Origin: Escherichia virus TH15 | DNA length: 64,000 bases | Sequence record: MT446392.1 | Direction: 5' to 3' (one strand) | Shown here: in pieces, positions 1 through 64,000 of the stretch | Layout of the letters: each line of letters starts with the position of its first letter | Position numbering within the stretch: position 1 is the first letter of the stretch | Notes under the pieces: generated by a model | Databases searched by the model: none | Told to the model about the DNA's origin: nothing | Seen by the model: the letters and a program-made list of their open reading frames with translations, nothing else | Program-made: the position numbers and the translations under genes

Positions 1-43
1 ATAAAATAGATGAAGTAACCCATATTACAGAGACTGTATATAA

Positions 44-904
44 ATGAAAAATTATCAAGACTTGATTCAAACTGTATTTGACATTGGCTATCAGACTGAC
101 GACCGCACAGGGACTGGTACTATCGCGACATTTGGCACCAAAGTTGAGTGGGACATGTCTGAAGGCTTCCCTGCAACGACCGTTAAACGTTTGGCATACA
201 AATCTGTGGTTGGTGAGCTTCTGTGGTTCCTGGAAGGTTCTACGAACGTTGAACGTCTTCGTGAAATTACTCATGGCCCTGACTCTGATAAAAAGACTAT
301 CTGGGACCAGAACTTTGAAGCCCAAGGTCGTGCATTAGGTTATGTTGATGGCGAACTGGGTCCAGTATATGGTAAACAGTGGCGCGATTTTGGTGGGGTT
401 GACCAGCTGGTTGAGACCATCGAAAAGGTTAAGAAAGTTCCGACCGACCGTCGTCAGATTGTGTCCGCATGGAACCCGGCTGAACTGAAACAAATGGCTT
501 TGCCTCCTTGTCATCTGCTTTACCAGTTTAACGTACACGATGGTGAACTTGACCTGTTATGGTATCAACGTTCGGTTGATGTATTCCTGGGGCTTCCGTT
601 TGACATTGGTTCTTATGGTACGCTTTTACATATCGTTGCTAAAATGACTAGACTTAAGCCTGGTAAGTTGGTATTCATGGGTGGTAACACGCATATCTAT
701 CTTAACCATATCGAGCAATGCAAAGAAGTTCTTCGTCGTGAACCTAAGACTTTACCAACTCTGAAAATCAATTGGCCAGAGCAATTCCAGCAGTGGGACA
801 CGGAAATGCAGTTATATTGGGTGACTCGTCATATGTCTCCGGGTGATTTTGTTCTGGAAAACTATGAGCCACATCCGACAATCCCAGCACCGATGGCGGT
901 ATAA
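44..904 (+). CDS. td: thymidylate synthase, uninterrupted (no group I intron)
   Basis: 286-aa ORF, same length as T4 Td as recalled; ThyA-type sequence (PPCH..QFNV, DLLWYQRS); ATG at 44. Confidence 0.93.
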   Translation: MKNYQDLIQTVFDIGYQTDDRTGTGTIATFGTKVEWDMSEGFPATTVKRLAYKSVVGELLWFLEGSTNVERLREITHGPDSDKKTIWDQNFEAQGRALGYVDGELGPVYGKQWRDFGGVDQLVETIEKVKKVPTDRRQIVSAWNPAELKQMALPPCHLLYQFNVHDGELDLLWYQRSVDVFLGLPFDIGSYGTLLHIVAKMTRLKPGKLVFMGGNTHIYLNHIEQCKEVLRREPKTLPTLKINWPEQFQQWDTEMQLYWVTRHMSPGDFVLENYEPHPTIPAPMAV

Positions 905-1107
905 TGAATATTCGTATAGTAAACAATAGATACGGCACCCGTGAGGTGCTGTTTGAAAAAATGAATATAAGTCTCGATGAACTGCCTAAAGAGAAAACAA
1001 CGATTTTTGTTCAGGGTAAAGAACTTTATGTTATGCGTGTGATTAAATCATATGAATATCACGATTTAACCCAGCACCAGTCTATCTGGTTTATTGTCGA
1101 GGTCTAA
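904..1107 (+). CDS. hypothetical protein, 67 aa
   Basis: ORF whose ATG overlaps the td stop (TAATG), suggesting translational coupling. Confidence 0.45.
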   Translation: MNIRIVNNRYGTREVLFEKMNISLDELPKEKTTIFVQGKELYVMRVIKSYEYHDLTQHQSIWFIVEV

Positions 1108-1172
1108 TGAAAATTCAAATTGCCGGTATTTTATTTCTGGTCGTAATGGTCGGACTTAACTTCCTACTATGA
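1107..1172 (+). CDS. putative 21-aa hydrophobic micropeptide (MKIQIAGILFLVVMVGLNFLL)
   Basis: ATG overlaps the stop of the 904 ORF and its TGA overlaps the ATG of the 1169 ORF; single predicted TM helix; below the ORF-track cutoff. Confidence 0.3.
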   Translation: MKIQIAGILFLVVMVGLNFLL

Positions 1173-1468
1173 AAGCCTGTCGGGTTGTTAACAAATATCA
1201 ATCCGACTTTGATGTGAATATTCAACGGGGTACCATGTGGGGAAACCCATATAAAGATGGTACCCGAGAAGAAAACATAAAGAACTTTAAAGAATATTTC
1301 ATATCAAAGATTAAATCGGGTGAAATCAAAAGAGAACACCTTGAAACCCTACGCGGAATGCGATTGGCCTGTACATGCAAACCAAAAGCATGCCATGGCG
1401 ATGTTATCGCCCTGGTCGTTAACAAACTTTTCAAAGATACCTTTTCGCTCGAGGATTTGGGAGCATAA
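1169..1468 (+). CDS. DUF4326-like protein
   Basis: 99-aa ORF with GNPY...ACTCKPKACHGDVI motif typical of DUF4326. Confidence 0.55.
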   Translation: MKACRVVNKYQSDFDVNIQRGTMWGNPYKDGTREENIKNFKEYFISKIKSGEIKREHLETLRGMRLACTCKPKACHGDVIALVVNKLFKDTFSLEDLGA

Positions 1469-1527
1469 ATACGATTCCGCTTCAGGGCACTGTGATATAA
1501 TTATTTAAAATTTAATGAGAGGAAATT

Positions 1528-1773
1528 ATGAATTTACGATTTAAACGCCAGACTGGCGAAGTCATTTTTGAAATGCTGCAATTTACCGAACAGGATTTAC
1601 CGGCACCAAATTCTTATATCACTATTGACGGAATCAAATTTCTGGCCAAACGTCATGAACGTGTCTACTGTCATGATTCAGCCGGTGACGTCCAGTCATA
1701 TTTTGACATCACCATCCAGTCAGAAGAAGAATATAATGATGAAATGTCTTCGGAACTGCCAGAGTCAATTTAA
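1528..1773 (+). CDS. hypothetical protein, 81 aa
   Basis: ORF with GAGAGGA RBS 6 nt upstream of ATG. Confidence 0.55.
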   Translation: MNLRFKRQTGEVIFEMLQFTEQDLPAPNSYITIDGIKFLAKRHERVYCHDSAGDVQSYFDITIQSEEEYNDEMSSELPESI

Positions 1774-1806
1774 GGTTCCCAACCCTTTTGAACTATAGAG
1801 GAAAAC

Positions 1807-4062
1807 ATGCAAGTACAAAAAAGTAGTGGTGTCTCTCAAGATTTTGATGGCCAGAAAATTATTAAAGTTCTTTCCTGGTCATGTGAAGGAACTAATATCG
1901 ACCCGTATGAATTATACGAAACAATCAAACCACATCTGCGCGATGGTATGACTACCCGCGATATTCAGACGGTTATCATCAAAGTGTCTGCTGGGCTTAT
2001 TTCGGTCGAAGAACCGGATTATCAATATGTTGCAGCGAAGGCTACGATGTTTGCTCTGCGTAAAGATGTTTATGGGCAATTCGAGCCACGTTCTTTTATT
2101 GACCAGATTTCTTATTGTGTTAATGAAGGCAAATATGACCCGGAACTGTTGTCAAGCTACTCCGCCGAAGAGATTACTTATCTGGAATCTCGTATCAAGC
2201 ACGAACGCGATTTTGACCTGACTTATGCAGGCGCGATGCAGTTGAAAGAGAAATACCTGGTTAAAGATAAAACCACTGGTAAAATCTACGAGACTCCACA
2301 ATTCGCTATCATGGCTATCGGCATGGCACTGTACCAGGATGAACCAACGGACCGTCTGAAGCACATTTGCCGTTTTTATGATGCAGTATCCACAAGACAG
2401 GTTTCGTTGCCCACACCTATCATGGCGGGCGCCAGAACACCCACCAGGCAGTTCAGTTCCTGCGTGGTTATCGAAGCTGCAGACTCCCTGAAGTCAATCA
2501 ATAAGACTGCCAATTCAATCATCGAATATATCAGTAAGCGTGCGGGTATCGGCATCAACGTTGGTATGATTCGTGCTGAAGGTTCGAAAATCGGTATGGG
2601 TGAAGTTCGTCATACTGGTGTTATTCCGTTCTGGAAACATTTCCAAACGGCTGTTAAATCCTGTTCACAAGGTGGAATCCGTGGCGGCGCTGCTACTGCT
2701 TATTATCCTTTATGGCATTTGGAAGTTGAAAATTTACTCGTTCTGAAGAACAACAAGGGCGTTGAAGAAAACCGCATCAGACATATGGACTATGGTGTCC
2801 AGTTGAATAACATGATGATGGAACGTCTGGCTAAGAATGATTACATCACTCTGTTTAGTCCACATGAAGCTGGTGGTGAATTGTATTATTCATATTTTGA
2901 TAACCCGGATAAATTCCGCGAGTTATATGAAGCCTTAGAAAAAGACCCGACAGTTCGTAAGAAACGTATCAAAGCAAAAGACCTGTTCGAATTATTCATG
3001 ACCGAACGTTCCGGCACTGCCCGAGTTTATCCACAGTTCGTTGATAACGTGAATGACTATACTCCGTTCATCCGCGATAAGGCTCCGATTCGTCAATCAA
3101 ACCTTTGTTGTGAAATTGCAATCCCGACTACTGATGTAAACAGCGAAGATGCTGAAATCGGATTGTGCACATTGTCTGCATTTGTTCTGGATAGTTTTGA
3201 CTGGCAGGACCAAGATAAGATTAACGAGCTGGCTGAAGTTCAAGTTCGTGCTCTTGATAATCTGTTGGACTACCAAGGTTATCCGGTTAAAGAAGCTCTG
3301 AAAGCCAAAAAACGTCGCAACTTGGGCGTTGGTGTTACCAACTACGCTGCATGGCTGGCAAGCAATTTCGCTTCCTACGCCGATGCAAACGATTTAACCC
3401 ATGAATTATTTGAGAGATTACAATATGGCCTTATCCGAGCATCCATCAAGCTCGCCAAAGAAAAAGGACCTTGCGAATATTATTCAGACACTCGTTGGGC
3501 TCGAGGCGAATTACCTATCGACTGGTACAATAAAAAGATTGACCAAATCGCAGCTCCAAACTACGTTTGTGACTGGGCGCAGCTGCGGGAAGACCTGGTT
3601 GCACATGGCATCCGTAATAGCACCTTATCTGCGCTCATGCCTTGCGAGTCGAGCAGCCAAGTTTCAAATAGTACCAACGGTATCGAACCTCCGCGTGGTC
3701 CAGTAAGTATTAAGGAAAGTAAAGAAGGTTCCTTTAACCAGGTTGTTCCAAATATCGAGCATAATAAAGGATTGTACGATTACGCATGGGTACTGGCTAA
3801 ACAAGGTAATAAACCTTATCTGACTCAAGTCGCGATTATGTTGAAATGGATTTGTCAGTCAGCATCAGCAAACACTTATTATGACCCGCAGAATTATCCG
3901 AAAGGAAAAGTTCCGATGTCAGTTATGCTTGACGACTTGATGTACGGTTGGTATTATGGAATCAAGAATTTTTACTATCACAATACTCGTGATGGCTCGG
4001 GAACTGACGATTACGAATTGGAAATGCCAAAAGCTGATGATTGCTCGGCATGTAAACTGTAA
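1807..4062 (+). CDS. nrdA: ribonucleotide reductase large subunit
   Basis: 751-aa ORF (T4 NrdA is about 754 aa); RBS GAGGAAAA; position after td. Confidence 0.93.
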   Translation: MQVQKSSGVSQDFDGQKIIKVLSWSCEGTNIDPYELYETIKPHLRDGMTTRDIQTVIIKVSAGLISVEEPDYQYVAAKATMFALRKDVYGQFEPRSFIDQISYCVNEGKYDPELLSSYSAEEITYLESRIKHERDFDLTYAGAMQLKEKYLVKDKTTGKIYETPQFAIMAIGMALYQDEPTDRLKHICRFYDAVSTRQVSLPTPIMAGARTPTRQFSSCVVIEAADSLKSINKTANSIIEYISKRAGIGINVGMIRAEGSKIGMGEVRHTGVIPFWKHFQTAVKSCSQGGIRGGAATAYYPLWHLEVENLLVLKNNKGVEENRIRHMDYGVQLNNMMMERLAKNDYITLFSPHEAGGELYYSYFDNPDKFRELYEALEKDPTVRKKRIKAKDLFELFMTERSGTARVYPQFVDNVNDYTPFIRDKAPIRQSNLCCEIAIPTTDVNSEDAEIGLCTLSAFVLDSFDWQDQDKINELAEVQVRALDNLLDYQGYPVKEALKAKKRRNLGVGVTNYAAWLASNFASYADANDLTHELFERLQYGLIRASIKLAKEKGPCEYYSDTRWARGELPIDWYNKKIDQIAAPNYVCDWAQLREDLVAHGIRNSTLSALMPCESSSQVSNSTNGIEPPRGPVSIKESKEGSFNQVVPNIEHNKGLYDYAWVLAKQGNKPYLTQVAIMLKWICQSASANTYYDPQNYPKGKVPMSVMLDDLMYGWYYGIKNFYYHNTRDGSGTDDYELEMPKADDCSACKL

Positions 4063-4790
4063 TGAATTATCAAAACATTTATAATAATTTAATATCCCGG
4101 GGTAAAACCCGGGAACCTTTAGCCGAATATAAAGAGATTCATCATATTATCCCAAGATGTATGGGTGGTACTGATGAAAAGACAAACCTTGTCGAGTTAA
4201 CAGCTCGAGAACATTTTATTGCTCATTTACTTTTATGCAAAATAAATCCCGGTCATTTTGGATTAGTCTCGGCCCTAACTTTAATGGCAACAGATAAAGC
4301 TGGAAATCGTATTAATAATAAATTGTATAGTTTCCATCGAAAGCTATTTGCCAAAGCAAATTCCGAATTCTTTAAGGAACACTGGAAAAATAACCCACAC
4401 CCCCGCGGTATGTTGGGTAAGCATCACAGTGAAGAATCTAAACAAATTGTAAGCGAAAAGAATAAGTTAGCTGTTCCATCTACAGAAATTTATCAATTTA
4501 CTCTCGATGGTGAATTTGTTGAAAAATTTAGGTCATTACAAGAGGCGGCGAGGACTGTAAATGGAAACGCGTCAAACATCAAGTATTGTGCAAGTGGAAA
4601 ATTTCAATATGCGTATGGATTTAGATGGTCATATTCGCTTCAACCCACATTTGATAAAATAACTCCACGACAATATAAAGGTGCCCGTGGTAAAATCTGT
4701 ATTAATGACGGGTTTACAAATAAATTAATTGAATCCTCTGAAATTATCCCCGATGGATGGGTCAGAGGAAGGATAAAGGTTAATAAATGA
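4062..4790 (+). CDS. mobE: freestanding HNH homing endonuclease, MobE-like
   Basis: 242-aa ORF with HHIIPRCMGG...N...H HNH motif; sits between nrdA and nrdB as mobE does in T4; start and stop overlap neighbours (ATGA). Confidence 0.75.
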   Translation: MNYQNIYNNLISRGKTREPLAEYKEIHHIIPRCMGGTDEKTNLVELTAREHFIAHLLLCKINPGHFGLVSALTLMATDKAGNRINNKLYSFHRKLFAKANSEFFKEHWKNNPHPRGMLGKHHSEESKQIVSEKNKLAVPSTEIYQFTLDGEFVEKFRSLQEAARTVNGNASNIKYCASGKFQYAYGFRWSYSLQPTFDKITPRQYKGARGKICINDGFTNKLIESSEIIPDGWVRGRIKVNK

Positions 4791-5965
4791 GTACAGTTTT
4801 TAACACCAAACAAGTCGATGTTTTGGAGGAGCCGATGTTCTTCGGTTCCGGATTGGGCATCGCCCGTTATGATATCCAACGTCATAAGGTATTTGAAGAA
4901 CTTACTGAAAAATCCCTCTCATTTTTCTGGCGGCCAGAGGAAGTCAACCTGATGATGGATGGAGCCCAATTTAATAAGCTTCCTGAACATCAACAAAATA
5001 TTTTTACCAACAACCTGAAATACCAATCACTTCTGGATAGTATCCAGGGTCGTGCTCCAGCTGCAGCATTAGCCGCATTAGTTTCCGACCCAAGTCTTGA
5101 TACATGGATTCAGACCTGGACATTCAGCGAGACAATTCACTCTCGTTCTTATACGCACATAATGCGAAATCTCTATACGGACCCGGCGAAGGTATTCGAC
5201 GAAATCCTGTTAGATGATGCAATTATGAAGCGCGCAGAATCTATCGGTCATTACTATGATGATGTTCTGAATAAAACTCGTCAATGGCAAAACCAGATTG
5301 CTTTTGTTGAACTGGCCAAAGAAACTCCCGAAGCGGACGAACGTTTGGAACGAGCTATCAAACAAGAAGCTATTGCCAAACGAGCATTGATGAAGTCTCT
5401 TTATCTCTGTCTGCACGTTATTAACGCCCTGGAAGCTATTCGTTTTTATGTATCTTTTGCTTGTACTTTCAACTTCCATAAAAACATGGAAATCATGGAA
5501 GGTAATGCGAAGATAATGAAGTTCATCGCCCGTGATGAACAGCTCCACCTTAAGGGGACCCAATATATTCTTCGTCAGTTGCAGACTGGCACCGACGGTG
5601 ACGAATGGGTTAAAATTGCTCAAGAATGTGAAGCAGAAGCCGCAGCTATTTTCATGGAAGTTAATCGCCAGGAAAAAGAATGGGCCGTGCATCTGTTTAA
5701 AGATGGTGGACTCCCTGGGCTGAGCGTCGAGATTCTTAACCGGTTCATCGATTACCTGACAGTTTCTCGTATGAAGCAATGCGGTCTCCCTTGTGAAATC
5801 GTGTTAGAATCTACTAAGCACCCGATTCCATGGATTCGCGAATATCTCAATTCTGATAATGTGCAATCAGCACCACAAGAAGTTGAGTTGTCCGCTTACC
5901 TGGTAGCCCAGATTGACAATGACGTCGATGAGAATGTTCTTGCTGGTTTCCGTAAATATCTATAA
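4787..5965 (+). CDS. nrdB: ribonucleotide reductase small subunit, uninterrupted
   Basis: 392-aa ORF; diiron R2-type sequence; no intron or I-TevIII-like insert. Confidence 0.93.
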   Translation: MSTVFNTKQVDVLEEPMFFGSGLGIARYDIQRHKVFEELTEKSLSFFWRPEEVNLMMDGAQFNKLPEHQQNIFTNNLKYQSLLDSIQGRAPAAALAALVSDPSLDTWIQTWTFSETIHSRSYTHIMRNLYTDPAKVFDEILLDDAIMKRAESIGHYYDDVLNKTRQWQNQIAFVELAKETPEADERLERAIKQEAIAKRALMKSLYLCLHVINALEAIRFYVSFACTFNFHKNMEIMEGNAKIMKFIARDEQLHLKGTQYILRQLQTGTDGDEWVKIAQECEAEAAAIFMEVNRQEKEWAVHLFKDGGLPGLSVEILNRFIDYLTVSRMKQCGLPCEIVLESTKHPIPWIREYLNSDNVQSAPQEVELSAYLVAQIDNDVDENVLAGFRKYL

Positions 5966-5967
5966 GG

Positions 5968-5988
5968 AAAGGGCTTCGGCCCTTTTTG
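5968..5988 (+). terminator. rho-independent terminator (GGGCUUCGGCCC + U-run)
   Basis: GC stem with UUCG tetraloop followed by TTTTT directly after the nrdB stop. Confidence 0.7.
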
Positions 5989-5991
5989 TCT

Positions 5992-6402
5992 ATGAAACAA
6001 ATCGCTGACGAATACAGTTTTATAAAATATGCGGAGTTAGAGTTAGTCGATGGTAAAATCCCTATCCTTACTCTCGCAAACAAGAAAAATGTTATCTACG
6101 CTATTTCAGTTGACGACGAACTAGTGTATATTGGTAAGACGAACAACCTGAAGAAGCGAATCAATTATTACCGGACTGCAATCAATCGTATAGAACAAAC
6201 GAGTGATTCAAACAAATCCCGGATGATACATGAAGCTTTACAAGAAGGCAAAAAGGTGGTATTCTATGCACGACAATGTTTCAATCTGTCAATGACCAAT
6301 GAACTTGGTACGATGTCAGTCGAAACGATGTCTCTGGAAGAGCCGATGTTCATCAAGCTTTTTAATCCCCCGTGGAATTACCAACATAAGGTGAAGAAAT
6401 GA
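5992..6402 (+). CDS. denA: endonuclease II (GIY-YIG family)
   Basis: 136 aa from ATG at 5992 (track start 5986 is TTG inside the terminator); VIYAISVDDELVYIGKT GIY-YIG motif; T4 EndoII is 136 aa. Confidence 0.85.
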   Translation: MKQIADEYSFIKYAELELVDGKIPILTLANKKNVIYAISVDDELVYIGKTNNLKKRINYYRTAINRIEQTSDSNKSRMIHEALQEGKKVVFYARQCFNLSMTNELGTMSVETMSLEEPMFIKLFNPPWNYQHKVKK

Positions 6403-7535
6403 TTGAATTATATGATAACTTAATGAAGCTTTGCGCTGAATCCGATAAAGGTAAGTTTTTCTATACGGATTTTGTTTCTCCATTTGAAACTAAGTTCCGC
6501 ATCTTTAGCTATAACTATGCTTCCTATAGCGATTGGCTCCTTGATGATGCATTAGAGTGCCGCGGCATTATGTTTGAAATGGATGCAGATGGCCCAGTTC
6601 GTATTGCAGCTCGTCCTATGGAAAAGTTCTTTAACTTGGGCGAAAATCCGTTGACCATGGATATCAATATGGATGAAGTTGCGCTGGTCATGACCAAGGC
6701 TGATGGCTCTCTTGTCTCCACTTATATGGACCAGACCAACATTGCCTTTAAATCAAAGGGGTCAATCAAAAGCTCCCAGGCAGCAGAAGCACTACAGGTA
6801 TTCAAACAAGAACACCGTATAGCTTTCCGTGAGCGCGTAACTGAAATTACTGAAGCTGGTTATACATGCAATATGGAATATGTTGCACCAACCAACCGCA
6901 TTGTTTTGCCTTACCAGGAACGTGACCTGATTTTACTGAACGTTCGCCATAATGAAACTGGTGAATATATCCCTTATCAGGATTTGTTTAAAGATGCCGC
7001 GCTTCGCCCATTCCTGGTTGAAGCATATGACCCGGCTACAATTGAAAACGTCCGTGATATGAAAGAGATTGAAGGCTTTGTCTATGAGCTGGCTGACGGT
7101 CGCAAATTTAAAGTTAAGACAGAATGGTATTGTGCTTTACACCATACCAAGGATTCTGTTAACAATAACCAGCGTCTTTTTGAAGTTGTTGTTGCAGGCG
7201 GTGCAGATGATGTTATTGCCATGTTTACTGGCGATGATTATGCTCGTGAAAAAGTTAATGCCTTTACCATTGCACATCTGGATTATCTGTCCAATACCCT
7301 GGGACTGTTGCTTGATGCCCAGAAACAGTTGGCGGGAAAAGACCGACGCGAGTTTGCGATTAAAGGTCAAGAGTTGTGTAAACCATATCCGGGTTTGTTC
7401 TCCGTATTAATGAACACCTATCAACGTCCCCAGGAAACAGAGCAAACCATCGCTCAAATCAATAATGTTTTCCTTAAAAATCATAAACTTTACATCCCGG
7501 TGGACTACCAAGCGGATGTAATCCTGCCTGAATAA
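6399..7535 (+). CDS. rnlA: RNA ligase 1
   Basis: 378-aa ORF; nucleotidyltransferase KxDG motif (MTKADGSL); T4 gp63 is 374 aa. Confidence 0.9.
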   Translation: MIELYDNLMKLCAESDKGKFFYTDFVSPFETKFRIFSYNYASYSDWLLDDALECRGIMFEMDADGPVRIAARPMEKFFNLGENPLTMDINMDEVALVMTKADGSLVSTYMDQTNIAFKSKGSIKSSQAAEALQVFKQEHRIAFRERVTEITEAGYTCNMEYVAPTNRIVLPYQERDLILLNVRHNETGEYIPYQDLFKDAALRPFLVEAYDPATIENVRDMKEIEGFVYELADGRKFKVKTEWYCALHHTKDSVNNNQRLFEVVVAGGADDVIAMFTGDDYAREKVNAFTIAHLDYLSNTLGLLLDAQKQLAGKDRREFAIKGQELCKPYPGLFSVLMNTYQRPQETEQTIAQINNVFLKNHKLYIPVDYQADVILPE

Positions 7536-7539
7536 TAAA

Positions 7540-7562
7540 AAGGGGTGTACAAGCCCCTTCTT
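7540..7562 (+). terminator. putative terminator hairpin
   Basis: GGGG-TGTACAAG-CCCC hairpin then T-rich tract after rnlA stop. Confidence 0.5.
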
Positions 7563-7605
7563 TCTATACATAATGGTTCCATCAACTACTGATGAGGACC
7601 AAACC

Positions 7606-7839
7606 ATGTTAAACTTAATTACAAATGACAGAGTTACAAAGGCATATGGTGACAGAAATGATGGAATCTATGTCTACAAGGGAGACCGCCGGATTGGTTT
7701 CATTACTGACCTGAAGGCCAAATTGTTAAAAGAACTGAAAGACCAAACAGGTGATTCTGGGTTTAGAGCAAGAGCTAAAAAGAAAGATGAGCGCCTGGGT
7801 GCAAACTCTTTTGGTCCTAGAGGTTATAACCGCTATTGA
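7606..7839 (+). CDS. Alc N-terminal-domain paralog, 77 aa
   Basis: About 65% identity over 37 aa with the N-terminus of the downstream alc ORF (YGDR.DGIYVYKG...GF.TDL); GAGGAC RBS before ATG 7606 (alternative ATG at 7573). Confidence 0.5.
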   Translation: MLNLITNDRVTKAYGDRNDGIYVYKGDRRIGFITDLKAKLLKELKDQTGDSGFRARAKKKDERLGANSFGPRGYNRY

Positions 7840-7849
7840 GGAAAATATT

Positions 7850-8353
7850 ATGAATATGCAACTGATTTCAAATGATATGATTGTTGATGTATATGGTGAC
7901 CGCCATGACGGAATCTATGTTTATAAGGGTTCCAAAAATGTTGGGTTCCTTACTGACTTAAGAAAGAAACTGGCGTCTGATAATAAGTTGAAGACCAAAC
8001 AGAAGGAATATCGCAATAAGAAATCAGAAGAGCGGAAAGAAGCCCTTCATGAATCTGTTCCAGAAATGGTTGACTTCTTAAAGAACCATTTGGTTAAATA
8101 TGATGCAGAAGTGTTCATCAATCAGACCCAACCTAATGTGCATATCAATGGATGTGTTTGTTATGTTGTGGTTGAACCCCTGACACTTCAACACCGCCTG
8201 GGAATTAAACACCCAGTGTTAACCCAGGATGATATGGCGGATGAAGTTGGTAATCAGTTCCGCATTTCAGCATCTGACAGTACAAATCACATCCTCCTGA
8301 ATGGTTTATCCCAGGATGATATTGTTGAGGTAATCATCAAGTTATGCAAATAA
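7850..8353 (+). CDS. alc: Alc-like host transcription shut-off protein
   Basis: 167 aa from ATG 7850 with GAGG RBS (track start 7751 lies in the upstream gene); T4 Alc is 167 aa and lies between rnlA and pseT.3. Confidence 0.6.
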   Translation: MNMQLISNDMIVDVYGDRHDGIYVYKGSKNVGFLTDLRKKLASDNKLKTKQKEYRNKKSEERKEALHESVPEMVDFLKNHLVKYDAEVFINQTQPNVHINGCVCYVVVEPLTLQHRLGIKHPVLTQDDMADEVGNQFRISASDSTNHILLNGLSQDDIVEVIIKLCK

Positions 8354-8697
8354 GTAATCTAACTGCAGGGCTTATGCTCGCCCTGGTAGTAACTGCTGGT
8401 AGTGGTTTCTATCTAAAAGCAAAAGTGGATAATCTCAAGACAGAGGTGGCTGCGGTCACCAAAGTTGCAGAAGATAACGCGAAAAATCTACAATCAATAA
8501 AAGACCAGGTTAATCAAATTAATCTCCTTGACCAGGAGCGCCAGGAATATGTTGAACTTCTGCAAAAGGAAAATGATAAACTTCGTGCAGACGCAAAACG
8601 TGCTAAGGTTGTGGCGGCTAAGCCTAAATTAGTTGAAAAACAGATTAATCAGTCCTTTGATAAGTTTGCCCAGGACTTCCAGGAGCTCACCAAATGA
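8344..8697 (+). CDS. pseT.3: i-spanin (inner-membrane spanin, Rz-like)
   Basis: N-terminal TM helix (LTAGLMLALVVTAGSGFYL) followed by a charged coiled-coil domain; position matches T4 pseT.3. Confidence 0.65.
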   Translation: MQISNLTAGLMLALVVTAGSGFYLKAKVDNLKTEVAAVTKVAEDNAKNLQSIKDQVNQINLLDQERQEYVELLQKENDKLRADAKRAKVVAAKPKLVEKQINQSFDKFAQDFQELTK

Positions 8698-8984
8698 TGA
8701 AATCTATCATGGCAGTATGTTTGGCTATTGGACTTGTTTCATGCGCCCAGAAGCCTGTTGTGGAGCCCACAATTCAAGTTCATCCTAATTGGCCACAGAC
8801 ATTAATGGAATACCGTCAGCAATGGGAAGTGAAGGTAATTGACGGTCAACCATGGGTTGGTATGCCTTTTGAAGCATCGCAAGAATTCCGGATTTGGATG
8901 AATGATGTAAAAAGGTATGTACATGACCAAAAAGGTATGTTATGTTATTATCGTTCTGAACTAAAAGAGGAGCGTTGCAAATGA
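8694..8984 (+). CDS. pseT.2: o-spanin (outer-membrane lipoprotein, Rz1-like)
   Basis: Signal peptide with lipobox LVSC; small Pro-rich periplasmic protein with C-terminal Cys; position matches T4 pseT.2. Confidence 0.65.
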   Translation: MMKSIMAVCLAIGLVSCAQKPVVEPTIQVHPNWPQTLMEYRQQWEVKVIDGQPWVGMPFEASQEFRIWMNDVKRYVHDQKGMLCYYRSELKEERCK

Positions 8985-9148
8985 TAGAGACCTGTAGCCT
9001 TGGTTGGGATATTGTTAGATTTGGTGCATTCTGTTTTTGTTTTGGGATTGCGGCCACTTTATGTGTTCAAGGTCTTTTTGGAAAGTAGTGTACAAACTCA
9101 TGGGAGCAGAGTATAATGCTCCTACGGATAATAATTGAGGAAATAATT

Positions 9149-10364
<1,216 letters not shown>

Positions 10365-10365
<1 letters not shown>

Positions 10366-10565
10366 TGAACAATATCGAAAAGATTTTTCGCAAGATTGAA
10401 GAAATTGAAAAAGGTTATGAATACTTTTTCAGCGTATGGCCGCTAACTGATGGACGTATCGGTCTGGATGTGATGGACTATCAAGATGAAGACAAGGTTG
10501 ATGGCGGTATCTTTACCTCCGCCACGGCCCTCCTGGACTTCCTGGAAGAGCATTATGTACGATAA
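10365..10565 (+). CDS. hypothetical protein, 66 aa
   Basis: ORF with ATG overlapping pseT stop. Confidence 0.45.
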
Positions 10566-10770
10566 ACACGATGAAATTAAAGAGGAAGCATACGGCTTCC
10601 TTAACAAACTAGCTGGGCAAGGAATGTCACCTGCCCTGATTAATGAACTGGTAAAAATTCGTAATGATATGAACACAAGATATAAAGGTGAATATCATGT
10701 AGAGTTTGCACCGCTGGTCGAAATCACCGACCGATTCGTTGTTGATGTTCGGGTTCACACCGTTCATTAA
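10555..10770 (+). CDS. hypothetical protein, 71 aa
   Basis: ORF from ATG 10555 overlapping the previous stop by 11 nt. Confidence 0.45.
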   Translation: MYDKHDEIKEEAYGFLNKLAGQGMSPALINELVKIRNDMNTRYKGEYHVEFAPLVEITDRFVVDVRVHTVH

Positions 10771-10795
10771 CGCTTTAAAAATTTTATGTTATAAT
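10771..10795 (+). promoter_or_regulatory. putative middle-type promoter (GCTTTA box, 12-nt spacer, TATAAT)
   Basis: cGCTTTA at 10771-10777 and TATAAT at 10790-10795, followed by GGGTCTAGGTCC cassette. Confidence 0.4.
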
Positions 10796-10841
10796 GGGTC
10801 TAGGTCCTTTGGATAACCCCAATAACTAAGCGAGAAAAGAA

Positions 10842-11120
10842 ATGTTTCCTACATATTCTGAAATTGTTAAAGTAGTTTTTAGTCAGATTGTATCTGACTA
10901 TCTATACGAAAGCGTCGACGTGTCGACTGAACTAAAAGTGCACGGTCGTTTGTCTGCTATTCTGGAAATCATGTTCCCGGATGCAGTTGATGCAATCACT
11001 GTTCAACTCACGCCTGGTGCGGCATTTGCAATTGTTCCATTTAAAATCGATAACCACATTTTGGCTATTTCATGCAAAATGGACTTCCAGAAACAAACGG
11101 TAGTTGTCGAAGCAATTTAA
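10842..11120 (+). CDS. hypothetical protein, 92 aa
   Basis: ORF downstream of the promoter-like cassette. Confidence 0.5.
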   Translation: MFPTYSEIVKVVFSQIVSDYLYESVDVSTELKVHGRLSAILEIMFPDAVDAITVQLTPGAAFAIVPFKIDNHILAISCKMDFQKQTVVVEAI

Positions 11121-11122
11121 GT

Positions 11123-11151
11123 GTTTACTTTCACCATGGATGGTGTATAAT
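11123..11151 (+). promoter_or_regulatory. putative early promoter (GTTTAC -35, 17 nt, TATAAT -10)
   Basis: GTTTAC 11123-11128 and TATAAT 11146-11151; T4 early promoter -35 is GTTTAC-like. Confidence 0.5.
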
Positions 11152-11180
11152 GAATTTCATCAACACATGAGGAAAACAAA

Positions 11181-11723
11181 ATGAGTAATTTCTTTGAAGA
11201 AGGTAAGTTTTACAAATTTGTATCTGAAAATGCCAAAAAACAGTTTGTCGCTGGTGGATGGGCAGCTAATTACCAAATTGCTAGATACATCGGTATGACT
11301 CCGTTTGAAGTTAAGATTGTCCCTGATAATATTAGCGGCGGAAGAAAGGTTTGTGAGATTCGTTTGATTGATGAAAATAATTTTGTGGATTTGGCAAAAA
11401 TATCTGATGCACAAAACAGACATCATGGAGCAATATTTGTTTCCAATGGTCCTTTGTCAGATGAATTTGAATATTTCATCCAGGTAGAAGTTGGTATTAA
11501 GCCAGAAGTTGAGCCTGTACCAGCGAAACTTGCATCAGTTTGGAAATTGCTTGTGGTTAAAAATGGCAAGATTGAGATTAACTCTCGTCATACGTCAAAA
11601 GAATACGCGGAAGACGAAGCAGAGCGGCTGTTAAACCGTGGTACTGCAGAAGATTGCTATATTATCAAGGGCGATATCACAAAAGCTTCTATCGTTAAAC
11701 AAGTAAAACAGGAGACAATCTGA
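11181..11723 (+). CDS. hypothetical protein, 180 aa
   Basis: ORF with strong RBS GAGGAAAACAAA-ATG. Confidence 0.6.
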   Translation: MSNFFEEGKFYKFVSENAKKQFVAGGWAANYQIARYIGMTPFEVKIVPDNISGGRKVCEIRLIDENNFVDLAKISDAQNRHHGAIFVSNGPLSDEFEYFIQVEVGIKPEVEPVPAKLASVWKLLVVKNGKIEINSRHTSKEYAEDEAERLLNRGTAEDCYIIKGDITKASIVKQVKQETI

Positions 11724-11956
11724 TGCTTAGCGAAACCCCAATTACTGTTGAAGAGTTTCACGAAAAAGTGAAGGCATTTGCTCAAGCGATGATTAACCAC
11801 GTATCACAGCGATTTCCTGATGCGACTCTGAAAGTTATTCAGGAATCTGCACGCAGTTTTATGATTGTCATTAATCCAAAAGATGGTGACCAGTTTACTC
11901 AATTGAAATTGGGTTCTGACGGTCTGGTTGAAGCACAGCGAGTGTACATTCAATGA
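11723..11956 (+). CDS. hypothetical protein, 77 aa
   Basis: ORF translationally coupled (ATGA overlap). Confidence 0.5.
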   Translation: MLSETPITVEEFHEKVKAFAQAMINHVSQRFPDATLKVIQESARSFMIVINPKDGDQFTQLKLGSDGLVEAQRVYIQ

Positions 11957-12288
11957 TGAATTTGATGGATATTTTCCAGGAAGCACTTAAAAATGATTTA
12001 GGTGACCATCGTAAGTTGGACCCGGAGACAACTGCATTTATCAAAGTAACGCTTGCAAATGATGCTCTGTTTAAAAGTATTCACCCAAGTAATTATGATG
12101 CGGTTGTTATTACAGAAGCTCCTGTAGAAATTGGTGAGCGAATGTTTGGGGTGATTTTTGATGATAAGAAAAAACGCTTCAGTGATGGTGATAGTATAAT
12201 TACAACACATGTTAAGAGCATTACTAAATTGCGACATGAATTATATCGTGTTGAAACTATTAAAACCAATTATCTCGTGGTGATGTAA
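11953..12288 (+). CDS. hypothetical protein, 111 aa
   Basis: ORF translationally coupled to neighbours. Confidence 0.5.
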   Translation: MMNLMDIFQEALKNDLGDHRKLDPETTAFIKVTLANDALFKSIHPSNYDAVVITEAPVEIGERMFGVIFDDKKKRFSDGDSIITTHVKSITKLRHELYRVETIKTNYLVVM

Positions 12289-12870
12289 ATGAAACCAACT
12301 ACTGTTCTGCAAATCGCGTACCTTGTATCTCAAGAATCAAAATGCTGCTCCTGGAAAGTGGGAGCTGTTATTGAAAAGAATGGACGCATTATTTCTACAG
12401 GGTATAATGGTTCCCCTGCGGGTGGGGTCAACTGTTGCGAGCATGCGGAAGAGCAAGGTTGGTTACTGAATAAACCTAAACCTGTTCTCGTCCCCGGCCA
12501 CAAGCCAGAATGTGTGAGATTCAGTAAGGTTGACCGTTTTGTATTGGCGAAAGCCCATCGCGAAGAACATTCTGCATGGTCAAAGAACAATGAAATCCAC
12601 GCAGAACTTAATGCAATTTTGTTTGCGGCAAGGATGGGGTCGTCAATTGAGGGAGCGACTATGTACGTGACGCTTTCTCCTTGTCCTGATTGCGCAAAGG
12701 CAATTTCGCAATCAGGAATCAAGAAATTGGTTTACTGTGAAACGTATGACAAGAATATTCCTGGTTGGGATGATATCCTGAAGAATGCAGGAATTGAGGT
12801 GTTCAATGTGCCTAAGCGTAGTCTAGACAAATTGAACTGGGAAAACATTAACGAATTTTGTGGTGAATAA
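12289..12870 (+). CDS. cd: dCMP deaminase
   Basis: 193-aa ORF; cytidine/dCMP deaminase zinc motifs (HAE...SPCPDC); T4 Cd is 193 aa. Confidence 0.9.
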   Translation: MKPTTVLQIAYLVSQESKCCSWKVGAVIEKNGRIISTGYNGSPAGGVNCCEHAEEQGWLLNKPKPVLVPGHKPECVRFSKVDRFVLAKAHREEHSAWSKNNEIHAELNAILFAARMGSSIEGATMYVTLSPCPDCAKAISQSGIKKLVYCETYDKNIPGWDDILKNAGIEVFNVPKRSLDKLNWENINEFCGE

Positions 12871-13103
12871 TGAAATTTCGATTAGTTAAGTTTTCAGGTC
12901 TGAACTCAAAAGGCGAAAGCTTAGTAGCCTATTCAGTAGAATACAAAAAGTACTTTTTCTCTCGCTGGAAATCGTACTATAAATCCGAGTGGGTTCGCCC
13001 CGAAATGAACTATAAAACGGTGCCTATTCTTGAAAATTGTCATAGCCTATTAAGAGCTCTAAAAGAGCGTAATGCAACAACCATTAAAACTGTTTTGGAA
13101 TAA
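12870..13103 (+). CDS. hypothetical protein, 77 aa
   Basis: ORF, ATG overlapping cd stop. Confidence 0.45.
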   Translation: MKFRLVKFSGLNSKGESLVAYSVEYKKYFFSRWKSYYKSEWVRPEMNYKTVPILENCHSLLRALKERNATTIKTVLE

Positions 13104-13105
13104 TT

Positions 13106-13405
13106 ATGATTTTAACTGAACAAGAAACAATTCGTCTCCGTGAAAAAGTCAAGACTATCTTGTCTGTTGGCTTTCACGAAGTTCTGTTTGAAAAAGCAGA
13201 TGGCAGCATCCGTCGTATGACTTGTACTCGCGACCTGGACCTGCTGCCGTATAAAGAAATCCAGGCCCCTGGGCCAGAAGCTAGTAAAGAACCGGTTAGC
13301 TATATCCGGGTATTTGATACCAAGCTTAATGAGTGGCGTTCATTTTGTTTCAATAAATTGGTTTCTGTGAATGGATTACAGACCGAGACTCTGCTCGTCC
13401 TTTAA
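13106..13405 (+). CDS. hypothetical protein, 99 aa
   Basis: ORF between cd and gene 31. Confidence 0.5.
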   Translation: MILTEQETIRLREKVKTILSVGFHEVLFEKADGSIRRMTCTRDLDLLPYKEIQAPGPEASKEPVSYIRVFDTKLNEWRSFCFNKLVSVNGLQTETLLVL

Positions 13406-13430
13406 TGCTTCAAACAACGCGTGTTATTAT
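13404..13430 (+). promoter_or_regulatory. putative MotA-type middle promoter for gene 31
   Basis: aaTGCTTcA box 13404-13412, 12-nt spacer, TATTAT 13425-13430. Confidence 0.45.
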
Positions 13431-13460
13431 TAATACATGACCAAACAACATGGATTAAAT

Positions 13461-13784
13461 ATGGAATTACCAATTAAAGCAGTAGGTGAATATATTATTT
13501 TGGTTTCTGAGCCAAAGCAAGCTGGCGATGAAGAAACTACGGCATCAGGTATCGTTATCGGAAAACTCCATCAGGGTGAAATCCCAGAGATGTGTGAAGT
13601 ATTTTCGATTGGTCAAGATGTTCCTGAAGGCTTCTGTGAAGTAGGCGATTTGACTCCTCTTCCGGTTGGCAAGATTGCAAACGTTCCACATCCTCTGGTT
13701 GCTCTGGGGCTTAAGCAGGCTAAAGAAGTTAAGCAGAAATTTGTGACCTGCCATTATAAAGCTGTTCCTTGTCTTTATAAGTAA
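13461..13784 (+). CDS. 31: head assembly co-chaperonin (GroES-like)
   Basis: 107 aa from ATG 13461 (track ATG 13437 lies at the predicted transcript start); [13 protein letters not shown]...[13 protein letters not shown] resembles T4 gp31 (111 aa). Confidence 0.8.
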
Positions 13785-13941
13785 AATTAGCGTTATAAAT
13801 AATAATATGGATTGGCTGCCGGACCAGTTAGTTAACCGGAGAATCCTAAACGGTGGACTACAACTGAGAGACTTGCCGAAAGGAAGTGAAATTCAGAAGA
13901 ACGTGTCCACCAAATATTCACCTCATATTGAGGCTTCTAAA

Positions 13942-14196
13942 ATGTCTTTAAACAAACAATTACAACACGCTCTTGAACTGCAACGCACTGCATGGAATAA
14001 CGGTCACGAAAACTATGGCGCATCTATTGATGTTGAAGCCGAAGCACTGGAAATTCTGCAGTATTTCAAACATCTTAACCCGGTACAAACCGACCTTCGC
14101 GCTGTACTCGAAGCTAAAGATGAATTGAAATATGCTAAGCCGCTGGCATCTGCTGCGCGTAAAGCTGTTCGACATTTTGTCGTTACTCTGAAGTAA
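13942..14196 (+). CDS. rIII: lysis inhibition accessory protein rIII
   Basis: 84 aa from ATG 13942 with GAGG RBS; T4 rIII is 82 aa; the track's N-terminal extension from 13807 has no RBS and begins at a TATAAATA box. Confidence 0.7.
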   Translation: MSLNKQLQHALELQRTAWNNGHENYGASIDVEAEALEILQYFKHLNPVQTDLRAVLEAKDELKYAKPLASAARKAVRHFVVTLK

Positions 14197-14594
14197 GTTT
14201 TAGGTGATTCGCTACCTTAAGTGCGGCTAGAAAATCGAGGAGCCGTCGAACTGTCTGATTAATGATTTGCGAATCATTATAGTTTTAAGACCCCGGCAGT
14301 TTTACGGTGTACCTCTTGAATGTTATTTTATAGCGGCAAGTGCATGCTACCCCGAGGTGATGGCCAATCGGGAGTACGCCTCAAGGCCTATATATCCATC
14401 AGTATATATCTTATCCTCGAGTAATCGGACCCGGAACCTTTAAGCTAACGGTGTGCAACAGATAAGAGCTATAAAGTATGATGGCGAGGTTTATGGTTAT
14501 CCTGCCGTTAAATATCCGAAACCTAATGTTCCCTTCGAGGGCTTGCGCAGGCAATGTCAATAAGTCCTGCATTCTATTTTAAAGAGAATTTAAT
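14197..14594. other. ORF-free intergenic region with several hairpins (candidate structured RNA or leader)
   Basis: About 400 bp with no ORF of 60 aa or more on either strand; contains an 8-bp inverted repeat TAATGATT-tgcg-AATCATTA (14258-14277) and other GC-rich short stems. Confidence 0.35.
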
Positions 14595-14756
14595 ATGGCT
14601 AAGAAAGAAGTTAAAGTTGTTGATGGCTCCTCCAAACGCGCTGGTTACAAGCGTGCGTCCAACAAGCGAATCAATCAGGTGGCTGATAAACTTCAGGCTC
14701 GTGCTCGTGCGGTATTGCGTGCCGATGCAGCTTGCTTTGGTAAGCCGAAAGCGTAA
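14595..14756 (+). CDS. small basic protein, 53 aa (MAKKEVKVVDGSSKRAGYKRASNKRINQ...)
   Basis: ATG 14595 with AAAGAGA RBS; Lys/Arg-rich; immediately followed by a strong terminator; below the ORF-track cutoff. Confidence 0.45.
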   Translation: MAKKEVKVVDGSSKRAGYKRASNKRINQVADKLQARARAVLRADAACFGKPKA

Positions 14757-14760
14757 GTTC

Positions 14761-14788
14761 AGGGACTCTTCGGAGTCCCTTTTTTTTA
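14761..14788 (+). terminator. rho-independent terminator (GGGACUCUUCGGAGUCCC + U8)
   Basis: 18-nt perfect hairpin with UUCG loop followed by eight T. Confidence 0.8.
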
Positions 14789-14872
14789 TTTTCATAAAAG
14801 AGTGTACAACAGGATTTGCCCAGTGCATAATGATTCCATACTGAGTTACACAATAAAACACTGGAGAATAAA

Positions 14873-15241
14873 ATGAAAATCAATCTTAACTCATACATCA
14901 AAGGCAAAGACCACGACGGTTACAAAGCCATTGAAACTAAAGAGATGCAATGGCACTTGTATAAAGAACAGTTTGAATTTGTTGGTTGCATGACTCCTGA
15001 AGGTCCTTCTGATGACTTCTCTTGGAAAATTATGGTAACAAACTTTTTTACTGGTGATACCTACGAACTGAAAACTTTGATTTTGGGTAAGATTCGTTGT
15101 AAGACCTATGAAGATGAAGAAACTGGTTATTCTGAAGATGTTACATGGTATCAAAATGGTCGCACTACTGCTGATGATTTGATTGAAAAAATGAAAGCTA
15201 ATGGTGAATTAAATTTAGATAATTGGATTAAAGTCGCATAA
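14873..15241 (+). CDS. hypothetical protein, 122 aa
   Basis: ORF with RBS cassette CTGGAGAATAAA-ATG. Confidence 0.55.
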   Translation: MKINLNSYIKGKDHDGYKAIETKEMQWHLYKEQFEFVGCMTPEGPSDDFSWKIMVTNFFTGDTYELKTLILGKIRCKTYEDEETGYSEDVTWYQNGRTTADDLIEKMKANGELNLDNWIKVA

Positions 15242-15245
15242 AACA

Positions 15246-15287
15246 GTTTACTTTGGTACAGGTTATGATATTATAGACCTGTACCAA
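15246..15287 (+). promoter_or_regulatory. putative early promoter overlapped by an 11-bp perfect inverted repeat
   Basis: GTTTAC 15246-15251, TATTAT about 17 nt downstream; IR TTGGTACAGGT (15254-15264) / ACCTGTACCAA (15277-15287). Confidence 0.45.
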
Positions 15288-15312
15288 CAAATGAAAACAA
15301 CTGGAGAATAAA

Positions 15313-15678
15313 ATGAACTACATCAACTTTGAACGCAAATATGTTTCCAACTGCATCCCAGGTTCTTCTGAAGTTATTTGCTTGTGGAAACATCAAAACG
15401 GTTCAGTGTGTGAAATTGAACAATATATGACTCCTAACTACGTTTATATGCGATTTGAAAATGGTATCACTCTTTCAATTACTAAGGAAGGTTCCAACTT
15501 TAAAATCGCATTAGATGATGATTTCCGTGAACGTGATTTAGGGACTCATCCTTGCTGGAATGGTGTTAATCGCAAGCTCCTGGTTAAAACTTGGATTCGT
15601 CACATCCTGAGCAGCAAAGTAAAACCTGAACACCTGGAAGCAATCTTTGATGTAGTTCTTAATGAATTTGATATCTAA
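15313..15678 (+). CDS. hypothetical protein, 121 aa
   Basis: ORF with the same RBS cassette as the 14873 ORF. Confidence 0.55.
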   Translation: MNYINFERKYVSNCIPGSSEVICLWKHQNGSVCEIEQYMTPNYVYMRFENGITLSITKEGSNFKIALDDDFRERDLGTHPCWNGVNRKLLVKTWIRHILSSKVKPEHLEAIFDVVLNEFDI

Positions 15679-15715
15679 TCTTAAATGGGGCGAAAGCCCC
15701 CTTGAGGAAAATACT

Positions 15716-16003
15716 ATGTTTATGACTACTTACTTTGATACACGTAAAAATTTCTGTGAAGTTGTTTTCTCTAAAGCTGGTCCAGGTGTACCTGCTGATA
15801 AGCAACCAACTAAAGAATCTATTAAAAACTATGTGGATATAGTTTGCCCGGTAGAATTTCGTACTGTTAATGGACGTGATACCCTGGCAATCACCAAGCT
15901 CAACCATGATATCAATATCGACTCAAGTGTTGCCCGTGAAGTCAATACCTCTGATATTAATGGCGGTAATGTTAAATCACACGGTTTCCAGATGAGGTTT
16001 TAA
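15716..16003 (+). CDS. hypothetical protein, 95 aa
   Basis: ORF from ATG 15716 with GAGGA RBS (track start 15662 overlaps the upstream gene); preceded by hairpin GGGGCGAAAGCCCC. Confidence 0.5.
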   Translation: MFMTTYFDTRKNFCEVVFSKAGPGVPADKQPTKESIKNYVDIVCPVEFRTVNGRDTLAITKLNHDINIDSSVAREVNTSDINGGNVKSHGFQMRF

Positions 16004-16197
16004 TGCAACTATTCTTATCACAAACAGTTCAGTTAAAAGGTGTGGGTATTCCTGGAATGATTTCAAAGGTCCTGCCTGCGTTTAAATTAGACAATACCCA
16101 AATTAAAGAAGCATATGCAGTCTTGTGGGTTGACGGAACTGAAGACGTTCGCATGGGTGGTGAGTTGTCTGTAATCAAATGTTTAAAGCGAGGATAA
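16003..16197 (+). CDS. hypothetical protein, 64 aa
   Basis: ORF with ATGA overlap. Confidence 0.45.
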   Translation: MQLFLSQTVQLKGVGIPGMISKVLPAFKLDNTQIKEAYAVLWVDGTEDVRMGGELSVIKCLKRG

Positions 16198-16198
16198 T

Positions 16199-16411
16199 AT
16201 GTTTAAGAAACTGATTCAGAAAATTTTGGGAACAGAAATGGTTGAAGTGACTTATCGCGTGACTGACGTAAGTCCATGGGCCCGAAATACTGAACCATAT
16301 ACTAAAACAATTAAAATGCTGAAATCTGACGGCGGATTATCTATTAAAGACCGTCTACCTGGTTATGGTCATTGGGCTGATGTAGATATTATCAGTGTCA
16401 AAGATGTCTGA
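16199..16411 (+). CDS. hypothetical protein, 70 aa
   Basis: ORF. Confidence 0.45.
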   Translation: MFKKLIQKILGTEMVEVTYRVTDVSPWARNTEPYTKTIKMLKSDGGLSIKDRLPGYGHWADVDIISVKDV

Positions 16412-16862
16412 GTTAGAAATCAGAAGTAATTTTCCGTGGCCATCATGTGCATTAAGCAACTTTGCTAAATGGCCTTTTGTTATGGAGGGTATCCAGTTTG
16501 GAGGTCTTGAAGGCTTCTTACAAGGGTGCAAGGTGAGAAATCATGAACAACAAAAACGTATATTTGGGATGTCCGGATTGGCCGCCCAGCAAAGTGGAAG
16601 AGCTTATGCAAGAGCTGCGGACCGTGGGACGCTTTTCTGGCTTGGAATTCCCTTTTCAAGATACTCTGCAGCATGGAAAGAGTTGTATACAAATGCATAT
16701 TTTGAAGCAGCGCTCCAGAACCAAGGATTCCGCGATGCGTTACAATCCACAAAAGGCAAAGTTTTAAAGCATTCGATGGCGAGTCACCTTACTGTTCATG
16801 ATACAATATTGACTGAACAAGAATTTATTGACATACTTAACCAATTGAGAGATGCATTATGA
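16395..16862 (+). CDS. NADAR (YbiA/DUF1768)-family protein
   Basis: 155-aa ORF with LSNF...PF..EG..F...E.FLQ..K pattern typical of NADAR/YbiA domains. Confidence 0.6.
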   Translation: MSKMSELEIRSNFPWPSCALSNFAKWPFVMEGIQFGGLEGFLQGCKVRNHEQQKRIFGMSGLAAQQSGRAYARAADRGTLFWLGIPFSRYSAAWKELYTNAYFEAALQNQGFRDALQSTKGKVLKHSMASHLTVHDTILTEQEFIDILNQLRDAL

Positions 16863-17683
16863 AACCCGTTATTTTAACAGATATTGATGGCGTATGTTTG
16901 TCATGGCAGTCTGGCTTGCCTTATTTCGCTCAAAAATATAATTTACCCCTGGAACACATCCTTAAGATGATTCAGGATGAAAAATTTGTGACCCCTGGTA
17001 AACTCTTCAATTGTGATGAAGAGTTGGGCGCGCAGTTGATTGAAAAATATAACTGTTCGGACTTTATTCGCTATTTGTCTCCTTATGCGGATGCATTAAG
17101 GGTTATTAATAACATCAAAGAGCAATATGATTTTGTGGCTGTAACAGCCCTGGGTGATTCTATTGATGCTCGCCTGAATCGTCAATTCAACCTGAATGCT
17201 TTGTTCCCTGGGGCATTTAAAGAAGTGATGATGTGTGGTCATACAGCCTCTAAAGAGGAGTTATTTCAGAAGGCAAAAGACAAATATAATGTCATTTGTT
17301 ATATTGATGACCTTGCGCACCATTGCGACCATGCGAGTGAAATTCTTGAGGTTCCGGTTTATTGGATGGCCCGCGGTGAACGTGATGCTATTCCTAAAAC
17401 AGCTTCCAAAGTTTTTAATTGGGACGATGTTGCCGGACAGCTTAAACTGAAACACAAAGATGAACCGGTCAAACCAGAATTCACCCCAGATGAACTCCGT
17501 AAACTGGAAGAGCTGTTTCGTGAAACTCGCCGTCTTCAACAACAAATGCAACAAGGCTGGCAGCCAGGTCAACAATGGACTCCTGGATATAATCCAGCAT
17601 ATCCATATCAATATGGTCAGCGCGTAGGTACTGGCATTGAATACTGGTACAATCAACCAACTGGTGGACAAGGGGGTAATTGA
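16859..17683 (+). CDS. HAD-like hydrolase / nucleotidase-like protein with Q/P/G/Y-rich C-terminal tail
   Basis: 274-aa ORF; N-terminal ILTDIDGV (HAD motif I); C-terminus QQQMQQGWQPGQQWTPGYNPAYPYQYGQ low complexity. Confidence 0.55.
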   Translation: MKPVILTDIDGVCLSWQSGLPYFAQKYNLPLEHILKMIQDEKFVTPGKLFNCDEELGAQLIEKYNCSDFIRYLSPYADALRVINNIKEQYDFVAVTALGDSIDARLNRQFNLNALFPGAFKEVMMCGHTASKEELFQKAKDKYNVICYIDDLAHHCDHASEILEVPVYWMARGERDAIPKTASKVFNWDDVAGQLKLKHKDEPVKPEFTPDELRKLEELFRETRRLQQQMQQGWQPGQQWTPGYNPAYPYQYGQRVGTGIEYWYNQPTGGQGGN

Positions 17684-17961
17684 TGTTTGTCGTTCATACT
17701 ATTTCAGACCGTGGTCCTGTCACCACAATGGATTACGGTCATGTTAACCAGTTTATTCGTCATGTGAATCATAATTACTCGTTTGATATTAATCCGGCAA
17801 AAGATAATCCCGTTTGGCGTGAATGTGTTGAGCAAGGATTTATCTATGTTCACTTCATGACTAAAATGAAACCAGATGGTGCCACGAAATTTGTGTTCAC
17901 TTATCATAAGCGTCTGGATTTGCTTTTGGAAGACGTGGCATATAATAGAGCCAACGACTAA
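17680..17961 (+). CDS. hypothetical protein, 93 aa
   Basis: ORF, ATGA overlap with upstream gene. Confidence 0.5.
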   Translation: MMFVVHTISDRGPVTTMDYGHVNQFIRHVNHNYSFDINPAKDNPVWRECVEQGFIYVHFMTKMKPDGATKFVFTYHKRLDLLLEDVAYNRAND

Positions 17962-17971
17962 GAGGTGATTA

Positions 17972-19504
17972 ATGATTTTAGATATTTTAAATGAAATTGC
18001 TGCAACCGATTCTACGAAAGAGAAACAAGCTATCCTGGAATCGTATTCTGAAAATGAAACGCTTAAACGTGTGTATCGTTTGACATATTCCAAAGGTATT
18101 CAGTTTTATATCAAGAAATGGCCAAAACCTGGGACAACGACTCAAAGCTTTGGCATGTTGAATATAAGTGATATGCTTGACTTTATCGAATTCACATTAG
18201 CACCTCGTAAATTAACAGGTAATGCTGCAATCGAGGAATTATCGGGTTATATTGCTGATGGTAAAAAAGCAGATGTTGAAGTCCTGCGCCGTGTGATGAT
18301 GCGTGACCTGGAATGTGGTGCATCCGTATCGATTGCGAATAAAGTTTGGAAAGGCTTAATTCCTGAACAACCGCAGATGCTCGCTTCTTCCTATGATGAA
18401 GCTGGTATTGCCAAGAACATTAAGTTCCCGGCCTTTGCGCAATTGAAAGCCGACGGCGCTCGGTGCTTTGCAGAAGTTCGTGGCGATGAGTTGGATGATG
18501 TTCGATTGTTATCCCGAGCCGGTAACGAATACCTCAAGCTTGACCTTCTTAAAAAGGAATTGATTGAAGCCACCCGTGAAGCGCGTGAGAGACATCCTGA
18601 GGGCGTTTTGATTGATGGCGAGTTAGTATATCATGAACAGAAAACAGTTGCCCAGGATGATGGTTTGGCCTTTCTTTTTGACGATACAGAGCAAGCCGAG
18701 ACTCAAATTGAATCTGCGGAATCTCGTACTAAGTCAAACGGTCTAGCGAACAAATCATTAAAAGGAACTATCACTGCGGTTGAAGCAGCTGGCATGAAAT
18801 TCCAGGTCTGGGATTATGTTCCGTTGATTGAAGTGTATTCAGATGTTAAAATTCTTAACCCTCTGAAATATGATGTGCGGTTCGCGGTATTAGAGAAGAT
18901 GATTGCAGATAACGTGGTGCTTCATGGCTACGACCGTATGATTCTGATTGAAAACCACGTGGTTAATAACCTCGAAGAAGCCAAAGCCATCTATAAGAAA
19001 TATATTGCTTTAAAGCTCGAAGGTATTATTCTTAAAAACACTGCAGCTCCTTGGGAAAACAAGCGCTCTAAGAATATGTACAAGTTCAAAGAAGTTATTG
19101 ACATCGCTTTGGAAATTATCGGATTCTATGAGCACGAGAAAGACCCAAATAAAATTGGTGGTGTTGTGCTTCAATCTTCTTGCGGTAAAATTGTTACCAA
19201 TTGTGGGTCAGGCTTCAAAGATACAACACAAGTCAAAGACCCGAAGACTAAGAAATGGACTATTATCCCAATTGATGAGCGTCATGAAATGGACCGCGAA
19301 GCTCTTATGATTAAGGCTTGCAAAGGTGAATTAGTTGGAATGATTGCTGATTGTGAATGTAATGGTTGGTTAACTTCTGAAACTCGTAAAGATAATACTG
19401 TTAAACTGTTTCTTCCGATTATCAAAGGGTTCAGATTCGATAAAGATAAGGCAGATACTTTCGAAGAAGTATTTGGCGACTGGTCACAGACGGGGTTAAA
19501 ATAA
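17972..19504 (+). CDS. 30: ATP-dependent DNA ligase
   Basis: 510-aa ORF; MILDILNEIA...KADGAR (KxDG adenylation motif); closely resembles T4 gp30 (487 aa) as recalled. Confidence 0.93.
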   Translation: MILDILNEIAATDSTKEKQAILESYSENETLKRVYRLTYSKGIQFYIKKWPKPGTTTQSFGMLNISDMLDFIEFTLAPRKLTGNAAIEELSGYIADGKKADVEVLRRVMMRDLECGASVSIANKVWKGLIPEQPQMLASSYDEAGIAKNIKFPAFAQLKADGARCFAEVRGDELDDVRLLSRAGNEYLKLDLLKKELIEATREARERHPEGVLIDGELVYHEQKTVAQDDGLAFLFDDTEQAETQIESAESRTKSNGLANKSLKGTITAVEAAGMKFQVWDYVPLIEVYSDVKILNPLKYDVRFAVLEKMIADNVVLHGYDRMILIENHVVNNLEEAKAIYKKYIALKLEGIILKNTAAPWENKRSKNMYKFKEVIDIALEIIGFYEHEKDPNKIGGVVLQSSCGKIVTNCGSGFKDTTQVKDPKTKKWTIIPIDERHEMDREALMIKACKGELVGMIADCECNGWLTSETRKDNTVKLFLPIIKGFRFDKDKADTFEEVFGDWSQTGLK

Positions 19505-19505
19505 C

Positions 19506-19528
19506 AAAAGGGCTTCGGCCCTTTTTTA
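19506..19528 (+). terminator. rho-independent terminator (GGGCUUCGGCCC + U6)
   Basis: Same hairpin sequence as at 5971-5982. Confidence 0.8.
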
Positions 19529-19529
19529 G

Positions 19530-19537
19530 TATAAATA
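19530..19537 (+). promoter_or_regulatory. late promoter TATAAATA upstream of alt
   Basis: Exact TATAAATA 26 nt upstream of the alt ATG. Confidence 0.5.
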
Positions 19538-19562
19538 CATCATATTTTATAAGGAACCTATT

Positions 19563-21614
19563 ATGTCTGAACAATTAAATGAACTCTTTGACAAATATAT
19601 CGAAACCTTCGGTTATCCTGTCATTAATATGAATCCAAAATACAAGGTCCCACAGGTTTGGCAATTCGGTGTTCCTGGGACCAATTCTCTTATGGCCCGT
19701 TTGATGCAATTCACGGGCAAAGAAACAGTTAAACAATATAAACGTGGTGATGCAATTGCCGAGGTATTCCTGCTCTCCGGGACTTCACACGGTCATGCTG
19801 TTCCTCTGAAGGGTGGCCTAGGTGAAAAACCTCTTGATGCGATTAACCTGATTTTTACCACAGTCTGGGAAAGTATCAAACTAGGCAAACCTGATGTAGT
19901 CTTGTTCCGTTTCCCCTCCAAAAAGATGAAAGGTCAAGAGCAAGCTGTTATTCGTATTATGAATCGACTGATTCAAATGAAAACTTCCGGGCGTTATCAT
20001 GTTCTTCCGAATGCATCTGGTCTCGGTAAAAAGAACGCTTATGTAATTATGTACAAAAAGGGTGTTGACCTACTGTCGGTTGATGGTATGCCTCCAGTCC
20101 CTGAGAAATATCAAAAAGTCACAACAAAAGTTGGCGACGTATTCACCAATAAAGATAACGGTGCACAAGTCTCCAAACAAGAAATCGCAGCCGAAGTTCT
20201 GATTGATGCCGCAAACAAAAAGACCGATGCTTCTGTTGCACAGAAAACTAAAATCAGTCGCCGAGCTATTGCACAAGCCCAGTATGCACCAAATGAGAAT
20301 GTCCCAGAAGGTTGGGATGAAATTGATGCAGAAGCTGCTAAATTTAGTCGACCTGCGACTGCTGAATTAATTGATGATGCCGAAGAACTGGAAATTTTTG
20401 TTCGACCTTCTGAAACGAATACTATGGCACGTATGCGCGCAGCAGATATGGCTATGCGAGCAAATGGTGTTTGGAAAGAAGAAATTCGTGTTGAAGACAC
20501 TGACCCAATTTTTAACCGTATGCACCGTGAACTTAAACGTGCTCCAGTCGGCAGTATGAAGCAGATGCAGATTTTTGCCGAATCATGTGCAGAAATTCTT
20601 AACCTTCGTAAAGCTGCATTTATCGAAAGAAAAATGAATGATGCTCCCCCTAACCTGGATGCAGCCACTTATGCAGCCACGCTCTGGGAAGAAGAATACA
20701 CAAGCGCCATTCGTGTTGCAGTTAAAGACTTTGCCGAAGAAGCATCAGAAAATACTCTTAATTTCACAGCAGGGTATACTGACAACCGTTTCCATTATGG
20801 CCAGCGAGAAGCAATTGCAGATTATTGTGGAGCAAACTATGTCGATATTAATAATTATTTGATGGGTAATTATTATGAAGAAGATGCTGAATTCCTAAAT
20901 CTGGACAGAGTTGTCGAAACAATTAAGGAATTGGATTCGGCCTTTGAAATTGGACATAAGTTGCCACCCGATACAACTCTTTGGCGTGGTCAATATTTAA
21001 ATGTTCCTACATTTAATAAAATTAAGCAATCGAAATTATTTTATTTCAGGAACTATGTATCAACGTCGTTTAAACCGATTATCTTTGGTGGCTGGGTGGC
21101 GAACGTTGCTATGGCCGCAGTTCATCAGGACTATCGTGATGGGACATCTTTCCAGGCTGATGACGAAATTGTTTTACCAAATATTCCGGGTGCAAACCCA
21201 GATAACGCAATGATTCATGTTGGTTGGAAAATTTCTGGGGCGGACTTAATTAACGTAATTGTTCCCGGCGAATTGTCAGGAAACCCGACCGAGCAAGAAG
21301 TTATTCTTCCTCGTGGAACTATAGTTAAGATTACAAAGATTACGGATGCGTCGTATCAAGGAAATGCGAACGTCAAAATGCTGGAAGCGGATATCCAGAC
21401 CACTGACCAACTGGATGAAAATGCAGTTATCTATGATGGTGATGTGTTGATGGAAACTGGCGAGCTTGTCGTTTATAAAGGCGAGGAACCAGAAGAATCT
21501 GTTGACTTCGCATCGTTTGCATCCTCCAGGGTGACGAAGAAAGTCAACCAAGGCCTTGGTATTCTTGCTAGTTGTATTAATTTGGAAAGTATTCCTCCTA
21601 AATTCCTTTCATAG
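19563..21614 (+). CDS. alt: ADP-ribosyltransferase Alt (virion-packaged)
   Basis: 683-aa ORF (T4 Alt 682 aa); position next to gene 30; N-terminal sequence resembles T4 Alt as recalled. Confidence 0.85.
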   Translation: MSEQLNELFDKYIETFGYPVINMNPKYKVPQVWQFGVPGTNSLMARLMQFTGKETVKQYKRGDAIAEVFLLSGTSHGHAVPLKGGLGEKPLDAINLIFTTVWESIKLGKPDVVLFRFPSKKMKGQEQAVIRIMNRLIQMKTSGRYHVLPNASGLGKKNAYVIMYKKGVDLLSVDGMPPVPEKYQKVTTKVGDVFTNKDNGAQVSKQEIAAEVLIDAANKKTDASVAQKTKISRRAIAQAQYAPNENVPEGWDEIDAEAAKFSRPATAELIDDAEELEIFVRPSETNTMARMRAADMAMRANGVWKEEIRVEDTDPIFNRMHRELKRAPVGSMKQMQIFAESCAEILNLRKAAFIERKMNDAPPNLDAATYAATLWEEEYTSAIRVAVKDFAEEASENTLNFTAGYTDNRFHYGQREAIADYCGANYVDINNYLMGNYYEEDAEFLNLDRVVETIKELDSAFEIGHKLPPDTTLWRGQYLNVPTFNKIKQSKLFYFRNYVSTSFKPIIFGGWVANVAMAAVHQDYRDGTSFQADDEIVLPNIPGANPDNAMIHVGWKISGADLINVIVPGELSGNPTEQEVILPRGTIVKITKITDASYQGNANVKMLEADIQTTDQLDENAVIYDGDVLMETGELVVYKGEEPEESVDFASFASSRVTKKVNQGLGILASCINLESIPPKFLS

Positions 21615-21616
21615 GG

Positions 21617-21646
21617 GTTTACAAGCACAAGGAAGTGCGATACAAT
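21617..21646 (+). promoter_or_regulatory. putative early promoter (GTTTAC, 18 nt, TACAAT)
   Basis: GTTTAC 21617-21622, TACAAT 21641-21646. Confidence 0.45.
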
Positions 21647-21677
21647 GTTCATATCAATTGTACATGAGGAAAACAAA

Positions 21678-21968
21678 ATGAAATCATCTTTTCGCTTTAA
21701 TGGTCAGGAACTGGTAGTTGAGAATGTTATCCCAGCTTCAGAAGAGTTTGACAGCGCAGTGGGTAATGAATTACGCCGCGTGTTTGGTGAAGATAAGAAG
21801 TTTGACCTTCGCCCTGTTGAAAACTTTGTAAATTCTGAACAAACAGAAAATATTTTTAATGGTATAGTAACTGGGCAGCTTGAATCTGAAACGCCAATTG
21901 CGATTACAGTCTTTGTTAAGAAAGAAGCTGTAATGACTGTAGCAGGTTTCATTTCATTCCGCAAATAA
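21678..21968 (+). CDS. hypothetical protein, 96 aa (alt-adjacent)
   Basis: ATG 21678 with RBS cassette ACATGAGGAAAACAAA-ATG identical to that at 11165-11183. Confidence 0.55.
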   Translation: MKSSFRFNGQELVVENVIPASEEFDSAVGNELRRVFGEDKKFDLRPVENFVNSEQTENIFNGIVTGQLESETPIAITVFVKKEAVMTVAGFISFRK

Positions 21969-21997
21969 AAAAGGGACCTTCGGGTCCCTTTCTTTTT
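21967..21997. terminator. bidirectional terminator (GGGACCUUCGGGUCCC)
   Basis: Hairpin flanked by A-run and T-run between convergent + ORF and gene 54. Confidence 0.75.
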
Positions 21998-22955
21998 ATA
22001 ATATACGTTGACTTCCACCAGAGACTGCTCTCCCAGAACCAGTGAACGTATTGTACAGACTTGTTAATCCAGATTGGGCACCAGACAGGCGACTCAATTT
22101 GGCAACTTCTGCGTTCAAGTTGTTATCTGAACTAATACCAGATACACCCTTAATAACCTTATCTTCCAACCATTCTAATGCAGCATTTCTTCCCACCGCC
22201 CCAGTTGACATAACGCGATAAGCAAAAGTCACATCAAATGTAGCTATCTGATTATCCCCTTCATAGCTCAATTCAGGCGCAGATACACTTACAGGAACAC
22301 AACCAGTTAACATAACAACCGTGTGTGGCAATCCATTACGTGAGTGAAGGTTGACCTGAATATCTGCTTCAACATCTTCAGGCAAAGCTCTTAGCTGGGT
22401 AACTGGGTCCTGTACAGAGTTAACCCAATCGTTAAATGCTCTGAAGTTCCCTGCCTCTGAATCCATTCTAAAGCTTAATACCAACGGAGAATATTCTCTC
22501 CCTGTTATCTTGATATTTGGTGCGTTATGGTTAAGGTCCATTTCGTAGTTCAATGTGTTGTCCGGAAGCTTAACGGAGTGAACTAATAGCCCGGCCGTTG
22601 GATAAGCCATATTAAAGAAATCAAGCAGGTAAGTACCAACCTCAAATTCCCCTAATAATGATTGCACAACACGGTTACTCATTGCCCCAATAAGATATTT
22701 GCTTATACCGGATTTACGAATAAGCTTTTGAGTTCCTGCAGTAACAAGAGTTGTTATTCCCTGGGTTAAGTCGCCTTGTGTTAAACCAAACCAATCCGAG
22801 TTAACAGGAAGGTTGCTGAATAATGCACCACCGAACTGGTCCAGAAGATTCTGGGATTTAGAGGAAGGCGCGGTCGCGAAGACCACGCTAAAAAGGTTAT
22901 TCCTCTGCAAGTCGATATTAATCGCTTGTGTTTGAAATTCTTGTAAAGTAAACAT
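21996..22955 (-). CDS. 54: baseplate tail-tube initiator
   Basis: 319-aa ORF (T4 gp54 320 aa); tail-tube fold family; synteny. Confidence 0.88.
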   Translation of the reverse strand: MFTLQEFQTQAINIDLQRNNLFSVVFATAPSSKSQNLLDQFGGALFSNLPVNSDWFGLTQGDLTQGITTLVTAGTQKLIRKSGISKYLIGAMSNRVVQSLLGEFEVGTYLLDFFNMAYPTAGLLVHSVKLPDNTLNYEMDLNHNAPNIKITGREYSPLVLSFRMDSEAGNFRAFNDWVNSVQDPVTQLRALPEDVEADIQVNLHSRNGLPHTVVMLTGCVPVSVSAPELSYEGDNQIATFDVTFAYRVMSTGAVGRNAALEWLEDKVIKGVSGISSDNNLNAEVAKLSRLSGAQSGLTSLYNTFTGSGRAVSGGSQRIL

Positions 22956-24049
22956 TAGAAACCTTCCGCATATAATGAGCCACGGTTAAGCGTAATGATT
23001 TCACGGAAAGTGATTTCAAGTACAAAAGTCGATGGCAGGTTAGGAGCAATAGCTAATCCACCGAAATGACCATCCGGAGATTTATCGAATCTTATGCTCT
23101 GAATCTGACATGGCCCAAATAGCTCACCACGGCCATCGTATGAGCTTGTATCACCAAAGTTACGGATATACCAGATAGTAGGGTTAGAGACCACCAGAAC
23201 GTTCGTTAAGAAGCTTGTTATCTCTTCACCGAGCAACTTACCGTCAAAGTTATCGATTGCTTCCTTTTTGAAGGTGGATTTATACCACGTATCGATTTTA
23301 TCTTTCAGCTCGGAAGCAAACGAACTTTTACCGGTTTCCCCATATGAGTAATAGTTAAAAATCTCGTATATCTTCACTATCTGGATTAAGTCTTGCGCGC
23401 TACGTGGAGTCATTTCCCATGTGTAAACTTTTGTCCTGTTATCCGGACCAGCATACATGCTTCTTGCCGTTGTGTAAATCTGTTCGCCATGGTCGGCCAT
23501 TACACCGTTTGTAACTGATTCGAGTGCGCCAAAAACTGCAGTCGATGCGATGTTACTAAGAATACCAGTAGCTGAGCCGCCGCCTTTCGTAATAAGAGAT
23601 TCGCCAACATCATTGAATCGATGCGATACGGATTCTACATCAGACTTCGAACGAGGCAACAGGATATTTGCAACAGCGTTCGAATCAAAACTTTTACCTG
23701 TTGAACCGGAACCGGTTAATTTTGATTTAGCAAAAGATGTTAAACTTTTAACCGGGTTAAATGAAGCACCATTGGAAACTTTCTTTAATGAAGTCAATTG
23801 GCTTGACCGGTCTGAGCGTAATTCCGGAGATGTTCTTGAACTGAAATTGTATGCCGTGAATAACAGACCATTTTTATAAAGGTCATTAACTCGCATATCA
23901 TCTGAAGAATCATTACCGGAAGCTCGTTCTGCTGGATATTGTGCCACAATAGTAGCTTGAGTCTGGGCAGCTTTTGACTGCCCAGCGGAGGTCTTAGAAC
24001 CTCCGTTAAATAAACCCGCAATATCTAAATCGAGTTCTTTTACTTTCAT
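22955..24049 (-). CDS. 48: baseplate tail-tube cap / junction protein
   Basis: 364-aa ORF, same length as T4 gp48; synteny. Confidence 0.88.
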   Translation of the reverse strand: MKVKELDLDIAGLFNGGSKTSAGQSKAAQTQATIVAQYPAERASGNDSSDDMRVNDLYKNGLLFTAYNFSSRTSPELRSDRSSQLTSLKKVSNGASFNPVKSLTSFAKSKLTGSGSTGKSFDSNAVANILLPRSKSDVESVSHRFNDVGESLITKGGGSATGILSNIASTAVFGALESVTNGVMADHGEQIYTTARSMYAGPDNRTKVYTWEMTPRSAQDLIQIVKIYEIFNYYSYGETGKSSFASELKDKIDTWYKSTFKKEAIDNFDGKLLGEEITSFLTNVLVVSNPTIWYIRNFGDTSSYDGRGELFGPCQIQSIRFDKSPDGHFGGLAIAPNLPSTFVLEITFREIITLNRGSLYAEGF

Positions 24050-24057
24050 GTTATTCC

Positions 24058-25803
24058 TTAGTTAATTCTCGTGGCCTGTCTCATGCCAGGGGCAGGGGTT
24101 GAACTTTGAGGAGGCATATTGTATTGCGTCCTGGAAGTCTTCTGAATATTATTGACTGTGTTAATTTGGGCCTGAGCCGGTGCATCCTTGTATTTATTTT
24201 CTTTGGCCTTCATACCTTCGTCAACCTTCGCAGCTTGTTGTGCGTCCGGAGAAGTCTTAACATCTGGCGGTTTAACTTTCGGTTCGTCTTTGAACTTCTC
24301 AAGAGACTTATCGAGTTTTTCCAACAGGGCGCGCATATTCAGGTCTTTCGGAGCTCCACCTTTTGCCATAGCAGGGTCAGCTAATTGTTTTTCAATGTTA
24401 GCTCTCATTTCCAGCGCATTCTTTTTATCGGTTGCGTCTGGCTTCATTAGGTTGTCGGCAGTTTGGGTCAAACGAATAATATCAGCCTGCGCTTTGTCAC
24501 GCTTCTTGAAATAGTCCAGACGTTCTTCTTCCGGAAGGTCTCTGAAGCTTGTGTCAATACCACCCGCGCGAAGCTGGTCAGCTTGTTCCTTGGTAAGGTT
24601 ACCATATTTTTCGGCTTGATTAATTAGTTCAGGTTTATCCTTATACTTCTTATTCATCTTCTCTGCAGCTTCCATTGCTTCGGCCGAACGTTTGTCATGA
24701 TATTTTGCTATCTTGGTTTGGTCTTCATCATCCAGAGTTGCCCCTGTATTTTGCTGATAAGACATCAAAGCTGAGGCCTCCACATTATCTGCTAAATCGC
24801 CCATCCCAGGGATTTTACTTAAGATAGCCGAGATTAATTTTGAAATACCAAGCATAAGAAGTTGAGCCATATTCTTCGTTAAGTTAACCATCCCACGGAT
24901 AATAGCTTCTGCCAGCCCAAGCCAATTTCTTTCACTAAACATTGCTTCAGCATTCTTAGCCCAAGTCATTAATCCTTCGAGTAATGGCCCCCATTCTTTG
25001 AACTTATCATTAAATTCTTTCCAACCAGCTTCAAATTGCTTCATGAAATACTGGAAGTAAACTCGTATTGCATCGATGCCGAATACCAACAACAATAATC
25101 CGCCTATTAATTTAGCTGCTTCAGCTGCCGCAGTTATTGTGTATTTGAACAACATCCCTGAGATTCGGTCGGCTACAGAAACCGATGCCTTAAATCCTTT
25201 TTCGGTTATCTTCGAAAGAGTGTCAAGCTTATCGCCGAGAGACCAAGTATTAGTCTCTTTACCTTCTGCATCATTCTTTGGCTGCTCCGGTTCCGGTATG
25301 AAGTCTGCATCTGGCTTTTGTTCTTCGGGTGGTATAAGCGCTGGAACGCTCGCTGTGGGCTTATTCTCTTCAGGCTCTGGTAATGCATCCTCAACGGGTT
25401 TAAGGCTTTCAGAACCAGCCATAGGAGACGTGACGCCTATTTTACCGCTTATCATTGCGCTGAGTTTGTCGAGCTTATCCGAGAGAATATCCGTGAGGTT
25501 TTTAATCCCTTGTTGAGTCTTCTCGGTGGCTTCAGCCGTCAGTTCGACCCCAGCACTGATATCCTGGAGGACTCCATTATTGGTTTGGATATTCTCGATA
25601 ATCTGATTACCCTTATCCTCAATAGCTTCCGATACAAGTTCGGTCGCAGCCTGAGTATTTGTAAGAGTCGTATTCAGATTCGATAGTTCATCATTCTGTT
25701 CAGCAGAGAGGGCTTCCGCCCTCCTTTGTGGTGCTAATTCTTCGATAAGCTTTTTATTCGGTCCACCGCGTCTGAAGCTCGTTTGTTCGGAGTTCTTATT
25801 CAT
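24058..25803 (-). CDS. 29: tail tape-measure / baseplate hub protein
   Basis: 581-aa ORF (T4 gp29 590 aa); alpha-helical, Ala/Lys-rich; synteny. Confidence 0.88.
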   Translation of the reverse strand: MNKNSEQTSFRRGGPNKKLIEELAPQRRAEALSAEQNDELSNLNTTLTNTQAATELVSEAIEDKGNQIIENIQTNNGVLQDISAGVELTAEATEKTQQGIKNLTDILSDKLDKLSAMISGKIGVTSPMAGSESLKPVEDALPEPEENKPTASVPALIPPEEQKPDADFIPEPEQPKNDAEGKETNTWSLGDKLDTLSKITEKGFKASVSVADRISGMLFKYTITAAAEAAKLIGGLLLLVFGIDAIRVYFQYFMKQFEAGWKEFNDKFKEWGPLLEGLMTWAKNAEAMFSERNWLGLAEAIIRGMVNLTKNMAQLLMLGISKLISAILSKIPGMGDLADNVEASALMSYQQNTGATLDDEDQTKIAKYHDKRSAEAMEAAEKMNKKYKDKPELINQAEKYGNLTKEQADQLRAGGIDTSFRDLPEEERLDYFKKRDKAQADIIRLTQTADNLMKPDATDKKNALEMRANIEKQLADPAMAKGGAPKDLNMRALLEKLDKSLEKFKDEPKVKPPDVKTSPDAQQAAKVDEGMKAKENKYKDAPAQAQINTVNNIQKTSRTQYNMPPQSSTPAPGMRQATRIN

Positions 25804-26314
25804 TTAGGAGTTCCATTATTTTCAGTAACCCCTTAACAGGACCATTCGGGCCCGGGATTGCTAATGTGCTTGTGATATCGTCTGCCCACTTAGCAACAAA
25901 AGCAGGCATATCCAGAAAGTCTGGAACATCTTCCCCGAGATAAAGAGTCTCCAGAAGATTGTCAACTGGTCCGAATTCTTCATACGGTTTATTCGAGCGG
26001 AATTTAAATGTCTTTCCTTGATAAGAGAATTCAAGACGCTGGCAGATATAAACATCATCCAGCTTATATGTAAATCCATTAATCTCGCGTTTGTCTTTTA
26101 GCTTACCATTGAATTCCAGAAGATGTAAGGATACAAAGTCGGATTCGGCTGCTGTAAGATTAGGGAATATCGATTGCATAACCTTTCTTAATGCAGCGTA
26201 AGGGTTGGCCTCGTTTTTAATCAGATTGTGATGCTTGAGTCCAAGCTTAGGAACGTGAATCTCTTTATCACCCAGCTGTATTTTCTTCGTCGGCAGAATC
26301 AGTTTTAAGTTCAT
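25796..26314 (-). CDS. 28: baseplate distal hub subunit
   Basis: 172 aa from ATG at 26314 with GAAGG RBS (track start 26356 has no RBS); T4 gp28 177 aa. Confidence 0.75.
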
Positions 26315-27437
26315 TTTTAACCTTCGGTGGTTCTTCAACTTCGATAGGCTTACCATTGGTAAACATATAGAGGTTTGTAATTGATGTATTGTTACTCACT
26401 TCATGAATAACTTCGTCTACGTAAAAATCATATTTGAATTGGTTCTTAGGGTCAAAGAAATTTATCTTATCACCCGGGGTTAATTCAAAGTTCCCGTACG
26501 TTTTGCAATGTGCGTAACCGTCATACTGAGACATGGTTATTAATCGTTGTGCTTCCTCGAAACCATTTCGGTACGTGTAATCCGAATAGCCTCCGGAACG
26601 AGATACCAGAATACTGTTTTGACCTTCCCCAAAAGTTATTCTGGTTGCATTCTTGTCAAGGAATGAATGTGCATACACGGTTGCGTTTTCGTATGGTTTT
26701 CTTGTGTGTTGGTTTGCCTTTGTTAACCATTCAAAATCGAAGGCTAACGGAGCATCGAGGTTTTGCACGAATTGGCCAATCAATCGAGGTTCACCCACCA
26801 CAAAATTAATTGGCTCTTGGGCGGTTAACCATTCATAATCCTGGATACTTATGCCATCGATATCTTCCCATACAAAAACAAATTTATCGGTTTCTACGGC
26901 CAGGCCAACTTCCCTTATGAATTCCATATATTGGTTCATCGAATCACACCATGGAACATTAGGAGCATAAACGTTTATGCCGTTTATCGGAGGAGCAAGT
27001 AATGGTCGGTCCTGATAAATTACCCCGGTCATTTCGACTAATGTTTCTTGTACACTCGGGTAAAACATACGACTAAATTTCAGGTCTTCAATTTCGTGAA
27101 TCGGCGCCAGTTGAATTGTAATTATGTTATCACCCTTTGAATCCACAGAAACCGCAAAGTGCTTGCTTCCGTATATCCTGGATTGGGTTCGGTCAGAGTT
27201 GGCATTCTTAACAGAAATCTGAATAATTTGTTCACCATTCATTTTTGTATGTAAATTCTTTGTGTCGTAGAATTGCAACAGCCCTTCGTTTCTTCCATAA
27301 AGGGAATCACGCATGGTTAACGTTGTAAATGTTGCAGCCAGTTCTACAAAACGGTGTTCAAGCCAGGCATCATAATCTTCATAAAGGCGTATGCTGATAT
27401 TAGGAAAGCCTTCGCGCTGCATAGATTTAGCTGTCAT
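26268..27437 (-). CDS. 27: baseplate hub subunit
   Basis: 389-aa ORF (T4 gp27 391 aa); synteny. Confidence 0.88.
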
Positions 27438-28186
27438 TTCTTCAAGTCCTTCTCAACTAACGATAAAGCGATACCTCGCTCGATAGGAATCATGTGCATG
27501 ATGCTATCCAGTGAATATTGATTCTTTACCAGCAAGTGGTTAATTTGATAAAATACAAAGACTTCATCCGGGTTAAGGATAAGCTTAAAGACATCAATCA
27601 AGTCTGTATATTCGGTTTTGTGCTTTTCGCAACAACCATATGTAAATGGAAGATAAATCGAGTGCATTTTCTTAAGGAGCTCTTCGAGACTCTCTATATC
27701 AATTGCATCGATAACTTGCATCTTCGTTTCTTCAGGAAGGTCTTCCCAATTGTACTTTTGTTCTGAGTCTTCGACAGTCTGGATGGTGTTTAGAACAAGC
27801 TCCGACTTATCTTTATATTCCACTTCAGGGAACTTAAATTGTATTTTTATCCCTGCGGTTTCCATCGTTGGATTTATCAATGGACCTTGACTCATGTTAA
27901 ACAAAGTCTGCTTTGTCTTTTTACATTTTTGACATTCGAACGCTACCGGGACTTTTGTCTTGCCGATAGAGGAAGTGAATACCTTCAGGAATATGTAAGG
28001 TCTCCATGCTTTCGGATACTCTCCAAAATAATCTTCTAACAGTTCGTCTAATAATTGTTTTTGTTCTTCGACGGGTTTGTTGTTCATGTCGTTTCGCACA
28101 AGCAGTAAATCACGGTAATCAGCGACTGTAAACGGTTTGAAACGATGAACTCCGTCTGGCATTTCACATCTTACGATATTGGCCAT
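27434..28186 (-). CDS. 51: baseplate hub assembly protein
   Basis: 250-aa ORF (T4 gp51 249 aa); Cys-rich; synteny. Confidence 0.85.
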
Positions 28187-28210
28187 AGAATCCCCTTTTA
28201 TCTTTATTGA

Positions 28211-28222
28211 TATTTATAAATA
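28211..28222. promoter_or_regulatory. palindromic late-promoter element TATTTATAAATA (TATAAATA on both strands)
   Basis: Perfect 12-bp palindrome between divergent genes 51 and 26. Confidence 0.45.
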
Positions 28223-28239
28223 CAGTAAAGGAGCAAATT

Positions 28240-28863
28240 ATGACTTATGAATTTATTGTCCAAATTAAAAATAAAACTATAAATTGTAGGGCTTTTACCT
28301 TGCGCGAATATAAAGATTTGCTTCAGGCAAAATTAGAAAAGCGTATGGAACCTGCAATAATTGAACTGCTTAATAAATGCACTGATGCTAAAGGGTTAAA
28401 CAAACAGGAAGCCGAGCTGCTTCTTATTAATCTCTGGGCAAATAGTCTCGGAGCTGTCAACGTCGAGCATACATGGGTATGTGAGTGTGGAAAGGAACAA
28501 GATATTCCGGTAACGATTAGCCGTGCGAGCATCGTGGACGAGTCTGAAGTTATTCGTGATTTTGGGTCGTTTAAAATTAAATTCCGTTATCCTGGACTGT
28601 TTGAAGACGGTGATAAAGGAAAAATGATTGCTTGTTGCATTGAATATATTATCACGGAAGGTGGCGAGCGCATCGTGGTTGATGACTTAAATGAAGCCGA
28701 AATCGAGGACCTGTACAACGCAATTACCCTCGATGATATCAATGCACTAACGGAAGAACTTCTCAAGCCACAGGTCCAAATGGCTATTCCTATCTCTTGT
28801 GAGTGTGGAGCGCATTCTGTCCATGTAATTAAGGGGCTTAAAGAATTCTTTAAGTTTATGTAA
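28240..28863 (+). CDS. 26: baseplate hub subunit
   Basis: 207 aa from ATG 28240 with AAGGAG RBS (T4 gp26 208 aa). Confidence 0.82.
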   Translation: MTYEFIVQIKNKTINCRAFTLREYKDLLQAKLEKRMEPAIIELLNKCTDAKGLNKQEAELLLINLWANSLGAVNVEHTWVCECGKEQDIPVTISRASIVDESEVIRDFGSFKIKFRYPGLFEDGDKGKMIACCIEYIITEGGERIVVDDLNEAEIEDLYNAITLDDINALTEELLKPQVQMAIPISCECGAHSVHVIKGLKEFFKFM

Positions 28864-29253
28864 ATGAATATAAACAAAATGTATAGCGATGTGTCTCCTG
28901 ACTTGTCAATGAGTTGGGATAAAGACGTTGCTAAAGTAACTGGTGCAAGGTCTGTTAAGAACAGTCTTCTGGGAATAATCACCACAAGAAAAGGGTCAAG
29001 GCCTTTTATGCCTGAATTTGGATGTGATATAAGTAATCAGCTTTTTGAGAATATCACTCCATTAATCACAGATACCATTAAACGCAACATCGTCTCCGCT
29101 GTGCGGAACTTCGAACCAAGGATAAGCAATTTGCAGGTTGCAGTTGTCCCTATGTATGATGATAACTCCATCATCGTAACGGTTCAGTTCAGCATTGTTG
29201 ATGACCCTGACACCCTCGAACAAATCAGGATTCAGTTAAGTCAAAACGGTTAA
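28864..29253 (+). CDS. 25: baseplate wedge subunit
   Basis: 129-aa ORF (T4 gp25 132 aa); synteny. Confidence 0.88.
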   Translation: MNINKMYSDVSPDLSMSWDKDVAKVTGARSVKNSLLGIITTRKGSRPFMPEFGCDISNQLFENITPLITDTIKRNIVSAVRNFEPRISNLQVAVVPMYDDNSIIVTVQFSIVDDPDTLEQIRIQLSQNG

Positions 29254-29278
29254 TGCTTTAATTTTATGGCTGTATAAT
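29252..29278 (+). promoter_or_regulatory. MotA-type middle promoter for uvsY
   Basis: aaTGCTTTA 29252-29260, 12-nt spacer, TATAAT 29273-29278, then GGTTCTAGACCC cassette. Confidence 0.55.
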
Positions 29279-29306
29279 GGTTCTAGACCCTTACATTGGA
29301 TACATT

Positions 29307-29741
29307 ATGAAAACAGAGATTGAATATAAGTTGGAAGTATTTCAGGATGAGTTGGATGCAGATTTAAAAATTGATGGTACACAAATTCAATATGAAACAC
29401 AAAACAACGTTTTGTTGCATAGCAAATGGTTGAGATTGTATACCAACTGCAAGAAAGAAATAATGCGTCTTGAGATTCAGAAGAAAACTGCACTGAAAAA
29501 ACGACTAGACCATTATACAGGAAGGGGTGACCCAGGGGAAGAAGTATGCATGGATGTGTACGAGAAGTCAGAATTGAAAACAGTCATGGCCGCAGATTCA
29601 AGCGTGCTTAAGATTGATACTTCAATTCAATATTGGGCACTGCTCCAGGACTTCTGTAGCGCTGCATTAGATGGTGTTAAGTCGCGAAGTTTCGCACTTA
29701 AACATATGTTAGAAATAAGACAATTCGAGGCAGGTAAATGA
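29307..29741 (+). CDS. uvsY: recombination mediator UvsY
   Basis: 144 aa from ATG 29307 (track ATG 29277 lies inside the -10 box); resembles T4 UvsY (137 aa) as recalled. Confidence 0.85.
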   Translation: MKTEIEYKLEVFQDELDADLKIDGTQIQYETQNNVLLHSKWLRLYTNCKKEIMRLEIQKKTALKKRLDHYTGRGDPGEEVCMDVYEKSELKTVMAADSSVLKIDTSIQYWALLQDFCSAALDGVKSRSFALKHMLEIRQFEAGK

Positions 29742-29842
29742 TTGGTTGTCGTAAAGCAAATATTAGAAAACCATTAAAACCTTCTGAAGAGAAGATGCGT
29801 AAATTTCAACAGTTTATTAATGCCGCATTAAAGAAGCACTAA
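29738..29842 (+). CDS. small basic ORF, 34 aa (uvsY.-1 position)
   Basis: ATG overlapping uvsY stop; below track cutoff. Confidence 0.3.
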   Translation: MIGCRKANIRKPLKPSEEKMRKFQQFINAALKKH

Positions 29843-29874
29843 ATAGATATGTAAGTTTAACTGAGGAGACAATC

Positions 29875-30042
29875 ATGTCAGATAAGATTTGTGTTGTCTG
29901 TAAAACTCCAATCGATTCTGCATTGGTTGTGGATACAGACCAAGGTCCGGTGCATCCGGGCGCCTGTTATAATTATGTTCAGAGTTTGCCAGTTACGGAA
30001 AATACAGAAGAGCAACTGAACGAGACCCAACTTTTAATTTAG
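29875..30042 (+). CDS. small Cys-containing ORF, 55 aa (uvsY.-2 position)
   Basis: GAGGAG RBS; CVVC...PGAC motif suggests a mini zinc-binding fold. Confidence 0.4.
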   Translation: MSDKICVVCKTPIDSALVVDTDQGPVHPGACYNYVQSLPVTENTEEQLNETQLLI

Positions 30043-30099
30043 CTAGTGTTGTTAACCATTTTGGTTTTGCCCCTTCCTTTTTGGTTGGGGCCTTTTTAT

Positions 30100-30327
30100 T
30101 TAGAAATCTTCGTCTTCTTCGTCGTCCATATCCTCAAGCTCGGCACGTTTACCTGCTAGAGCATCGCGAACACTGATATCATCGGAATCTTTCAATTCAG
30201 CTTCTTTGCTGCGCTTTTTATAATAACTTTCCAGCTCCTTCAGACCGTCCATAGTCTGACAAGAACCTATCTTAGACATGAAGCTTTCAATTGTCGCTTC
30301 ATACATAATTTCTTCAAATGACTTCAT
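30100..30327 (-). CDS. uvsW.1: hypothetical acidic protein, 75 aa (uvsW.1 position)
   Basis: ORF with AGGTGGA RBS; ATG overlaps uvsW stop. Confidence 0.6.
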   Translation of the reverse strand: MKSFEEIMYEATIESFMSKIGSCQTMDGLKELESYYKKRSKEAELKDSDDISVRDALAGKRAELEDMDDEEDEDF

Positions 30328-31826
30328 TATATTTCCACCTGTTTAATGATATAATTGAATTTTTCGTCTGCATACCGCTGAATACGTTCTAATGCATGTT
30401 TCAGTGCAAAGTTCAAGTGAACATATTTCTTTTTAGCGTTTGCTGTTTTAGGTTTGACCCCCATGTCGTCCACGATGTCCCACACGTTTGCGGTCGATTT
30501 GGATTCATGTTTTCGAAGTACACGACCAATTGTCTGGAGTACAATTACCTTTGACTTGACCGGGTGAGCGAAAATAATATGATGGAGGTTTTTAACGGAA
30601 ATCCCCGTCGAGAATACACCATATGAAGCTACAACGATAATTCCCTTTCCATTCTCTGCCATGACCTTTAATGCGTTACGTGTTTCTGTATCAACTTCCC
30701 CGGAAACATAATACACTTTCTCATGACCTGCTTCCTTAAGCATTTCAAACATCGATTTACCGTGCTCGATATTCTTAAACATCAAAAAGACGTTTTCATC
30801 TTTTTTAGCAAGCTTGAGCGCAAGGTTTGTTACCCATTTATTTCGGCGTGTAGCTTTTGTAATTACCTTGATTTCATCTTGGTAAGATTTGCCTTTCATT
30901 TTAACGGTGAATTCATCAGGGTAACGAAGGAAAATACTATTTATCTTAAGGTCAGTAACTTGGCCTTCATCCATTAATTGGGATGTGGATACTGGTTTAA
31001 AGATATCACCAAACAGACCCATATATTGCATAAGGTTTGCTTTGCCGTCACGGAGAGAACCAGAGAGACCAAATTTAAACATACAATTAGTCAGGCCTTC
31101 GATAACAGTCGAAATGGATTTACCAGTAGCCATATGGCATTCATCATTCATAAACTGACCGAACTGTGAAAACCATTCTTTAGGTTGTTTTACTGCCGTC
31201 TGATAAGTAGACACATAAATCATTGCATCCGAATCACGTTTAGTTCCGGAACGGATACCGAGACAAGCTTCTCGAGGGAACAATCTATAATCAACAAAGT
31301 CATTAATCATCTGGTCAACGAGCGCAGTTGTAGGTACAAGGATAAGAACCTTGCCTTCATAGTTCTCAAGATAATATCGCGCCAGAAGCGCCTGGATGAG
31401 GCTTTTACCTGCAGACGTAGGTAAGTTCAATATTTTTCTTCTGTTGACCAGACCGTCGTATACGGCGTCTGTTTGGTACCAATGGGGAGTAATCTTGGTA
31501 TGGCCTGAATAGATTTCTTTTGACTCGACCCATTTATCAAAATCCGCACGAGAGATTTCCTCTTTCTCGGTGATTTGAGGGTCAATCCAAAATGAATAAC
31601 CAAACTGGTCAGCGAATTTTTTAATCTGGTTAACTAAGCCGTACGGTAATTTACGGTTATAATCCAGGAGACGGATACGTCCGTCCCAAACTCCCGCTTT
31701 GAATTTAGGGTTAAACCGATAGTTTTCGGCTTCAAAACTGAAATAGTCACGGAGTTCATAGAAGATACTATCTTCACATTCAACATGTACATGACTAAAA
31801 TTTAAAAAGTTGATTTTGATATCCAT
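30327..31826 (-). CDS. uvsW: DNA/RNA helicase UvsW (SF2)
   Basis: 499 aa from ATG at 31826 (track start 31865 is a TTG); Walker A LPTSAGKS, DECH box; resembles T4 UvsW as recalled. Confidence 0.88.
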   Translation of the reverse strand: MDIKINFLNFSHVHVECEDSIFYELRDYFSFEAENYRFNPKFKAGVWDGRIRLLDYNRKLPYGLVNQIKKFADQFGYSFWIDPQITEKEEISRADFDKWVESKEIYSGHTKITPHWYQTDAVYDGLVNRRKILNLPTSAGKSLIQALLARYYLENYEGKVLILVPTTALVDQMINDFVDYRLFPREACLGIRSGTKRDSDAMIYVSTYQTAVKQPKEWFSQFGQFMNDECHMATGKSISTVIEGLTNCMFKFGLSGSLRDGKANLMQYMGLFGDIFKPVSTSQLMDEGQVTDLKINSIFLRYPDEFTVKMKGKSYQDEIKVITKATRRNKWVTNLALKLAKKDENVFLMFKNIEHGKSMFEMLKEAGHEKVYYVSGEVDTETRNALKVMAENGKGIIVVASYGVFSTGISVKNLHHIIFAHPVKSKVIVLQTIGRVLRKHESKSTANVWDIVDDMGVKPKTANAKKKYVHLNFALKHALERIQRYADEKFNYIIKQVEI

Positions 31827-31880
31827 GATGATTCCAAGGTAATAAATATATCTATATTTATACAATAACCGAGGTTCATT

Positions 31881-32561
31881 ATGATTGATAAGAACTATAT
31901 TGAGGAAATTCGTGTCCTCGAGAAAAAAGAAGCCAAAGAAAAATTAGCTGAATATGCATCATCGCTTGGTGTTGATGTTAAGAAAACAAAAACTTTCGAT
32001 AATATGTTGATTGACCTGGAAGCAGGCCTTAAGGCGTTTGCTGACATGCCTATGCCAGATGATAATGAAGGCCTGAGCATTACAGACCTTATCGATGCCG
32101 ATGATGAATTGTCTGGTGCTAAATTTGATGGTGATGATTCAGCCAAAGAAGAAGCCAAGCTCTTATTTGATGCTCCAGAAGCACCGGTTGAAGTAGTCGA
32201 AGTTACCCAGGAAGTTGTTCCTGAACCAGAAGTTAAACTCGTTGAAATTGAAGTACCATTTGTCTCCAAAGACTTTGAAGAAGCTGTTGCTCAAATCATC
32301 GAAGCTGAAACTCTTAAATTTACACTACCTAAAAACTTTAGCCCTAACCTGCTTATGTTGGGCAAAGCTCCTGGATACTGCACTCTCCCTTGGTGGATTT
32401 ACCAGTGGATTAAAGAGACTCCAGATTGGAAAGAACGTCCTACCTCTTTTGCTCATGCAAGCGCGCATCAAACTCTGTTTAGTCTGATTTATTATATCAA
32501 TCGCGATGGTTCGATTCTTATTCGCGAAACTCGCAACTCTTCTTTTGTTCGTTTAAATTAA
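31881..32561 (+). CDS. inh: Inh-like protein (inhibitor of prohead protease), acidic
   Basis: 226-aa ORF located between uvsW and hoc as inh is in T4; no motif verification. Confidence 0.55.
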   Translation: MIDKNYIEEIRVLEKKEAKEKLAEYASSLGVDVKKTKTFDNMLIDLEAGLKAFADMPMPDDNEGLSITDLIDADDELSGAKFDGDDSAKEEAKLLFDAPEAPVEVVEVTQEVVPEPEVKLVEIEVPFVSKDFEEAVAQIIEAETLKFTLPKNFSPNLLMLGKAPGYCTLPWWIYQWIKETPDWKERPTSFAHASAHQTLFSLIYYINRDGSILIRETRNSSFVRLN

Positions 32562-32563
32562 TA

Positions 32564-32586
32564 AGGGACCCTTCTGGTCCTTTTTA
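32564..32586 (+). terminator. putative terminator hairpin + U5
   Basis: GGGACC-cttct-GGTCCT followed by TTTTT. Confidence 0.5.
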
Positions 32587-32595
32587 GGAGATAAT

Positions 32596-33723
32596 ATGGC
32601 TTTTATTGTATCTATTGCAGGTTCAGCCTCAATGAAAATTGGCGATAGCGCCAACTATACCGCTACTGCATCAGGAGCAGCGGTGGAAGGAACTGTCACA
32701 TATGTATGGACTATTGATGGCGCCTCAAATCCAGAATCAACTAACGTTCTTCGTTATACGGGTACTGCTCCCGCGGGAAAGAAAATTTTAAAAGTAGTCG
32801 CGACTTCCACACCGGCTGAAGGTGAGCCTGAAGTAGCCGAAAATACTTTTGAAGTAAATGTATCTAATAAAACTATGAGTATTTCTTTAGCTTTGGACCC
32901 AGTTTCTGTATCTAAAGAAATTGGCCAATCTCAAGTTGTTACTGCTAACGTAACAGGTGCTCCTTCTGGAGCCACGATTGCTTATGTTTGGAAACGCAAT
33001 TCTAATGTAATCGCAGGTCAAACTGGTAAAACTATTACCGTAACCGAAGCAGCAGAAGCAAATTATACTTTGAACTGTGAAGTTACGGTTACTGCTCCTG
33101 AATATGATTCAGCTACTGCTACTAAAGGCGCGACGGTAACTTTTGCCAAGAAAACAATGTCAGGTGTTTCTGTTGTTTTAACACCGGAATCAATTAATGT
33201 TCCTAAAGATACACCAGCATCATTTAAGGCCGATGTAGTCGGTGCACCGAGTGAAGCATCCGGTGTTTATACATGGAAAAAAGATGGTTCTCCTGTTGAA
33301 GGTTCAACTTCCACTTTGACAATTGATACAAGTACCGAAGGTTCTCAAGTCATTGAAGTTTCGGTTGTTGTTTCTGCGCCCGATTATAAATCAGTAACAG
33401 TGACAACAACAGGTAATGTTACTATAACAGCTAAAGTTGCGCCGGAACCAGAAGGGGAACTTCCATATATTCATCCATTACCAGTTCGCAATTCAGCATA
33501 TATTTGGGCCGGTTGGTGGGTTATGGATGAGATTCAGAAGATGACTCTTGCTGGTAAAGACTGGAAAACCGATGAACCTGATAGTAATTATTATCTTCAT
33601 CGATACACTCTTGCCAAAATGCTTAATGATTATCCAGAGGTTGATGTACAAGAATCTCGCAATGGTCGAATTATTCATCGCACCGCGCTTGACGCTGGTA
33701 TTATCTACGACTACGTATATTAA
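32596..33723 (+). CDS. hoc: highly immunogenic outer capsid protein Hoc
   Basis: 375-aa ORF (T4 Hoc 376 aa); Ig-like repeats and conserved C-terminal capsid-binding region (GWWVMDEIQK...EVDVQESRNG). Confidence 0.85.
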   Translation: MAFIVSIAGSASMKIGDSANYTATASGAAVEGTVTYVWTIDGASNPESTNVLRYTGTAPAGKKILKVVATSTPAEGEPEVAENTFEVNVSNKTMSISLALDPVSVSKEIGQSQVVTANVTGAPSGATIAYVWKRNSNVIAGQTGKTITVTEAAEANYTLNCEVTVTAPEYDSATATKGATVTFAKKTMSGVSVVLTPESINVPKDTPASFKADVVGAPSEASGVYTWKKDGSPVEGSTSTLTIDTSTEGSQVIEVSVVVSAPDYKSVTVTTTGNVTITAKVAPEPEGELPYIHPLPVRNSAYIWAGWWVMDEIQKMTLAGKDWKTDEPDSNYYLHRYTLAKMLNDYPEVDVQESRNGRIIHRTALDAGIIYDYVY

Positions 33724-33752
33724 AAAAGAAAGGGCCTTGCGGCCCTTTTTTA
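33724..33752. terminator. bidirectional terminator (GGGCCUUGCGGCCC)
   Basis: Hairpin flanked by A6 and T6 between convergent hoc and hoc-like gene. Confidence 0.8.
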
Positions 33753-33753
33753 T

Positions 33754-34620
33754 TTACCAAACTAAATCCTTTTTACCTAAAATATATCCGTTTCTTGATT
33801 CCTGTACTTCAATATCAGGATATTTCTCAAGCATTTCTGCTATCTTAGCAAGCTCACATTTGTATTTAAATCTATCGTGCATAGGATTCTTATGCCATTC
33901 AAAGCCTTCTATCAAAGCCTCTAAAATCTCATCATGAACCCACCAGCCAATCCACATATAAACTTTATTTCGACCACCACTTAAATGACTAAGATGCTCA
34001 TACTGATTAAGGTCATGAACATAGATATCTTTACATTCTATAGTAGTAGAAGGAGGAACTAATTGAATGTCAATTAGAGCTGTTGTTTCTTTATATCCAC
34101 CATGACTAAATGCTGTAGTAGATAATGTATAAGTTCCGTAATAAGAATCATCTTCAACAGTAAGACTAAATTGTTCATCAGTTCCTATTTGAATGCCATT
34201 ACGAAGCCAAACACACTTTCTATGAACCCATGTTGGCTCTACTATACACTGAGGAGCAAAATGGACCTGGCCGCCTATAGGAACTTCTATATAAAGTCTA
34301 GTTTTAAACTGTATTGTCGGTTCTCTAAGTTCTTCGCCTATTTCTAATTGAATTCTATTAGTTCTATACATCTCCCCTGTTGACTTAACGCCTAAAAGAG
34401 CGTAATATTCTCCTTCGGCTGGATAACCGACATCCCATAAATTTAGAGTCCATGGGTTTTCAGAATCCAACTTAGGTATAAGAACTACATCTTTATACCA
34501 TGCTACGTGAATATCATCAGGATGTATATTTACAGGCAAAGAAATCTCGGATAAATCAAATGTAATATCTTGACCTATCTGAGCATAATGAGGACCATGC
34601 ATAACGGCATATAATTTCAT
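33754..34620 (-). CDS. Hoc paralog: novel N-terminal region fused to Hoc-type C-terminal capsid-binding domain
   Basis: 288-aa ORF; C-terminal ~65 aa share YMWIGWWVHDEI...YPDIEVQESRNGYI with Hoc; RBS GGAGA overlaps stop of upstream collagen-like gene. Confidence 0.7.
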   Translation of the reverse strand: MKLYAVMHGPHYAQIGQDITFDLSEISLPVNIHPDDIHVAWYKDVVLIPKLDSENPWTLNLWDVGYPAEGEYYALLGVKSTGEMYRTNRIQLEIGEELREPTIQFKTRLYIEVPIGGQVHFAPQCIVEPTWVHRKCVWLRNGIQIGTDEQFSLTVEDDSYYGTYTLSTTAFSHGGYKETTALIDIQLVPPSTTIECKDIYVHDLNQYEHLSHLSGGRNKVYMWIGWWVHDEILEALIEGFEWHKNPMHDRFKYKCELAKIAEMLEKYPDIEVQESRNGYILGKKDLVW

Positions 34621-34629
34621 GGGTTCTCC

Positions 34630-35949
34630 TTAAGATGCAAATATTATAGGTATACGCCCATGATTATTATTTTTAATAACCTGAATATAGATGTCAGAAT
34701 CAACATAATCATTTAAAGACCCGGTTGGAAGCATTTTTAAAGTATACCAAAAACCTGTGGCTTTATCTATAATTTCTGCAGTTGAACCTTCTCGACACTT
34801 ATCAAAAGAAATGTTATCCCATGTTACCCATGAGCTAGTCAGGTTTAAATTATTATCTGACTTGTTTTCTAAGCCAACCGCGTCATAGTTTGTGGTTCTA
34901 CGATAAGAATATGAAGCTGGCAAAGAGTCATTAAATCTTTTGACACTGATATCAAATGTGTTTTTAGTTGTGACTTTATATTTCATAGAAATATTAGTAT
35001 CAGCTAGTTTGACCGTGGCTTCAGCATTAGGAGAAGACATTGAATTAAAGCTTAAAATAATTTCCCAATATTTCTTAGGTTCAAATGGTTTAAGCTTGTC
35101 ATATAATTCCTCTAATTGAGATTCTGTCAAGCTGCCAATATCAAGAGCAGGGCCTTGAGGGCCTTGTGCACCGTCTATACCATTTTTACCAGGGTCGCCT
35201 TTTAATCCTTGCAGGCCTTGTGGTCCTTGAGGGCCATCTGTTCCAGCAGGACCTTGGTCACCTTTATCTCCTTTATCACCCTTGTCTCCTTTTGCGCCAG
35301 CCGATGCCATTATGGCCCAATCGTCATTTGACGGCAACGGCGGAATACCGGTATGAGTCGTAAGACTAAAATAGGTAGCTCCTTGGTACGCTACGGCGTC
35401 ATTTGGTACATACTCAATAGATATATCATATTCACCTTTCCATATTAATCCTGTTGCTCCTGCGGGGCCCGGGTCGCCTTTAGGACCATCTAGACCATTT
35501 TTACCCGGGTCGCCTTTAGGACCTTGAATACCTTGAATACCTTGAGGGCCGGTAGCCCCATCAATGCCGTTAGTTCCATCAGCCCCTTTAGGACCTTGAA
35601 TACCAGGTGCACCATCCATCCCGTGTACACCTGCCAGGCCTTGGGGACCTTGTAGACCATCTATTCCAGCAGGACCTTGTGGTCCTGGGTCACCTTTTAA
35701 TCCTTGTGGGCCTTGAATGCCCTGGATACCTTGGTCGCCTTTTGGGCCTACTGCGCCATCAGAAATTCCTATAAATGTCTTTGCTTCTTCTGAAGTAGCT
35801 TTAGTTAAAAATTCTAAACTCCAATCGGTAGTTGAACTTGTCGTAATAAGGTCTTCTACTTGTTTTGTATTACCTGCCTCTGGATTTCTAATGGTTTTGC
35901 CAGAAAAGTTACCTCTACCATCATGCCCAAACAATCTTTCGTCAGCCAT
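34630..35949 (-). CDS. collagen-like repeat protein with C-terminal globular domain
   Basis: 439-aa ORF; two uninterrupted Gly-X-Y runs (33 and 16 triplets); late promoter and RBS upstream. Confidence 0.75.
35149..35298 (-). repeat. collagen Gly-X-Y coding repeat, block 2 (16 triplets incl. GDKGDKGDK)
   Basis: Same periodicity; encodes [19 protein letters not shown]... Confidence 0.8.
35449..35748 (-). repeat. collagen Gly-X-Y coding repeat, block 1 (33 triplets)
   Basis: Periodic GGN-NNN-NNN codons visible as CCNNNNNNN periodicity on + strand. Confidence 0.8.
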
Positions 35950-35984
35950 TGTATCTTCTCCAATTTATTTGAATAACACAATTG

Positions 35985-35992
35985 TATTTATA
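35985..35992 (-). promoter_or_regulatory. late promoter TATAAATA for collagen-like/Hoc-like operon
   Basis: Exact TATAAATA on - strand about 35 nt upstream of the collagen-like ATG. Confidence 0.5.
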
Positions 35993-36041
35993 CTGTTTAC
36001 AAGTTAAAAATTCTATGTTAGGATAGCTTCACTAACTCAAC

Positions 36042-36245
36042 ATGAGAATCATTATGGATAAGGTTAAAGTACATTTTTTACATGAATCGGGTATGACATT
36101 TATTGAAATCGCCAAGGTATTGGGCGGGACTGCTAAAGAAATGGCAAAGGCATGGGTTGATGTAGAACACGCCAAAACCAAATTTAAAGCCAAAGAGAAA
36201 GTTGTGTATCGTAAACGTTTGAATAACAAAAAGGTGAAGAAATGA
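36042..36245 (+). CDS. hypothetical basic protein, 67 aa (24.3 position)
   Basis: ORF; possible helix-turn-helix segment (MTFIEIAKVLGGTAKEMAK). Confidence 0.45.
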   Translation: MRIIMDKVKVHFLHESGMTFIEIAKVLGGTAKEMAKAWVDVEHAKTKFKAKEKVVYRKRLNNKKVKK

Positions 36246-36505
36246 CATTCGCAGAAGAACTACGCCAAATGGCCAAAGAGTCACAAGATAAAGTTGCAAA
36301 TGACTTTATTGCTATATTTCGCAAAGTGGCTATTGCCGCCGCCGAGAATGGCAAAGATGCTGTTAATATGGCAGTTTCTGAAAAAGAGTATGAAGAAGGA
36401 AACCGCGCAAAGATATCTGAATTTCTGCGAGCAGAAAAATTTACATCTTTTACCTGGAATTATGACTGGCAAGATAACAAACCAATGCTGTATGTAAAAT
36501 TCTGA
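36242..36505 (+). CDS. hypothetical protein, 87 aa (24.2 position)
   Basis: ORF with ATGA overlap. Confidence 0.5.
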   Translation: MTFAEELRQMAKESQDKVANDFIAIFRKVAIAAAENGKDAVNMAVSEKEYEEGNRAKISEFLRAEKFTSFTWNYDWQDNKPMLYVKF

Positions 36506-36508
36506 CCT

Positions 36509-36537
36509 TTTTGCTTCAAATAAAATTGTGGTATAAT
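36509..36537 (+). promoter_or_regulatory. MotA-type middle promoter for rnlB
   Basis: tTTGCTTcA 36509-36517, 14-nt spacer, TATAAT 36532-36537, then GGTTCTAGACCC cassette. Confidence 0.5.
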
Positions 36538-36634
36538 GGTTCTAGACCCTTTGAGACTATTAATTCCTTTCAGAGAAAGAAAGTATAGTGGGTCTAATTT
36601 ATAATGATATTTATAACATCAAAAGTGAGAGAAT

Positions 36635-37639
36635 ATGTTTAAGAAATATAACAGCCTTGAAAATCACTATAACAACAAGTTCATTGAAAAGATTCGCCTG
36701 CAAGGCTTCACCAGCGGTGAATGGGTAGCTCGTGAGAAAATTCATGGTACCAACTTTTCATTAATTATTGAACAAAATAATGTGACATGTGCGAAACGCA
36801 CTGGACCTATCCTACCTGCAGAAGATTTCTATGGCTACGAAATTGTACTCAAGAACTATGCAGATTCCATTAAAACTGTGCAGAGACTTTTACAGGATAT
36901 TAATTACCAATCATACCAAATTTATGGTGAGTTTGCTGGTACAGGTATCCAGAAGAATGTGGATTATGGCGACAAAGATTTCTATGTGTTTGATATCCGC
37001 GTTACTAAGGAAGATGGCTCTGAATCTGTTTTGACTGATTCATTGATGGAAGCCTTCTGTATTATCCATAAATTTAAGGTTGCCCCACGCCTGGCTACGG
37101 GTAGTTTTGAAGACTTGATTAAGCTCCCTAACGACCTGGATTCTGTGGTTCCTGATTACAATTTTACAGTAGATAATGCGGGTTTGACTACCGCGAATAC
37201 CACCGATTTTGACGCAAAGGTTGAAGGTAAAGTATTCACTGCAGAAGGGTATGTTCTTAAACCTGATACTCCTGCCTGGTTACCTAATGGTGAGCGCGTA
37301 GCGATTAAATGTAAGAACTCTAAATTCAGCGAAAAGAAAAAGTCTGATAAGCCTATCAAGGCTGCTGTTGTGTTGTCCCAGGAAGACCTGGACATTTTAT
37401 GGAAGTTTACCGATTATGTGACTGTTAACCGTATCAATAATGTTATCAGTAAAATTGGGGAAGTAACGCCAAAGGATTTTGGAAAGGTAATGGGTTTGAC
37501 TGTTCAAGATATTTTGGAAGAAGCGGGTCGGGAAGGCCTTGAATTAACCCAAACGGAAAATCCTGTTGAAGTTAAAAAGCAACTCATTGCAAATGTAAGA
37601 GATACATTAAGACATGTTTGGATTGCATTAATTAGTTAA
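36635..37639 (+). CDS. rnlB: RNA ligase 2
   Basis: 334-aa ORF, same length as T4 Rnl2; KIHGTN adenylation motif; near-identical N-terminus to T4 Rnl2 as recalled. Confidence 0.9.
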
Positions 37640-37640
37640 T

Positions 37641-37668
37641 AAAAAAGGGCCGCAAGGCCCTTATTCTT
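37641..37668. terminator. bidirectional terminator (GGGCCGCAAGGCCC)
   Basis: Hairpin flanked by A-run and T-run between convergent rnlB and the gene 24 paralog. Confidence 0.7.
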
Positions 37669-38944
37669 TTTCCAGTGGTGGAAGTTTAACACCAAGATAA
37701 GAACTCAATTGGCTTTGGTTAGCCATCTTATCCATATCAGCCCCATCAATAATGCGAGCTTCTTTATCGTCTTTAGCAACGGTATAAGGGTTCGCAGTCA
37801 GTGCATAACGAGCTAACAGTGCAACTGTAGGCTGTAAACTTTCAGGGTCAACGATAACCTTGAATTCCCCAACCGAGGTGTCACCCTCATCATCAACTTC
37901 ACTAAGACCTTCCGTATAAGGCGCATAATACAAAGATGCGACCGTCTGACCTTCACCCATATCGGCATTTACGCCAACAATAACATAATCGCATGGGCTA
38001 TTCATATCTGCATAAAGCGGCAAACCGTTCTTCAGAACGCCATAGGCCAATTCATCCTGGTCGTCCTTTTTCTCAACCCAACCAGAAGCTGCTAAAATAG
38101 CTGCACACCGGGAAGAGGCAACTGCATATGTACCAGCGAACGAAGTCTGACGTTGAACTGCGGAATTCATTTCGCACATATAATAATACAGGGTTCGAGC
38201 CCGGTCTTGCGCATTATCATATCTCGGGTCGGTAAGATTCAATACACCTTTTTCAGAAACACCTTGTACCTTGAAGCGGGAACTAACAGTAATAAGGGAT
38301 TGCAGTACGTCCTTATTAATTTCCTCTGCCATTTGAATGCCAAGGATATTATCAATAAAATCTGTTGCGTCGAAACCATTTGCTTCCAGGTCCTGAGCAA
38401 GCTCAACAGTTAAAGAGGTTTTCAGTTTTCTGGATTTGACTTCGGTCTGCCATTTATCGATACGGAAACCGGCTTCAGCAATTTCAGGATGACCCTGTTC
38501 AAATTTATTAGTGAAAGCTGCATCCGACATCATTCTTATATGGCCAGCAGCAATGGCTTCAGAAATAACTTCACCCAAATCAGTTTCAAGGGTCCCAGCA
38601 AAAGGAGAAGCTTCCAAAACTTTGAATACAACGCTTTCGAACTGGAACATATCGCCGACTGCATAAGCTTCGTCTTTATTTGTAAATTCTGGGATATTCT
38701 TACGCTCGAACATGCCAATCTGGCCTGCAAATGTTGCTCCACCAAGATATGTCATTTTATCATCTGGGTTCAGAACACGAACACCATACAACGCTGCAAC
38801 AGGCTGGGTAGTTTTCTGTTCGGCAACGAGTGCTTTAAAAATTCGTTTATTCGTAGCCTGGGTATAAGAAAGCAAATTAGGACGGGCGACCTGGTTGGCC
38901 GCCGTTAATGTTGATTCGTGAATTAGTGCGTTAATCTTTTGCAT
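37661..38944 (-). CDS. capsid vertex protein paralog (gp24-like, divergent copy)
   Basis: 427-aa ORF, roughly 55% identical by eye to the adjacent gp24; starts immediately after gp24 stop (TAAATG) with GAGG RBS inside the upstream gene. Confidence 0.8.
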   Translation of the reverse strand: MQKINALIHESTLTAANQVARPNLLSYTQATNKRIFKALVAEQKTTQPVAALYGVRVLNPDDKMTYLGGATFAGQIGMFERKNIPEFTNKDEAYAVGDMFQFESVVFKVLEASPFAGTLETDLGEVISEAIAAGHIRMMSDAAFTNKFEQGHPEIAEAGFRIDKWQTEVKSRKLKTSLTVELAQDLEANGFDATDFIDNILGIQMAEEINKDVLQSLITVSSRFKVQGVSEKGVLNLTDPRYDNAQDRARTLYYYMCEMNSAVQRQTSFAGTYAVASSRCAAILAASGWVEKKDDQDELAYGVLKNGLPLYADMNSPCDYVIVGVNADMGEGQTVASLYYAPYTEGLSEVDDEGDTSVGEFKVIVDPESLQPTVALLARYALTANPYTVAKDDKEARIIDGADMDKMANQSQLSSYLGVKLPPLEKE

Positions 38945-40225
38945 TTACGCCTCATAAATGATTGGCGGAAGTTTAACACCGAGCAGATAAGACATATTGC
39001 TCTGGCCGGCCATTAAATCCATATTAGTTGCATCGATAATACGAGCTTCTTTGTCGTCTTTAGCAACGGTGTAAGGGTTAGCTGAAAGTGCATATCGAAC
39101 CATCAGGGAGATAGATGGCTGCAAGCTGTCTGGGTCCACAATGACCTTAAATGCACCTACGTGTTCTTCATCATCTAAGTCCAGGCCTTCGGTATAAGGA
39201 GCATAGAAGATTGAGCCTACGACTTCGTTTCCGCCATAATTTTCTTTAACGCCAACGGTTACATAATCTAATGGACTGTTAACATCACAGAATACAGGAA
39301 GACCATTAATCAAATAACCATACGCGGTTTCCGGGAGCCATTGTTCATCTTCAGGTTTATGTTTCAACCAACCGGAACCGGCGAGCATCGCGGCCACACG
39401 ACTTGAGGCAACAACGAATGTACCAGAGTAAGATGTAGTTTTCTGAATTTCAGAGTTCATTTCGCACACCAGTTCGTACAGTTTACGTGCGCCTTCTGGA
39501 GCTGAATCATATGTCAAATCGATGAAACCTTTATCAGAAACGCCAGTGACTTTATAACGCTTGGAAACGGTAATCAGAGACTGAAGAACATCTTTGTTAA
39601 TTTCATCTGCCATAGTAGTTGCAAGCAGGTCTTCCAGGAAAGCAGGAGCATTAAAACCGTTTGCTTCCATATCCTGTGCAAGTTCAACAGTCAGTGCAGT
39701 TTTCAATTTACGGGATTTAACAGGAGCATTCCATTTATTAACCTGGAATACAGCGTTACTAATTTCAACATCACCAGCTTCAAATTTCTCGGTGTGTGCA
39801 GCATCAGGAACTAAACGAATAGTCGATGCAATAAGACCTTCTTGCAGAACATCAGATAATACTGTTTCTGTAGTCGTTGCAAATGGATTATCCACCAGAG
39901 CTTTGTAAACGATATTTTGATATTTTACATATTCGCCTTTAGCAACAGGTTGAGTAGCTGTAGCTAATTCTGGAATAGTTGTACGGTCTTTAGAACCGAC
40001 TTCACCACCATAAGTAGCACCAGTCTGGAAACTGAATTCATTATCAGGAGTAAGATATTTAACACCGTACAGCGCAGCAACAGGCTGGTTAGTACGTTGT
40101 TCAGCGATGATATCGCGGTAAATCAATTTAGTTGTAGCGCGGGTCAAAGCAACAAGATTCGGGCGGCCTAATGAGTTGCTGGATGTAGTAGTTGACTCGC
40201 GCAGCAGTTCGTTAATCTTTGCCAT
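38945..40225 (-). CDS. 24: capsid vertex protein gp24
   Basis: 426-aa ORF (T4 gp24 427 aa); N-terminus MAKINELLRESTTT matches T4 gp24 as recalled. Confidence 0.9.
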   Translation of the reverse strand: MAKINELLRESTTTSSNSLGRPNLVALTRATTKLIYRDIIAEQRTNQPVAALYGVKYLTPDNEFSFQTGATYGGEVGSKDRTTIPELATATQPVAKGEYVKYQNIVYKALVDNPFATTTETVLSDVLQEGLIASTIRLVPDAAHTEKFEAGDVEISNAVFQVNKWNAPVKSRKLKTALTVELAQDMEANGFNAPAFLEDLLATTMADEINKDVLQSLITVSKRYKVTGVSDKGFIDLTYDSAPEGARKLYELVCEMNSEIQKTTSYSGTFVVASSRVAAMLAGSGWLKHKPEDEQWLPETAYGYLINGLPVFCDVNSPLDYVTVGVKENYGGNEVVGSIFYAPYTEGLDLDDEEHVGAFKVIVDPDSLQPSISLMVRYALSANPYTVAKDDKEARIIDATNMDLMAGQSNMSYLLGVKLPPIIYEA

Positions 40226-40250
40226 TGCGCTTTCCTTTTGTGATATACTT

Positions 40251-40258
40251 TATTTATA
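40251..40258 (-). promoter_or_regulatory. late promoter TATAAATA for gene 24
   Basis: Exact TATAAATA on - strand 26 nt upstream of ATG. Confidence 0.5.
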
Positions 40259-40264
40259 AAAGTT

Positions 40265-40294
40265 GTTTACACTCTAGTTGAACTGAGTTATAAT
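40265..40294 (+). promoter_or_regulatory. putative early promoter for segD-like gene
   Basis: GTTTAC 40265-40270, 18-nt spacer, TATAAT 40289-40294, then GAGGAG RBS. Confidence 0.45.
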
Positions 40295-40318
40295 TTTGAT
40301 ATTAGAGGAGACTAAATT

Positions 40319-40978
40319 ATGCATTATTTAATTTACAAAATAACTAACTTGATAAATCATAAAATTTATATTGGGGCGCACGCCACAGAAAACGTGTATG
40401 ACTCCTATATGGGGTCGGGAGTCAACATTGTCAAATCCATCAAAAAACATGGTATTAAGAACTTTAAAAAAGAAATTTTGTTTGTTTTTGATACTTCATA
40501 TGAAATGTATGAGAAAGAAGCTGAACTTGTTAATGAACAATTTGTGCTTAGAGCTGATACATACAATGCAGCTATTGGCGGCAAGGGAAATCCAATTATT
40601 GTTAAACTACAAGACCCTTCATACAGAAAAATGATTTCAGAAAAGACAAAAGCAGGTATGACCGTAGAAGTAAAGCGGAAAATATCAATAGCAAAAACAG
40701 GAGTCAAACAGTCACAAGAGCTTATTGATAAACGTACGGCGGGTGTCAAAAAATATTTAGAAACACACCAGCATCACAACAAAAATAAACCAATAAGCGA
40801 TAGCCACCGCAAAGCAATTTCAGAAAAATTAAAAGGGATTAAAAAACTTATTAAGATTTCAATCAAAGGTAAGACTTTTGATAACCCAGATTTTGCTGCT
40901 GAACATTTTGGCGTTTCTCCAAAAACAATACGCAATTGGATAAATTCAGATAAACACCCAGACTGCTTCAAACAATAA
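40319..40978 (+). CDS. segD: GIY-YIG homing endonuclease, SegD-like
   Basis: 219-aa ORF; [25 protein letters not shown] motif, repeated K..G...S.E linker modules, C-terminal HTH-like; between genes 23 and 24 like T4 segD. Confidence 0.78.
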
Positions 40979-41000
40979 AAAAGGGACTCCGAAGAGTCCC
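40977..41000 (-). terminator. rho-independent terminator for gene 23 (GGGACUCUUCGGAGUCCC + U6)
   Basis: Reverse complement of the 14762-14779 hairpin; U-run on - strand overlaps the segD-like stop codon. Confidence 0.75.
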
Positions 41001-41016
41001 TGAAATTTATTAAGGA

Positions 41017-42576
41017 TTAAATTCCCTTAACATATACACGTCTAAAGTAACCGTTCAAGCCGAGGCTGTTAACGATGTCCGGCATACCGTTTTGAATACG
41101 CTTGGTCGGAGCCTGAGCTGCCGGGTCAGCGAACGGGTTAATACCGATACCGTAACGGGTTTTGAAGCCCATAACCGGCTGGAAGTTTTTCGGGTCAGAG
41201 CCACGCAGCGGTGTCAGTGCAACATATGGTGCGTAGTAGATACCAGCATCCATTTCGTTAGCACCTTTGTAACCGATGGTGAAGTAATCTGCGCGAGCAT
41301 ACTGGTCGATATAGACACGGTATTTGCCACCCAGAACACCAGCGAACACAGCTTTAGTGGTGTCAACGTTGAAACCTTTACCCAGACCCTGAGCAGCATA
41401 AGATACGGAGGTATCAACTGCAGCCAGTACGTTAACTACGTTACGGGAAGCGATGATGAAGTTACCTGCACCACGACCGGTCTGACGAGCGATTTCAGCA
41501 GCTTCTTTGTCAATCTGGAACAGTAAAGCTTTGAAGCTTTCACCAGCCCAACGAGCGCCACGGATATCAATCGGGTCCTGGAAGTCAAACACACCAGCTT
41601 TAGCGCCAACGGTGTTGGTCATACCAGATTTACCAACCTGTGCGGAGTAGTTAATCCAATCGATAACTTCGCGGTTGATTTCCAGCATAATTTCAGTAGC
41701 CAGAATACCACTCAATTCAGCATCAGCGTCCATACCGTGAACAGCGCGCAGGTCCTGTGCCAGTTCGATAGAGTAGCTTGCTTTCAGCTGACGGGATTTA
41801 GCTTCGATAACTTGTTTATCGATGCGGAAGCCCATTTCGTTCCACGGGTTATCCTGAGAACCGTTGAAACCTTCCTGCAGTTCGGCGATAGAGGTAGCCA
41901 TACCTTCAGCGATTTCTGCCAGTTTACCAGCTTCGAGCAGTTTGGTAACTTCAGCGTCAAGTTTAGCAGCATCAGTAGCGGCGGCATCAACGGTTACAGC
42001 TTCAACAGCCTGGTAGTGTGCGGAACCGGTTGCTTCGAAGAAGTGAGAATAAATTTTACCAACGGTAAGAACTTTGCTTGCAGCCAGAGCTTCGAAAGCT
42101 TCAGCAGCGCCCTGACCGGAGAACATAGCGTTCGGAGCATACATCGGGTGGAAAGCTTCTTTAGCACCAGCAGCTACAGGGTCTTTACCGTAAACTGCAC
42201 GCAGGGCAAATACCTGGCCAGTCGGGTTGTTCAGAGGCTGGACGCCACAAATATCAAACGCAATCAGATGCGGGATAGCACGACGAACCATACCCATAAC
42301 TGCCGGCCCAATCTGAGTTACTGCACCAGAGGTCTGGCCAGCAGCGATATTGGTAGCATCATAACCATGGTCACCACCGATTTCAGCTTCGGTCAGGAAA
42401 GAACCAAATGCTTCGGAGATTTTTTCGTCACGGTATTCTGGAGCGGTCAGGATATCTTGTTCCTGGTTTTCAAAGATTTTAGCGATGATAGCTTGTTTAG
42501 AAGCACCAACGATTTCAGGAAGAGCTTCATTTTCCAGCAGAGCGGACCATTTTTGTACTAATGCATTCTTTTTCAT
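41017..42576 (-). CDS. 23: major capsid protein
   Basis: 519-aa ORF (T4 gp23 521 aa); synteny and sequence resemblance as recalled. Confidence 0.92.
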   Translation of the reverse strand: MKKNALVQKWSALLENEALPEIVGASKQAIIAKIFENQEQDILTAPEYRDEKISEAFGSFLTEAEIGGDHGYDATNIAAGQTSGAVTQIGPAVMGMVRRAIPHLIAFDICGVQPLNNPTGQVFALRAVYGKDPVAAGAKEAFHPMYAPNAMFSGQGAAEAFEALAASKVLTVGKIYSHFFEATGSAHYQAVEAVTVDAAATDAAKLDAEVTKLLEAGKLAEIAEGMATSIAELQEGFNGSQDNPWNEMGFRIDKQVIEAKSRQLKASYSIELAQDLRAVHGMDADAELSGILATEIMLEINREVIDWINYSAQVGKSGMTNTVGAKAGVFDFQDPIDIRGARWAGESFKALLFQIDKEAAEIARQTGRGAGNFIIASRNVVNVLAAVDTSVSYAAQGLGKGFNVDTTKAVFAGVLGGKYRVYIDQYARADYFTIGYKGANEMDAGIYYAPYVALTPLRGSDPKNFQPVMGFKTRYGIGINPFADPAAQAPTKRIQNGMPDIVNSLGLNGYFRRVYVKGI

Positions 42577-42597
42577 GTGTTGTATAACCTTATTAAA

Positions 42598-43416
42598 TTA
42601 AGAAATTCGTGATGCTGCGAGAGCAGACAAGTCCGCGAAGGACAGGGTAGGCTTGGCGCCTTTTTCTTCAACTGCTTCTGAAATGTAATTCAGTGCCGCA
42701 GCATCGTCTACATTTTTATTTATAGCGGCTTCGGTGATTGGTTTTTCGGTGGGTTCTACCTGACCTTTAACCATTTCAACAATAGCGCCAATTTTGGTAC
42801 CGAATGCATCAGAGTAATCCATGCCTTCTACCAGAGAACCAACTTTTTCTTTCTGAGATTCAGTCAGGTCTTTGGTTGCTTCAGTCAACGCAACTTCACG
42901 TTGGACATAATTGATATAAGCATCACGCTTAGAAACTTCTTCGAACAGACTAGCGGTTTCTTCTTTCTGTTCAGCCAGTTCTTCCTGCATTTCTGCAACA
43001 ACATCAACAGATTCTTCTGGAACAACAACGTTGTGCTCAACGAACAGTTCTTTCATGCCGGTAAACATGGATTCGAACAGGTCAGCTTTAATGCCACGGT
43101 CGACAGCCAGTTTGTTTTCAGCAAGCCATTCTTTAGCAACGTGGTCCAGGAATTTAGCTGCAGATTCTTTCAGTTTTTTCTCTGCTTTTTCGTCGGATTC
43201 TTCTTTATTCTTTTCGACTTCTTCTTCAGCTTTTTCAGCGATGGCGTGAATGTGAGATTCTGCCAGTTTGATGGCGTGTTGCTTGACGGTAGCTTCGAAT
43301 ACAGTGCCGAAGGTAGCTTTCGCTTCCGGGGACAAATTAACTGATTCGAAAATACTATCAAGAGCAACGGAAGCATCGATATTCTGAGCTTCAGAAATGA
43401 GTTGTTCTTTAAGCAT
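42598..43416 (-). CDS. 22: prohead core scaffold protein
   Basis: 272-aa acidic alpha-helical ORF (T4 gp22 269 aa). Confidence 0.88.
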   Translation of the reverse strand: MLKEQLISEAQNIDASVALDSIFESVNLSPEAKATFGTVFEATVKQHAIKLAESHIHAIAEKAEEEVEKNKEESDEKAEKKLKESAAKFLDHVAKEWLAENKLAVDRGIKADLFESMFTGMKELFVEHNVVVPEESVDVVAEMQEELAEQKEETASLFEEVSKRDAYINYVQREVALTEATKDLTESQKEKVGSLVEGMDYSDAFGTKIGAIVEMVKGQVEPTEKPITEAAINKNVDDAAALNYISEAVEEKGAKPTLSFADLSALAASRIS

Positions 43417-43448
43417 TTTGTAGTCCTGTTGTTAAGATATACATTTAT

Positions 43449-44087
43449 TTATAACGTCTTTAAAGCCTCTGCGAGAGCCATAAAGGCGTCATCGGCACTG
43501 GTATCGGCTTCCGCCGTTTGTGATTCTGTAATCTGCTTCGGTTTGACCCAAGCGTCCGGAGCACTCGGCCCCCATACTGCATCCACTCCAACCGTCAATT
43601 TAAAACCTTCGTTGACGATACTATAACCTTTGGCTGATTTAGTCAAGGAACCAAGTCCACGACTAGATACACCCGGAATCCAACCTGCTCTTATATTTGC
43701 GGCAAGTTTATCACCTGGGCCATGGTCGCCTTCAATAATTCGTGCACGTCCATATACATCATTTCCTTTCCACCACATTTCTTCAATAATAATTGCGGCT
43801 TGCATAGGGTCGACGTTCGCACGGGGTGGATGGTTTAATTCTCCAAGTGACTGCTTGGTTTCAACCTGTTCGGCGATATAATCCGCAACGGCTTTTTCCA
43901 AAATATGTTTAGGATAAAGTCGTTTATTACGGTTGACAACTTCAGCTTGTAGGAAAATCCCTTCAATATAAAGTCCAGGTTTTAAACCGCTGCCAGAACC
44001 ATCATGTGATTCCAGCATCGGTACACCATCTTTAATTTCGCCCGGTTGACCCCAGTGTTCGATTAGTAACTCTGGTTTCTGTTCCAT
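43449..44087 (-). CDS. 21: prohead protease
   Basis: 212-aa ORF, same length as T4 gp21. Confidence 0.9.
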   Translation of the reverse strand: MEQKPELLIEHWGQPGEIKDGVPMLESHDGSGSGLKPGLYIEGIFLQAEVVNRNKRLYPKHILEKAVADYIAEQVETKQSLGELNHPPRANVDPMQAAIIIEEMWWKGNDVYGRARIIEGDHGPGDKLAANIRAGWIPGVSSRGLGSLTKSAKGYSIVNEGFKLTVGVDAVWGPSAPDAWVKPKQITESQTAEADTSADDAFMALAEALKTL

Positions 44088-44515
44088 TAATTCAGTCCGA
44101 ATGCTTTACGCTTAGCTCGAGCTTTTTTGCGCTTGCGCTCTGCTCTGATTTGCGTTGATGGGTTTGCACGTTTGGTTTTAGTAGCTTTACGGGCAATTTG
44201 ACGACGTTTTGCTTTAGAAAGACCGGTTGTCTGGAAAGCGTTACGGCTACGAGTAGCACGGTCTTTTGTGCGGGTTAATTCACCGCGGGACGATACATGT
44301 TTAACGATAAATTCGTCAAGCTGAATATCTTCATTCAGTGCACCGATAACGATTGCTTTTTCAATCTCACCGTTGGCAAACATGTTTTCTACAATAATAT
44401 TTATATCGTCCGTTTCTAAGGCTTCGGATAATGAGTCAAATTGTCCCTGAGCTGCTTCTGAAATACTTTCGATATTTTCAAGAGTTAATTCGTAACCTTC
44501 AGGGAGAATAAGCAT
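44087..44515 (-). CDS. 68: prohead core protein
   Basis: 142-aa ORF (T4 gp68 141 aa); basic C-terminus. Confidence 0.8.
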
Positions 44516-44778
44516 TATTCGTCGTCCTCATCGTCTTCATCATCGTCGTCGCCTTCATCGGCATCGTCAGAATCTTTTTTATCTTTCTTCTCGTCCTTGG
44601 TATCTTTATCGTCTTCATCATCTTCTTTAGGCTCTTCGCCTTCAATCATGATGGAACGTGCAATTTCAATCTTACGTTCTTGAATCAAACTACCGCATAC
44701 TGGGCCAATGTTTTCAGCAAAATATTTGCGAACGGCTACGAGGTCGTTTGATTTAATGGCTTCAAATAAATCATCCAT
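44515..44778 (-). CDS. 67: prohead core protein
   Basis: 87-aa ORF with poly-acidic C-terminus (T4 gp67 80 aa). Confidence 0.8.
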
Positions 44779-46352
44779 TAGAAATCCTCTTCTTCTTCTT
44801 CAGGGTTTTGGAAACGAGCCTCTTTGGACTCCAACTCAATTTGCTTAGCTTCTTGGTTGATTTCTTCATCAGACATTTGGAGGAAATCCTTCATTGCAGT
44901 TTGATGCGAAATATATTTACCGATAAACGGTTCAGCCATTGTTAGCATATTGATTCTGCGTTCCATGATTTCTGCGTCTTTCATTTCGGTGAAATAGCTA
45001 TCACGGTTGAACGTAACTTTAATATTATTTAGTTCCTTGTCCCACTCATCCTCTGTGATAACTTTCTTAAGGATAAGGTTTGTTTTCAATGGGTCAAGGA
45101 AAACTTCTTCAAATTTATTCTGGAGCTGACGAATCCACTTAGCAAAATTCAACTCATCACGAGTAATTGTTGCCCCGGCATCAAACATAACACCACTGTT
45201 TTGGTCGTTAGGGATACGAGATAATGGAATTCTCAAGGCTTGATATAGGTTGTTCTTAAACCAGCGAACATCGTCCATATCCGACATACCTTGCGCACCT
45301 GGCAATGTATCAACTTCGGTGACTGCTTTACCATCACGACGTTGTAACCAATAGTCTTCTGTCATAGACATGTTATGTTGTTGGTTTTTGATTTTACCTG
45401 TGGTTGCATCATATACGACACGGTTTTTCATCGTGTTCATAATATGTTGCATGTGTGCTGCTGCCTTACGAGACGGCATGTTTCCTGTGTCGATATAAAA
45501 TACACGACGGTCTGGAGCACGAGTAATACGGTAGATAACTAATGCATCTTCTAATAGTTTTAATTGGTTTGCAGGTTTGATTGCTCGTTGCAGGTATCCG
45601 ATGATATTCTTACCGCAACGATCAAGTAATCCGGAATGCGCATATACAATTGCCGCACGAGGAATTTTTATTTTTGTACCTGCTTCATATATACGACCAT
45701 CGGCACAATAACTTTCATGACCTGTATCGTATACAAAATATTCTCTGTAACCGTCAACAATTTTCGTACCATTTTCCATGCGTGTAACGATTTCACGGAT
45801 GAACTGGATTTGTCTTGGGTCAAGGCGACGAAGTTCTTGAACGCCTTCTTTAATTTTTGAAGGGTTGATAATTTTGTGGAAGAAAATTCGAGAATCCACA
45901 TACCAACGTTTAAAATGGTCAGAGCCTTTACGTTCGAAATTAAGGAGGTTATTCACTTCCAAAAATTCTTCAAGGATTCTATCTTTAATATTCTGACTAA
46001 ATTCAGTAGCATCAAGGTTAAGAGCTACAACATCTTTACCGTCTTCAAATACGATGGCATCAGACACAATCTCTTGAACCGCGTTATCAACTTCATAATT
46101 ATTTAGTAGGTTGCGGTATGTGTCAATTAATTCCCTGGTGTTTTTTACTTCCGGTTCGTTGCTCCCGAACATCTGTTGCATCAATGCATTATACGGGACG
46201 TTTTGTTCTTGTGACTCAATTTCGCGAGCCCCATCATCAAACTTCGGCCCGGTCATTGACTCTAAATTATTTTTTTCTTGTTGCTTATATTCTTGTTCAT
46301 CTTCTTTAGCCCAAGGCTTAAGAAAATTTAGTATTGTATTAAAACCTGCCAT
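44778..46352 (-). CDS. 20: portal vertex protein
   Basis: 524-aa ORF, same length as T4 gp20. Confidence 0.92.
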
Positions 46353-46409
46353 TAGAGTCTCCGAAGTTTGGGAAATGAGGCCGAAGCCTCATAATAACTT
46401 TATTTATAC

Positions 46410-46901
46410 TTATTCCCACCAGTCAATTGCAAACGTAGTTTCGAATGTCTCAATCTCATTATTCGAATCCCAATCCATCTGAACTTCCCCAACGTTAGTT
46501 GGCCACATGCCGGTGATAACAACTTCTTTAGTAACGGTCTTGCCATCACGATGGAACTGGCGAACAGTAGCGGTTTTCTTATAATCAGCAGGAGCTGCAC
46601 CGGTAATTTCGTTGGTCATACCGTGACACATATTTTGCCAATCAACAATTGCTTGACGAACTTTATGAGCATCGTCGTTATAAATCGTAATAGTCCAGTC
46701 ATCAAATGTACGGTCTCCCGCAACGTTGATTTTACGGTTCATGTAACCAACTGGTACTTTTTCTACAATGCCTGCTGGCATCGGGGCTGCTTTACAATGG
46801 AAAGCAAAGTTTTTACCCAGGAATGGGATTTCGACTTCGAACAGGTTAGGGCGAGCAAAGTCACCGGATTCGAAAGCGCGTGTGATATCGGTCAACTCCA
46901 T
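46410..46901 (-). CDS. 19: tail tube protein
   Basis: 163 aa from ATG at 46901 with GAGGA RBS (same length as T4 gp19); track start 46952 lies beyond the late promoter. Confidence 0.85.
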   Translation of the reverse strand: MELTDITRAFESGDFARPNLFEVEIPFLGKNFAFHCKAAPMPAGIVEKVPVGYMNRKINVAGDRTFDDWTITIYNDDAHKVRQAIVDWQNMCHGMTNEITGAAPADYKKTATVRQFHRDGKTVTKEVVITGMWPTNVGEVQMDWDSNNEIETFETTFAIDWWE

Positions 46902-47019
46902 TAAGGAATCCTCTTTATAGACACAGGTCGCGCGTACGCGTCCCTGATGCATGTATTTATACTAGGTAATATGATTCATCATCTCAAGATAATGGCTTCC
47001 CAGAATCAACCACAGGAGC

Positions 47020-47070
47020 CCGTAGAACCGATTATGCTTTTATTTATAACACTGTATAATGGTTCTACGG
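47020..47070 (+). promoter_or_regulatory. promoter-like cassette flanked by 10-bp perfect inverted repeat
   Basis: CCGTAGAACC (47020-47029) ... atGCTTTt ... TATAAT (47055-47060) ... GGTTCTACGG (47061-47070); TATAAATA on - strand at 47041-47048. Confidence 0.4.
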
Positions 47071-47106
47071 TTTTACTGCTAATTAATTCTTTCTAAGCGA
47101 TGATAA

Positions 47107-49086
47107 TTATTGTGGCCCAATCAGCTCATCAAAATCAGCACCAGTGCTTGTGGCTACGAAATTAAGCGTGATGTAGTTGATGCTGCGCGCAGGTTTAAAA
47201 TAAATGCTAGCAACAAACTCATTTCGGTCTATGACCGACGGGGTGTTGTTAGTAGTATCACAAACCACACGACCTTCATAAATGCCACCAAGCGCGCGAA
47301 TACCATCCAAGTATTGAGAAGTTTCCATACGGAATGATGCACGAGTGAAGTTATCGTTAAGCTCAAACAGTTTATATTTGGATGCGTCACCGATATTTTT
47401 CTTCAGCATATTCGTAAGACGGCGAACGTTAATATGGTCCATCGGAGATGGAACTTTAGTTGCAGTCTTATCACCATACAGAACAAAACCATCACCACCT
47501 GCGAAACCAACAACCGGGTTGATAGCTTCTTGATACATGCGGTCACGCTGGGTCTGACGAGGTTCAACAGCCAATTTCAGAACGTTCAAAATCTGACCAC
47601 GGTTATAACCAGCCGGAGACATCCAAGGCTGAGAAACATCATCAGTACGAGCACACAGACCAGCCATATCAGCTGCCAGAGGAACCCAACGGTTAACGTC
47701 GTTATATTTATCATACTGATATTTATAGTTGCCATCAATCGCTGCATAAGTCGTGCTGATATTCATGTTATCAGTATCGAATGTACCACCGCCTGTACGC
47801 CAGTCAATCAGGTTATCCACTGCACGGGTCAGAGGAACATTAACCAACAGCCCTTTCGGAGGAGAAATGAATGCCAGACAATCCTGACGTTCGTCAGCAA
47901 TAGAAACTACGTGCTTCTGAACAGTGGAAGCAGTTGCATCACCTTCACCAGCTACTGCACCAGCAATAAGCAGGTTAATATGCAGAGCTTCACGGTCAGC
48001 GAACAGGTCCCAACCTTGCATCAAATCACCAGCAGTAATCTTATCGTTTGCAGAAATACCACCCGACAGATTGATAATACCGCTGAAGCCTACAGGCCAG
48101 TTACGAGATGTTGCATAGATGTAGTTGGAAGTACCTTTTGCAAAGTAGTCATCCAGGTAAATATTATTACCGTAAACATCTTTTTCGCCCTGCTTAGTAG
48201 ATAGAACAACGTTTTCGACGATTGCACCATCACGGCGAACGATAATTGCATATTGGTTTTCGGACTGGGGTCCATAGTTAAACAATGCACGAGCTACAGA
48301 AGCACGCGTACCACCACCAGGGAAAATATCCAGATTTGTAGTTGCACCTTTTTCGAATTCAGCTTTAGATACGATTTCAACTTCCAGAGTCGAACCAATT
48401 TCACCAGGATAAAGAGCAACAACACCTGGCATTGCATATTTGGCTAAAGATGCCTGGAATTCCAGAGAAGTAATTACTTCTTCACTGTTTTCTGCTTCGG
48501 TCAACAGAATACCTGAATCGGTAACAATTTTACCTACAGTGATTGTACCGGATACACCAGAAGAAGTGGTCGTAACTTCTGCAGTCCACGCACTACCCAA
48601 ATTAGGATACTGATTAATAGTTTTAGCAAATGCAATAATCTTATTGGTAGGAATAAAGATTGCCAGAATTTTACCATCAACATCAACCTTGGTCACACGG
48701 CCAGCTGGTTCAACGACCGTCTGGTTATGCTTAACCTGGATAACATCACCAACGGCATAGTTTGTACCCGCAGTAACGATGGTAGTTTCAATATTGCCGG
48801 CAACAGGGGATGCGTTTTTAGCTTCGTCGCGGTTAACAACACGTACAGTACGAAGGTCGTTACCATATTGCAGGAAGTTCATCCCACTCATAAAGTAATC
48901 TGCTGTTTCATTATTCGGACCACCAAACAAATCAACAAGTTCAACTTCGTTTGTAATCTGAGTTACCTGGAAAGCTGGGCCCCACTGGAATTTACCAACC
49001 AGCGCCGCACGACCCGTCGCGTTACGAACAACAGTGCTTTGGACCGTTGTTTCTTTGAGCTCAATGCCCGGGGATAATAAAGCCAT
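47107..49086 (-). CDS. 18: tail sheath protein
   Basis: 659-aa ORF, same length as T4 gp18; N-terminus ALLSPGIELKETTVQSTVV matches as recalled. Confidence 0.93.
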   Translation of the reverse strand: MALLSPGIELKETTVQSTVVRNATGRAALVGKFQWGPAFQVTQITNEVELVDLFGGPNNETADYFMSGMNFLQYGNDLRTVRVVNRDEAKNASPVAGNIETTIVTAGTNYAVGDVIQVKHNQTVVEPAGRVTKVDVDGKILAIFIPTNKIIAFAKTINQYPNLGSAWTAEVTTTSSGVSGTITVGKIVTDSGILLTEAENSEEVITSLEFQASLAKYAMPGVVALYPGEIGSTLEVEIVSKAEFEKGATTNLDIFPGGGTRASVARALFNYGPQSENQYAIIVRRDGAIVENVVLSTKQGEKDVYGNNIYLDDYFAKGTSNYIYATSRNWPVGFSGIINLSGGISANDKITAGDLMQGWDLFADREALHINLLIAGAVAGEGDATASTVQKHVVSIADERQDCLAFISPPKGLLVNVPLTRAVDNLIDWRTGGGTFDTDNMNISTTYAAIDGNYKYQYDKYNDVNRWVPLAADMAGLCARTDDVSQPWMSPAGYNRGQILNVLKLAVEPRQTQRDRMYQEAINPVVGFAGGDGFVLYGDKTATKVPSPMDHINVRRLTNMLKKNIGDASKYKLFELNDNFTRASFRMETSQYLDGIRALGGIYEGRVVCDTTNNTPSVIDRNEFVASIYFKPARSINYITLNFVATSTGADFDELIGPQ

Positions 49087-49118
49087 TTTGAGTCCTCTAA
49101 TAGTTTGCTTTACTTTAT

Positions 49119-51422
<2,304 letters not shown>

Positions 51423-51426
<4 letters not shown>

Positions 51427-52298
51427 AATGGTACCTTATTTTGTCGCGGTGCTGGGGGTGCCGGGTCAACCGGTACAGGAATATCCTGCGAATATGTTTG
51501 AATGGATTCACCTTGCCAGTCTTCTTGGTCAACGCCTCGTGGAACGGCTTCCGAGTCAACAGATTCGAAATTACCTTCCGGAGCAAGCTCTCTGGAATTT
51601 GCAAAGAAGTCAAGATAGATAGTACGGATTTCTCCGGCCACTTCTTTAACCGGTGGATATAACCAGCCGTTAACTTCGAACATAATAGACCATTCGAGTC
51701 TACGACGAGTCATTGCATCACCTTCAATTTGCTCATCCATAGCAATGGACTGAAGCACGATTCTTATATCACGTTCGAATGTAATTTCATTCGTGTAAAG
51801 TTCGGTGATAGTTGTATTAAAATGTGGCTGGAAGTATGGCATGATTTGTTCGATAATCTGGAACATATCATCTTGGTGCCTTGTATATATCCCAAGCTCA
51901 AAAATCATTTTGACCGGTACAGGAGAATATTGAGATATCTGCTTGCGAGGGTCGTTATTAGCAAATCGCGCCTGTGTGTGATTCTGGAGAGCCGTTTTAT
52001 ATTGCCCGTTATACATCAAGTCAACAAGATGTAAGTTCATACGGGGCAATACGGTCTCGATTTTAGCCTTCTGAGCAGCACGTTCTTGTGGTGACATGTC
52101 AGGAGTCGGTGTATTCTGAATTGCGGTCCATTTTCCAAGCTGCATCATGAATTTTTCTTTTGATGCATAGGAAATAGGGACCTTAATATATTTAAGTCCA
52201 GTGTCTTCTCTGGTTCTGGCCACTTGTACATGGGAAAATAAATCGCCCATTAAAACGATATAGCGACGCAGAGACGAATTATAAAAATGCCCAAACAA
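51423..52298 (-). CDS. 15: tail sheath stabiliser / tail terminator
   Basis: 291-aa ORF; N-terminus [13 protein letters not shown] resembles T4 gp15. Confidence 0.85.
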
Positions 52299-52341
52299 AG
52301 TAACCTCCAGGCGCCCAGTTCGGGCGCATTAATAAATGTAT

Positions 52342-53127
52342 TTATTCATCAAAGAAACTATCGTCAAAGCTATCCTGTTTTGCCTTAGGCGGTGACTCGA
52401 GCCCTCGTCCATTCTGCACAAAATATGGTTTAACATATTCAGCTGCTTCTGCATTAATCTCATCAGATTCTGCATAAGGGATATCACTGATATCTGTAAG
52501 GCCATCGATATTGTGGATTGGTTGCAAATCGAGCTCACTGAATTCTGGAATATTAATACCTTCATTTCGTTGCAATTCAGGTTTAAGCTCTTCTCCGGAG
52601 TAAATGTATTTGCTCGCGGTGATTTTACGGATGGCGTTTTGACCTACCTGATAGAACGGGTCATAAGGCTGTACCCAGGTTATTTCGAACAGACTGTTAT
52701 CGAGAGGGAAATAAATCAAATCCCCTGCAATAGGTTCGGTGCCGTTGCATTGATGTTTAAACAGATTAGGGTTAATCGACACTGTGATTTCATCATTCAC
52801 AGTCATACCAAATTTACTGAAGATGGAACCATCACCCTGATAAGCATCGAACGTATCCAGATAACCAGCAAATTTCCATGCTTTATCAAATTTGCTCTGG
52901 AGGTCTTCGCCGAATAACAAATCTGGTTTAACGAATTGTCTTGGGATGTAATAGAGAGACATTCCGCGCATCTGAATACTTTCAGCAACAATAGCATCGG
53001 CTAAAGTCTGGGTATTTTCATGATGCATAAAGTTTACATAAGGGTTCAATATCTCTGTGGCATTGGTATTGTCATACCCGGTCCCGTCTTCGAGCCGGGC
53101 GAATAAGTTCGCGTCATATGTAGCCAT
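52342..53127 (-). CDS. 14: neck protein
   Basis: 261-aa ORF (T4 gp14 256 aa); synteny. Confidence 0.85.
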
Positions 53128-54065
53128 TAGCCCACCAATATAGGAGTCGGTGCATCCAGCAGGTCAAGTTCTTCGCGGAGACGTTCTTTTTCCATACGAG
53201 CTTCTTCGATTAAACGAACACCATCGACCGTAACTCCACCTGGCATCATCATCCCTTGGTGTTTAGCCAATACGTTGCCGTTAACTTCCTTAACAAGCGC
53301 CGTGGCATAGTCTTTCACCCAACGGTTGTTATATGCACCATCTTGAAGCCCAAGGTCCTCGCCAGCTCTCATACCGCTTATTCTGCGTGCCGGGTTATCC
53401 CACTGTGCACCGGCATTCCACGGATTATCACAATCAGCCGAGGTAAAACCATAACCAGCTGTATTGCCAACCATTGAATCCACACCGTTATATGATTTGG
53501 TATAAACTTCAATTACAATCACATCCCCTTGACGGAAGTTGCCCATAATTTTAAGTTGTTCGGTATCATCGTTATACCAGTAATCCGGAAGCGGAACCAT
53601 CAGGTCTTGCATCATCGAACGATATTGCATAAGCTGTGTAAAATAACCAAGGTCTGCACCAAAGGCATTTGGACCAAAGCTATTACATGAGCTACCCATC
53701 CCACCGTTAATCCCGGCAAGTCCCAGAACGAAATCTGTAAACCATGGATATGTGGCTTGCCCGTCCATTGAAGTTAATGAACCGACGTTAGTACGAATAA
53801 TCTGCGTTACTGCAAAAATATTACGTCCTTTTAAATCGAAAACACCATCGCGGAATTTCTGTTGTGAAACTTCATCATGACCGATATAAAAAGCCTGATA
53901 ACCTTTGTTATATCCATTATAATGATATTCACCGTATAATTCTAATGCACGCTGGATGCAATCATAGACTTGGTCGGTCGTAACTTCGATATTCGTGATT
54001 GGAGCACCAAGACGACGAAGGATTGCATCTTTTAATTGTTTCGGGTTGTATGATTCAGTTGCCAT
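53127..54065 (-). CDS. 13: neck protein
   Basis: 312-aa ORF (T4 gp13 309 aa); late promoter TATAAATA on - strand at 54085-54092. Confidence 0.85.
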
Positions 54066-54093
54066 ATGTTTTCCTCTTTACTGTATTTATACG

Positions 54094-54116
54094 AAAAAAG
54101 GGCCGAAGCCCTTTTG
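54094..54116 (-). terminator. rho-independent terminator after wac (GGGCUUCGGCCC on - strand)
   Basis: Same hairpin as at 5971-5982 and 19510-19521, here in reverse orientation with U-run on - strand. Confidence 0.7.
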
Positions 54117-56141
54117 TTATGGTCCAACAGTCACGAATGTAGACAAAAGAACCCATGCATTATCAACAAGCACGTAAGGGAGACCATCAGCCGCAGGAGC
54201 GACAGGAGGCCTTTTGGTGAGCTCTGTTTCCAAGGCTGATACTTTACCTTCCAAAGTAGTTATCTTCGTCTCGGCTGCATCCAGGCGACCAGGGAGCGGA
54301 GTTACTGTACCTTCAAGAGTTGTCACACGATCAGTTAACGGTGTAATTTTTGCAGTATCGAGTTTAATTGCAGTGATTTCCCCTTCCGCCGAAGTCATTC
54401 GACCGGTCAAGGTTACCAAACCGCCTTTGTTTGTTTCGATATTTGCTTTAATGGTAACCAGCTCACCTTCAACATTGCTAACGTCTAAAGCTAAAGCAGT
54501 GACATCATCATCGGTCGTAGATGTTTTAGTTTCCAATGCGGTTATTTTACCATCAACAGTCGTATCCTTCGTTTCTAATGCAGTAATTCGACCATCTTGT
54601 TCCGTATCTTTATTTTGCAGAGCGAGAACATCTGCCTTAATATTCGTAACGGAAGTGTTCAATGCACCATAACGAGTATCTAACGAACTGATTGCCGTAT
54701 CATTATCATCGACACGACCAGTTAATGTTGTTACGCGTCCATCAGTTGTTACCAATGAAGCTTTAACTGCATCAACTTCGGTTGTGGAATCGATAATTTC
54801 AGACCAGGCACCTTGCTTGCGACCGTATAACTTGTTGTCCAATGGCGCATCGTTCAACTTGGATGCCATCAACATATCCAAGTTAATTACGACTGGAAGA
54901 ACACCACGTTCAGCCACAGTAGCACCGTTAGGGTTAGTCCCGTTCATCTGGCTAGTTAAAGTCAAAATAGAACCTTTCATACCAGTGCTATTTGTACCAA
55001 TTTCAGCCTGCACATCCTGAAGACCTGATGCAGTTTCATTAGCCAGCGTAGTGGTTGCATTCAACTTATACGTGATGGTGTTTGGCTCCGGAGATTGCTC
55101 TGTACCGATTCTCTGAGAAAGCCATGCAGTGGTCCCGCGTAAACCGGAGCTTGAATCCTGACCAACAACAGCCTGCAATCCATTAACATCCGAGCGCAAA
55201 GCACTGATTCGACCATTAATTGTTAATGGTTCCAGAGCGGTGCCGATATCAGCTTCGACCTTAGTAAGTCTTGGTTTGATATTCGCAATATCTGTTTCAT
55301 TGACCGAAACACGCCCACCAAGATTTTCAACGCGAGTTGTAATTGCAAGCCCGGTACCAAAACCGATAGCTTCTTGAATATTGGTAATATCTTCGTCAAT
55401 TTCGACTACTTTGTCATCAAGAGTATTCAGTCGAACAAATACAGCCGGTTTACCTACTGCTAAAGTCGACTCACCCAATTCTTCGCGAATTTTAATTACT
55501 TTTACGTTAAGAGAACCAACATCAGAATCATGGTAATTATCCTCAAGAGTCTTAATACGAACTCCATGGGCAACAATAGCCGAACTGTTATCGAGGATAC
55601 GACGTTTCATGCCTTTTGACGGATTACCAATAACCTGTAGACCATTTATATCCTGGTCAACATACTGACCCAATTCATTTTTAATCCATACAAGGTCATT
55701 ACGAACTGTGCGATAATACGAATCGGTTAACGGGTCATAAACACCAACATCTTCTTTTAACTTTGTAAGACCTTCGGATGTTTCGCTTGACAGCAATTCG
55801 GTATTAAATTGACGTTCATCAAGGTCAAGAATATCCGTACGGTTTTTTTCAATTTGCTTAACAACTTCCGTGTTAGTTGTTATATCCAAAGCTTCCTGGA
55901 TATTATTGACGTTATCAATAATTTCATTGATTTTTTCTTTAGATGTATTTGAGTTGTCGTCGAGTGTATCTACGTTTATTTGAACGCCAACCGCGGCGGC
56001 GTTCAAATTACCATCATGACCATATTTGGTACTGGCCGCAGTCATACAATCGCCGTTTTGTATCCAACGAATTCTCTGTTGACCTTCGTCTGGAATACCG
56101 ATGCTATACGGCAGTTCTTTGAGACTGAGTTTATTAATCAT
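54117..56141 (-). CDS. wac: fibritin (whisker / neck fibre), extended coiled coil
   Basis: 674-aa ORF; heptad-repeat-rich; C-terminal foldon-like ...PYVLVDNAWVLLSTFV; T4 fibritin is 487 aa. Confidence 0.85.
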   Translation of the reverse strand: MINKLSLKELPYSIGIPDEGQQRIRWIQNGDCMTAASTKYGHDGNLNAAAVGVQINVDTLDDNSNTSKEKINEIIDNVNNIQEALDITTNTEVVKQIEKNRTDILDLDERQFNTELLSSETSEGLTKLKEDVGVYDPLTDSYYRTVRNDLVWIKNELGQYVDQDINGLQVIGNPSKGMKRRILDNSSAIVAHGVRIKTLEDNYHDSDVGSLNVKVIKIREELGESTLAVGKPAVFVRLNTLDDKVVEIDEDITNIQEAIGFGTGLAITTRVENLGGRVSVNETDIANIKPRLTKVEADIGTALEPLTINGRISALRSDVNGLQAVVGQDSSSGLRGTTAWLSQRIGTEQSPEPNTITYKLNATTTLANETASGLQDVQAEIGTNSTGMKGSILTLTSQMNGTNPNGATVAERGVLPVVINLDMLMASKLNDAPLDNKLYGRKQGAWSEIIDSTTEVDAVKASLVTTDGRVTTLTGRVDDNDTAISSLDTRYGALNTSVTNIKADVLALQNKDTEQDGRITALETKDTTVDGKITALETKTSTTDDDVTALALDVSNVEGELVTIKANIETNKGGLVTLTGRMTSAEGEITAIKLDTAKITPLTDRVTTLEGTVTPLPGRLDAAETKITTLEGKVSALETELTKRPPVAPAADGLPYVLVDNAWVLLSTFVTVGP

Positions 56142-56149
56142 TTTGGTCC

Positions 56150-57700
56150 TTAATAGTGAACTTTAATAATATAGTTTAAAGACATATTCCAAGGTCTTGT
56201 TTCATATCCGATAAGGCCTTCACGGTTTAACGTTCCGAGAGAATCACGACCACCACCTAATTCAAATCCATCATTTGTGAAATACGAAGCATTATCCCAG
56301 TCTGAATATTTTCTGGTACCAAGATAACCTTGATAAACTGACGCACCAAATGGAGCTTCATTGCGTTGATATTCGCCCCAACCTCCGGCGTGTTTGTGAT
56401 AAGACATCTGCTGAGCTTGTACACCACCGACCCAAGAACCATCACAACCAACACCCAAGCGGTCTTTACCATAACCATCTTGACCCCGGTTATTCAGAAT
56501 ATGACCGCCTGTACCTGCGCCACGAACGAATAAGCCGCGCATATCAGGAACGCCAGGGTTATTCCAGTCACCACCAAAACGAGCCCCAACAGTATTTCGA
56601 TAGTCAGGGAATTGGTCGCCATTAACAGTACCACCATGACACATAATCCAACCAGGAGGAGCGCTATCACCTGCAAACATCATCACGGTTCCGACAGGAA
56701 CACGTTCGGAAGCATAACGCTGTGTAGAAAGTAATTGACCGCCCATATGAGCCGTAGTGGAGTCAAAATTGCCAGTGGAAATATAATCTAAAGAAAGACT
56801 TCCATTAATTCGTTGACCACCTCGAGTGTTAATTACATCTGCGTTCCAAGCCAGGGCTCCAGCTCCATCACCACCAGGAGCAATCCCAGCCTGAGTAGTT
56901 AATCTAACGACGCCACGAATATCGGTTGTAGCACCACGACCATTAAGAGTTGCACCAGTTACCGCAACACCATCAGCACTGTTATTGATTTCTGACTGAT
57001 TACCCAGACGAATAATCCCTGCGCGGTCTTGTGTTGCTGTACGAGCATTTAAACCAGCCGGAGAAATCGCCACGCCGTCACCCAGAGTTCCTGCTTGTAC
57101 TTCAGCATTTGTAGCAATTCGCACTAAACCGGAAACAGTTTGTGTAGCAGTTGAATAAGTCGGAAGAGCGGCGGTTGCTTTACCAATTGCCAGAGCAACT
57201 TTCAACGGAGACATGGCGGTTGTGTCGTCTGTACCAGCTAAAGCTGCATCTTCGGTGCTAATACGAAGAACACCCAGATTATTTTCGGTACCGACACGAA
57301 CAGTAAAAACATCATCAATTGTTGCTTTTAATGAAGATGGAACAATAGCTGCATCGGTTACTGTCCCTGCTATTGCTTCGGCATTAGTTGCATAACGGGT
57401 AATACCTACATAAGTTTCGGTAGCTTGTGTAGGGATGTCTAAACGAGCTTTTAAGGTCGCCGGAGTAACAGCAGAGTCTGGACTAATACCATCAATAACT
57501 TCTTGTGTGGTGGCTAGTCTGATGAGTCCTGCGGTCGTTTCGGAAGAGGCTGGGATATATCCATCTAACGCAATTTTATTAAGAGACCCCAAAGCCTCTT
57601 GTACGTTGGTAACAGTCGACGGGAAAGCTGTTCCCGTCGGGTCGAATGTTTTATATTCGGATTTATCGCTAATGTGTTTTAGCGTGTTAGTCGTTGTCAT
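56150..57700 (-). CDS. 12: short tail fibre
   Basis: 516-aa ORF (T4 gp12 527 aa); C-terminal receptor-binding region resembles gp12. Confidence 0.88.
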   Translation of the reverse strand: MTTTNTLKHISDKSEYKTFDPTGTAFPSTVTNVQEALGSLNKIALDGYIPASSETTAGLIRLATTQEVIDGISPDSAVTPATLKARLDIPTQATETYVGITRYATNAEAIAGTVTDAAIVPSSLKATIDDVFTVRVGTENNLGVLRISTEDAALAGTDDTTAMSPLKVALAIGKATAALPTYSTATQTVSGLVRIATNAEVQAGTLGDGVAISPAGLNARTATQDRAGIIRLGNQSEINNSADGVAVTGATLNGRGATTDIRGVVRLTTQAGIAPGGDGAGALAWNADVINTRGGQRINGSLSLDYISTGNFDSTTAHMGGQLLSTQRYASERVPVGTVMMFAGDSAPPGWIMCHGGTVNGDQFPDYRNTVGARFGGDWNNPGVPDMRGLFVRGAGTGGHILNNRGQDGYGKDRLGVGCDGSWVGGVQAQQMSYHKHAGGWGEYQRNEAPFGASVYQGYLGTRKYSDWDNASYFTNDGFELGGGRDSLGTLNREGLIGYETRPWNMSLNYIIKVHY

Positions 57701-58365
57701 TACGATACTCGCTTATAATGGTAAAGTGAAATTGCGCCATTTGCTGTGCCACCGGATAATGTCTGGGTTGAAGTTCCAAGATATTCCCAGGAACCATAAC
57801 CACCACGCGGTTGCTGTGTAATAGTCTGGCTAAGCGTACAACCATATTGAGCGAAAGGCGCAAAATTATGGTTTTGATAGTCGTTATATGTAATATTTAA
57901 TATAGACTGGTCCACACTATCAATTGCAGAGCTTGACACGATTAAACTATCAGCAACAGCCGTCAACAAAGCATCGTTAACCTTGGAAGCGACCAATACA
58001 GCTGAATCCCCAACAATAACCTCAACAGGAATACCAAAAATGAAAAATAAAACAGTATCACCGACCCCGGCACCAGAAATAGACCCGGTGAATTTAATTT
58101 TATCCGACTGGCTGATTGCTGCCGGAGAAAGGTTATTTGTATTAGTAATTACACTACCAACCGGAAGCTCATATCGAAACGCAATATCATCTATTGCGCT
58201 CTGAACTGTTGGGTAAAAAATACCTTCGGTTGTCTGTGTTGCGGATGGCCCACCGATTGCTCGTTGGCCCATCACAGCCGTAATATTTTTTGATGTATTT
58301 TGAAATTCTAAGTAACTAGCATGGCGGGAAATTACTCCAGCCTTTTTATTCGTTAATGTTTTCAT
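57700..58365 (-). CDS. 11: baseplate wedge / short-fibre attachment protein
   Basis: 221-aa ORF (T4 gp11 219 aa); synteny. Confidence 0.85.
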   Translation of the reverse strand: MKTLTNKKAGVISRHASYLEFQNTSKNITAVMGQRAIGGPSATQTTEGIFYPTVQSAIDDIAFRYELPVGSVITNTNNLSPAAISQSDKIKFTGSISGAGVGDTVLFFIFGIPVEVIVGDSAVLVASKVNDALLTAVADSLIVSSSAIDSVDQSILNITYNDYQNHNFAPFAQYGCTLSQTITQQPRGGYGSWEYLGTSTQTLSGGTANGAISLYHYKRVS

Positions 58366-60176
58366 TAAGCAATCCTTACCCAGCGATGAGCAATCAAATA
58401 TGGAGGCATTGTATAAACCGGTTGAGCTTGAGGGTCTTGTGCCTGATTAATGGTGGCTTTATCTTCTCTGTATTTGGTATAAGCTGGACCTTGTGCATCT
58501 GGGTCTACCTGACAACCACCGACGACAATTGGACCATTATCATCAACAACCAAAACTTTCTCATCAGTTTCAAGTTTAGGTACATTTATATCTTTAATAT
58601 GAACTTCAACGCTACCGCCTGTGCCACCTGCCGTCGCTTGTGGGTTACCACCAGAATCCAGGTCGTTATTGTTTGTATGGAAGTTTGAGGCAGGGTCATC
58701 CGACCAGGCAACAATTACGCGTTCTTTAAGACGTTTCCATGAACCAAACCCCATATAAGTAACCGGGTTATTTGGGTTAACCGTATTTTCGTAAATTGTA
58801 CCAACAGGGTAGAATAATTCAAAGATAGCACCAACAGAAGATGGAACAACTTCTTGAAGACCAACTGGCTCAACGTTCGGTGCAAATGGATTATCAAAAT
58901 CTGTAATACGTACACGACCGGTTAGGCTCAATGTATTTCCCTGAGAAACATAAAGAGTATCAGTCTCATCACGGATTTCATCCATGGTCATAGTTGTGCC
59001 GATATCGTTATTGTACCAAATGACCGACAGAATATCACCGTCTTCAAATTCACGATAAATGCTAATACCTTCAATACGGTTGTCATCATCAAATTGTAGC
59101 AAATAATCCTGGGTTGATTCGGACCAACTACCACCATTCGCACTACATTCCGCAGCAGTAGAACCTTGTGCACCTTCACAATAAAATACTGGAGTTCCTG
59201 CAGTACCGGCTTGATGTTGTAAAATACTGTTAATGAATACCTGACATGCGTTTGGGTTAATTGGACTACCTGGAGAAATACCAAGTTCTTCAATTGTAAA
59301 TGTGTGTTTGGATGTCAAATCTGTAACAATCAAAGAACCATTAATTGTTGTTTCTTTAGTCCTGTCCTGGCTACGAACAAGTACATCACGGCGGTTATAT
59401 GAACTACGCCATTGAGCAATACCATCATTAAATGTTCGGATGATAACCGTATCACCTTCAGCACATGGCATTTTTAGACGGATACTTTTACCGTCAAGCG
59501 CAACAATTTCACCGGGGTTTGCACCCGGGGAACCGAATTCAGCATTCGCCGGGTCAAAAATATCGTCTTTACCATAAAACAAGTCGTTACCACGATGTTT
59601 GACTTCTAAGTTCGATACACTATACGGAATAGCACCAAAAACGTTGATAAAGTCAGTTTGACCTTCAGTTGCAATAAACTGTTGGGATGCAACTGTGGCA
59701 ACGTCGTTATTTGAAATTTTATCGACTTGTTTATTATCAATATATTCCCAGCGACCTGGTGAACAATATACAAGTTCGAGGTCAGCCAAGTTGCGTTTAA
59801 TTTCTACTGGGTTTGGTGAGCCTTTAATTGTATCCCCGACTGCAGGAACAATTGTCACTGGGTTGATTTGCCATGTAGCAAACACATCACGCAAACGAAT
59901 TACATAATTGTATTCTTGAGTTGTCCCTTTCGGAAGGACAACTCGAACTGCGCCAGCTGATGTATCGATGGTATAGCTTCGACCCATAACAGCAGACAAC
60001 TCGGTGCCTTCTTGCGTAGTCCAGGTTTTCCATGCCCCGGCCGCGTGAGGATTTTCACCGTCACCCAGCTGATAATAAAGGTCATCAAAGTTATTGTTTA
60101 TTTTTTGACCACCGAGACGAAGGTAATCACCAGTACCATCATCAACCATATTGCCAATTTTTAAATTCTGTTTCAT
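58365..60176 (-). CDS. 10: baseplate wedge protein
   Basis: 603-aa ORF (T4 gp10 602 aa); synteny. Confidence 0.88.
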   Translation of the reverse strand: MKQNLKIGNMVDDGTGDYLRLGGQKINNNFDDLYYQLGDGENPHAAGAWKTWTTQEGTELSAVMGRSYTIDTSAGAVRVVLPKGTTQEYNYVIRLRDVFATWQINPVTIVPAVGDTIKGSPNPVEIKRNLADLELVYCSPGRWEYIDNKQVDKISNNDVATVASQQFIATEGQTDFINVFGAIPYSVSNLEVKHRGNDLFYGKDDIFDPANAEFGSPGANPGEIVALDGKSIRLKMPCAEGDTVIIRTFNDGIAQWRSSYNRRDVLVRSQDRTKETTINGSLIVTDLTSKHTFTIEELGISPGSPINPNACQVFINSILQHQAGTAGTPVFYCEGAQGSTAAECSANGGSWSESTQDYLLQFDDDNRIEGISIYREFEDGDILSVIWYNNDIGTTMTMDEIRDETDTLYVSQGNTLSLTGRVRITDFDNPFAPNVEPVGLQEVVPSSVGAIFELFYPVGTIYENTVNPNNPVTYMGFGSWKRLKERVIVAWSDDPASNFHTNNNDLDSGGNPQATAGGTGGSVEVHIKDINVPKLETDEKVLVVDDNGPIVVGGCQVDPDAQGPAYTKYREDKATINQAQDPQAQPVYTMPPYLIAHRWVRIA

Positions 60177-61045
60177 TATACCGGTACTCCGATTGTTTGG
60201 GCGGAAATTACTTTAATAGCGAGCTTCATGGCAGTGGGTGAGCTTATAGCCGCCTGGATGATGTCCTGATTATCAATTCTAAAATCGATGGCGTATATCT
60301 CATCTTCTTCACTAGCTTGTCCACGTCTGATTACAGCGTATTCTGTGCTATATACCTTGCGGTCTTTAAGGTCGATATAAAGTAATATTTCTGATGCTTT
60401 GTATTTAGTTTCGTCTGTTGAAATAGCTGTCAGCATCAATTTTATAGTTTTATAATCTGCACGGAAAGCGATTGGAATATCACGAACAACCGAGCTCATA
60501 TTATATGTTTTGTCGAGCAATACAGATTGGTTGCCAAACATACTTTCGATTTTGTAGTCCCAGGTCCCTACGCCGTTGGCATCGTCAATACACCACAATG
60601 TAATTTTTGTATAAGGTTGGGTAAATTTCATTTTGTTTGTTGCAGCGGTCAGGAACGAATCTGTGCCTTGCAGTTCAACTTCCAGTGGCATCGAGGTAGA
60701 TAATGAACCGTTGGAGTTAATAAAGATAATGCCTTCACCCGCTTTACCTTTTGCAATTCTTGCAGTAACAACTCCTTCTGCAGTATTGACATCACGCATA
60801 GAGCCGAGAGCAACAGTTGAGTTCCATTCGATGATATTTGTAGCTTTTTGATAGTAGCCAGTCGCATGAAGTACCTGGGAGTTTTCTCCATTGTTCACAG
60901 AGTACAGACGCTGGTCACCGAATGTATTATACAAACTGTCTAAATCCACGTTCAGTTTACGACCGCCTTCATATAGAATATCACCGGTGCTGGCGTTACC
61001 AATCTCGCCGATGTCTACTAATAATTTTGGGGTTTGATTAATCAT
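60176..61045 (-). CDS. 9: baseplate wedge / long tail fibre socket
   Basis: 289-aa ORF (T4 gp9 288 aa); late promoter TATAAATA on - strand at 61073-61080. Confidence 0.88.
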   Translation of the reverse strand: MINQTPKLLVDIGEIGNASTGDILYEGGRKLNVDLDSLYNTFGDQRLYSVNNGENSQVLHATGYYQKATNIIEWNSTVALGSMRDVNTAEGVVTARIAKGKAGEGIIFINSNGSLSTSMPLEVELQGTDSFLTAATNKMKFTQPYTKITLWCIDDANGVGTWDYKIESMFGNQSVLLDKTYNMSSVVRDIPIAFRADYKTIKLMLTAISTDETKYKASEILLYIDLKDRKVYSTEYAVIRRGQASEEDEIYAIDFRIDNQDIIQAAISSPTAMKLAIKVISAQTIGVPV

Positions 61046-61083
61046 AGGTAAGCCTCGTTATTGATATAGCTATATTTATAAAA

Positions 61084-61108
61084 TAAAAAAGGGACCCGAA
61101 GGTCCCTT
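61084..61108 (-). terminator. rho-independent terminator after gene 8 (GGGACCUUCGGGUCCC on - strand)
   Basis: Reverse complement of the 21973-21988 hairpin, U-run on - strand. Confidence 0.7.
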
Positions 61109-61109
61109 G

Positions 61110-62114
61110 TTAGAATTCAAAAATAATATTAACTTCTTCTGTCTGGTCCATTGCACGGATAATCGGCGGACGGTTTTCCATGTAAATCATTTCCCCAGAA
61201 TGACGGTCCAAATCAATCGCATCATAGTATTCTTTGATTGCTTTGATATTTGGGTCATTAGGGTGAACTTTTACTTCCAATGGGTTAGCAATAATCGACA
61301 GCTGACGGAAACCTTTGTTACCTGGTAAACTAAATTCCGGGAAGTAAATGGAATCCATGAATGCTTTAAATCGAATCGTATAACCTTTAATTCGATAAAT
61401 CAATCCATAATCATTTTGCTGCCAGCTGATATTGTCTGCATATCCCCAACGAACAGGGTCTTCCTCAATTTCTTCCGGCCATGGAACAACGATATATTCG
61501 TTTGTGCATCGGTTGATAGACACATCCGGTGGAATCTCATACAAATATTCCCACAGATAACCATCGCCCATATCAACTCTTCCTTCGGTATCACCTGTAC
61601 CTGCGGGGGCACGGGTTGAGTTAAATTCTGCAGTCCAGCGACCACCGAGTTTTAAGCATTCTTCTTTATTGATAATTGAATAAATGGAGCAAGTACCAAC
61701 ATCCGGAACATCAACACAACGATAAACCATCCAACCTTTACCAACATCTGTTCGGTTATATGGTGCGCTGTTAGCTACAACAATTTCACCGACTTGGAAG
61801 TTCAACGGATTAGGATATCTTATATCACCCCAGTCTTTGCGAGGGACAACACAGTCAAGCATTGATTTGTAAACCTTAACGGCGCCCATCATATTTGTCC
61901 ATGTATCTTCAACACCTTGCGCTGTATCAACAGGATAAGGAGGGGCGAACCCCGGGTCATTCTCATTCGATGCCCAGGGTTCAGCGCGACCGAACGTCAC
62001 ATACATAGTGTTTTCGTCCGGTTCGTTGCCAATCATTTTATAGAAATTATACATTTTTTCCGTTCGAAATTTGGAGGTAATTATCGAACGGTAAACTACA
62101 GTTGAATTATTCAT
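61110..62114 (-). CDS. 8: baseplate wedge protein
   Basis: 334-aa ORF, same length as T4 gp8. Confidence 0.88.
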   Translation of the reverse strand: MNNSTVVYRSIITSKFRTEKMYNFYKMIGNEPDENTMYVTFGRAEPWASNENDPGFAPPYPVDTAQGVEDTWTNMMGAVKVYKSMLDCVVPRKDWGDIRYPNPLNFQVGEIVVANSAPYNRTDVGKGWMVYRCVDVPDVGTCSIYSIINKEECLKLGGRWTAEFNSTRAPAGTGDTEGRVDMGDGYLWEYLYEIPPDVSINRCTNEYIVVPWPEEIEEDPVRWGYADNISWQQNDYGLIYRIKGYTIRFKAFMDSIYFPEFSLPGNKGFRQLSIIANPLEVKVHPNDPNIKAIKEYYDAIDLDRHSGEMIYMENRPPIIRAMDQTEEVNIIFEF

Positions 62115-64000
62115 TTACTTTTACCTGTGTCGGGTCTCTAGGGTCACGTGGATTTCCAATATCATCCTTAAGACGTTGATTAACCAAATTGCGCCAGTTA
62201 GAAAATGTAACCGCAGACTGGTCAAACAATGGACTGTACTTTTTACGACGTTCAGAAGGAAGAGTTCCATGGAAATCCGAGAAATCGTTTTCTGCATCGT
62301 AATCGGCCGGTAATGGGAACGGCAATCCAGCATTAGGAGCAATATTATATACTGCTTCACCAGTGACTGGGTTTTTCTCAATATTACCATCAACACCGAT
62401 AACTGCGATACGGTCGCACCATTCAGACGGAATACCAGACGACCAACGATAGTTGTTCAATTTGTTGATGATTGTCTCAGTGTGTTTTAATGACAAACCC
62501 GCGTTAACAAACATCGTCAATAATGTAATTCCAACAAATCCAAATCCAACCGGATGCACAAAACGCAAAACGTCATTGCGATAACGGGAGGTAGGCAGAC
62601 TTGATTTAATAGTCATCACATAATAAGAACGATTTCGGTTGATATAGTCAATATTGTTGCTTAACAATTCTTTACCGCGAACACCCTGAACAATCATACC
62701 TTCGAAAGAAGTTCGTTCGGATTTAATTTCTTGACCGACAATAAAGCGTCCAAGCAAGTTATGGATTGTTATACGCCATCTCAATTTACCCTGTTTATAG
62801 TCACGCTCCATATAAGTTACGTTACTACGGCCAGTTGGGGTGTAAATGGTTTGCCCTACGATATCTTCACTGATATTATCAGATTCAACAATTATGTCGT
62901 ATTCGGTTCCATTCTTGGATTCGATATCAATTTCAACGTCTTCATTGTACAACAATTTAAACAAGAATTTGTAAGACGCTTCAGTCCCCTTGGTTGCCCA
63001 GAAATCTGATTGACGGGCTTCGAAAAACCTTACAACTTCATCACGCTTGGTTTTTGACAAATAAATGTTTCTTTTGTACATCTCACTCCACAAGTATTCC
63101 CATGCATCTTCTTCACGAGGATATTGGTTGCGGATAAGATTTAAAAGGTTGTTGTAATACGTACCAGAGCCATCACTGATAAACTGCAAATAGTATTCAC
63201 AGAATTTTTCAAAGTTGGAATCTTGTAGCAAGTAACTATCCGGTACCATTTTAGTTAACAACGGGCGCAAGTCCGGGTCTTTTTCCTGATTATCATTATC
63301 AGGAGTCCATGGAATATCGTGTTCCTGGTTTTGTAATTCAGCAGTGAACATAATTTCTTTTGGTTTCCAGATAAGGCGAACTTCATCACGCATACGATAG
63401 TCGAATTCAAAATAACCAATAAGTTCCCCTGTATTTTTATGTAACATAATACCGGAAGCATATTTTTTAAAGCCATTAAATTCGATGTTAGGCGCTGTTA
63501 CTGTTACTTGACCTTTGTTCCAATATTCATGCACAATACGTTCCGGGGATGAACCGCCGAATGTATCGATAATTTTTTGATACAACATATCGTTGTACAC
63601 AACCAGAGCTCGGTCAGAAGTCGTAATCCAACAACGAGTATCATCGCGTCTTGACCAGTTGAAAAATGGTTCAGCGTAATAAGTCATTCGACCTGGTTTA
63701 AATTCTTCCCAGCCTGAATCTTTATTTGACCTAAAACTCATCATCAAATAATGCTTGTCATGTATCCATTGTTCGTCGTACACATATTTGACTGCGCTAT
63801 TAACTTCATCAGGGTATTTTTCAGGTAATGCAGTATCTGGTTCCACGGAATAATGGAAGTTACTTGAACTGATAAAAAGTTCAATTCCATCAGTTGACAT
63901 GCTTGTGTAACCATGTTCAATACGGCGACGTTCGTCTTCTGTGTTACCAAAAACTCGTGTCCATGTATCGGTATCAGTATTTAATTTATAAACGCCCTTC
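62107..64000 (-). CDS. 7: baseplate wedge initiator, partial (N-terminus beyond window end)
   Basis: Reading frame stays open from 63900 to the window edge (no stop in frame); T4 gp7 is 1032 aa; synteny. Confidence 0.85.
   Translation of the reverse strand, partial: KGVYKLNTDTDTWTRVFGNTEDERRRIEHGYTSMSTDGIELFISSSNFHYSVEPDTALPEKYPDEVNSAVKYVYDEQWIHDKHYLMMSFRSNKDSGWEEFKPGRMTYYAEPFFNWSRRDDTRCWITTSDRALVVYNDMLYQKIIDTFGGSSPERIVHEYWNKGQVTVTAPNIEFNGFKKYASGIMLHKNTGELIGYFEFDYRMRDEVRLIWKPKEIMFTAELQNQEHDIPWTPDNDNQEKDPDLRPLLTKMVPDSYLLQDSNFEKFCEYYLQFISDGSGTYYNNLLNLIRNQYPREEDAWEYLWSEMYKRNIYLSKTKRDEVVRFFEARQSDFWATKGTEASYKFLFKLLYNEDVEIDIESKNGTEYDIIVESDNISEDIVGQTIYTPTGRSNVTYMERDYKQGKLRWRITIHNLLGRFIVGQEIKSERTSFEGMIVQGVRGKELLSNNIDYINRNRSYYVMTIKSSLPTSRYRNDVLRFVHPVGFGFVGITLLTMFVNAGLSLKHTETIINKLNNYRWSSGIPSEWCDRIAVIGVDGNIEKNPVTGEAVYNIAPNAGLPFPLPADYDAENDFSDFHGTLPSERRKKYSPLFDQSAVTFSNWRNLVNQRLKDDIGNPRDPRDPTQVKVNE

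What the first reader, a model, noticed from the sequence alone, without database searches (positions are those of the whole stretch)
15254..15287. 11-bp perfect inverted repeat overlapping a predicted early promoter -10
TTGGTACAGGT and ACCTGTACCAA flank a 12-nt AT-rich spacer (tatgatattata) that contains the predicted -10 of a GTTTAC-type promoter. This could be a DNA operator palindrome or an RNA hairpin at the very 5' end of the transcript. Either would regulate the downstream 121-aa ORF.
Basis: seen in the sequence. Interest (0 to 1): 0.35.

Follow-up and report, generated by a model that had tools for sequence, protein, structure and literature searches.

The report
Early promoter buried in RNA hairpin
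The palindrome is real and conserved: it is the stem of an RNA hairpin wrapped around the early promoter of T4-type phage gene 30.7. The hairpin can form only in RNA that reads in from the upstream gene, and this promoter-plus-stem-loop layout is already described for T4-like phages.

Summary
The inverted repeat exists: arms 15253-15263 and 15277-15287, 11 bp perfect, with a 13-nt loop. The loop holds TGn and the -10 (TATTAT) of a GTTTAC early promoter, placed between homologs of T4 genes 30.8 and 30.7.

The 5' arm lies upstream of the -10, so RNA started at this promoter cannot contain the hairpin. Only read-through RNA from the 30.8 promoter can fold it (about -17 to -19 kcal/mol).

Orthologous 30.7 promoters in other genera keep a stem at the same place with different arm sequences. 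There are compensatory changes, and the single substitutions seen in intact stems give sense-strand G.U pairs. In Karamvirus-type phages the same spacer arm instead pairs with the Shine-Dalgarno sequence. Two of the three hairpin-less lineages have an intrinsic terminator just upstream.

Across 37 predicted T4 early promoters, each spacer is specifically complementary to its own leader (0 of 20,000 permutations).

Verdict: an RNA-level, read-through-specific hairpin of the PeSL type. It is not an operator and not a 5'-end hairpin of its own transcript. It is a new member of a known kind, of modest interest. What the hairpin does to the RNA is inferred, not shown.

The parts
14761..14788 (+). 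Intrinsic terminator (AGGGACTC-TTCG-GAGTCCCT followed by a T-run) upstream of the 30.8 cassette. It marks the upstream boundary of the transcription unit that supplies read-through RNA.
   Evidence: Terminator scan; sequence.
14802..14831 (+). Upstream early promoter of the 30.8 homolog (GTGTAC, 18 nt, CATAAT). It is the presumed source of the read-through transcripts that contain the hairpin.
   Evidence: Aligned with the P30.8 cassettes of relatives. This is a consensus match only, with no experimental data.
14873..15241 (+). ORF of 122 aa, a diverged homolog of T4 gp30.8. Its stop codon ends 4 nt before the -35 and 11 nt before the stem.
   Evidence: Pfam PF06019, E = 3.7e-43; 40% amino-acid identity to T4 gp30.8.
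15246..15251 (+). -35 hexamer GTTTAC of the early promoter P30.7.
   Evidence: DNA homology to T4 begins exactly here. The equivalent site is annotated as a predicted early promoter in phages Lutter and fPS-90.
15253..15263 (+). 5' arm of the hairpin (TTGGTACAGGT). It lies inside the -35/-10 spacer and is therefore absent from RNA started at P30.7.
   Evidence: Ten of its 11 columns are invariant among 11 distinct T-even sequences.
15264..15276 (+). 13-nt loop containing TGn (15266-15268) and the -10 TATTAT (15269-15274).
15277..15287 (+). 3' arm of the hairpin (ACCTGTACCAA). It covers the expected transcription start at about 15281-15283.
   Evidence: The start position is inferred from the usual distance of about 7 nt from the -10 and is not measured.
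15303..15306 (+). Shine-Dalgarno GGAG of 30.7, 15 nt downstream of the stem and unpaired in the predicted folds. The same motif in T4 30.7 mRNA is a RegB cleavage site.
   Evidence: PMC9409239, read, names 30.7 mRNA as a known RegB target.
15313..15678 (+). ORF of 121 aa, a homolog of T4 gp30.7 of unknown function. This is the gene served by the promoter.
   Evidence: Pfam PF06919, E = 6e-51; 89% amino-acid identity to T4 gp30.7.

Best explanation
The palindrome is the stem of a composite early-promoter/stem-loop cassette (PeSL type) in front of gene 30.7 of a T-even phage. The 5' arm sits in the -35/-10 spacer, the loop carries TGn and the -10, and the 3' arm covers the transcription start.

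It follows directly from the sequence that RNA started at this promoter lacks the 5' arm. Its leader is unstructured and its GGAG Shine-Dalgarno sequence is exposed. RNA that reads through from the 30.8 promoter folds into a hairpin of about -17 to -19 kcal/mol, starting 11 nt after the 30.8 stop codon.

Comparison shows that selection acts on base pairing in the sense-strand RNA, not on the DNA sequence.

The function is inferred. The hairpin most likely insulates 30.7 from upstream transcription. It would lower the contribution of read-through RNA to 30.7 expression, by attenuation or pausing, or by hindering ribosome loading on long RNA. Gene 30.7 would then be expressed essentially from its own early promoter. 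In Karamvirus- and Gelderlandvirus-type relatives the same spacer arm reaches this result directly by pairing with the Shine-Dalgarno sequence.
For: (1) Geometry. The arms, -35, -10 and SD are located. The read-through RNA folds at -18.8 kcal/mol with z = -3.56. The predicted own transcript folds at -0.1 kcal/mol.

(2) Conservation. The promoter-hairpin-30.7 block matches 719 phage records, and homology to T4 starts at the -35. The core GGTACAGG/CCTGTACC is invariant among the T-even sequences sampled except for one G.U, whereas the upstream gene has diverged to 40% amino-acid identity.

(3) Covariation. Orthologous 30.7 promoters keep a stem with the 5' arm starting 2-4 nt after the -35 but with different sequences:
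- Serratia phage X20: GGTGAGAGTC/GACTCTCACC.
- PWKp18: GGTGTAGGAGTA/TACTCTTACACC.
- L058: GCTGATTGAGTGT/ACACTCAATCAGC.
- L054: TTGGGTGGT.../...ACCACCCAA.
MFE z-scores run from -3.8 to -6.6 in 8 lineages. RNAalifold on three alignable lineages gives 13 pairs, 5 of them with compensatory changes. In that alignment 96% of cells are paired, against 28-45% when the partners are slid, and 0 of 500 shuffles reach the covariation score.

(4) RNA level and sense strand. Four independent single transitions in intact stems all give G.U and none gives A.C: X20 to L042, L058 to L052, Lutter to L016, and L071 to L054.

(5) Class B. In Karamvirus- and Gelderlandvirus-type phages, CTCCGTTGTAT in the spacer pairs with ATACAACGGAG, which includes the SD. 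L056 carries three compensatory pairs (CTCCGAGGTTT/AAACCTCGGAG).

(6) Link to read-through. Two of the three 30.7 promoters that lack the stem sit 30-45 nt behind an intrinsic terminator: KP179-type and SQ17. In T4, promoters with a terminator within 110 nt upstream have mean spacer-leader energy -7.1 kcal/mol (1 of 8 strong). Those without have -12.2 (13 of 30 strong).

(7) Generality. In T4, spacers pair with their own leader at -11.2 kcal/mol against -6.9 for other promoters' leaders. None of 20,000 permutations reaches this, and controls show no signal. In the window the figures are -10.8 against -6.9, P = 0.005.

(8) Literature. PeSLs are described with stem-loops overlapping the -10 and are proposed to act as terminators or attenuators of upstream transcription. 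One such stem-loop reduced lacZ expression as much as rrnB T1 (PMC2839356).
Against: - No experimental data exist for this phage. The promoter, the start site and the existence of read-through RNA are all predictions.
- The stem is followed by CAACAAAUG, not a U-tract, so it is not a canonical intrinsic terminator.
- In this phage the SD lies 15 nt past the stem and is unpaired in the predicted folds. Direct occlusion of the ribosome binding site is therefore not predicted here.
- The distance from stem to SD varies from 5 to 21 nt among lineages.
- One lineage (L051) has a degraded stem although no terminator was noticed in the upstream sequence inspected.
- The covariation rests on few independent lineages and on an alignment trimmed to the hairpin. 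A promoter-anchored alignment gave weak column statistics because the stems are out of register.
- The G.U versus A.C count (4 to 0) is small, about p = 0.06.
- The terminator association is only a trend: p = 0.07 in T4, and about 0.07 by Fisher's test on 10 lineages.
Confidence: 0.6

Rival explanations
1. The hairpin forms in read-through RNA, but its job is to protect the upstream message. RegB cuts the GGAG of the 30.7 Shine-Dalgarno sequence (or other endonucleolytic cuts occur), and the stem then blocks 3'-to-5' exonucleases and stabilises the 30.8 mRNA. It would not act by lowering 30.7 expression.
For: A stable stem without a U-tract sits 11 nt after the 30.8 stop codon. GGAG lies 15 nt downstream, and T4 30.7 mRNA is named as a known RegB target (PMC9409239). 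The variable distance from stem to SD fits a barrier better than a translational operator.
Against: Several lineages that keep the stem have no GGAG in the SD: PWKp18 has GAGG and L052 has GGGA. The class B variants and many T4 early promoters pair the spacer with the SD itself. That pattern points to control of the downstream gene.
Confidence: 0.2
2. The inverted repeat works at the DNA level. It could be a recombination or cruciform element, or a by-product of duplicated promoter cassettes that shuffle genes (the PeSL recombination role), with no role for the RNA structure.
For: The P30.8 and P30.7 cassettes are paralogous. In phage SQ17, gene 30.8 has been deleted by a crossover inside the shared GACYTGTACCA segment. 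The single-stranded DNA hairpin is also stable (-10.4 kcal/mol, z = -3.5). PeSL papers propose recombination at these motifs (PMC2839356, PMC4122927).
Against: Recombination needs direct repeats between cassettes, not an inverted repeat within one. Pairing is kept by compensatory changes and by sense-strand G.U pairs. Class B stems have loops of about 30 nt, which are unfavourable for cruciforms. The paralogous P30.8 cassettes, which sit behind a terminator, have lost the complementarity although they keep the 3' arm sequence.
Confidence: 0.1
3. The palindrome is a DNA operator. A dimeric phage or host protein binds it and represses the early promoter, for example as part of early shut-off.
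For: It is a perfect 11-bp palindrome centred on the -10. The mechanism of T4 early-promoter shut-off is stated to be unknown (PMC2988021).
Against: Neither arm recurs in the 64-kb window with at most one mismatch as a paired site, and the covariance model finds a single copy. Arm sequences differ completely between genera while pairing persists. Other early promoters carry their own, different complementary pairs. Variants create G.T mismatches in the duplex, which an operator would not favour.
Confidence: 0.04
4. The repeat is a chance palindrome that has hitch-hiked with a conserved promoter.
For: About 0.57 perfect repeats of this size are expected per 64 kb by chance. Most close relatives are too similar to be informative.
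Against: Independent stems of 10-14 pairs occur at the same place in at least 6 sequence-distinct lineages. Compensatory changes are present. There is a genome-wide signal in T4 with clean controls.
Confidence: 0.03

Closest known systems
PeSL (promoter-early stem-loop) cassettes of T4-type phages (Arbiol et al. 2010, PMC2839356; Comeau et al. 2014, PMC4122927)
   Same: The layout matches the published description: upstream stop codon, sigma-70-type early promoter, a stem-loop overlapping the -10 box, then a Shine-Dalgarno sequence and start codon. The stem tolerates G-T pairs. PeSLs are proposed to act on transcription coming from upstream. They are associated with gene gain and loss, and here phage SQ17 has lost 30.8 by a crossover between the two tandem cassettes.
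   Different: RB49/phi1 PeSLs are many near-identical copies with polyG/polyC stems. Here the stem sequence is unique in the window and each promoter has its own arm sequences. For the T4/PST pair the 2014 paper places the stem-loops just upstream of the promoter, not around the -10.
T4 regulatory region upstream of the gene 30 cluster (Truncaite et al. 2006, Virology 344:378; not held in the library, content recalled from memory of the abstract)
   Same: This is the orthologous locus: a terminator, two early promoters (30.8 and 30.7), RegB sites in the two GGAG Shine-Dalgarno sequences, and a conserved 'sequence for stem-loop structure' in 16 T4-type phages. The held paper PMC9409239 confirms that the 2006 study established 30.7 mRNA as a RegB target.
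   Different: I could not read the paper. Whether its stem-loop is this one, and what role it was given, is unverified.
Promoter-inside-hairpin translational control of T4 genes e, soc, 49 and I-TevI (reviewed in PMC3014915)
   Same: The 5' strand of the helix lies upstream of a gene-proximal promoter. Long transcripts fold and short ones do not. The Karamvirus-type 30.7 promoters and T4 promoters such as those of regB, denV and motB.2 sequester the SD in exactly this way.
   Different: The known cases use late promoters (TATAAATA) and occlude the SD or AUG. Here the promoter is an early sigma-70 promoter, and in this phage the SD is 15 nt outside the helix.
Intrinsic (Rho-independent) terminators and intercistronic stabiliser hairpins
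   Same: It is a stable stem-loop directly after a stop codon in a polycistronic early region.
   Different: There is no U-tract, the loop is 13 nt and AU-rich, and the terminator scan does not call it. True terminators of this region have a UUCG loop and a T-run (14761-14788).

Membership tests
PeSL (promoter-early stem-loop) cassette | Sigma-70-type early promoter (-35, about 17 nt, -10) in an intergenic region. | tested here: met
   GTTTAC, 17 nt, TGn and TATTAT at 15246-15274. The orthologous site is annotated as a predicted early promoter in two GenBank records. This rests on sequence only.
PeSL (promoter-early stem-loop) cassette | Stable stem-loop within or overlapping the promoter. The published subclasses include 'overlapping the -10 box'. 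| tested here: met
   An 11-bp perfect stem brackets the -10. RNA fold -18.8 kcal/mol, z = -3.56. Subclass definition read.
PeSL (promoter-early stem-loop) cassette | Upstream stop codon at the 5' end, and a Shine-Dalgarno sequence plus start codon at the 3' end of the cassette. | tested here: met
   TAA at 15239-15241, GGAG at 15303-15306, ATG at 15313.
PeSL (promoter-early stem-loop) cassette | Repeated motif present in many similar copies in the genome, mostly in hyperplastic regions. | tested here: inconclusive
   The covariance model finds one copy in the 64-kb window. Only the 18-nt SD cassette ACTGGAGAATAAAATGAA is shared with the 30.8 leader. However, 3 of the 6 predicted early promoters in the window, and about 14-17 of 37 in T4, show strong promoter-specific spacer-leader stems. 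In Dhakavirus the two cassettes share about 47 identical bases.
PeSL (promoter-early stem-loop) cassette | Association with insertions, deletions or replacements of the flanking ORFs. | tested here: met
   SQ17 lacks 30.8, and its promoter is a P30.8/P30.7 hybrid with the crossover in GACYTGTACCA. Merci and phi1_146055 carry parts of the cassette in front of other genes.
PeSL (promoter-early stem-loop) cassette | The stem-loop attenuates or terminates transcription coming from upstream. | not testable with these tools
   There is only indirect support. Stems tend to be absent where an intrinsic terminator precedes the promoter.
Promoter-inside-hairpin translational control (T4 e, soc, 49, I-TevI) | The helix sequesters the Shine-Dalgarno sequence and/or the start codon in the long transcript. 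| tested here: not met
   In the window the SD (15303-15306) and AUG are unpaired in the MFE and centroid folds. The feature is met in Karamvirus- and Gelderlandvirus-type orthologs.
Promoter-inside-hairpin translational control (T4 e, soc, 49, I-TevI) | The gene-proximal promoter lies so that its transcript lacks the 5' strand of the helix. | tested here: met
   The 5' arm (15253-15263) is upstream of the -10 (15269-15274), so this follows from the sequence. The predicted own transcript is unstructured.
Promoter-inside-hairpin translational control (T4 e, soc, 49, I-TevI) | The embedded promoter is a T4 late promoter (TATAAATA). | tested here: not met
   The promoter has a -35 GTTTAC and an extended -10, which is the early type.
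Intrinsic terminator | G+C-rich stem with a short loop, followed by a U-tract. | tested here: not met
   The terminator scan does not list it. The loop is 13 nt and the tail is CAACAAAUG.
Repressor operator palindrome | Half-site sequence conserved among relatives and shared by the co-regulated promoters. | tested here: not met
   Arm sequences differ between genera while pairing is kept. There is no second site in the window. Other early promoters have unrelated arms.
Rfam RNA families | A match to a curated covariance model. | tested here: not met
   No hit lies on 15240-15310. Only sub-threshold hits fall on the upstream terminator.

The most novel reading that the evidence does not exclude
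The 30.7 hairpin may be one instance of a general, so far unformulated rule of T-even early gene expression. Under this rule the -35/-10 spacer of an early promoter doubles as the 5' strand of an RNA helix. The 3' strand of that helix is the promoter's own initial transcribed region (class A) or its own Shine-Dalgarno sequence (class B).

Each small early gene would then be freely translated only from RNA started at its own promoter, while read-through RNA would be structurally masked. This would extend the e/soc/49/I-TevI logic from a few late promoters to a large share of early promoters, about 14-17 of 37 in T4.

The statistical signal is strong. The functional consequence is untested, and so is the claim that this has not been stated before. 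Key older T4 papers are not in the held library.
Probability: 0.3. Interest if true: 0.55.

Novelty: new member of a known kind. Interest (0 to 1): 0.33.

Why it matters
For this locus the work explains a conspicuous palindrome as a conserved RNA element. It also gives a concrete, testable prediction: 30.7 output should depend on where the transcript started.

More broadly, T4-type genomes pack dozens of tiny early genes head to tail, many with their own strong promoter. Promoter spacers that also encode the 5' strand of a read-through-specific hairpin would be a compact way to keep each cassette autonomous in expression. It would also keep the cassette functional when it is shuffled between genomes.

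This matters for annotating T4-like therapeutic phages and for designing synthetic phage cassettes. It also bears on reading early transcriptome data, where RNA level and protein output may diverge depending on transcript origin.

Tried and rejected
- **Second copies of the arms.** A search of the window with up to 2 mismatches found only unrelated single hits.
- **Covariance model from a promoter-anchored alignment (A2, R1).** It recovered the orthologs and showed a single copy in the window. Its alignment keeps the promoter register, so stems that differ by 1-4 nt in register fall out of column. The column statistics were poor: 70% of cells paired. I replaced it with per-lineage statistics and a hairpin-only alignment.
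- **Rfam.** No family matches the hairpin.
- **Literature.** Truncaite et al. 2006 and Miller et al. 2003 are not held. No T4 start-site data set was found. No held paper states the early-promoter version of promoter-in-hairpin control.
- **Intrinsic terminator reading.** Rejected because there is no U-tract.
- **RNase III site.** Considered and dropped. An 11-13 bp stem is shorter than typical substrates; this rests on my own knowledge and was not tested.
- **Long-range pairing of the SD with 15127-15142 inside the 30.8 ORF** (81% complementary). It does not appear in the MFE folds and the 30.8 sequence is not conserved in T4, so I did not pursue it.
- **Apparent homology break at the -35.** This looked like a recombination junction, but the upstream ORF is a diverged 30.8 homolog. 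The break simply reflects unequal divergence.

Full report
**1. The observation.**
The inverted repeat is real. The repeat finder gives arms 15253-15263 (TTGGTACAGGT) and 15277-15287 (ACCTGTACCAA), 11 nt and 100% complementary, separated by 13 nt.

The promoter reading also holds. GTTTAC lies at 15246-15251, followed by a 17-nt spacer, TG at 15266-15267 and TATTAT at 15269-15274.

Perfect inverted repeats of at least 11 bp with 3-30 nt loops number 3 in the window, against 0.57 expected from dinucleotide shuffles. The other two lie inside long ORFs. Taken alone the repeat is only moderately improbable. The comparative evidence makes the case.

**2. Context.**
The window comes from a T-even phage. 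The best match over 6 kb is Escherichia phage vB_EcoM_VR26 at 94%. A 96%-identical copy of the 30.7 protein in phage TH44 is classed as Gaprivervirus.

The downstream 121-aa ORF (15313-15678) is a homolog of T4 gp30.7 (PF06919). The upstream 122-aa ORF (14873-15241) is a diverged gp30.8 (PF06019, 40% identity to T4).

Upstream of 30.8 lie an intrinsic terminator (14761-14788) and another early promoter (14802-14831). This is the T4 layout: terminator, P30.8, 30.8, P30.7, 30.7.

In T4 the GGAG Shine-Dalgarno sequence of 30.7 is a known RegB cleavage site (PMC9409239, citing Truncaite et al. 2006, which I could not read).

**3. Anatomy, and what follows from it.**
The 5' arm lies wholly inside the -35/-10 spacer. 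The loop carries TGn and the -10. The 3' arm covers the expected start site, about 15281-15283; this position is inferred from the usual 7-nt distance.

Whatever the exact start, a transcript initiated here cannot contain the 5' arm. The predicted own transcript (15281-15345) is essentially unstructured (-0.1 kcal/mol; all 200 shuffles fold at least as well).

RNA reading through from the 30.8 promoter does contain both arms. It folds into the hairpin 11 nt after the 30.8 stop codon (-18.8 kcal/mol, z = -3.56). The Shine-Dalgarno GGAG (15303-15306) lies 15 nt past the stem and is unpaired. The stem is followed by CAACAAAUG, so it is not a canonical terminator.

**4. Conservation in close relatives.**
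The promoter-hairpin-leader block matches 719 phage records. Homology to T4-type phages begins exactly at the -35. Among 11 distinct T-even versions, 10 of 11 columns of the 5' arm are invariant. The core GGTACAGG/CCTGTACC is invariant apart from one C-to-U change that gives G.U. By contrast, 9 of the 12 columns upstream of the -35 vary.

**5. Covariation in distant relatives.**
I located gp30.7 homologs at 44-57% identity in other Tevenvirinae genera and read the sequence upstream of each. In each lineage the -35 GTTTAC and an extended -10 are kept. A stem is present whose 5' arm starts 2-4 nt after the -35, but the arm sequences differ:
- Serratia phage X20: GGTGAGAGTC/GACTCTCACC.
- PWKp18 (Marfavirus): GGTGTAGGAGTA/TACTCTTACACC.
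- L053 and L058: GCTGATTGAGTGT/ACACTCAATCAGC.
- L054 and L071-76: TTGGGTGGT.../...ACCACCCAA.

MFE z-scores run from -3.8 to -6.6 in eight lineages.

The three lineages whose hairpins can be aligned give 13 consensus pairs under RNAalifold. Five pairs carry compensatory double changes and none is broken in the core. In that alignment 96% of cells are paired, against 28-45% with slid partners, and 0 of 500 shuffles reach the covariation score.

Four independent single transitions in otherwise intact stems all produce G.U on the sense strand and never A.C. They are X20 to L042, L058 to L052, Lutter to L016, and L071 to L054. In addition, the window's U.G pair becomes U-A in L009. Selection therefore acts on pairing in the sense-strand RNA, not on a DNA recognition sequence.

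**6. A second structural class.**
In Karamvirus-, Gelderlandvirus- and related phages the spacer carries CTCCGTTGTAT at the same position. It pairs with ATACAACGGAG, that is, with the Shine-Dalgarno sequence itself, across a loop of about 30 nt (-21 to -24 kcal/mol, z about -6).

L056 has CTCCGAGGTTT/AAACCTCGGAG, which is three compensatory pairs. In these phages the read-through RNA has its ribosome binding site masked and the promoter-proximal RNA does not. This is the mechanism documented for T4 e, soc, 49 and I-TevI (PMC3014915), except that the embedded promoter is early rather than late.

**7. Exceptions are informative.**
Three 30.7 promoters lack a significant stem: KP179-type, SQ17 and L051.

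KP179 has an intrinsic terminator 30 nt upstream of the -35. SQ17 has the UUCG-loop terminator hairpin about 45 nt upstream.

SQ17 has lost gene 30.8. Its promoter is a hybrid of the P30.8 and P30.7 cassettes of its Mosigvirus relatives, with the crossover in the shared GACYTGTACCA segment.

In Mosigvirus and Dhakavirus the two cassettes are paralogous. The copy behind the terminator (P30.8) has lost complementarity to the shared 3' arm. The copy behind an ORF (P30.7) keeps it.

The stem is thus kept where upstream transcription can enter. With 10 lineages this gives about p = 0.07 by Fisher's test, which is suggestive only.

**8. Is it a general feature?**
In the window, a covariance model of the element finds a single copy. 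Of the promoter-like sites first scanned, only this one has a long stem (12 pairs against at most 8).

A broader question gives a different answer: is the spacer of an early promoter complementary to its own leader? In the window, 6 predicted early promoters give a mean duplex energy of -10.8 kcal/mol with their own leader, against -6.9 under permuted assignment (P = 0.005). P9088 (TGGGAGCA/TGCTCCTA around the -10) and P11123 are the further strong cases.

In T4 (NC_000866) a simple pattern finds 38 early promoters with a downstream SD and ATG. For 37 of them, spacer against own leader averages -11.2 kcal/mol, against -6.9 for other promoters' leaders. None of 20,000 permutations reaches this value (z = -10.2, or -6.2 after aggressive removal of paralogs). 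The 18 nt upstream of the -35 and the reversed spacers show no signal.

The strong T4 cases fall into the same two classes:
- Class A, with the 3' arm right after the -10: motB, dmd, mobD.2, ipII (14 bp), ipI and 30.7.
- Class B, with the 3' arm on the SD: motB.2, nrdC.8, regB, denV, alt.-3 and 30.8.

T4 promoters with an intrinsic terminator within 110 nt upstream average -7.1 kcal/mol (1 of 8 strong). Those without average -12.2 (13 of 30 strong). The one-sided Mann-Whitney p is 0.07.

**9. Mechanism.**
Shown by sequence and comparison:
- The hairpin is specific to read-through RNA.
- Pairing is under selection at the RNA level.
- Sister lineages use the same spacer position to mask the SD.

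Inferred: the hairpin insulates 30.7 from upstream transcription, so that the gene is expressed from its own early promoter. The promoter-proximal RNA has a naked, RegB-accessible leader. How the class A stem lowers output from long RNA is not established; attenuation or pausing, and interference with ribosome loading, are both possible.

The main alternative is a 3' barrier that stabilises 30.8 mRNA after cleavage downstream. The operator reading, the chance reading and a purely DNA-level recombination reading are each poorly supported (see the rival explanations).

**10. Comparison with what is known.**
The anatomy matches the published PeSL (promoter-early stem-loop) cassettes of T4-type phages. 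These consist of an upstream stop codon, an early promoter, a stem-loop commonly overlapping the -10 and drawn with G-T pairs, then an SD and start codon. They are proposed to be terminators or attenuators of upstream transcription and to mediate gene shuffling (PMC2839356; PMC4122927).

The differences are that this stem is not a multi-copy repeat, and that for T4/PST the 2014 paper places the stem-loops just upstream of the promoter.

The orthologous T4 region was studied by Truncaite et al. 2006. From my memory of the abstract, that study reports a conserved stem-loop sequence there. I could not verify that it is this one.

I therefore file the finding as a new member of a known kind. The broader regularity, with early-promoter spacers acting as anti-leader or anti-SD strands genome-wide, is the most novel reading left open. 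It needs experiments and a fuller literature check.

**11. Caveats.**
- All promoters and start sites are predictions.
- Energies are nearest-neighbour estimates.
- The covariation alignment was trimmed to the hairpin and covers few independent lineages.
- The G.U count and the terminator association are small-sample trends.
- The T4-wide test uses pattern-predicted promoters and RNAduplex energies rather than full folds.

Noticed in passing
L024, L026, L028, L041, L043-46, L050, L056, L057, L059 (30.7 upstream regions, about locus 633-700): In Karamvirus-, Gelderlandvirus- and related phages the spacer of the 30.7 early promoter (CTCCGTTGTAT) pairs with the Shine-Dalgarno region (ATACAACGGAG). 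L056 carries three compensatory pairs. This is an early-promoter version of the T4 e/soc/49/I-TevI promoter-inside-hairpin arrangement.
   Followed up: partly
L077, L078, L079 (T4 NC_000866 1-78000 and 119000-168903): Across 37 predicted T4 early promoters the -35/-10 spacer is specifically complementary to its own leader: -11.2 against -6.9 kcal/mol, with 0 of 20,000 permutations reaching this and clean controls. Strong cases include the promoters of motB, motB.2, dmd, nrdC.8, mobD.2, regB, denV, ipII, ipI, alt.-3, 30.8 and 30.7.
   Followed up: partly
window 9088-9124: A second early promoter (GTGTAC, 18 nt, TATAAT) has a stem bracketing its -10. The arms are TGGGAGCA (9101-9108) and TGCTCCTA (9117-9124), 8 pairs including one G.U. 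The region folds with z = -2.3. The promoter sits upstream of a predicted ATG at 9149.
   Followed up: partly
window 11123-11183: The spacer of the early promoter GTTTAC/TATAAT (TTTCACCATGGATGGTG) is complementary to its own leader around the GAGG Shine-Dalgarno sequence (-12.2 kcal/mol, p = 0.007 against shuffled spacers). It also contains an internal CACCA-TGGA-TGGTG hairpin.
   Followed up: partly
L006 601-676 compared with L004 188-262 and 634-709: Phage SQ17 lacks gene 30.8. Its 30.7 promoter is a hybrid of the P30.8 and P30.7 cassettes of related Mosigviruses, with the crossover inside the shared GACYTGTACCA segment. This is a natural example of deletion by recombination between tandem promoter cassettes.
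   Followed up: yes
L020 688-765 and 1131-1206: In a Dhakavirus-type contig the leaders of 30.8 and 30.7 share about 47 identical bases (TATAGACCTGTACCAAATAATACGAAAACAAACTGGAGAATAAAATGAA). They form a direct repeat flanking gene 30.8. The P30.8 spacer there (TCTCCGGT) pairs with the SD region instead.
   Followed up: partly
window 15687-15700: A GGGGC-GAAA-GCCCC hairpin with a GNRA tetraloop and no T-run lies between the 30.7 stop codon and the next ORF.
   Followed up: no
window 14860-14877 and 15300-15317: The same 18-nt translation-initiation cassette, ACTGGAGAATAAAATGAA, precedes both the 30.8 and the 30.7 homologs. Both therefore carry a GGAG (RegB-type) Shine-Dalgarno sequence.
   Followed up: no
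window 12684-12717 and 55978-56008: Two other perfect 11-bp inverted repeats occur: TCCTGATTGCG/CGCAATCAGGA with a 12-nt loop, and ATTTGAACGCC/GGCGTTCAAAT with a 9-nt loop. Both lie inside long ORFs (12289-12870 on the + strand; 54117-56141 on the - strand).
   Followed up: no
L007 about 600-653 and L008 563-635: Parts of the 30.7 promoter-leader cassette (TATAGACCTGTACCA... or ...TACTCTTACACCAACAAATG...GGAGAATAAAATG) stand in front of unrelated or different genes in Klebsiella phages Merci and phi1_146055. In these copies the 5' arm is missing or shortened.
   Followed up: no

Follow-up and report, generated by a model that had tools for sequence, protein, structure and literature searches.

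NADARs were shown by Schuller et al. (2023) to reverse the guanine ADP-ribosylation introduced by DarT1, and the catalytic glutamate on the last strand of the fold is replaced by aspartate in the DarG1-type enzymes (PMC11543638) and, in the phage enzymes, by histidine (PMC11543638; PMC11125620). The phage NADAR was identified as gp30.3 in a 2024 study in Toxins, in which the T4 enzyme hydrolysed guanine-linked ADP-ribose (G-ADPr) in vitro and did not hydrolyse thymidine-linked ADP-ribose (T-ADPr) (PMC11125620), and a 2026 study in the same journal found that it leaves cytidine-linked ADP-ribose (C-ADPr) in place (PMC12945103). Johannesman, Carlson and LeRoux (2024/2025; Nat Commun 2025) traced the resistance that T-even phages show against DarTG1 to gene 30.3, which was renamed adfN (PMC11257639). 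Deletion of adfN from T4 or T2 resulted in a plating loss of ~4 logs on DarTG1 cells, the loss of resistance by T4 lacking adfN was specific to DarTG1, and AdfN proved both necessary and sufficient against this system, with DarTG2 unaffected by it (PMC11257639). Phage RB69, in which a frameshift removes the last 15 residues of gp30.3, is sensitive to DarTG1 and was rescued by ectopic AdfN, and the E36A and K43A substitutions abolished this rescue (PMC11257639). Purified AdfN strips ADP-ribose from DarT1-modified DNA, and no interaction of AdfN with DarT1 was seen in a two-hybrid assay (PMC11257639). AdfN prefers T-even (hydroxymethylcytosine) DNA and was found to work in this DNA context only (PMC11257639). 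Uninfected cells are not protected from DarT1 by the T4 NADAR (PMC11125620; PMC11257639).

We analysed a candidate NADAR gene in a stretch of 64,000 nucleotides from Escherichia virus TH15 (MT446392.1), referred to here as the window. The window comes from a T4-like phage (Tevenvirinae) genome with ~95% nucleotide identity to VR7-type Gaprivervirus genomes. The 2.2 kb surrounding adfN share ~95% identity with Yersinia phage vB_YenM_P8 and with Escherichia phage ECML-359; the value for phage VR7 (Tevenvirinae, Gaprivervirus) is 92.7%. The gene order of the window (td, nrdA, nrdB, denA, rnlA, alc, pseT, cd, 31, rIII, 30.9-30.1, DNA ligase (30), alt) is that of T4, T2 and VR7, and adfN occupies its slot in the 30.4-30.3-30.2-30.1-ligase-alt order common to the three phages. 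The features of this neighbourhood are as follows.

16199..16411, plus strand: gene 30.4, 70 aa, its stop overlapping the adfN start (ATGTCTGA); PHROG_2042 at 9.9e-35 and the VR7 annotation
16395..16403, plus strand: three extra codons of the mechanically called ORF (GTG-TCA-AAG), probably outside AdfN translation, the GTG not being conserved as a start
16404..16862, plus strand: adfN (gene 30.3), 152 aa plus stop, predicted phage-type NADAR ADP-ribosylglycohydrolase
16859..17683, plus strand: gene 30.2, 274 aa, with an ATGA overlap with the adfN stop and an N-terminal DIDGV (HAD-type) motif; PHROG_420 at 2.3e-78
19563..21614, plus strand: alt, Alt ADP-ribosyltransferase, 683 aa; PHROG_802 at 2.3e-225 and Pfam PF03496 at 3e-19

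The assignment of an Alt ADP-ribosyltransferase to 19563-21614, already made in the initial annotation, is upheld by both matches: the one to PHROG_802 ('Alt-like RNA polymerase ADP-ribosyltransferase') extends over residues 1-682, and the one to the exoenzyme family PF03496 (ADPrib_exo_Tox) covers the ART catalytic domain at residues 413-606. This Alt is 96% identical to that of VR7. Homologs of DenA and Alc are encoded in the window as well, which is consistent with a modified-cytosine T-even genome as judged from gene content; gene 42 does not lie within the 64-kb window. Just upstream of 30.8, a strong terminator-like hairpin (14761-14780, plus strand; 8-bp stem and a T-run) is followed by promoter-like sites at 14803-14874, and the transcription unit to which adfN belongs may begin at these elements. 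A scan for promoters and terminators around the cluster returned 21 promoter-like sites where 14.9 +/- 3.6 were expected, which is not clearly above background.

The ORF reported in the initial annotation at 16395-16862 is a real gene, with its start moved by 9 nt. As called mechanically, it opens at GTG 16395 and encodes 155 aa. At this position T4 reads GCA and T2 reads GTA, whereas the ATG at 16404 does not vary, and the bases 16395..16403 belong, in another frame, to the codons for the gp30.4 C-terminus. In T4, T2 and VR7 the annotated gene is 459 nt long, with an ATG that overlaps the 30.4 stop by 8 nt. Since the GTG is not conserved, the annotations give 459 nt, and a start at ATG 16404 alone places the published T4 numbering of E36 and K43 on the conserved glutamate and lysine, the true start is, from these sequence comparisons, almost certainly ATG 16404 (152 aa) and not GTG 16395.

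An ORF of 74 aa (16543-16767, plus strand) lies within adfN in the +1 frame and is the counterpart of the '30.3'' annotated in T2 and VR7. Its stop-free run begins at nt 134 of the gene in the window, VR7, T4 and T2 alike (69-76 codons). When the run was compared in distant gp30.3 homologs, its place and length shifted (35-86 codons), giving no evidence of 30.3' as a conserved gene beyond Tevenvirinae.

Over all 152 residues and without gaps, the gp30.3 of the window shares 84% identity and 94% similarity with T4 gp30.3; the two differ at 24 of the 152 positions, none of them invariant in the family, and related field isolates are 97-99% identical to the window protein. The protein matches Pfam PF08010 (Phage_30_3) with E = 3.8e-63 and 211.8 bits (cut-off 36 bits) over profile positions 2-138 of 138, and PHROG_652 at 5.5e-50; NCBIfam gave no match for gp30.3, for gp30.2 or for the small ORFs between td and nrdA. 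An AlphaFold2 (AF2) model built from an alignment of 62 homologs (mean pLDDT 94.2, pTM 0.89) predicts the YbiA-like alpha+beta fold of the NADAR superfamily. When the gp30.3 family profile was searched against PDB sequences, E. coli YbiA (2b3w) was the sole significant match (E = 4.8e-4), and the profile alignment pairs LSNF with FSNF and lEGFlQglK with sEhyFQaqK. Pfam NADAR (PF08719) is matched by 22 of the 62 family members, the best at 1.5e-7. Searched alone, the window protein does not match PF08719 even at E <= 0.1, and single-sequence phmmer matched no chain among the PDB sequences; its NADAR assignment thus rests on the fold, the profile and the family members, and not on a PF08719 match of its own. 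The predicted fold and the profile agree with the earlier proposal that the ORF encodes a NADAR-superfamily enzyme.

Homologs of gp30.3 were also found outside the T4-like phages. One gp30.3-type NADAR, 35% identical, is encoded at 6001-6468 of an ENA scaffold of 466 kb (L005), a probable jumbo phage, where it lies near NUDIX and Thg1-like genes, with no 30.2, ligase or alt homologs nearby. With this copy, the phage NADAR family reaches well beyond T4-like genomes. A bacterial gp30.3 homolog was found in Methylocystis (P0049), and a search for its gene context returned no record.

Residue conservation was read from two alignments, one that included the T4 and T2 rows (A1) and one of 62 family members (A2). 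In the 62 sequences, P13, L17, S18, N19, F25, E36, G37, F38, Q40, R86, H123, T134, T137 and E140 are invariant, and the window allele retains every residue that is invariant in the family. The motifs and functional positions map as follows.

16452..16463, plus strand: LSNF motif, residues 17-20, a NADAR signature; L17, S18 and N19 invariant in 62 homologs, F20 at least 90% conserved
16509-16523, plus strand: EGFLQ motif; E36, G37, F38 and Q40 invariant in 62 family members
16509..16511, plus strand: codon of Glu36, catalytic residue, invariant in all 62; E36A inactive in T4 (PMC11257639)
16530..16532, plus strand: codon of Lys43, ADP-ribose-contacting catalytic residue, invariant in A1 and at least 90% conserved in A2; K43A inactive in T4 (PMC11257639)
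16770..16772, plus strand: codon of His123, the phage-NADAR stand-in for the last-strand Glu of the YbiA family or Asp of the DarG1 family, invariant in 62 homologs
16815..16856, plus strand: C-terminal alpha-helix, residues 138-151, intact (AF2 helix)

The LSNF...E.FLQ pattern that had first drawn attention to this ORF is thus present. The AF2 model places a strand at residues 120-122 with H123 directly after it; H123 is the histidine that phage NADARs carry in place of the last-strand Glu or Asp. The residues that are essential in T4 (E36 and K43) and the C-terminal helix (residues 138-151) are all present in a protein of the full 152 aa. Neither of the two findings that were set in advance as counting against a NADAR, an absent fold or missing catalytic residues, was obtained, as the fold is modelled and E36, K43 and H123 are kept.

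From sequence comparison and the structural model, the window gene is an ortholog of T4 adfN with a predicted NADAR fold, conserved E36, K43 and H123 and an intact C-terminal helix. Because E36, K43, H123 and the whole C-terminal helix are kept, the gene is very probably an intact adfN allele that encodes a minimal, core-only NADAR-fold ADP-ribosylglycohydrolase functional against DarTG1. By orthology, we infer that the window protein would act in its own host as T4 AdfN does. During infection of a DarTG1 cell, DarT1 would place ADP-ribose on guanine of the phage DNA and block replication; AdfN would cleave the N-glycosidic bond between guanine and ADP-ribose, and replication could proceed on the restored DNA. 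AdfN would in this way be a phage-carried orphan that is analogous to the DarG1 antitoxin and works without binding the toxin, and it illustrates that an orphan antitoxin-type enzyme in a phage can undo a DNA-modifying bacterial defence. A role in countering DarT-type defence, suggested for this ORF from the outset, is the one that published experiments found for the T4 ortholog, which is 84% identical, and the checks proposed for it have likewise been carried out and published for that ortholog (PMC11257639). The function of adfN is already known, and what the window contributes is one more intact allele, in this case of a VR7-like phage. In most GenBank records the gene is still given as 'hypothetical protein', and a correct annotation is worthwhile even though the biology itself was published in 2023-2026.

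Among described systems, T4 AdfN/gp30.3 (PF08010, the 'phage NADAR' family) is the nearest, sharing 84% identity over 152 aa, the gene neighbourhood, E36/K43/H123 and the C-terminal helix, and differing by the 24 substitutions of the window allele. The NADAR of the DarG1 antitoxin (BC4488 family; Geobacter lovleyi NADAR, PDB 8bat) lies adjacent to DarT. In contrast, AdfN of the window is an orphan: it is flanked by 30.4 and 30.2, no DarT gene lies beside it, and the Alt encoded 2.7 kb away is an exoenzyme-type ART, not a DarT. The DarG1 NADAR also has an N-terminal beta-beta-alpha extension, a proposed ssDNA binder, and a last-strand Asp, whereas the phage NADAR consists of the core domain only and has His at this position in the window. 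T4 AdfN is no substitute for DarG1 in uninfected cells (PMC11257639; PMC11125620). E. coli YbiA (PDB 2b3w) and a eukaryotic NADAR (Phytophthora, PDB 8bau) are ~20% identical to the window protein, and the YbiA-type Glu is His in AdfN. Enzymes of the YbiA family have a part in riboflavin metabolism and remove cytidine-ADPr as well, but C-ADPr is not removed by the T4 NADAR (PMC12945103). AdfA (T4 gp61.2) and AdfB (ICP1) reach the same outcome as AdfN, escape from DarTG, but AdfN is a DNA-repairing enzyme that does not bind DarT1 (PMC11257639). An adfA gene would not be expected in this genome region.

The main substrates of the window protein might instead be soluble ADP-ribose-derived molecules (cADPR-variant immune signals or by-products of RNA repair) or YbiA-like intermediates of the riboflavin pathway, with DNA repair being secondary. 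We regard this as very unlikely: the genetics and biochemistry of the T4 ortholog show removal of G-ADPr from DNA and counter-defence against DarTG1 (PMC11257639; PMC11125620), the papers cited here report no phenotype tied to soluble signals, and the phage family has His where the YbiA type has Glu.

Even less credence can be given to the second role offered in the initial annotation, in which the NADAR balances the phage's own ADP-ribosyltransferases; this would mean offsetting or reversing the modifications made by Alt (or by ModA and ModB, encoded elsewhere in T4-like genomes), for example on host proteins or RNA after use. The gene alt does lie 2.7 kb downstream of adfN in the same orientation, and T4-like NADARs are early genes co-expressed with ARTs (Iyer et al.; PMC9503650). 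However, the T4 NADAR, when tested on nucleic-acid ADPr, acted on guanine only and not on thymidine or cytidine (PMC11125620; PMC12945103), and the phenotype of the adfN deletion is specifically a loss of DarTG1 resistance (PMC11257639). Moreover, alt was found within 4 kb of the gp30.3 homolog in just one of six more distant phages (Acinetobacter Lazarusvirus). Alt targets protein arginine and is not known to modify guanine. The balancing role finds no support, and the proximity of adfN and alt is best read, on gene order, as a product of the ligase module's inherited synteny.

It is least probable of all that the window allele is inactive or has turned to another target, since, although a natural inactive allele exists in RB69 (PMC11257639) and 24 substitutions separate the window protein from T4 AdfN, its frame is full-length with the C-terminal helix intact, all invariant family residues are retained, and the 97-99% identity with field isolates suggests purifying selection.

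We also considered the translationally coupled, HAD-like gp30.2 as an obligate partner of AdfN. This protein weakly matches PHROG_415, of the polynucleotide kinase/phosphatase family (E = 0.0037), and the adjacency of 30.3 and 30.2 is kept in T4, T2, VR7 and Acinetobacter Lazarusvirus, with the two homologs lying two genes apart in Klebsiella Slopekvirus. The adjacency is absent in five other lineages, at the Aeromonas, Vibrio, Gelderlandvirus, Otagovirus and jumbo-phage loci, and the idea of an obligate partnership was dropped.

The initial annotation had paired the NADAR gene with a second ORF, of 99 aa, between td and nrdA.

1169..1468, plus strand: DUF4326 protein, ortholog of T4/T2 nrdA.1, 99 aa; Pfam PF14216

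The CxC...CHGD signature of DUF4326 that had been recognized in this ORF is confirmed by the family profile and by the motifs. The protein matches PF14216 with E = 7e-22 and 78.3 bits (cut-off 25 bits) over profile positions 1-81 of 82, and carries CTC at 1370-1378 and CHGD at 1391-1402; in 51 homologs, C68, C70, P72, C75, H76 and G77 do not vary, and D78 shows at least 90% conservation. It is 68% identical to T4/T2 nrdA.1, and an ortholog is present in some Gaprivervirus genomes, being 100% identical in UPEC07. The pairing with NADAR itself is unsupported: hhalign of DUF4326 against the gp30.3 family gave a probability of 0.6%, no relationship to NADAR was detectable for ORF 1169-1468 in fold or profile, and none of the tests run links the two. 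Against PDB sequences, the DUF4326 profile yielded only spurious, repeat-summed TPR matches with no single stretch passing. The fold has no confident solved relative. The tie of this protein to ADP-ribose biology is one of context.

The BFVD structural matches of ORF 1169-1468 are DUF4326 proteins, including a fusion to DUF2493 (SLOG-type) and a giant-virus 'NADAR domain with protein tyrosine phosphatase' protein, and DUF4326 was proposed by Iyer et al. (2022) to belong to the Rhodanese/Cys-phosphatase superfamily (PMC9503650). There is a small chance that the DUF4326 protein is a second ADP-ribose- or nucleotide-processing enzyme of the phage, such as a Cys/His-dependent hydrolase acting on ADP-ribose-derived products, a reading that fits the SLOG and NADAR fusions in other viruses (PMC9503650; BFVD). 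If it were true, the window would encode not one but two anti-ADP-ribosylation functions, each independent of the other, and nrdA.1 is the sole part of the window with residual potential for novelty. In T4-like phages, Miro and ph0011, DUF4326 lies beside genes for ribonucleotide reductase. A consistent linkage to ribonucleotide reductase was considered and rejected, as it fails in three distant metagenomic homologs, which have a ligase, PhoH or a faint Macro match nearby.

On either side of the DUF4326 gene lies a small ORF, at 904-1107 and 1528-1773 (both plus strand); the two are paralogs and match PHROG_2458 with E = 5.6e-19 and 4.6e-27, respectively. VR7 lacks the DUF4326 gene, and its gap between td and nrdA measures merely 130 nt. 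The three-gene block between td and nrdA is a variable insert, being wholly absent from VR7. The td gene (thymidylate synthase; 44-904, plus strand) is one uninterrupted ORF of 286 aa in the window; T4 td contains a group I intron. Between nrdA and nrdB, and overlapping the ends of both genes, lies a homing-endonuclease ORF of 242 aa (4062-4790, plus strand; PHROG_655, E = 4e-59). VR7 has no gene at this position, which suggests that the homing-endonuclease ORF is a mobile element insertion.

What the first reader, a model, noticed from the sequence alone, without database searches (positions are those of the whole stretch)
16859..17683. HAD-like enzyme carrying an aromatic Q/P/G-rich low-complexity tail
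The N-terminus has the HAD motif-I-like ILTDIDGV. The last ~50 residues are QQQMQQGWQPGQQWTPGYNPAYPYQYGQRVGTGIEYWYNQPTGGQGGN. A Gln/Tyr/Pro/Gly-rich tail like this is unusual on a small phage enzyme. It could mediate self-association or targeting.
Basis: seen in the sequence. Interest (0 to 1): 0.4.

Follow-up and report, generated by a model that had tools for sequence, protein, structure and literature searches.

The report
T4 gp30.2 phosphatase with docking tail
This is the ortholog of phage T4's uncharacterised gene 30.2: a phosphatase-type enzyme whose odd C-terminal tail is real, conserved in T4 and many relatives, and looks like a flexible tether ending in a short conserved docking motif rather than a prion-like or artefactual sequence.

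Summary
It is the ortholog of T4 gp30.2 (phrog_420, E 2e-78; 97% identical to VR7 gp30.2, 66% to T4), in the conserved order 30.3(AdfN)-30.2-30.1-30(ligase).

The extension has three parts: a confidently predicted helix (210-232), a disordered aromatic/Pro-rich segment (233-254), and a conserved island, GTG-I-E-Y-[LW]-x-x-Q-P-T (255-268).

The tail is not a frameshift artefact. T4 has a homologous tail, variants differ only by in-frame indels, and dN/dS is 0.08-0.3 against 0.03-0.07 for the core. Q/G-richness is confined to the VR7-like lineage, so a prion-like reading is weak.

My best reading is a tethered short linear motif that docks a partner, which remains unidentified. gp30.1 is the leading candidate: it is translationally coupled, co-gained, and co-lost in one lineage. 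The gp45 clamp is a lead only, because the motif resemblance is not statistically significant. This is a modestly interesting, real feature of a known but unstudied gene family.

The parts
16859..17683 (+). Gene 30.2 ortholog, 274 aa including the stop codon
   Evidence: ORF. phrog_420 E 2.3e-78. 97% identical to annotated VR7 gp30.2 and 66% to T4.
16859..17446 (+). HAD phosphatase core with C1 cap (residues 1-196)
16871..16894 (+). HAD motif I, ILTDIDGV (Asp8 nucleophile, Asp10)
   Evidence: D8 and D10 are invariant in A1 and A2.
16898..17122 (+). Helical cap insert (residues 14-88) between motifs I and II
   Evidence: AF2 helices 16-26, 32-40, 46-49, 54-65 and 77-86. W16 aligns with the Phe of cdN's DGVLADF segment.
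17132..17155 (+). HAD motif II, FVAVTALG (Thr96)
   Evidence: T96 is invariant in 11 sequences and at least 90% conserved in 72.
17249..17257 (+). HAD motif III lysine (Lys132)
   Evidence: K132 is invariant.
17297..17314 (+). HAD motif IV, CYIDDL (Asp150, Asp151)
   Evidence: D150 and D151 are invariant.
17447..17485 (+). Linker between core and helix (residues 197-209)
   Evidence: pLDDT drops to about 67-78. Length and sequence vary between clades.
17486..17554 (+). Amphipathic helix (residues 210-232) that starts the extension
   Evidence: AF2 helix 210-232; the 10-residue blocks covering 211-230 average pLDDT 94 and 92. An equivalent helical stretch precedes the tail in every tail-bearing clade.
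17555..17620 (+). Disordered aromatic/Pro/Gly/Gln-rich tether (residues 233-254) with anchors W234 and WTPGYNP
   Evidence: pLDDT 45-67 and 27-46. W234 is at least 90% conserved. The WRTPGFNP / WTPGYNP segment is shared with T4. Only in-frame indels occur within clades.
17621..17662 (+). Conserved terminal motif RVGTGIEYWYNQPT (residues 255-268)
   Evidence: E261 is invariant, and Y262, P267 and T268 are at least 90% conserved, in 19 motif-bearing sequences whose cores are only about 50% identical. The motif's paraphyletic distribution implies it is ancestral.
16404..16862 (+). Upstream neighbour 30.3 = AdfN (NADAR); its stop overlaps the 30.2 start
   Evidence: PF08010 E 3.8e-63. Function from bioRxiv 10.1101/2024.07.11.602962.
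17683..17961 (+). Downstream neighbour 30.1 (DUF3045); its ATG overlaps the 30.2 TGA stop
   Evidence: PF11243 E 4.5e-18. Sequence TGATG at 17681-17685. Co-occurs with the tail.
17972..19504 (+). Gene 30, ATP-dependent DNA ligase (context)
   Evidence: ORF. Annotated as ligase in the syntenic T4 and VR7 loci.

Best explanation
The ORF is the ortholog of T4 gp30.2.

Shown:
- Residues 1-196 form a capped HAD-superfamily domain with the full Asp-nucleophile catalytic set: D8, D10, T96, K132, D150, D151.
- The C-terminal extension is a real, selected part of the protein. It consists of a helix (210-232), an apparently disordered aromatic/Pro-rich tether (233-254), and a conserved island, G-T-G-I-E-Y-[LW]-x-x-Q-P-T (255-268).

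Inferred:
- The domain is a Mg-dependent phosphomonoesterase. The substrate is probably a nucleotide or another small phosphate ester.
- The tail acts as a flexible tether whose terminal short linear motif docks onto another protein. This would place the phosphatase in a complex of the phage DNA/nucleotide-metabolism machinery.
- The partner is not identified. The most likely candidate is gp30.1, the product of the translationally coupled downstream gene. The gp45 sliding clamp is a weaker candidate.
For: Orthology and synteny.

Catalytic domain:
- The catalytic motifs are conserved in 72 homologs: D8, D10, K132, D150 and D151 invariant, T96 at least 90%.
- AF2 core pLDDT is above 90.

Tail:
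- Its pLDDT is 45-67 and 27-46 in two AF2 runs, and the motif is not docked in cis.
- The T4 and window tails share anchor residues along their whole length.
- Motif conservation: E261 is invariant and Y262/P267/T268 are at least 90% conserved across clades with about 50% core identity.
- dN/dS of the tail is 0.076 (VR7 group), 0.245 (T4 group) and 0.23 (G3 clade), against 0.03-0.05 for the core in those groups.
- Indels are in-frame only.

gp30.1 as partner:
- The 30.2 stop and the 30.1 start overlap.
- A 30.1 gene follows every homologous long-tail gene examined.
- On the core tree, tail and 30.1 appear together. Both are missing in the nested Gelderlandvirus lineage.

The architecture parallels gp55, which has a divergent, unstructured linker plus a conserved terminal clamp-binding epitope (PMC2988020).
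Against: - No partner has been shown.
- AF2 disorder is a prediction, and shallow tail alignments limit it.
- The tail/30.1 co-occurrence is largely one phylogenetic event. That gives two concordant events (gain, and loss in Gelderlandvirus) against at least one discordant one: JS98-like phages kept 30.1 but lost the tail.
- A Tequatrovirus subgroup has the terminal motif degraded by point changes and a 3-nt deletion. Several clades carry different terminal sequences such as DLRAYYG, RITCDN and ALRASF. The specific motif is therefore dispensable or replaceable.
- The single 30.2-30.1 fusion (P0021) may be a homopolymer sequencing error.
Confidence: 0.55

Rival explanations
1. The tail is a prion-like, low-complexity domain that drives self-association, aggregation or condensate formation.
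For: - The last 48 residues are 81% Q/N/P/G/W/Y/F with only two charged residues.
- The region is predicted to be disordered.
- Its overall composition resembles the Q/G/P-rich linker of E. coli SSB.
Against: - Q/G enrichment is confined to the VR7-like lineage. T4 and the other clades have 3 or fewer Q in the last 45 residues.
- Conservation is positional (W234, WTPGYNP, GTGIEY..QPT), not merely compositional.
- The biased stretch is only 42-48 residues with 24-31% Q+N.
- The similarity to SSB is composition only: 95% of shuffled tails score at least as well.
Confidence: 0.1
2. The tail acts within the enzyme itself. Either it is an exchanged arm that wraps a neighbouring subunit in a homo-oligomer, or it is a lid that folds over the active site to regulate it.
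For: - The helix 210-232 is predicted with high confidence, so it probably packs on the core.
- From my own knowledge, related cdN/mdN nucleotidases are dimers.
- Conserved aromatic anchors spaced along an extended chain are typical of arm-exchange segments.
Against: - Two AF2 runs give no confident cis placement of residues 233-274.
- The tail has been lost outright in lineages whose core is otherwise well conserved: JS98-like, Gelderlandvirus and all non-Tevenvirinae relatives. The core therefore does not need it for folding or catalysis.
Confidence: 0.2
3. The terminal motif is a sliding-clamp (gp45) binding epitope that recruits the phosphatase to DNA, like the termini of gp43, gp55, gp33 and RNase H.
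For: - In VR7 the known epitopes read gp55 ...DLDFLYGTSI*, gp33 ...TLDFLL* and Rnh MNLDFLL....
- gp30.2 has GIEYWY in the window and GIEYLY in T4. This is a conservative match at each position, it lies near the terminus, and it follows a variable linker as in gp55.
- The pattern [LIM][DE][FY][LWM][LYF] hits only those three epitopes plus gp30.2 in 94 kb of VR7-type sequence.
Against: - I widened the pattern after the fact so that it would include gp30.2.
- Shuffles give 1.37 matches in total and 0.31 near a terminus. The probability of at least one near-terminus match is 0.28.
- Other clades' tails end in DLRAYYG or RITCDN, which lack the acidic-aromatic core.
- There is no binding evidence.
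Confidence: 0.1
4. The tail is a frameshift, read-through or annotation artefact with no function.
For: Only the unusual composition.
Against: - A homologous tail is present in T4, VR7 and many other clades.
- 867 phage records align over at least 80% of the query.
- dN/dS is well below 1.
- Indels are in-frame only.
Confidence: 0.01

Closest known systems
Bacteriophage T4 gp30.2 (old ORF name y12F; phrog_420)
   Same: Orthologous. HMM E 2e-78 and 66% identity over residues 1-270. Same position between 30.3 and 30.1/ligase. A homologous tail with shared anchors: W..WxTPG[FY]NP..PYQ..GIEY[LW]YN[QR]PT.
   Different: The window protein belongs to the VR7-like (Gaprivervirus) lineage. Its tail is Q/G-rich and ends in GGQGGN, whereas T4's is N/T/H-rich and ends in CGDNIFQGAF. 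My searches found no paper that names gp30.2; the one paper that mentions gene 30.2 does so only in a figure legend.
Cytosolic and mitochondrial 5'(3')-deoxyribonucleotidases (cdN/mdN, Pfam NT5C) and phage '5'-nucleotidases'
   Same: Capped HAD fold. Best Foldseek PDB hits (2jao E 2.5e-8, 2i7d, 1q92). The DxDGV..[FW]xSGL segment aligns. BFVD neighbours are annotated as nucleotidases.
T4 gp55 / gp33 / gp43 C-terminal sliding-clamp-binding epitopes
   Same: Same architecture: a divergent, variable-length, apparently unstructured linker ending in a short conserved hydrophobic and acidic motif near the C-terminus. LDFLY and IEYLY differ only by conservative changes.
   Different: The similarity is not statistically supported. 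The motif is followed by a conserved QPT that the clamp epitopes lack. Other gp30.2 clades carry unrelated endings.
E. coli SSB disordered linker plus C-terminal tip
   Same: A globular domain, then a Q/G/P-rich disordered linker, then a conserved terminal interaction motif. The overall composition is similar in the VR7-like lineage.
   Different: There is no sequence-specific similarity, since shuffled tails score as well or better. The compositional likeness is absent in T4 and the other clades.

Membership tests
HAD superfamily phosphatase | Motif I, DxDx[TV], with the nucleophile Asp and Asp+2 | tested here: met
   T-D8-I-D10-G-V. D8 and D10 are invariant in 11 and in 72 homologs.
HAD superfamily phosphatase | Motif II Ser/Thr, motif III Lys, motif IV acidic pair (DD) | tested here: met
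   K132, D150 and D151 are invariant; T96 is invariant in 11 sequences and at least 90% conserved in 72.
HAD superfamily phosphatase | Rossmannoid core fold with a cap insert | tested here: met
HAD superfamily phosphatase | Mg-dependent phosphoryl-transfer activity | not testable with these tools
   Needs an enzyme assay with a D8N control.
5'(3')-deoxyribonucleotidase family (Pfam NT5C, PF06941) | A match to the family profile | tested here: not met
   No Pfam hit other than a spurious one at E up to 1. No NCBIfam hit.
5'(3')-deoxyribonucleotidase family (Pfam NT5C, PF06941) | Closest structural neighbours are cdN/mdN | tested here: inconclusive
5'(3')-deoxyribonucleotidase family (Pfam NT5C, PF06941) | dNMP substrate specificity | not testable with these tools
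   Needs a substrate panel.
T4 gp30.2 family (phrog_420) | Profile match and conserved position upstream of 30.1 and DNA ligase | tested here: met
   E 2.3e-78 over residues 1-268. Synteny with T4 and VR7.
Prion-like / Q/N-rich low-complexity domain | A long Q/N-rich core (PLAAC's default is about 60 residues, from my own knowledge) whose composition is conserved in orthologs | tested here: not met
   The biased stretch is 42-48 residues with 24-31% Q+N. Q-richness is absent outside the VR7-like lineage. PLAAC itself was not run.
Disordered tether with a short linear motif | Predicted disorder, variable length and sequence, and a short island of strong conservation under purifying selection | tested here: met
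   pLDDT 27-67. In-frame indels. E261 invariant and Y262/P267/T268 at least 90% conserved. dN/dS 0.08-0.3.
Disordered tether with a short linear motif | A demonstrated binding partner | not testable with these tools
   Multimer prediction and pull-downs were not available here.
gp45 clamp-binding epitope | A hydrophobic and acidic LDFL-type motif at a protein terminus, behind a variable linker | tested here: inconclusive
   IEYWY / IEYLY resembles LDFLY. The match is within chance expectation.

The most novel reading that the evidence does not exclude
The conserved terminal motif is a recruitment epitope for a replisome or repair hub: the gp45 clamp, or a gp30.1-containing complex. Under this reading gp30.2 is a DNA-associated phosphatase. 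It would work with its translationally coupled neighbours AdfN (DNA de-ADP-ribosylation) and DNA ligase as a damage-reversal or anti-defence module. That could also help explain why AdfN works only in the context of T-even infection.
Probability: 0.08. Interest if true: 0.7.

Novelty: new member of a known kind. Interest (0 to 1): 0.35.

Why it matters
T4 is the best-studied phage, yet gene 30.2 has no assigned function, and my literature searches found no paper that names gp30.2. It lies between a recently characterised anti-DarTG1 enzyme (AdfN, gp30.3) and DNA ligase, and it is translationally coupled to both of its immediate neighbours, 30.3 and 30.1.

The tail turns out to be a selected tether with a defined conserved motif. 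That gives experimenters a concrete handle: peptide pull-downs, point mutants E261A/Y262A and tail deletions. These could identify what this phosphatase is attached to, and so what it does.

The practical gain is modest unless the partner proves to be a replication or anti-defence component.

Tried and rejected
1. A profile of the tail alone, searched against 5.8 billion proteins, returned one hit. P0115 is a 96-aa protein ending ...EIGTGIEYLDNQP..., E 1.9. Its 989-bp contig has no match in the phage collection and no T4-like neighbours. I treat it as a chance match.

2. SSB-linker mimicry was rejected as specific similarity: 95% of shuffled tails align to SSB at least as well.

3. A second AF2 run used a motif-only alignment of 19 sequences, to look for cis docking. 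It gave a worse model (mean pLDDT 68.5) and still left the tail disordered.

4. The clamp-motif pattern scan is specific but post hoc and not significant.

5. Rosetta-stone evidence is weak.
   - P0021 fuses the 30.2 core to DUF3045, but the unfused relative has an A6 run at the junction, so this may be a sequencing error.
   - The phiR1-RT-type 312-aa proteins carry a different C-terminal domain that is not DUF3045.
   - Longer multi-domain relatives from the representative search (P0120, P0171, P0172, P0186) gave no informative Pfam domains.

6. Literature searches for gp30.2 found nothing. One search was a badly framed search that returned only generic T4 papers.

7. No tandem repeat was found in the tail DNA.

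Full report
**Observation.** The window has an ATG-initiated ORF at 16859-17683 on the + strand, encoding 274 residues. That stretch is 81% Q/N/P/G/W/Y/F. All 48-residue windows of plus-strand ORFs in the 64-kb window average 28% (sd 7%), and the next most biased ORF reaches 50%. No tandem DNA repeat underlies it.

**Identity.**
- The protein matches phrog_420 (unknown function) at E 2.3e-78.
- By tblastn it is 99.6% identical to Escherichia virus TH57, 97% to the annotated gp30.2 of phage VR7 (Gaprivervirus), and about 66% to T4 over residues 1-270. In all, 1438 phage records match, and 867 of them cover at least 80% of the query.
- Gene order matches T4 and VR7: 30.7-30.6-30.5-30.4-30.3-30.2-30.1-30.
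- In the window, 30.3 is at 16404-16862 (PF08010, E 3.8e-63), 30.1 at 17683-17961 (DUF3045, E 4.5e-18) and the ligase at 17972-19504.
- The 30.3 stop overlaps the 30.2 start (ATGA), and the 30.2 stop overlaps the 30.1 start (TGATG). This suggests translational coupling.

**Catalytic domain.**
- D8, D10, K132, D150 and D151 are invariant across 72 homologs and T96 is at least 90% conserved (invariant in the 11-sequence set). These are HAD motifs I-IV.
- AF2 with that alignment gives mean pLDDT 87. Residues 1-196 are above 90 and show the expected alternating strand/helix core with a helical insert at 14-88.
- Foldseek against the PDB ranks mouse and human 5'(3')-deoxyribonucleotidases first (2jao E 2.5e-8, TM 0.65). 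Other capped HAD enzymes follow.
- BFVD neighbours include phage proteins annotated as 5'-nucleotidase, and PNK phosphatase domains.
- Sequence-level support for the NT5C family is absent or marginal. There is no Pfam or NCBIfam hit, and the profile against PDB sequences gives E 0.17-0.86.
- I therefore file it as a HAD phosphatase with a C1-type cap. Nucleotidase activity is plausible but untested.
- The wider family is small: 378 clusters at E up to 1e-3 among 1.84 billion representatives. Nearly all are 190-225 aa, that is, without a tail.

**The tail.** AF2 divides the extension into four parts:
- a lower-confidence linker (197-209);
- a confident helix (210-232; blocks 211-230 average pLDDT 94 and 92);
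- a low-confidence region (233-274, pLDDT 45-67);
- within that last region, the conserved terminal motif (255-268).

A second run with only motif-bearing homologs gave a poorer model and again left 233-274 unplaced. So there is no evidence that the tail docks on its own core.

Comparison with orthologs shows that the tail is neither recent nor random.
- T4 has a homologous tail with shared anchors along its length (W..W-x-TPG-[FY]-NP..PYQ..G-I-E-Y-[LW]-Y-N-[QR]-P-T).
- Across 19 sequences from several clades with only about 50% core identity, E261 is invariant and W234, Y262, P267 and T268 are at least 90% conserved. The consensus is GxGTGIEYLxxQPT.
- On a neighbour-joining tree of the core domain, this motif occurs in paraphyletic lineages (T4/VR7, KP15-like, and a third clade). 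It is therefore probably ancestral for the tail-bearing clade.
- Other clades keep the same layout (helix, aromatic/Pro-rich segment, terminal motif) but with different endings: DLRAYYG, DWWNNxRITC, ALRASF, DYVLLNKV.
- Within clades, the tails differ by in-frame indels only.

Pooled Nei-Gojobori dN/dS values show the tail is under purifying selection, though weaker than on the core:

| Clade | Tail end | Core |
|---|---|---|
| VR7 group | 0.076 | 0.028 |
| T4 group | 0.245 | 0.028 |
| G3 clade (L034-L036) | 0.23 | 0.05 |
| Kanagawavirus-like | 0.31 | 0.07 |

**Caveats on the motif.**
- A Tequatrovirus subgroup has the motif degraded by substitutions and a 3-nt deletion (GIEYLYNRPT to DAGYFNRLT).
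- The whole tail has been lost in JS98-like phages and in Gelderlandvirus.
- The tail is absent from all more distant relatives: Slopekvirus, and the Acinetobacter, Aeromonas and Vibrio phages.
- The tail is therefore an accessory, not needed for the core fold.

**Prion-like reading.** Q and G enrichment is specific to the VR7-like lineage, with 8-9 Q in the last 45 residues against 3 or fewer in every other clade. Aromatic and Pro content is general. The biased stretch is 42-48 residues with 24-31% Q+N and two charged residues. The resemblance to the Q/G/P-rich linker of E. coli SSB is purely compositional, because 95% of shuffled tails align to SSB at least as well. Conservation is positional, which fits a binding motif better than a composition-driven assembly domain.

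**Possible partners.**

*(a) gp30.1.*
- For: the genes overlap. In 88 loci, every gene with a homologous long tail is followed by a 30.1 gene, and nearly all tail-less genes lack it.
- For: on the tree, tail and 30.1 appear together at the base of one clade. Both are missing in the nested Gelderlandvirus lineage.
- Against: JS98-like phages keep 30.1 without the tail.
- Against: the one fusion protein (P0021, DUF3045 E 8e-15) may be a homopolymer error.
- Overall this is two concordant events against at least one discordant one. It is suggestive only.

*(b) The gp45 clamp.*
- For: VR7 gp55 ends ...DLDFLYGTSI, gp33 ends ...TLDFLL, and RNase H begins MNLDFLL. The gp30.2 motif IEYWY (IEYLY in T4) is a conservative variant near the terminus.
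- For: gp55 likewise has a divergent, unstructured linker before its epitope (PMC2988020).
- For: a degenerate pattern hits only these four sites in 94 kb.
- Against: I widened the pattern after seeing gp30.2. Shuffles give 0.31 near-terminus matches, with P(at least one) = 0.28. It remains a lead.

*(c) Other proteins carrying the same motif.* A tail-only profile search found only a chance-level hit in an unrelated small protein.

**Context.**
- gp30.3 is AdfN, a NADAR DNA ADP-ribosylglycohydrolase that counters the DarTG1 defence system (bioRxiv 10.1101/2024.07.11.602962; PMC11125620).
- The window copy is full length and keeps E36 and K43.
- AdfN reportedly works during T-even infection but not in uninfected cells or for T5 or Bas25. 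The authors attribute this to hydroxymethylated DNA.
- A requirement for co-expressed phage proteins such as gp30.2 or gp30.1 is an untested alternative. I raise it only as the most novel reading the evidence does not exclude.
- No paper in the searchable library names gp30.2. Gene 30.2 appears only in a figure legend of the DarTG1 preprint.

**Verdict.**
- The gene is a known but uncharacterised T4-family member. The tether-plus-motif organisation of its tail is a useful and modestly novel description.
- Interest 0.35.

Noticed in passing
window 16404-16862 (+): The gene 30.3 ortholog is AdfN, the NADAR DNA ADP-ribosylglycohydrolase that neutralises DarTG1. It is full length and keeps E36 and K43, the residues shown to be catalytic in T4 AdfN. 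Its stop overlaps the 30.2 start. This phage is therefore predicted to resist DarTG1.
   Followed up: partly
window 10365-10565 (+): A 66-aa ORF lies directly after the polynucleotide kinase gene, at the pseT.1 position, and has no Pfam hit. It ends ...ALLDFLEEHYVR. This contains the LDFL core of the gp33, gp55 and RNase H clamp-binding epitopes, six residues from the C-terminus. It is a possible unrecognised clamp ligand.
   Followed up: no
window 17681-17685 and 17683-17961 (+): The 30.2 stop (TGA) overlaps the ATG of 30.1 (DUF3045, function unknown). 30.1 is co-inherited with the gp30.2 tail across Tevenvirinae-like phages, and both are absent in Gelderlandvirus.
   Followed up: partly
P0021 (302 aa) and locus L029 3570-3720: A metagenomic protein fuses the gp30.2 core in frame to DUF3045, with no tail between them. 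The nearest unfused relative has an A6 run exactly at the junction. The fusion may be real or may be a homopolymer sequencing error.
   Followed up: partly
loci L018 and L019, last ~135 nt of the 30.2 gene: A subgroup of T4-like (Tequatrovirus) phages has the conserved terminal motif degraded (GIEYLYNRPT to DAGYFNRLT) by point substitutions and a 3-nt deletion. The extreme C-terminus GDNIFQGAF is unchanged.
   Followed up: yes
window 4062-4790 (+) and 5986-6402 (+): An HNH + NUMOD1 homing-endonuclease-like ORF lies between nrdA and nrdB, and a GIY-YIG ORF lies just after nrdB. These are mobile-element insertions typical of T4-like nucleotide-metabolism clusters.
   Followed up: partly
locus L010 (Vibrio phage PVA8) 1483-2079: The tail-less gp30.2 homolog ends ...KLLDFLHEKV, an exact LDFL near the C-terminus. 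The stretch aligns with the last helix of the HAD core (the W188 region), so it is probably structural rather than a clamp epitope.
   Followed up: no
loci L044 and L081; proteins P0063 and P0064: phiR1-RT/TG1-type Yersinia phages have a 312-328 aa gp30.2. In place of the aromatic tail it carries a different, apparently folded C-terminal domain of about 110 residues. This domain has no Pfam match and is not DUF3045.
   Followed up: partly
window 19563-21614 (+) and 1169-1468 (+): An Alt-like ADP-ribosyltransferase (PF03496, E 3e-19) lies downstream of the ligase, as in T4. A DUF4326 ORF lies between td and nrdA.
   Followed up: no

What the first reader, a model, noticed from the sequence alone, without database searches (positions are those of the whole stretch)
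28211..28222. Perfectly palindromic late-promoter box between divergent genes 51 and 26
TATTTATAAATA reads as the late consensus TATAAATA on both strands. It lies 25 nt from the gene 51 start and 18 nt from the gene 26 start. One 12-bp element could therefore serve as a bidirectional late promoter for the two diverging baseplate-hub genes.
Basis: partly seen in the sequence, partly recalled or inferred. Interest (0 to 1): 0.3.

Follow-up and report, generated by a model that had tools for sequence, protein, structure and literature searches.

The report
Known back-to-back T4 late promoters
The 12-bp palindrome between baseplate genes 51 and 26 is real and is the counterpart, in a VR7-like T4-type phage, of the overlapping divergent late promoters already annotated in phage T4, so it is a correct but ordinary finding.

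Summary
TATTTATAAATA lies at 28211-28222 and is a perfect palindrome. It reads TATAAATA on both strands and occurs once in the window, against 0.01 expected by chance. It lies 24 nt from the gene 51 ATG (28186, minus strand) and 17 nt from the gene 26 ATG (28240, plus strand).

The window comes from a Gaprivervirus. It is identical to phage vB_EcoM_VR7 over 28000-28450.

The same 12-mer sits in the 26/51 spacer of T4, RB69, JS10 and eight further genera: 28 of 35 distinct spacers. The bases next to it are nearly random. The sixth base after each box is A in 93% and 86% of spacers, as expected for a T4 late start site.

T4 GenBank record M77695 (Gruidl et al. 1991) already marks overlapping TATA boxes for genes 51 and 26 on this sequence. 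The records of phages Pm5461 and Lutter annotate two opposite-strand promoters there, and Nolan et al. 2006 predicted the pair in RB69.

Best explanation: two gp55-dependent late promoters set back to back, sharing the central TATA. Predicted starts are 28228 (+) and 28205 (-). Their open complexes overlap, so the two are probably occupied one at a time.

Novelty: already known. Interest: low. No RNA data exist for this phage.

The parts
28211..28222 (.). 12-bp perfect palindrome TATTTATAAATA, made of two late-promoter boxes sharing the central TATA (28215-28218)
   Evidence: unique in the window, 0.01 expected; conserved in 28 of 35 distinct 26/51 spacers
28215..28222 (+). Late-promoter box TATAAATA for gene 26 (and 25), positions -13 to -6 of the predicted promoter P26
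   Evidence: The orthologous T4 box is annotated TATA_box for gene 26 in M77695 at 772..779. The position rule comes from PMC1524935.
28211..28218 (-). Late-promoter box TATAAATA for gene 51 (and 27, 28, 29, 48, 54), positions -13 to -6 of the predicted promoter P51
   Evidence: T4 M77695 annotates a TATA_box for gene 51 at 768..774. The downstream co-directional genes 27-54 are in the VR7 annotation.
28228..28228 (+). Predicted transcription start of P26 (an A, sixth base after the box). It gives a 12-nt leader, AAGGAGCAAAUU, before the AUG.
   Evidence: Inference from the -13..-6 rule. This position is A in 93% (gene 51 side) and 86% (gene 26 side) of 28 spacers. Not mapped experimentally.
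28205..28205 (-). Predicted transcription start of P51 (an A on the minus strand), giving a 19-nt leader
   Evidence: Same inference as for P26. Not mapped experimentally.
28229..28233 (+). Shine-Dalgarno AGGAG of gene 26
   Evidence: A purine-rich block is conserved at this distance in related spacers.
28192..28197 (-). Shine-Dalgarno AAGGGG of gene 51
   Evidence: plus strand reads cccctt; related spacers
27434..28186 (-). Gene 51, baseplate hub assembly catalyst (250 aa), first gene of the leftward hub operon
28240..28863 (+). Gene 26, baseplate hub subunit (207 aa), first gene of the rightward 26-25 unit

Best explanation
The palindrome is two T4-type late promoters placed back to back on opposite strands, sharing the self-complementary TATA at 28215-28218.

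Late in infection, host RNA polymerase carries the phage sigma-like factor gp55. It is helped by gp33 and by the sliding clamp gp45. Gp55 reads TATAAATA on the non-template strand. On the plus strand this box starts the gene 26-25 transcript near 28228. On the minus strand it starts the gene 51-27-28-29-48-54 transcript near 28205.

The two starts are 23 bp apart. A late open complex melts -12 to +2, so the two melted regions (28216-28229 and 28204-28217) overlap. Each polymerase would also sit on the other's upstream DNA. The two promoters are therefore probably occupied one at a time.

What is shown: the sequence, its conservation, and its orthology to the annotated T4 boxes. What is inferred: the start positions, activity in this phage, and mutual exclusion.
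For: Both strands match the consensus exactly.

Exact boxes are four-fold enriched in the window. Fifteen of the 19 lie outside long ORFs, mostly 17-35 nt upstream of the ATG of a long same-strand ORF. The two boxes here have gaps of 17 and 24 nt.

The identical 12-mer is in the T4 26/51 spacer. T4 record M77695 marks it as overlapping TATA boxes for genes 51 and 26. The paper behind that record, Gruidl et al. 1991, Virology 184:359, is cited in PMC2988022.

Opposite-strand overlapping promoters are annotated at the same site in Proteus phage Pm5461 and in Tequatrovirus Lutter. They were predicted for RB69 as Pl:118620(+) and Pl:118672(-) in the supplement of PMC1524935.

Of 35 distinct spacers, 28 keep all 12 bases. 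Positions 1-4 on either side carry only 0.2-0.4 bit of information. The sixth base after each box is A in 93% and 86% of spacers.

In two spacers that lack the palindrome (L050, L059), one exact box per strand is still kept, in a crossed arrangement. So it is the boxes that are conserved, not the dyad as such.

The VR7 genome encodes gp55.

The mechanism comes from two papers: the box lies at -13..-6 (PMC1524935); the bubble spans -12..+2, gp55 reads non-template A-12, A-9 and A-8, and gp45 sits at the upstream end of the complex, next to gp33 on the upstream double-stranded DNA (PMC7892883).
Against: No transcript 5' ends are available for this phage or its close relatives, and none could be retrieved for T4 with these tools. 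The TSS tables of the T4 dRNA-seq preprint are not held as text.

RB49/JSE-type phages have a 1-nt insertion (TATTTTATAAATA) that leaves only the gene 51 box intact. A consensus gene 26 box is therefore not indispensable everywhere.

T4 annotates further variant boxes for gene 26. The RB49 record places a sigma-70-type promoter for gene 26 inside gene 51. Gene 26 may thus have additional inputs.

Mutual exclusion is deduced from geometry only.
Confidence: 0.9

Rival explanations
1. Only one of the two boxes is a working promoter. The other strand's match is carried along or is weak, and that gene is transcribed from another start, for example a variant box or a sigma-70-type promoter inside the opposite gene.
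For: RB49/JSE-type phages keep only the gene 51 box. The RB49 record annotates a -35/-10 pair inside gene 51 pointing at gene 26. A sigma-70-like match, TTCACA-17-TAGAAT, lies at 28163-28191 (+) in the window. T4 lists extra variant boxes for gene 26.
Against: The four outer bases on each side are needed by only one of the two boxes, yet both sets are invariant in 28 of 35 distinct spacers across 11 genera. An A lies at the expected +1 on both sides. The sigma-70-like match is no more than chance: 2 found against 2.5 expected. It lies in conserved gene 51 coding sequence. The T4 authors assigned a box to each gene.
Confidence: 0.06
2. The palindrome is an operator for a dimeric DNA-binding protein (for example an A/T-binding protein such as DsbA) that regulates the hub genes. 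Its resemblance to late boxes would then be secondary.
For: It has perfect dyad symmetry. A review notes that T4 DsbA has low-affinity A/T-rich sites overlapping two late promoters (PMC2988020).
Against: Two consensus boxes account for every one of the 12 bases. No symmetry extends beyond them, and the flanks are unconstrained. Spacers that lose the dyad still keep one exact box per strand (L050, L059). The 12-mer occurs once in the window. It also occurs once in 38.8 kb of VR7, at this same spacer, so there is no regulon of such sites.
Confidence: 0.03
3. It is a chance A/T-rich palindrome in an A/T-rich spacer.
For: The window is 41% G+C. Short A/T palindromes are common in such DNA.
Against: Chance predicts 0.01 occurrences per window. 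The element sits at the same place in phages whose gp51 proteins are only 40-69% identical, while the surrounding spacer has diverged.
Confidence: 0.01

Closest known systems
Phage T4 overlapping late promoters of genes 26 and 51. Sources: GenBank M77695 and Gruidl et al. 1991, Virology 184:359. From memory only, not retrievable here: Scarlato et al. 1989, Virology 171:475, 'overlapping promoters direct divergent transcription of the base plate gene cluster'.
   Same: The 12-mer TATTTATAAATA is identical. Genes 51 and 26 flank it in the same divergent arrangement. A Shine-Dalgarno sequence follows on each side. Leaders are short: predicted T4 starts are at 116467 (+) and 116444 (-).
   Different: The spacer is 53 nt here and 50 nt in T4. 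Spacing to the ATGs is 24/17 nt here and 17/21 nt in T4. T4 has a second variant box (GATAAATA) just downstream for gene 26, which is absent here. The flanking spacer sequence has diverged.
Predicted or annotated opposite-strand late promoter pairs at the 26/51 spacer of RB69 (Nolan et al. 2006, PMC1524935), Proteus phage Pm5461 (KP890823) and Tequatrovirus Lutter (MT682714)
   Same: Same palindrome, same geometry, same genes.
   Different: All of these are computational annotations, as the present one would be.
Bacterial bidirectional promoters built on the near-symmetry of the sigma-70 -10 element (recalled from Warman et al. 2021, Nat Microbiol; not checked here)
   Same: Two promoters on opposite strands share part of a symmetric A/T-rich -10-type element and fire divergently from closely spaced starts.
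   Different: Here the element is read by the phage factor gp55. There is no -35 element. Activation comes from a sliding clamp with a defined polarity. The shared core is 4 bp of an 8-bp box, which gives a predicted 23-bp start spacing.
Variant arrangements at the same locus in other T4-type phages
   Same: One late-type box per strand lies between divergent genes 26 and 51.
   Different: Aeromonas phiAS4-type phages have TATTTAAATA, a 10-bp palindrome of two TTTAAATA boxes sharing 6 bp. L050 and L059 have crossed, face-to-face boxes. RB49/JSE has a 1-nt insertion. Pseudotevenvirus and Slopekvirus have 54-51-26 in tandem and no divergent spacer.

Membership tests
T4-type (gp55-dependent) late promoter | 8-bp box matching TATAAATA | tested here: met
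   Exact match on both strands at 28215-28222 (+) and 28218-28211 (-)
T4-type (gp55-dependent) late promoter | Box lies at -13 to -6 relative to a mapped late transcript start | not testable with these tools
   No RNA data for this phage. Indirect support only: A at the sixth base after the box on both sides here, and in 93% and 86% of 28 related spacers.
T4-type (gp55-dependent) late promoter | No conserved -35 element or other upstream sequence | tested here: met
   Positions flanking the 12-mer carry 0.2-0.4 bit. What conservation lies farther out is the mirrored start region and Shine-Dalgarno of the opposite gene.
T4-type (gp55-dependent) late promoter | Lies just upstream of a late (virion structure or assembly) gene on the same strand | tested here: met
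   Gene 26 lies 17 nt downstream and gene 51 lies 24 nt downstream. Both are baseplate hub genes. The spacing is within the range of most other intergenic boxes in the window.
T4-type (gp55-dependent) late promoter | The phage encodes the late transcription factor gp55 (with gp33 and gp45) | tested here: inconclusive
   Gene 55 is annotated in VR7, the closest sequenced relative found. It lies outside this window. Genes 33 and 45 were not looked up.
T4 P26/P51 overlapping divergent promoter pair | Same sequence at the orthologous position between divergent genes 26 and 51 | tested here: met
   Identical 12-mer in the T4 spacer, annotated there as TATA boxes for genes 51 and 26
T4 P26/P51 overlapping divergent promoter pair | Late transcripts leave the element in both directions | not testable with these tools
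   Needs late-infection RNA 5' end mapping. The T4 dRNA-seq tables (GSE255091) are not held as text.
Palindromic operator for a dimeric regulator | Dyad symmetry is conserved as such, independently of promoter boxes | tested here: not met
   Spacers without the dyad keep one exact box per strand (L050, L059). Symmetry does not extend beyond the boxes.

The most novel reading that the evidence does not exclude
The 4-bp overlap may be a selected switch rather than mere compaction. The two open complexes cannot coexist, and gp45 activates only with one polarity. Each clamp arriving at the palindrome would then fire just one of the two hub operons. Clamp orientation, and so the strand on which it was loaded behind a replication fork, would set the 26-25 versus 51-27-28-29-48-54 output ratio.

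Two observations fit weakly. Spacers up to 73 nt long still keep the overlap. No spacer shows the simple TATA duplication that would separate the boxes (0 such pairs in all loci fetched).

A related untested idea: the palindrome marks the symmetry axis of the head-to-head paralogs gp26 and gp51, which are both PF12322.
Probability: 0.2. Interest if true: 0.35.

Novelty: already known. Interest (0 to 1): 0.1.

Why it matters
The finding matters little beyond annotation. It allows two late promoters, absent from the VR7 GenBank record, to be placed on this genome with predicted starts. It also shows that the T4 arrangement is conserved across at least 11 genera.

The only open biological question is whether the obligatory overlap has a regulatory consequence, namely alternating firing that depends on clamp polarity. 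That is a modest question in a well-studied system.

Tried and rejected
Literature. The held library has no paper that reports mapped 5' ends for T4 genes 26 or 51. Miller et al. 2003 (PMC150520) is not held. The title I recall for Scarlato et al. 1989 is not in any held reference list. There is no held paper on VR7 late promoters.

T4 dRNA-seq. The preprint 10.1101/2024.04.04.588121 reports 150 T4 transcription start sites, but its tables are not held as text.

Structure. No extended inverted repeat or cruciform-capable structure surrounds the 12-mer. Only weak A/T-rich arms were found.

Sigma-70 promoters. The scan of 27800-28600 gave 2 sites against 2.5 expected, so it adds nothing.

Variant boxes. 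One-mismatch boxes near the site (28266, 28278 and 28309 on the plus strand; 28212 on the minus strand) lie in A/T-rich sequence and were not pursued.

Identity of the window. I first took the window to be VR7 itself. It is identical over 28000-28450 but only about 97% identical over 26500-29950, with a 6-nt indel.

Full report
**Observation**

The sequence at 28211-28222 is tatttataaata. It is its own reverse complement. It occurs once in the window, against 0.01 expected from dinucleotide-preserving shuffles. It contains TATAAATA at 28215-28222 on the plus strand and at 28218-28211 on the minus strand. The window holds 19 exact boxes against 4.6 expected, and none of 100 shuffles reached 19.

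The flanking ORFs are a 250-aa protein on the minus strand (27434-28186, ATG at 28186) and a 207-aa protein on the plus strand (ATG at 28240, ending at 28863). The intervening bases number 24 and 17.

**Source and gene identity**

The stretch 28000-28450 is 100% identical to Escherichia phage vB_EcoM_VR7 (Gaprivervirus, Tevenvirinae), in reverse orientation. Over 26500-29950 the window differs from VR7 at about 3% of positions and by a 6-nt indel. It is therefore a close relative rather than the same isolate.

VR7 annotates the two genes as 51 (baseplate hub assembly protein) and 26 (baseplate hub subunit). Gene 27 follows 51, and genes 25 and uvsY follow 26. PHROG and Pfam searches agree. Gp26 is 50% identical to T4 gp26. 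The VR7 record carries no promoter features at this site.

**Comparison with T4 and other phages**

The T4 26/51 spacer reads cat-agatgctccttttattc-TATTTATAAATA-tgataaataaaggagctaaat-atg. So it carries the same 12-mer.

The exact palindrome is present in these representatives:
- T4 (Tequatrovirus)
- JS10 (Dhakavirus)
- CIP9 (Kanagawavirus)
- RB69 (Mosigvirus)
- Raoultella phage M12a (Jiaodavirus)
- KM16 (Moonvirus)
- Marfa and MY02 (Marfavirus)
- Acinetobacter phage PhT2 (Hadassahvirus)
- Proteus phage Pm5461 (Bragavirus)
- Serratia phage PS2 (Muldoonvirus)

A scan of IMG/VR with a gp51 alignment added 53 loci.

Pooling everything gives 66 loci with divergent 26/51 and 35 distinct spacers of 45-73 nt. 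Of these, 28 carry the exact 12-mer. When those 28 are aligned on the palindrome, the four positions on either side carry only 0.2-0.4 bit. The sixth base after each box is A in 93% of spacers on the gene 51 side and 86% on the gene 26 side. A purine-rich Shine-Dalgarno block follows. This is the signature of a T4 late promoter read in both directions.

**The exceptions are informative**

- Aeromonas phiAS4-type phages have TATTTAAATA. This is a 10-bp palindrome of two one-mismatch boxes sharing 6 bp.
- Two IMG/VR spacers (L050, L059) have lost the palindrome but keep one exact box per strand in a crossed arrangement.
- RB49/JSE-type phages have a 1-nt insertion that leaves only the gene 51 box exact. 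The RB49 record instead annotates a sigma-70-type promoter for gene 26 inside gene 51.
- Pseudotevenvirus and Slopekvirus have 54-51-26 in tandem and no divergent spacer.

So what is conserved is a late box for each gene, not dyad symmetry as such. This argues against a palindromic operator.

**What is already known**

T4 GenBank record M77695 covers genes 51, 26, 25 and uvsY. It annotates a TATA_box at 768..774 assigned to gene 51 and a TATA_box at 772..779 assigned to gene 26, on ctatttataaatat. The matching paper is Gruidl et al. 1991, Virology 184:359-369, cited in PMC2988022.

Proteus phage Pm5461 (KP890823) annotates promoters on both strands that overlap by 4 bp at this site. So does Tequatrovirus Lutter. 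The supplement of Nolan et al. 2006 (PMC1524935) lists RB69 late promoters Pl:118620 (+) and Pl:118672 (-), which span the RB69 spacer.

From memory, and not verifiable with the held library, Scarlato et al. 1989 (Virology 171:475) described overlapping promoters that direct divergent transcription of the T4 baseplate gene cluster.

**Mechanism**

T4 late promoters are an 8-bp TATAAATA box at -13 to -6, with no -35 element. They are read by gp55 (PMC1524935; PMC2988020). Cryo-EM shows three things: DNA is melted from -12 to +2; gp55 reads non-template A-12, A-9 and A-8; and gp45 sits at the upstream end of the complex, next to gp33 on the upstream double-stranded DNA, loaded with a defined polarity (PMC7892883).

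Applied here, P26 has +1 at 28228 and a bubble at 28216-28229. P51 has +1 at 28205 and a bubble at 28204-28217. The leaders would be 12 nt (AAGGAGCAAAUU-AUG) and 19 nt.

The bubbles overlap, and each polymerase would lie over the other's upstream DNA. I therefore infer that the two promoters are occupied one at a time. The two RNAs do not overlap. VR7 encodes gp55.

Other exact boxes in the window behave alike. Fifteen of 19 lie outside long ORFs, mostly 17-35 nt upstream of a long same-strand ORF. One of them (54091-54084) has almost the same downstream sequence as P26.

**Rivals**

A single functional box is unlikely, because the outer four bases of each side serve only one box and both sets are invariant. 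An operator is unlikely for the reasons given above, and because symmetry does not extend beyond the boxes. Chance is excluded.

**Limits**

There are no RNA data for this phage. The TSS tables of the T4 dRNA-seq preprint are not available as text.

**Verdict**

The feature is already known from T4 and is annotated in several relatives. Interest is low.

The least ordinary reading not excluded is that the obligatory overlap, combined with clamp polarity, acts as a switch between the two hub operons. Spacers up to 73 nt long still keep the overlap, and no spacer separates the boxes by a TATA duplication. Shared ancestry of these phages makes that weak evidence.

Noticed in passing
window 27434-28186 (-) and 28240-28863 (+): Gp51 and gp26 are paralogs arranged head to head. 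Both match Pfam PF12322 (T4_baseplate) end to end and PHROG 150. They are 24% identical over about 180 aa (E = 3e-8). The promoter palindrome lies on the symmetry axis between them. In Pseudotevenvirus and Slopekvirus the two genes are tandem (51 then 26).
   Followed up: partly
window 28831-28866: The gene 26/25 junction has an SD-like AAGGGG (28831-28836), then a hairpin CTTAAAG-AATT-CTTTAAG (28837-28854), then the gene 25 ATG at 28864. This is the split ribosome-binding site described for T-even phages (summarised in PMC3014915). The T4 stem (CTCAAAG/CTTTGAG) differs by a compensatory pair. VR7 has an extra TTTAAG just after the hairpin.
   Followed up: partly
window 13794-13807 (+): An exact late box lies between gene 31 (13437-13784) and rIII. 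Its predicted start coincides with the A of an ATG at 13807. That ATG opens a 129-aa ORF whose last 84 aa are rIII. Either this is a long leader for rIII or a leaderless N-terminally extended form.
   Followed up: partly
window 36608-36615 (-): An exact late box with no ORF start within 120 nt downstream. Going by the VR7 map, it would drive transcription antisense to the 24.2/24.3-like genes and towards the collagen-repeat ORF196w-like gene. That gene has its own box at 35992-35985.
   Followed up: no
window 28163-28191 (+): A sigma-70-like match, TTCACA-17-TAGAAT (10 of 12), lies inside the 5' end of gene 51 and points towards gene 26. The number of such matches is no more than chance. However, the RB49 record AJ489481 annotates a -35/-10 pair for gene 26 inside gene 51.
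   Followed up: partly
L013, L063, L064 (Aeromonas phiAS4-type); L050 and L059 (IMG/VR); L011, L060-L062 (RB49/JSE-type): 26/51 spacers: Variant solutions occur at the same locus. One is a 10-bp palindrome, TATTTAAATA, of two TTTAAATA boxes sharing 6 bp. Another is a crossed, face-to-face pair of exact boxes whose predicted transcripts would overlap by a few bases. A third is a 1-nt insertion that destroys only the gene 26 box.
   Followed up: partly
window 46954-46961 and 47041-47048 (-): Two exact late boxes lie 87 nt apart on the same strand, upstream of the same 180-aa ORF. They may be tandem late promoters.
   Followed up: no
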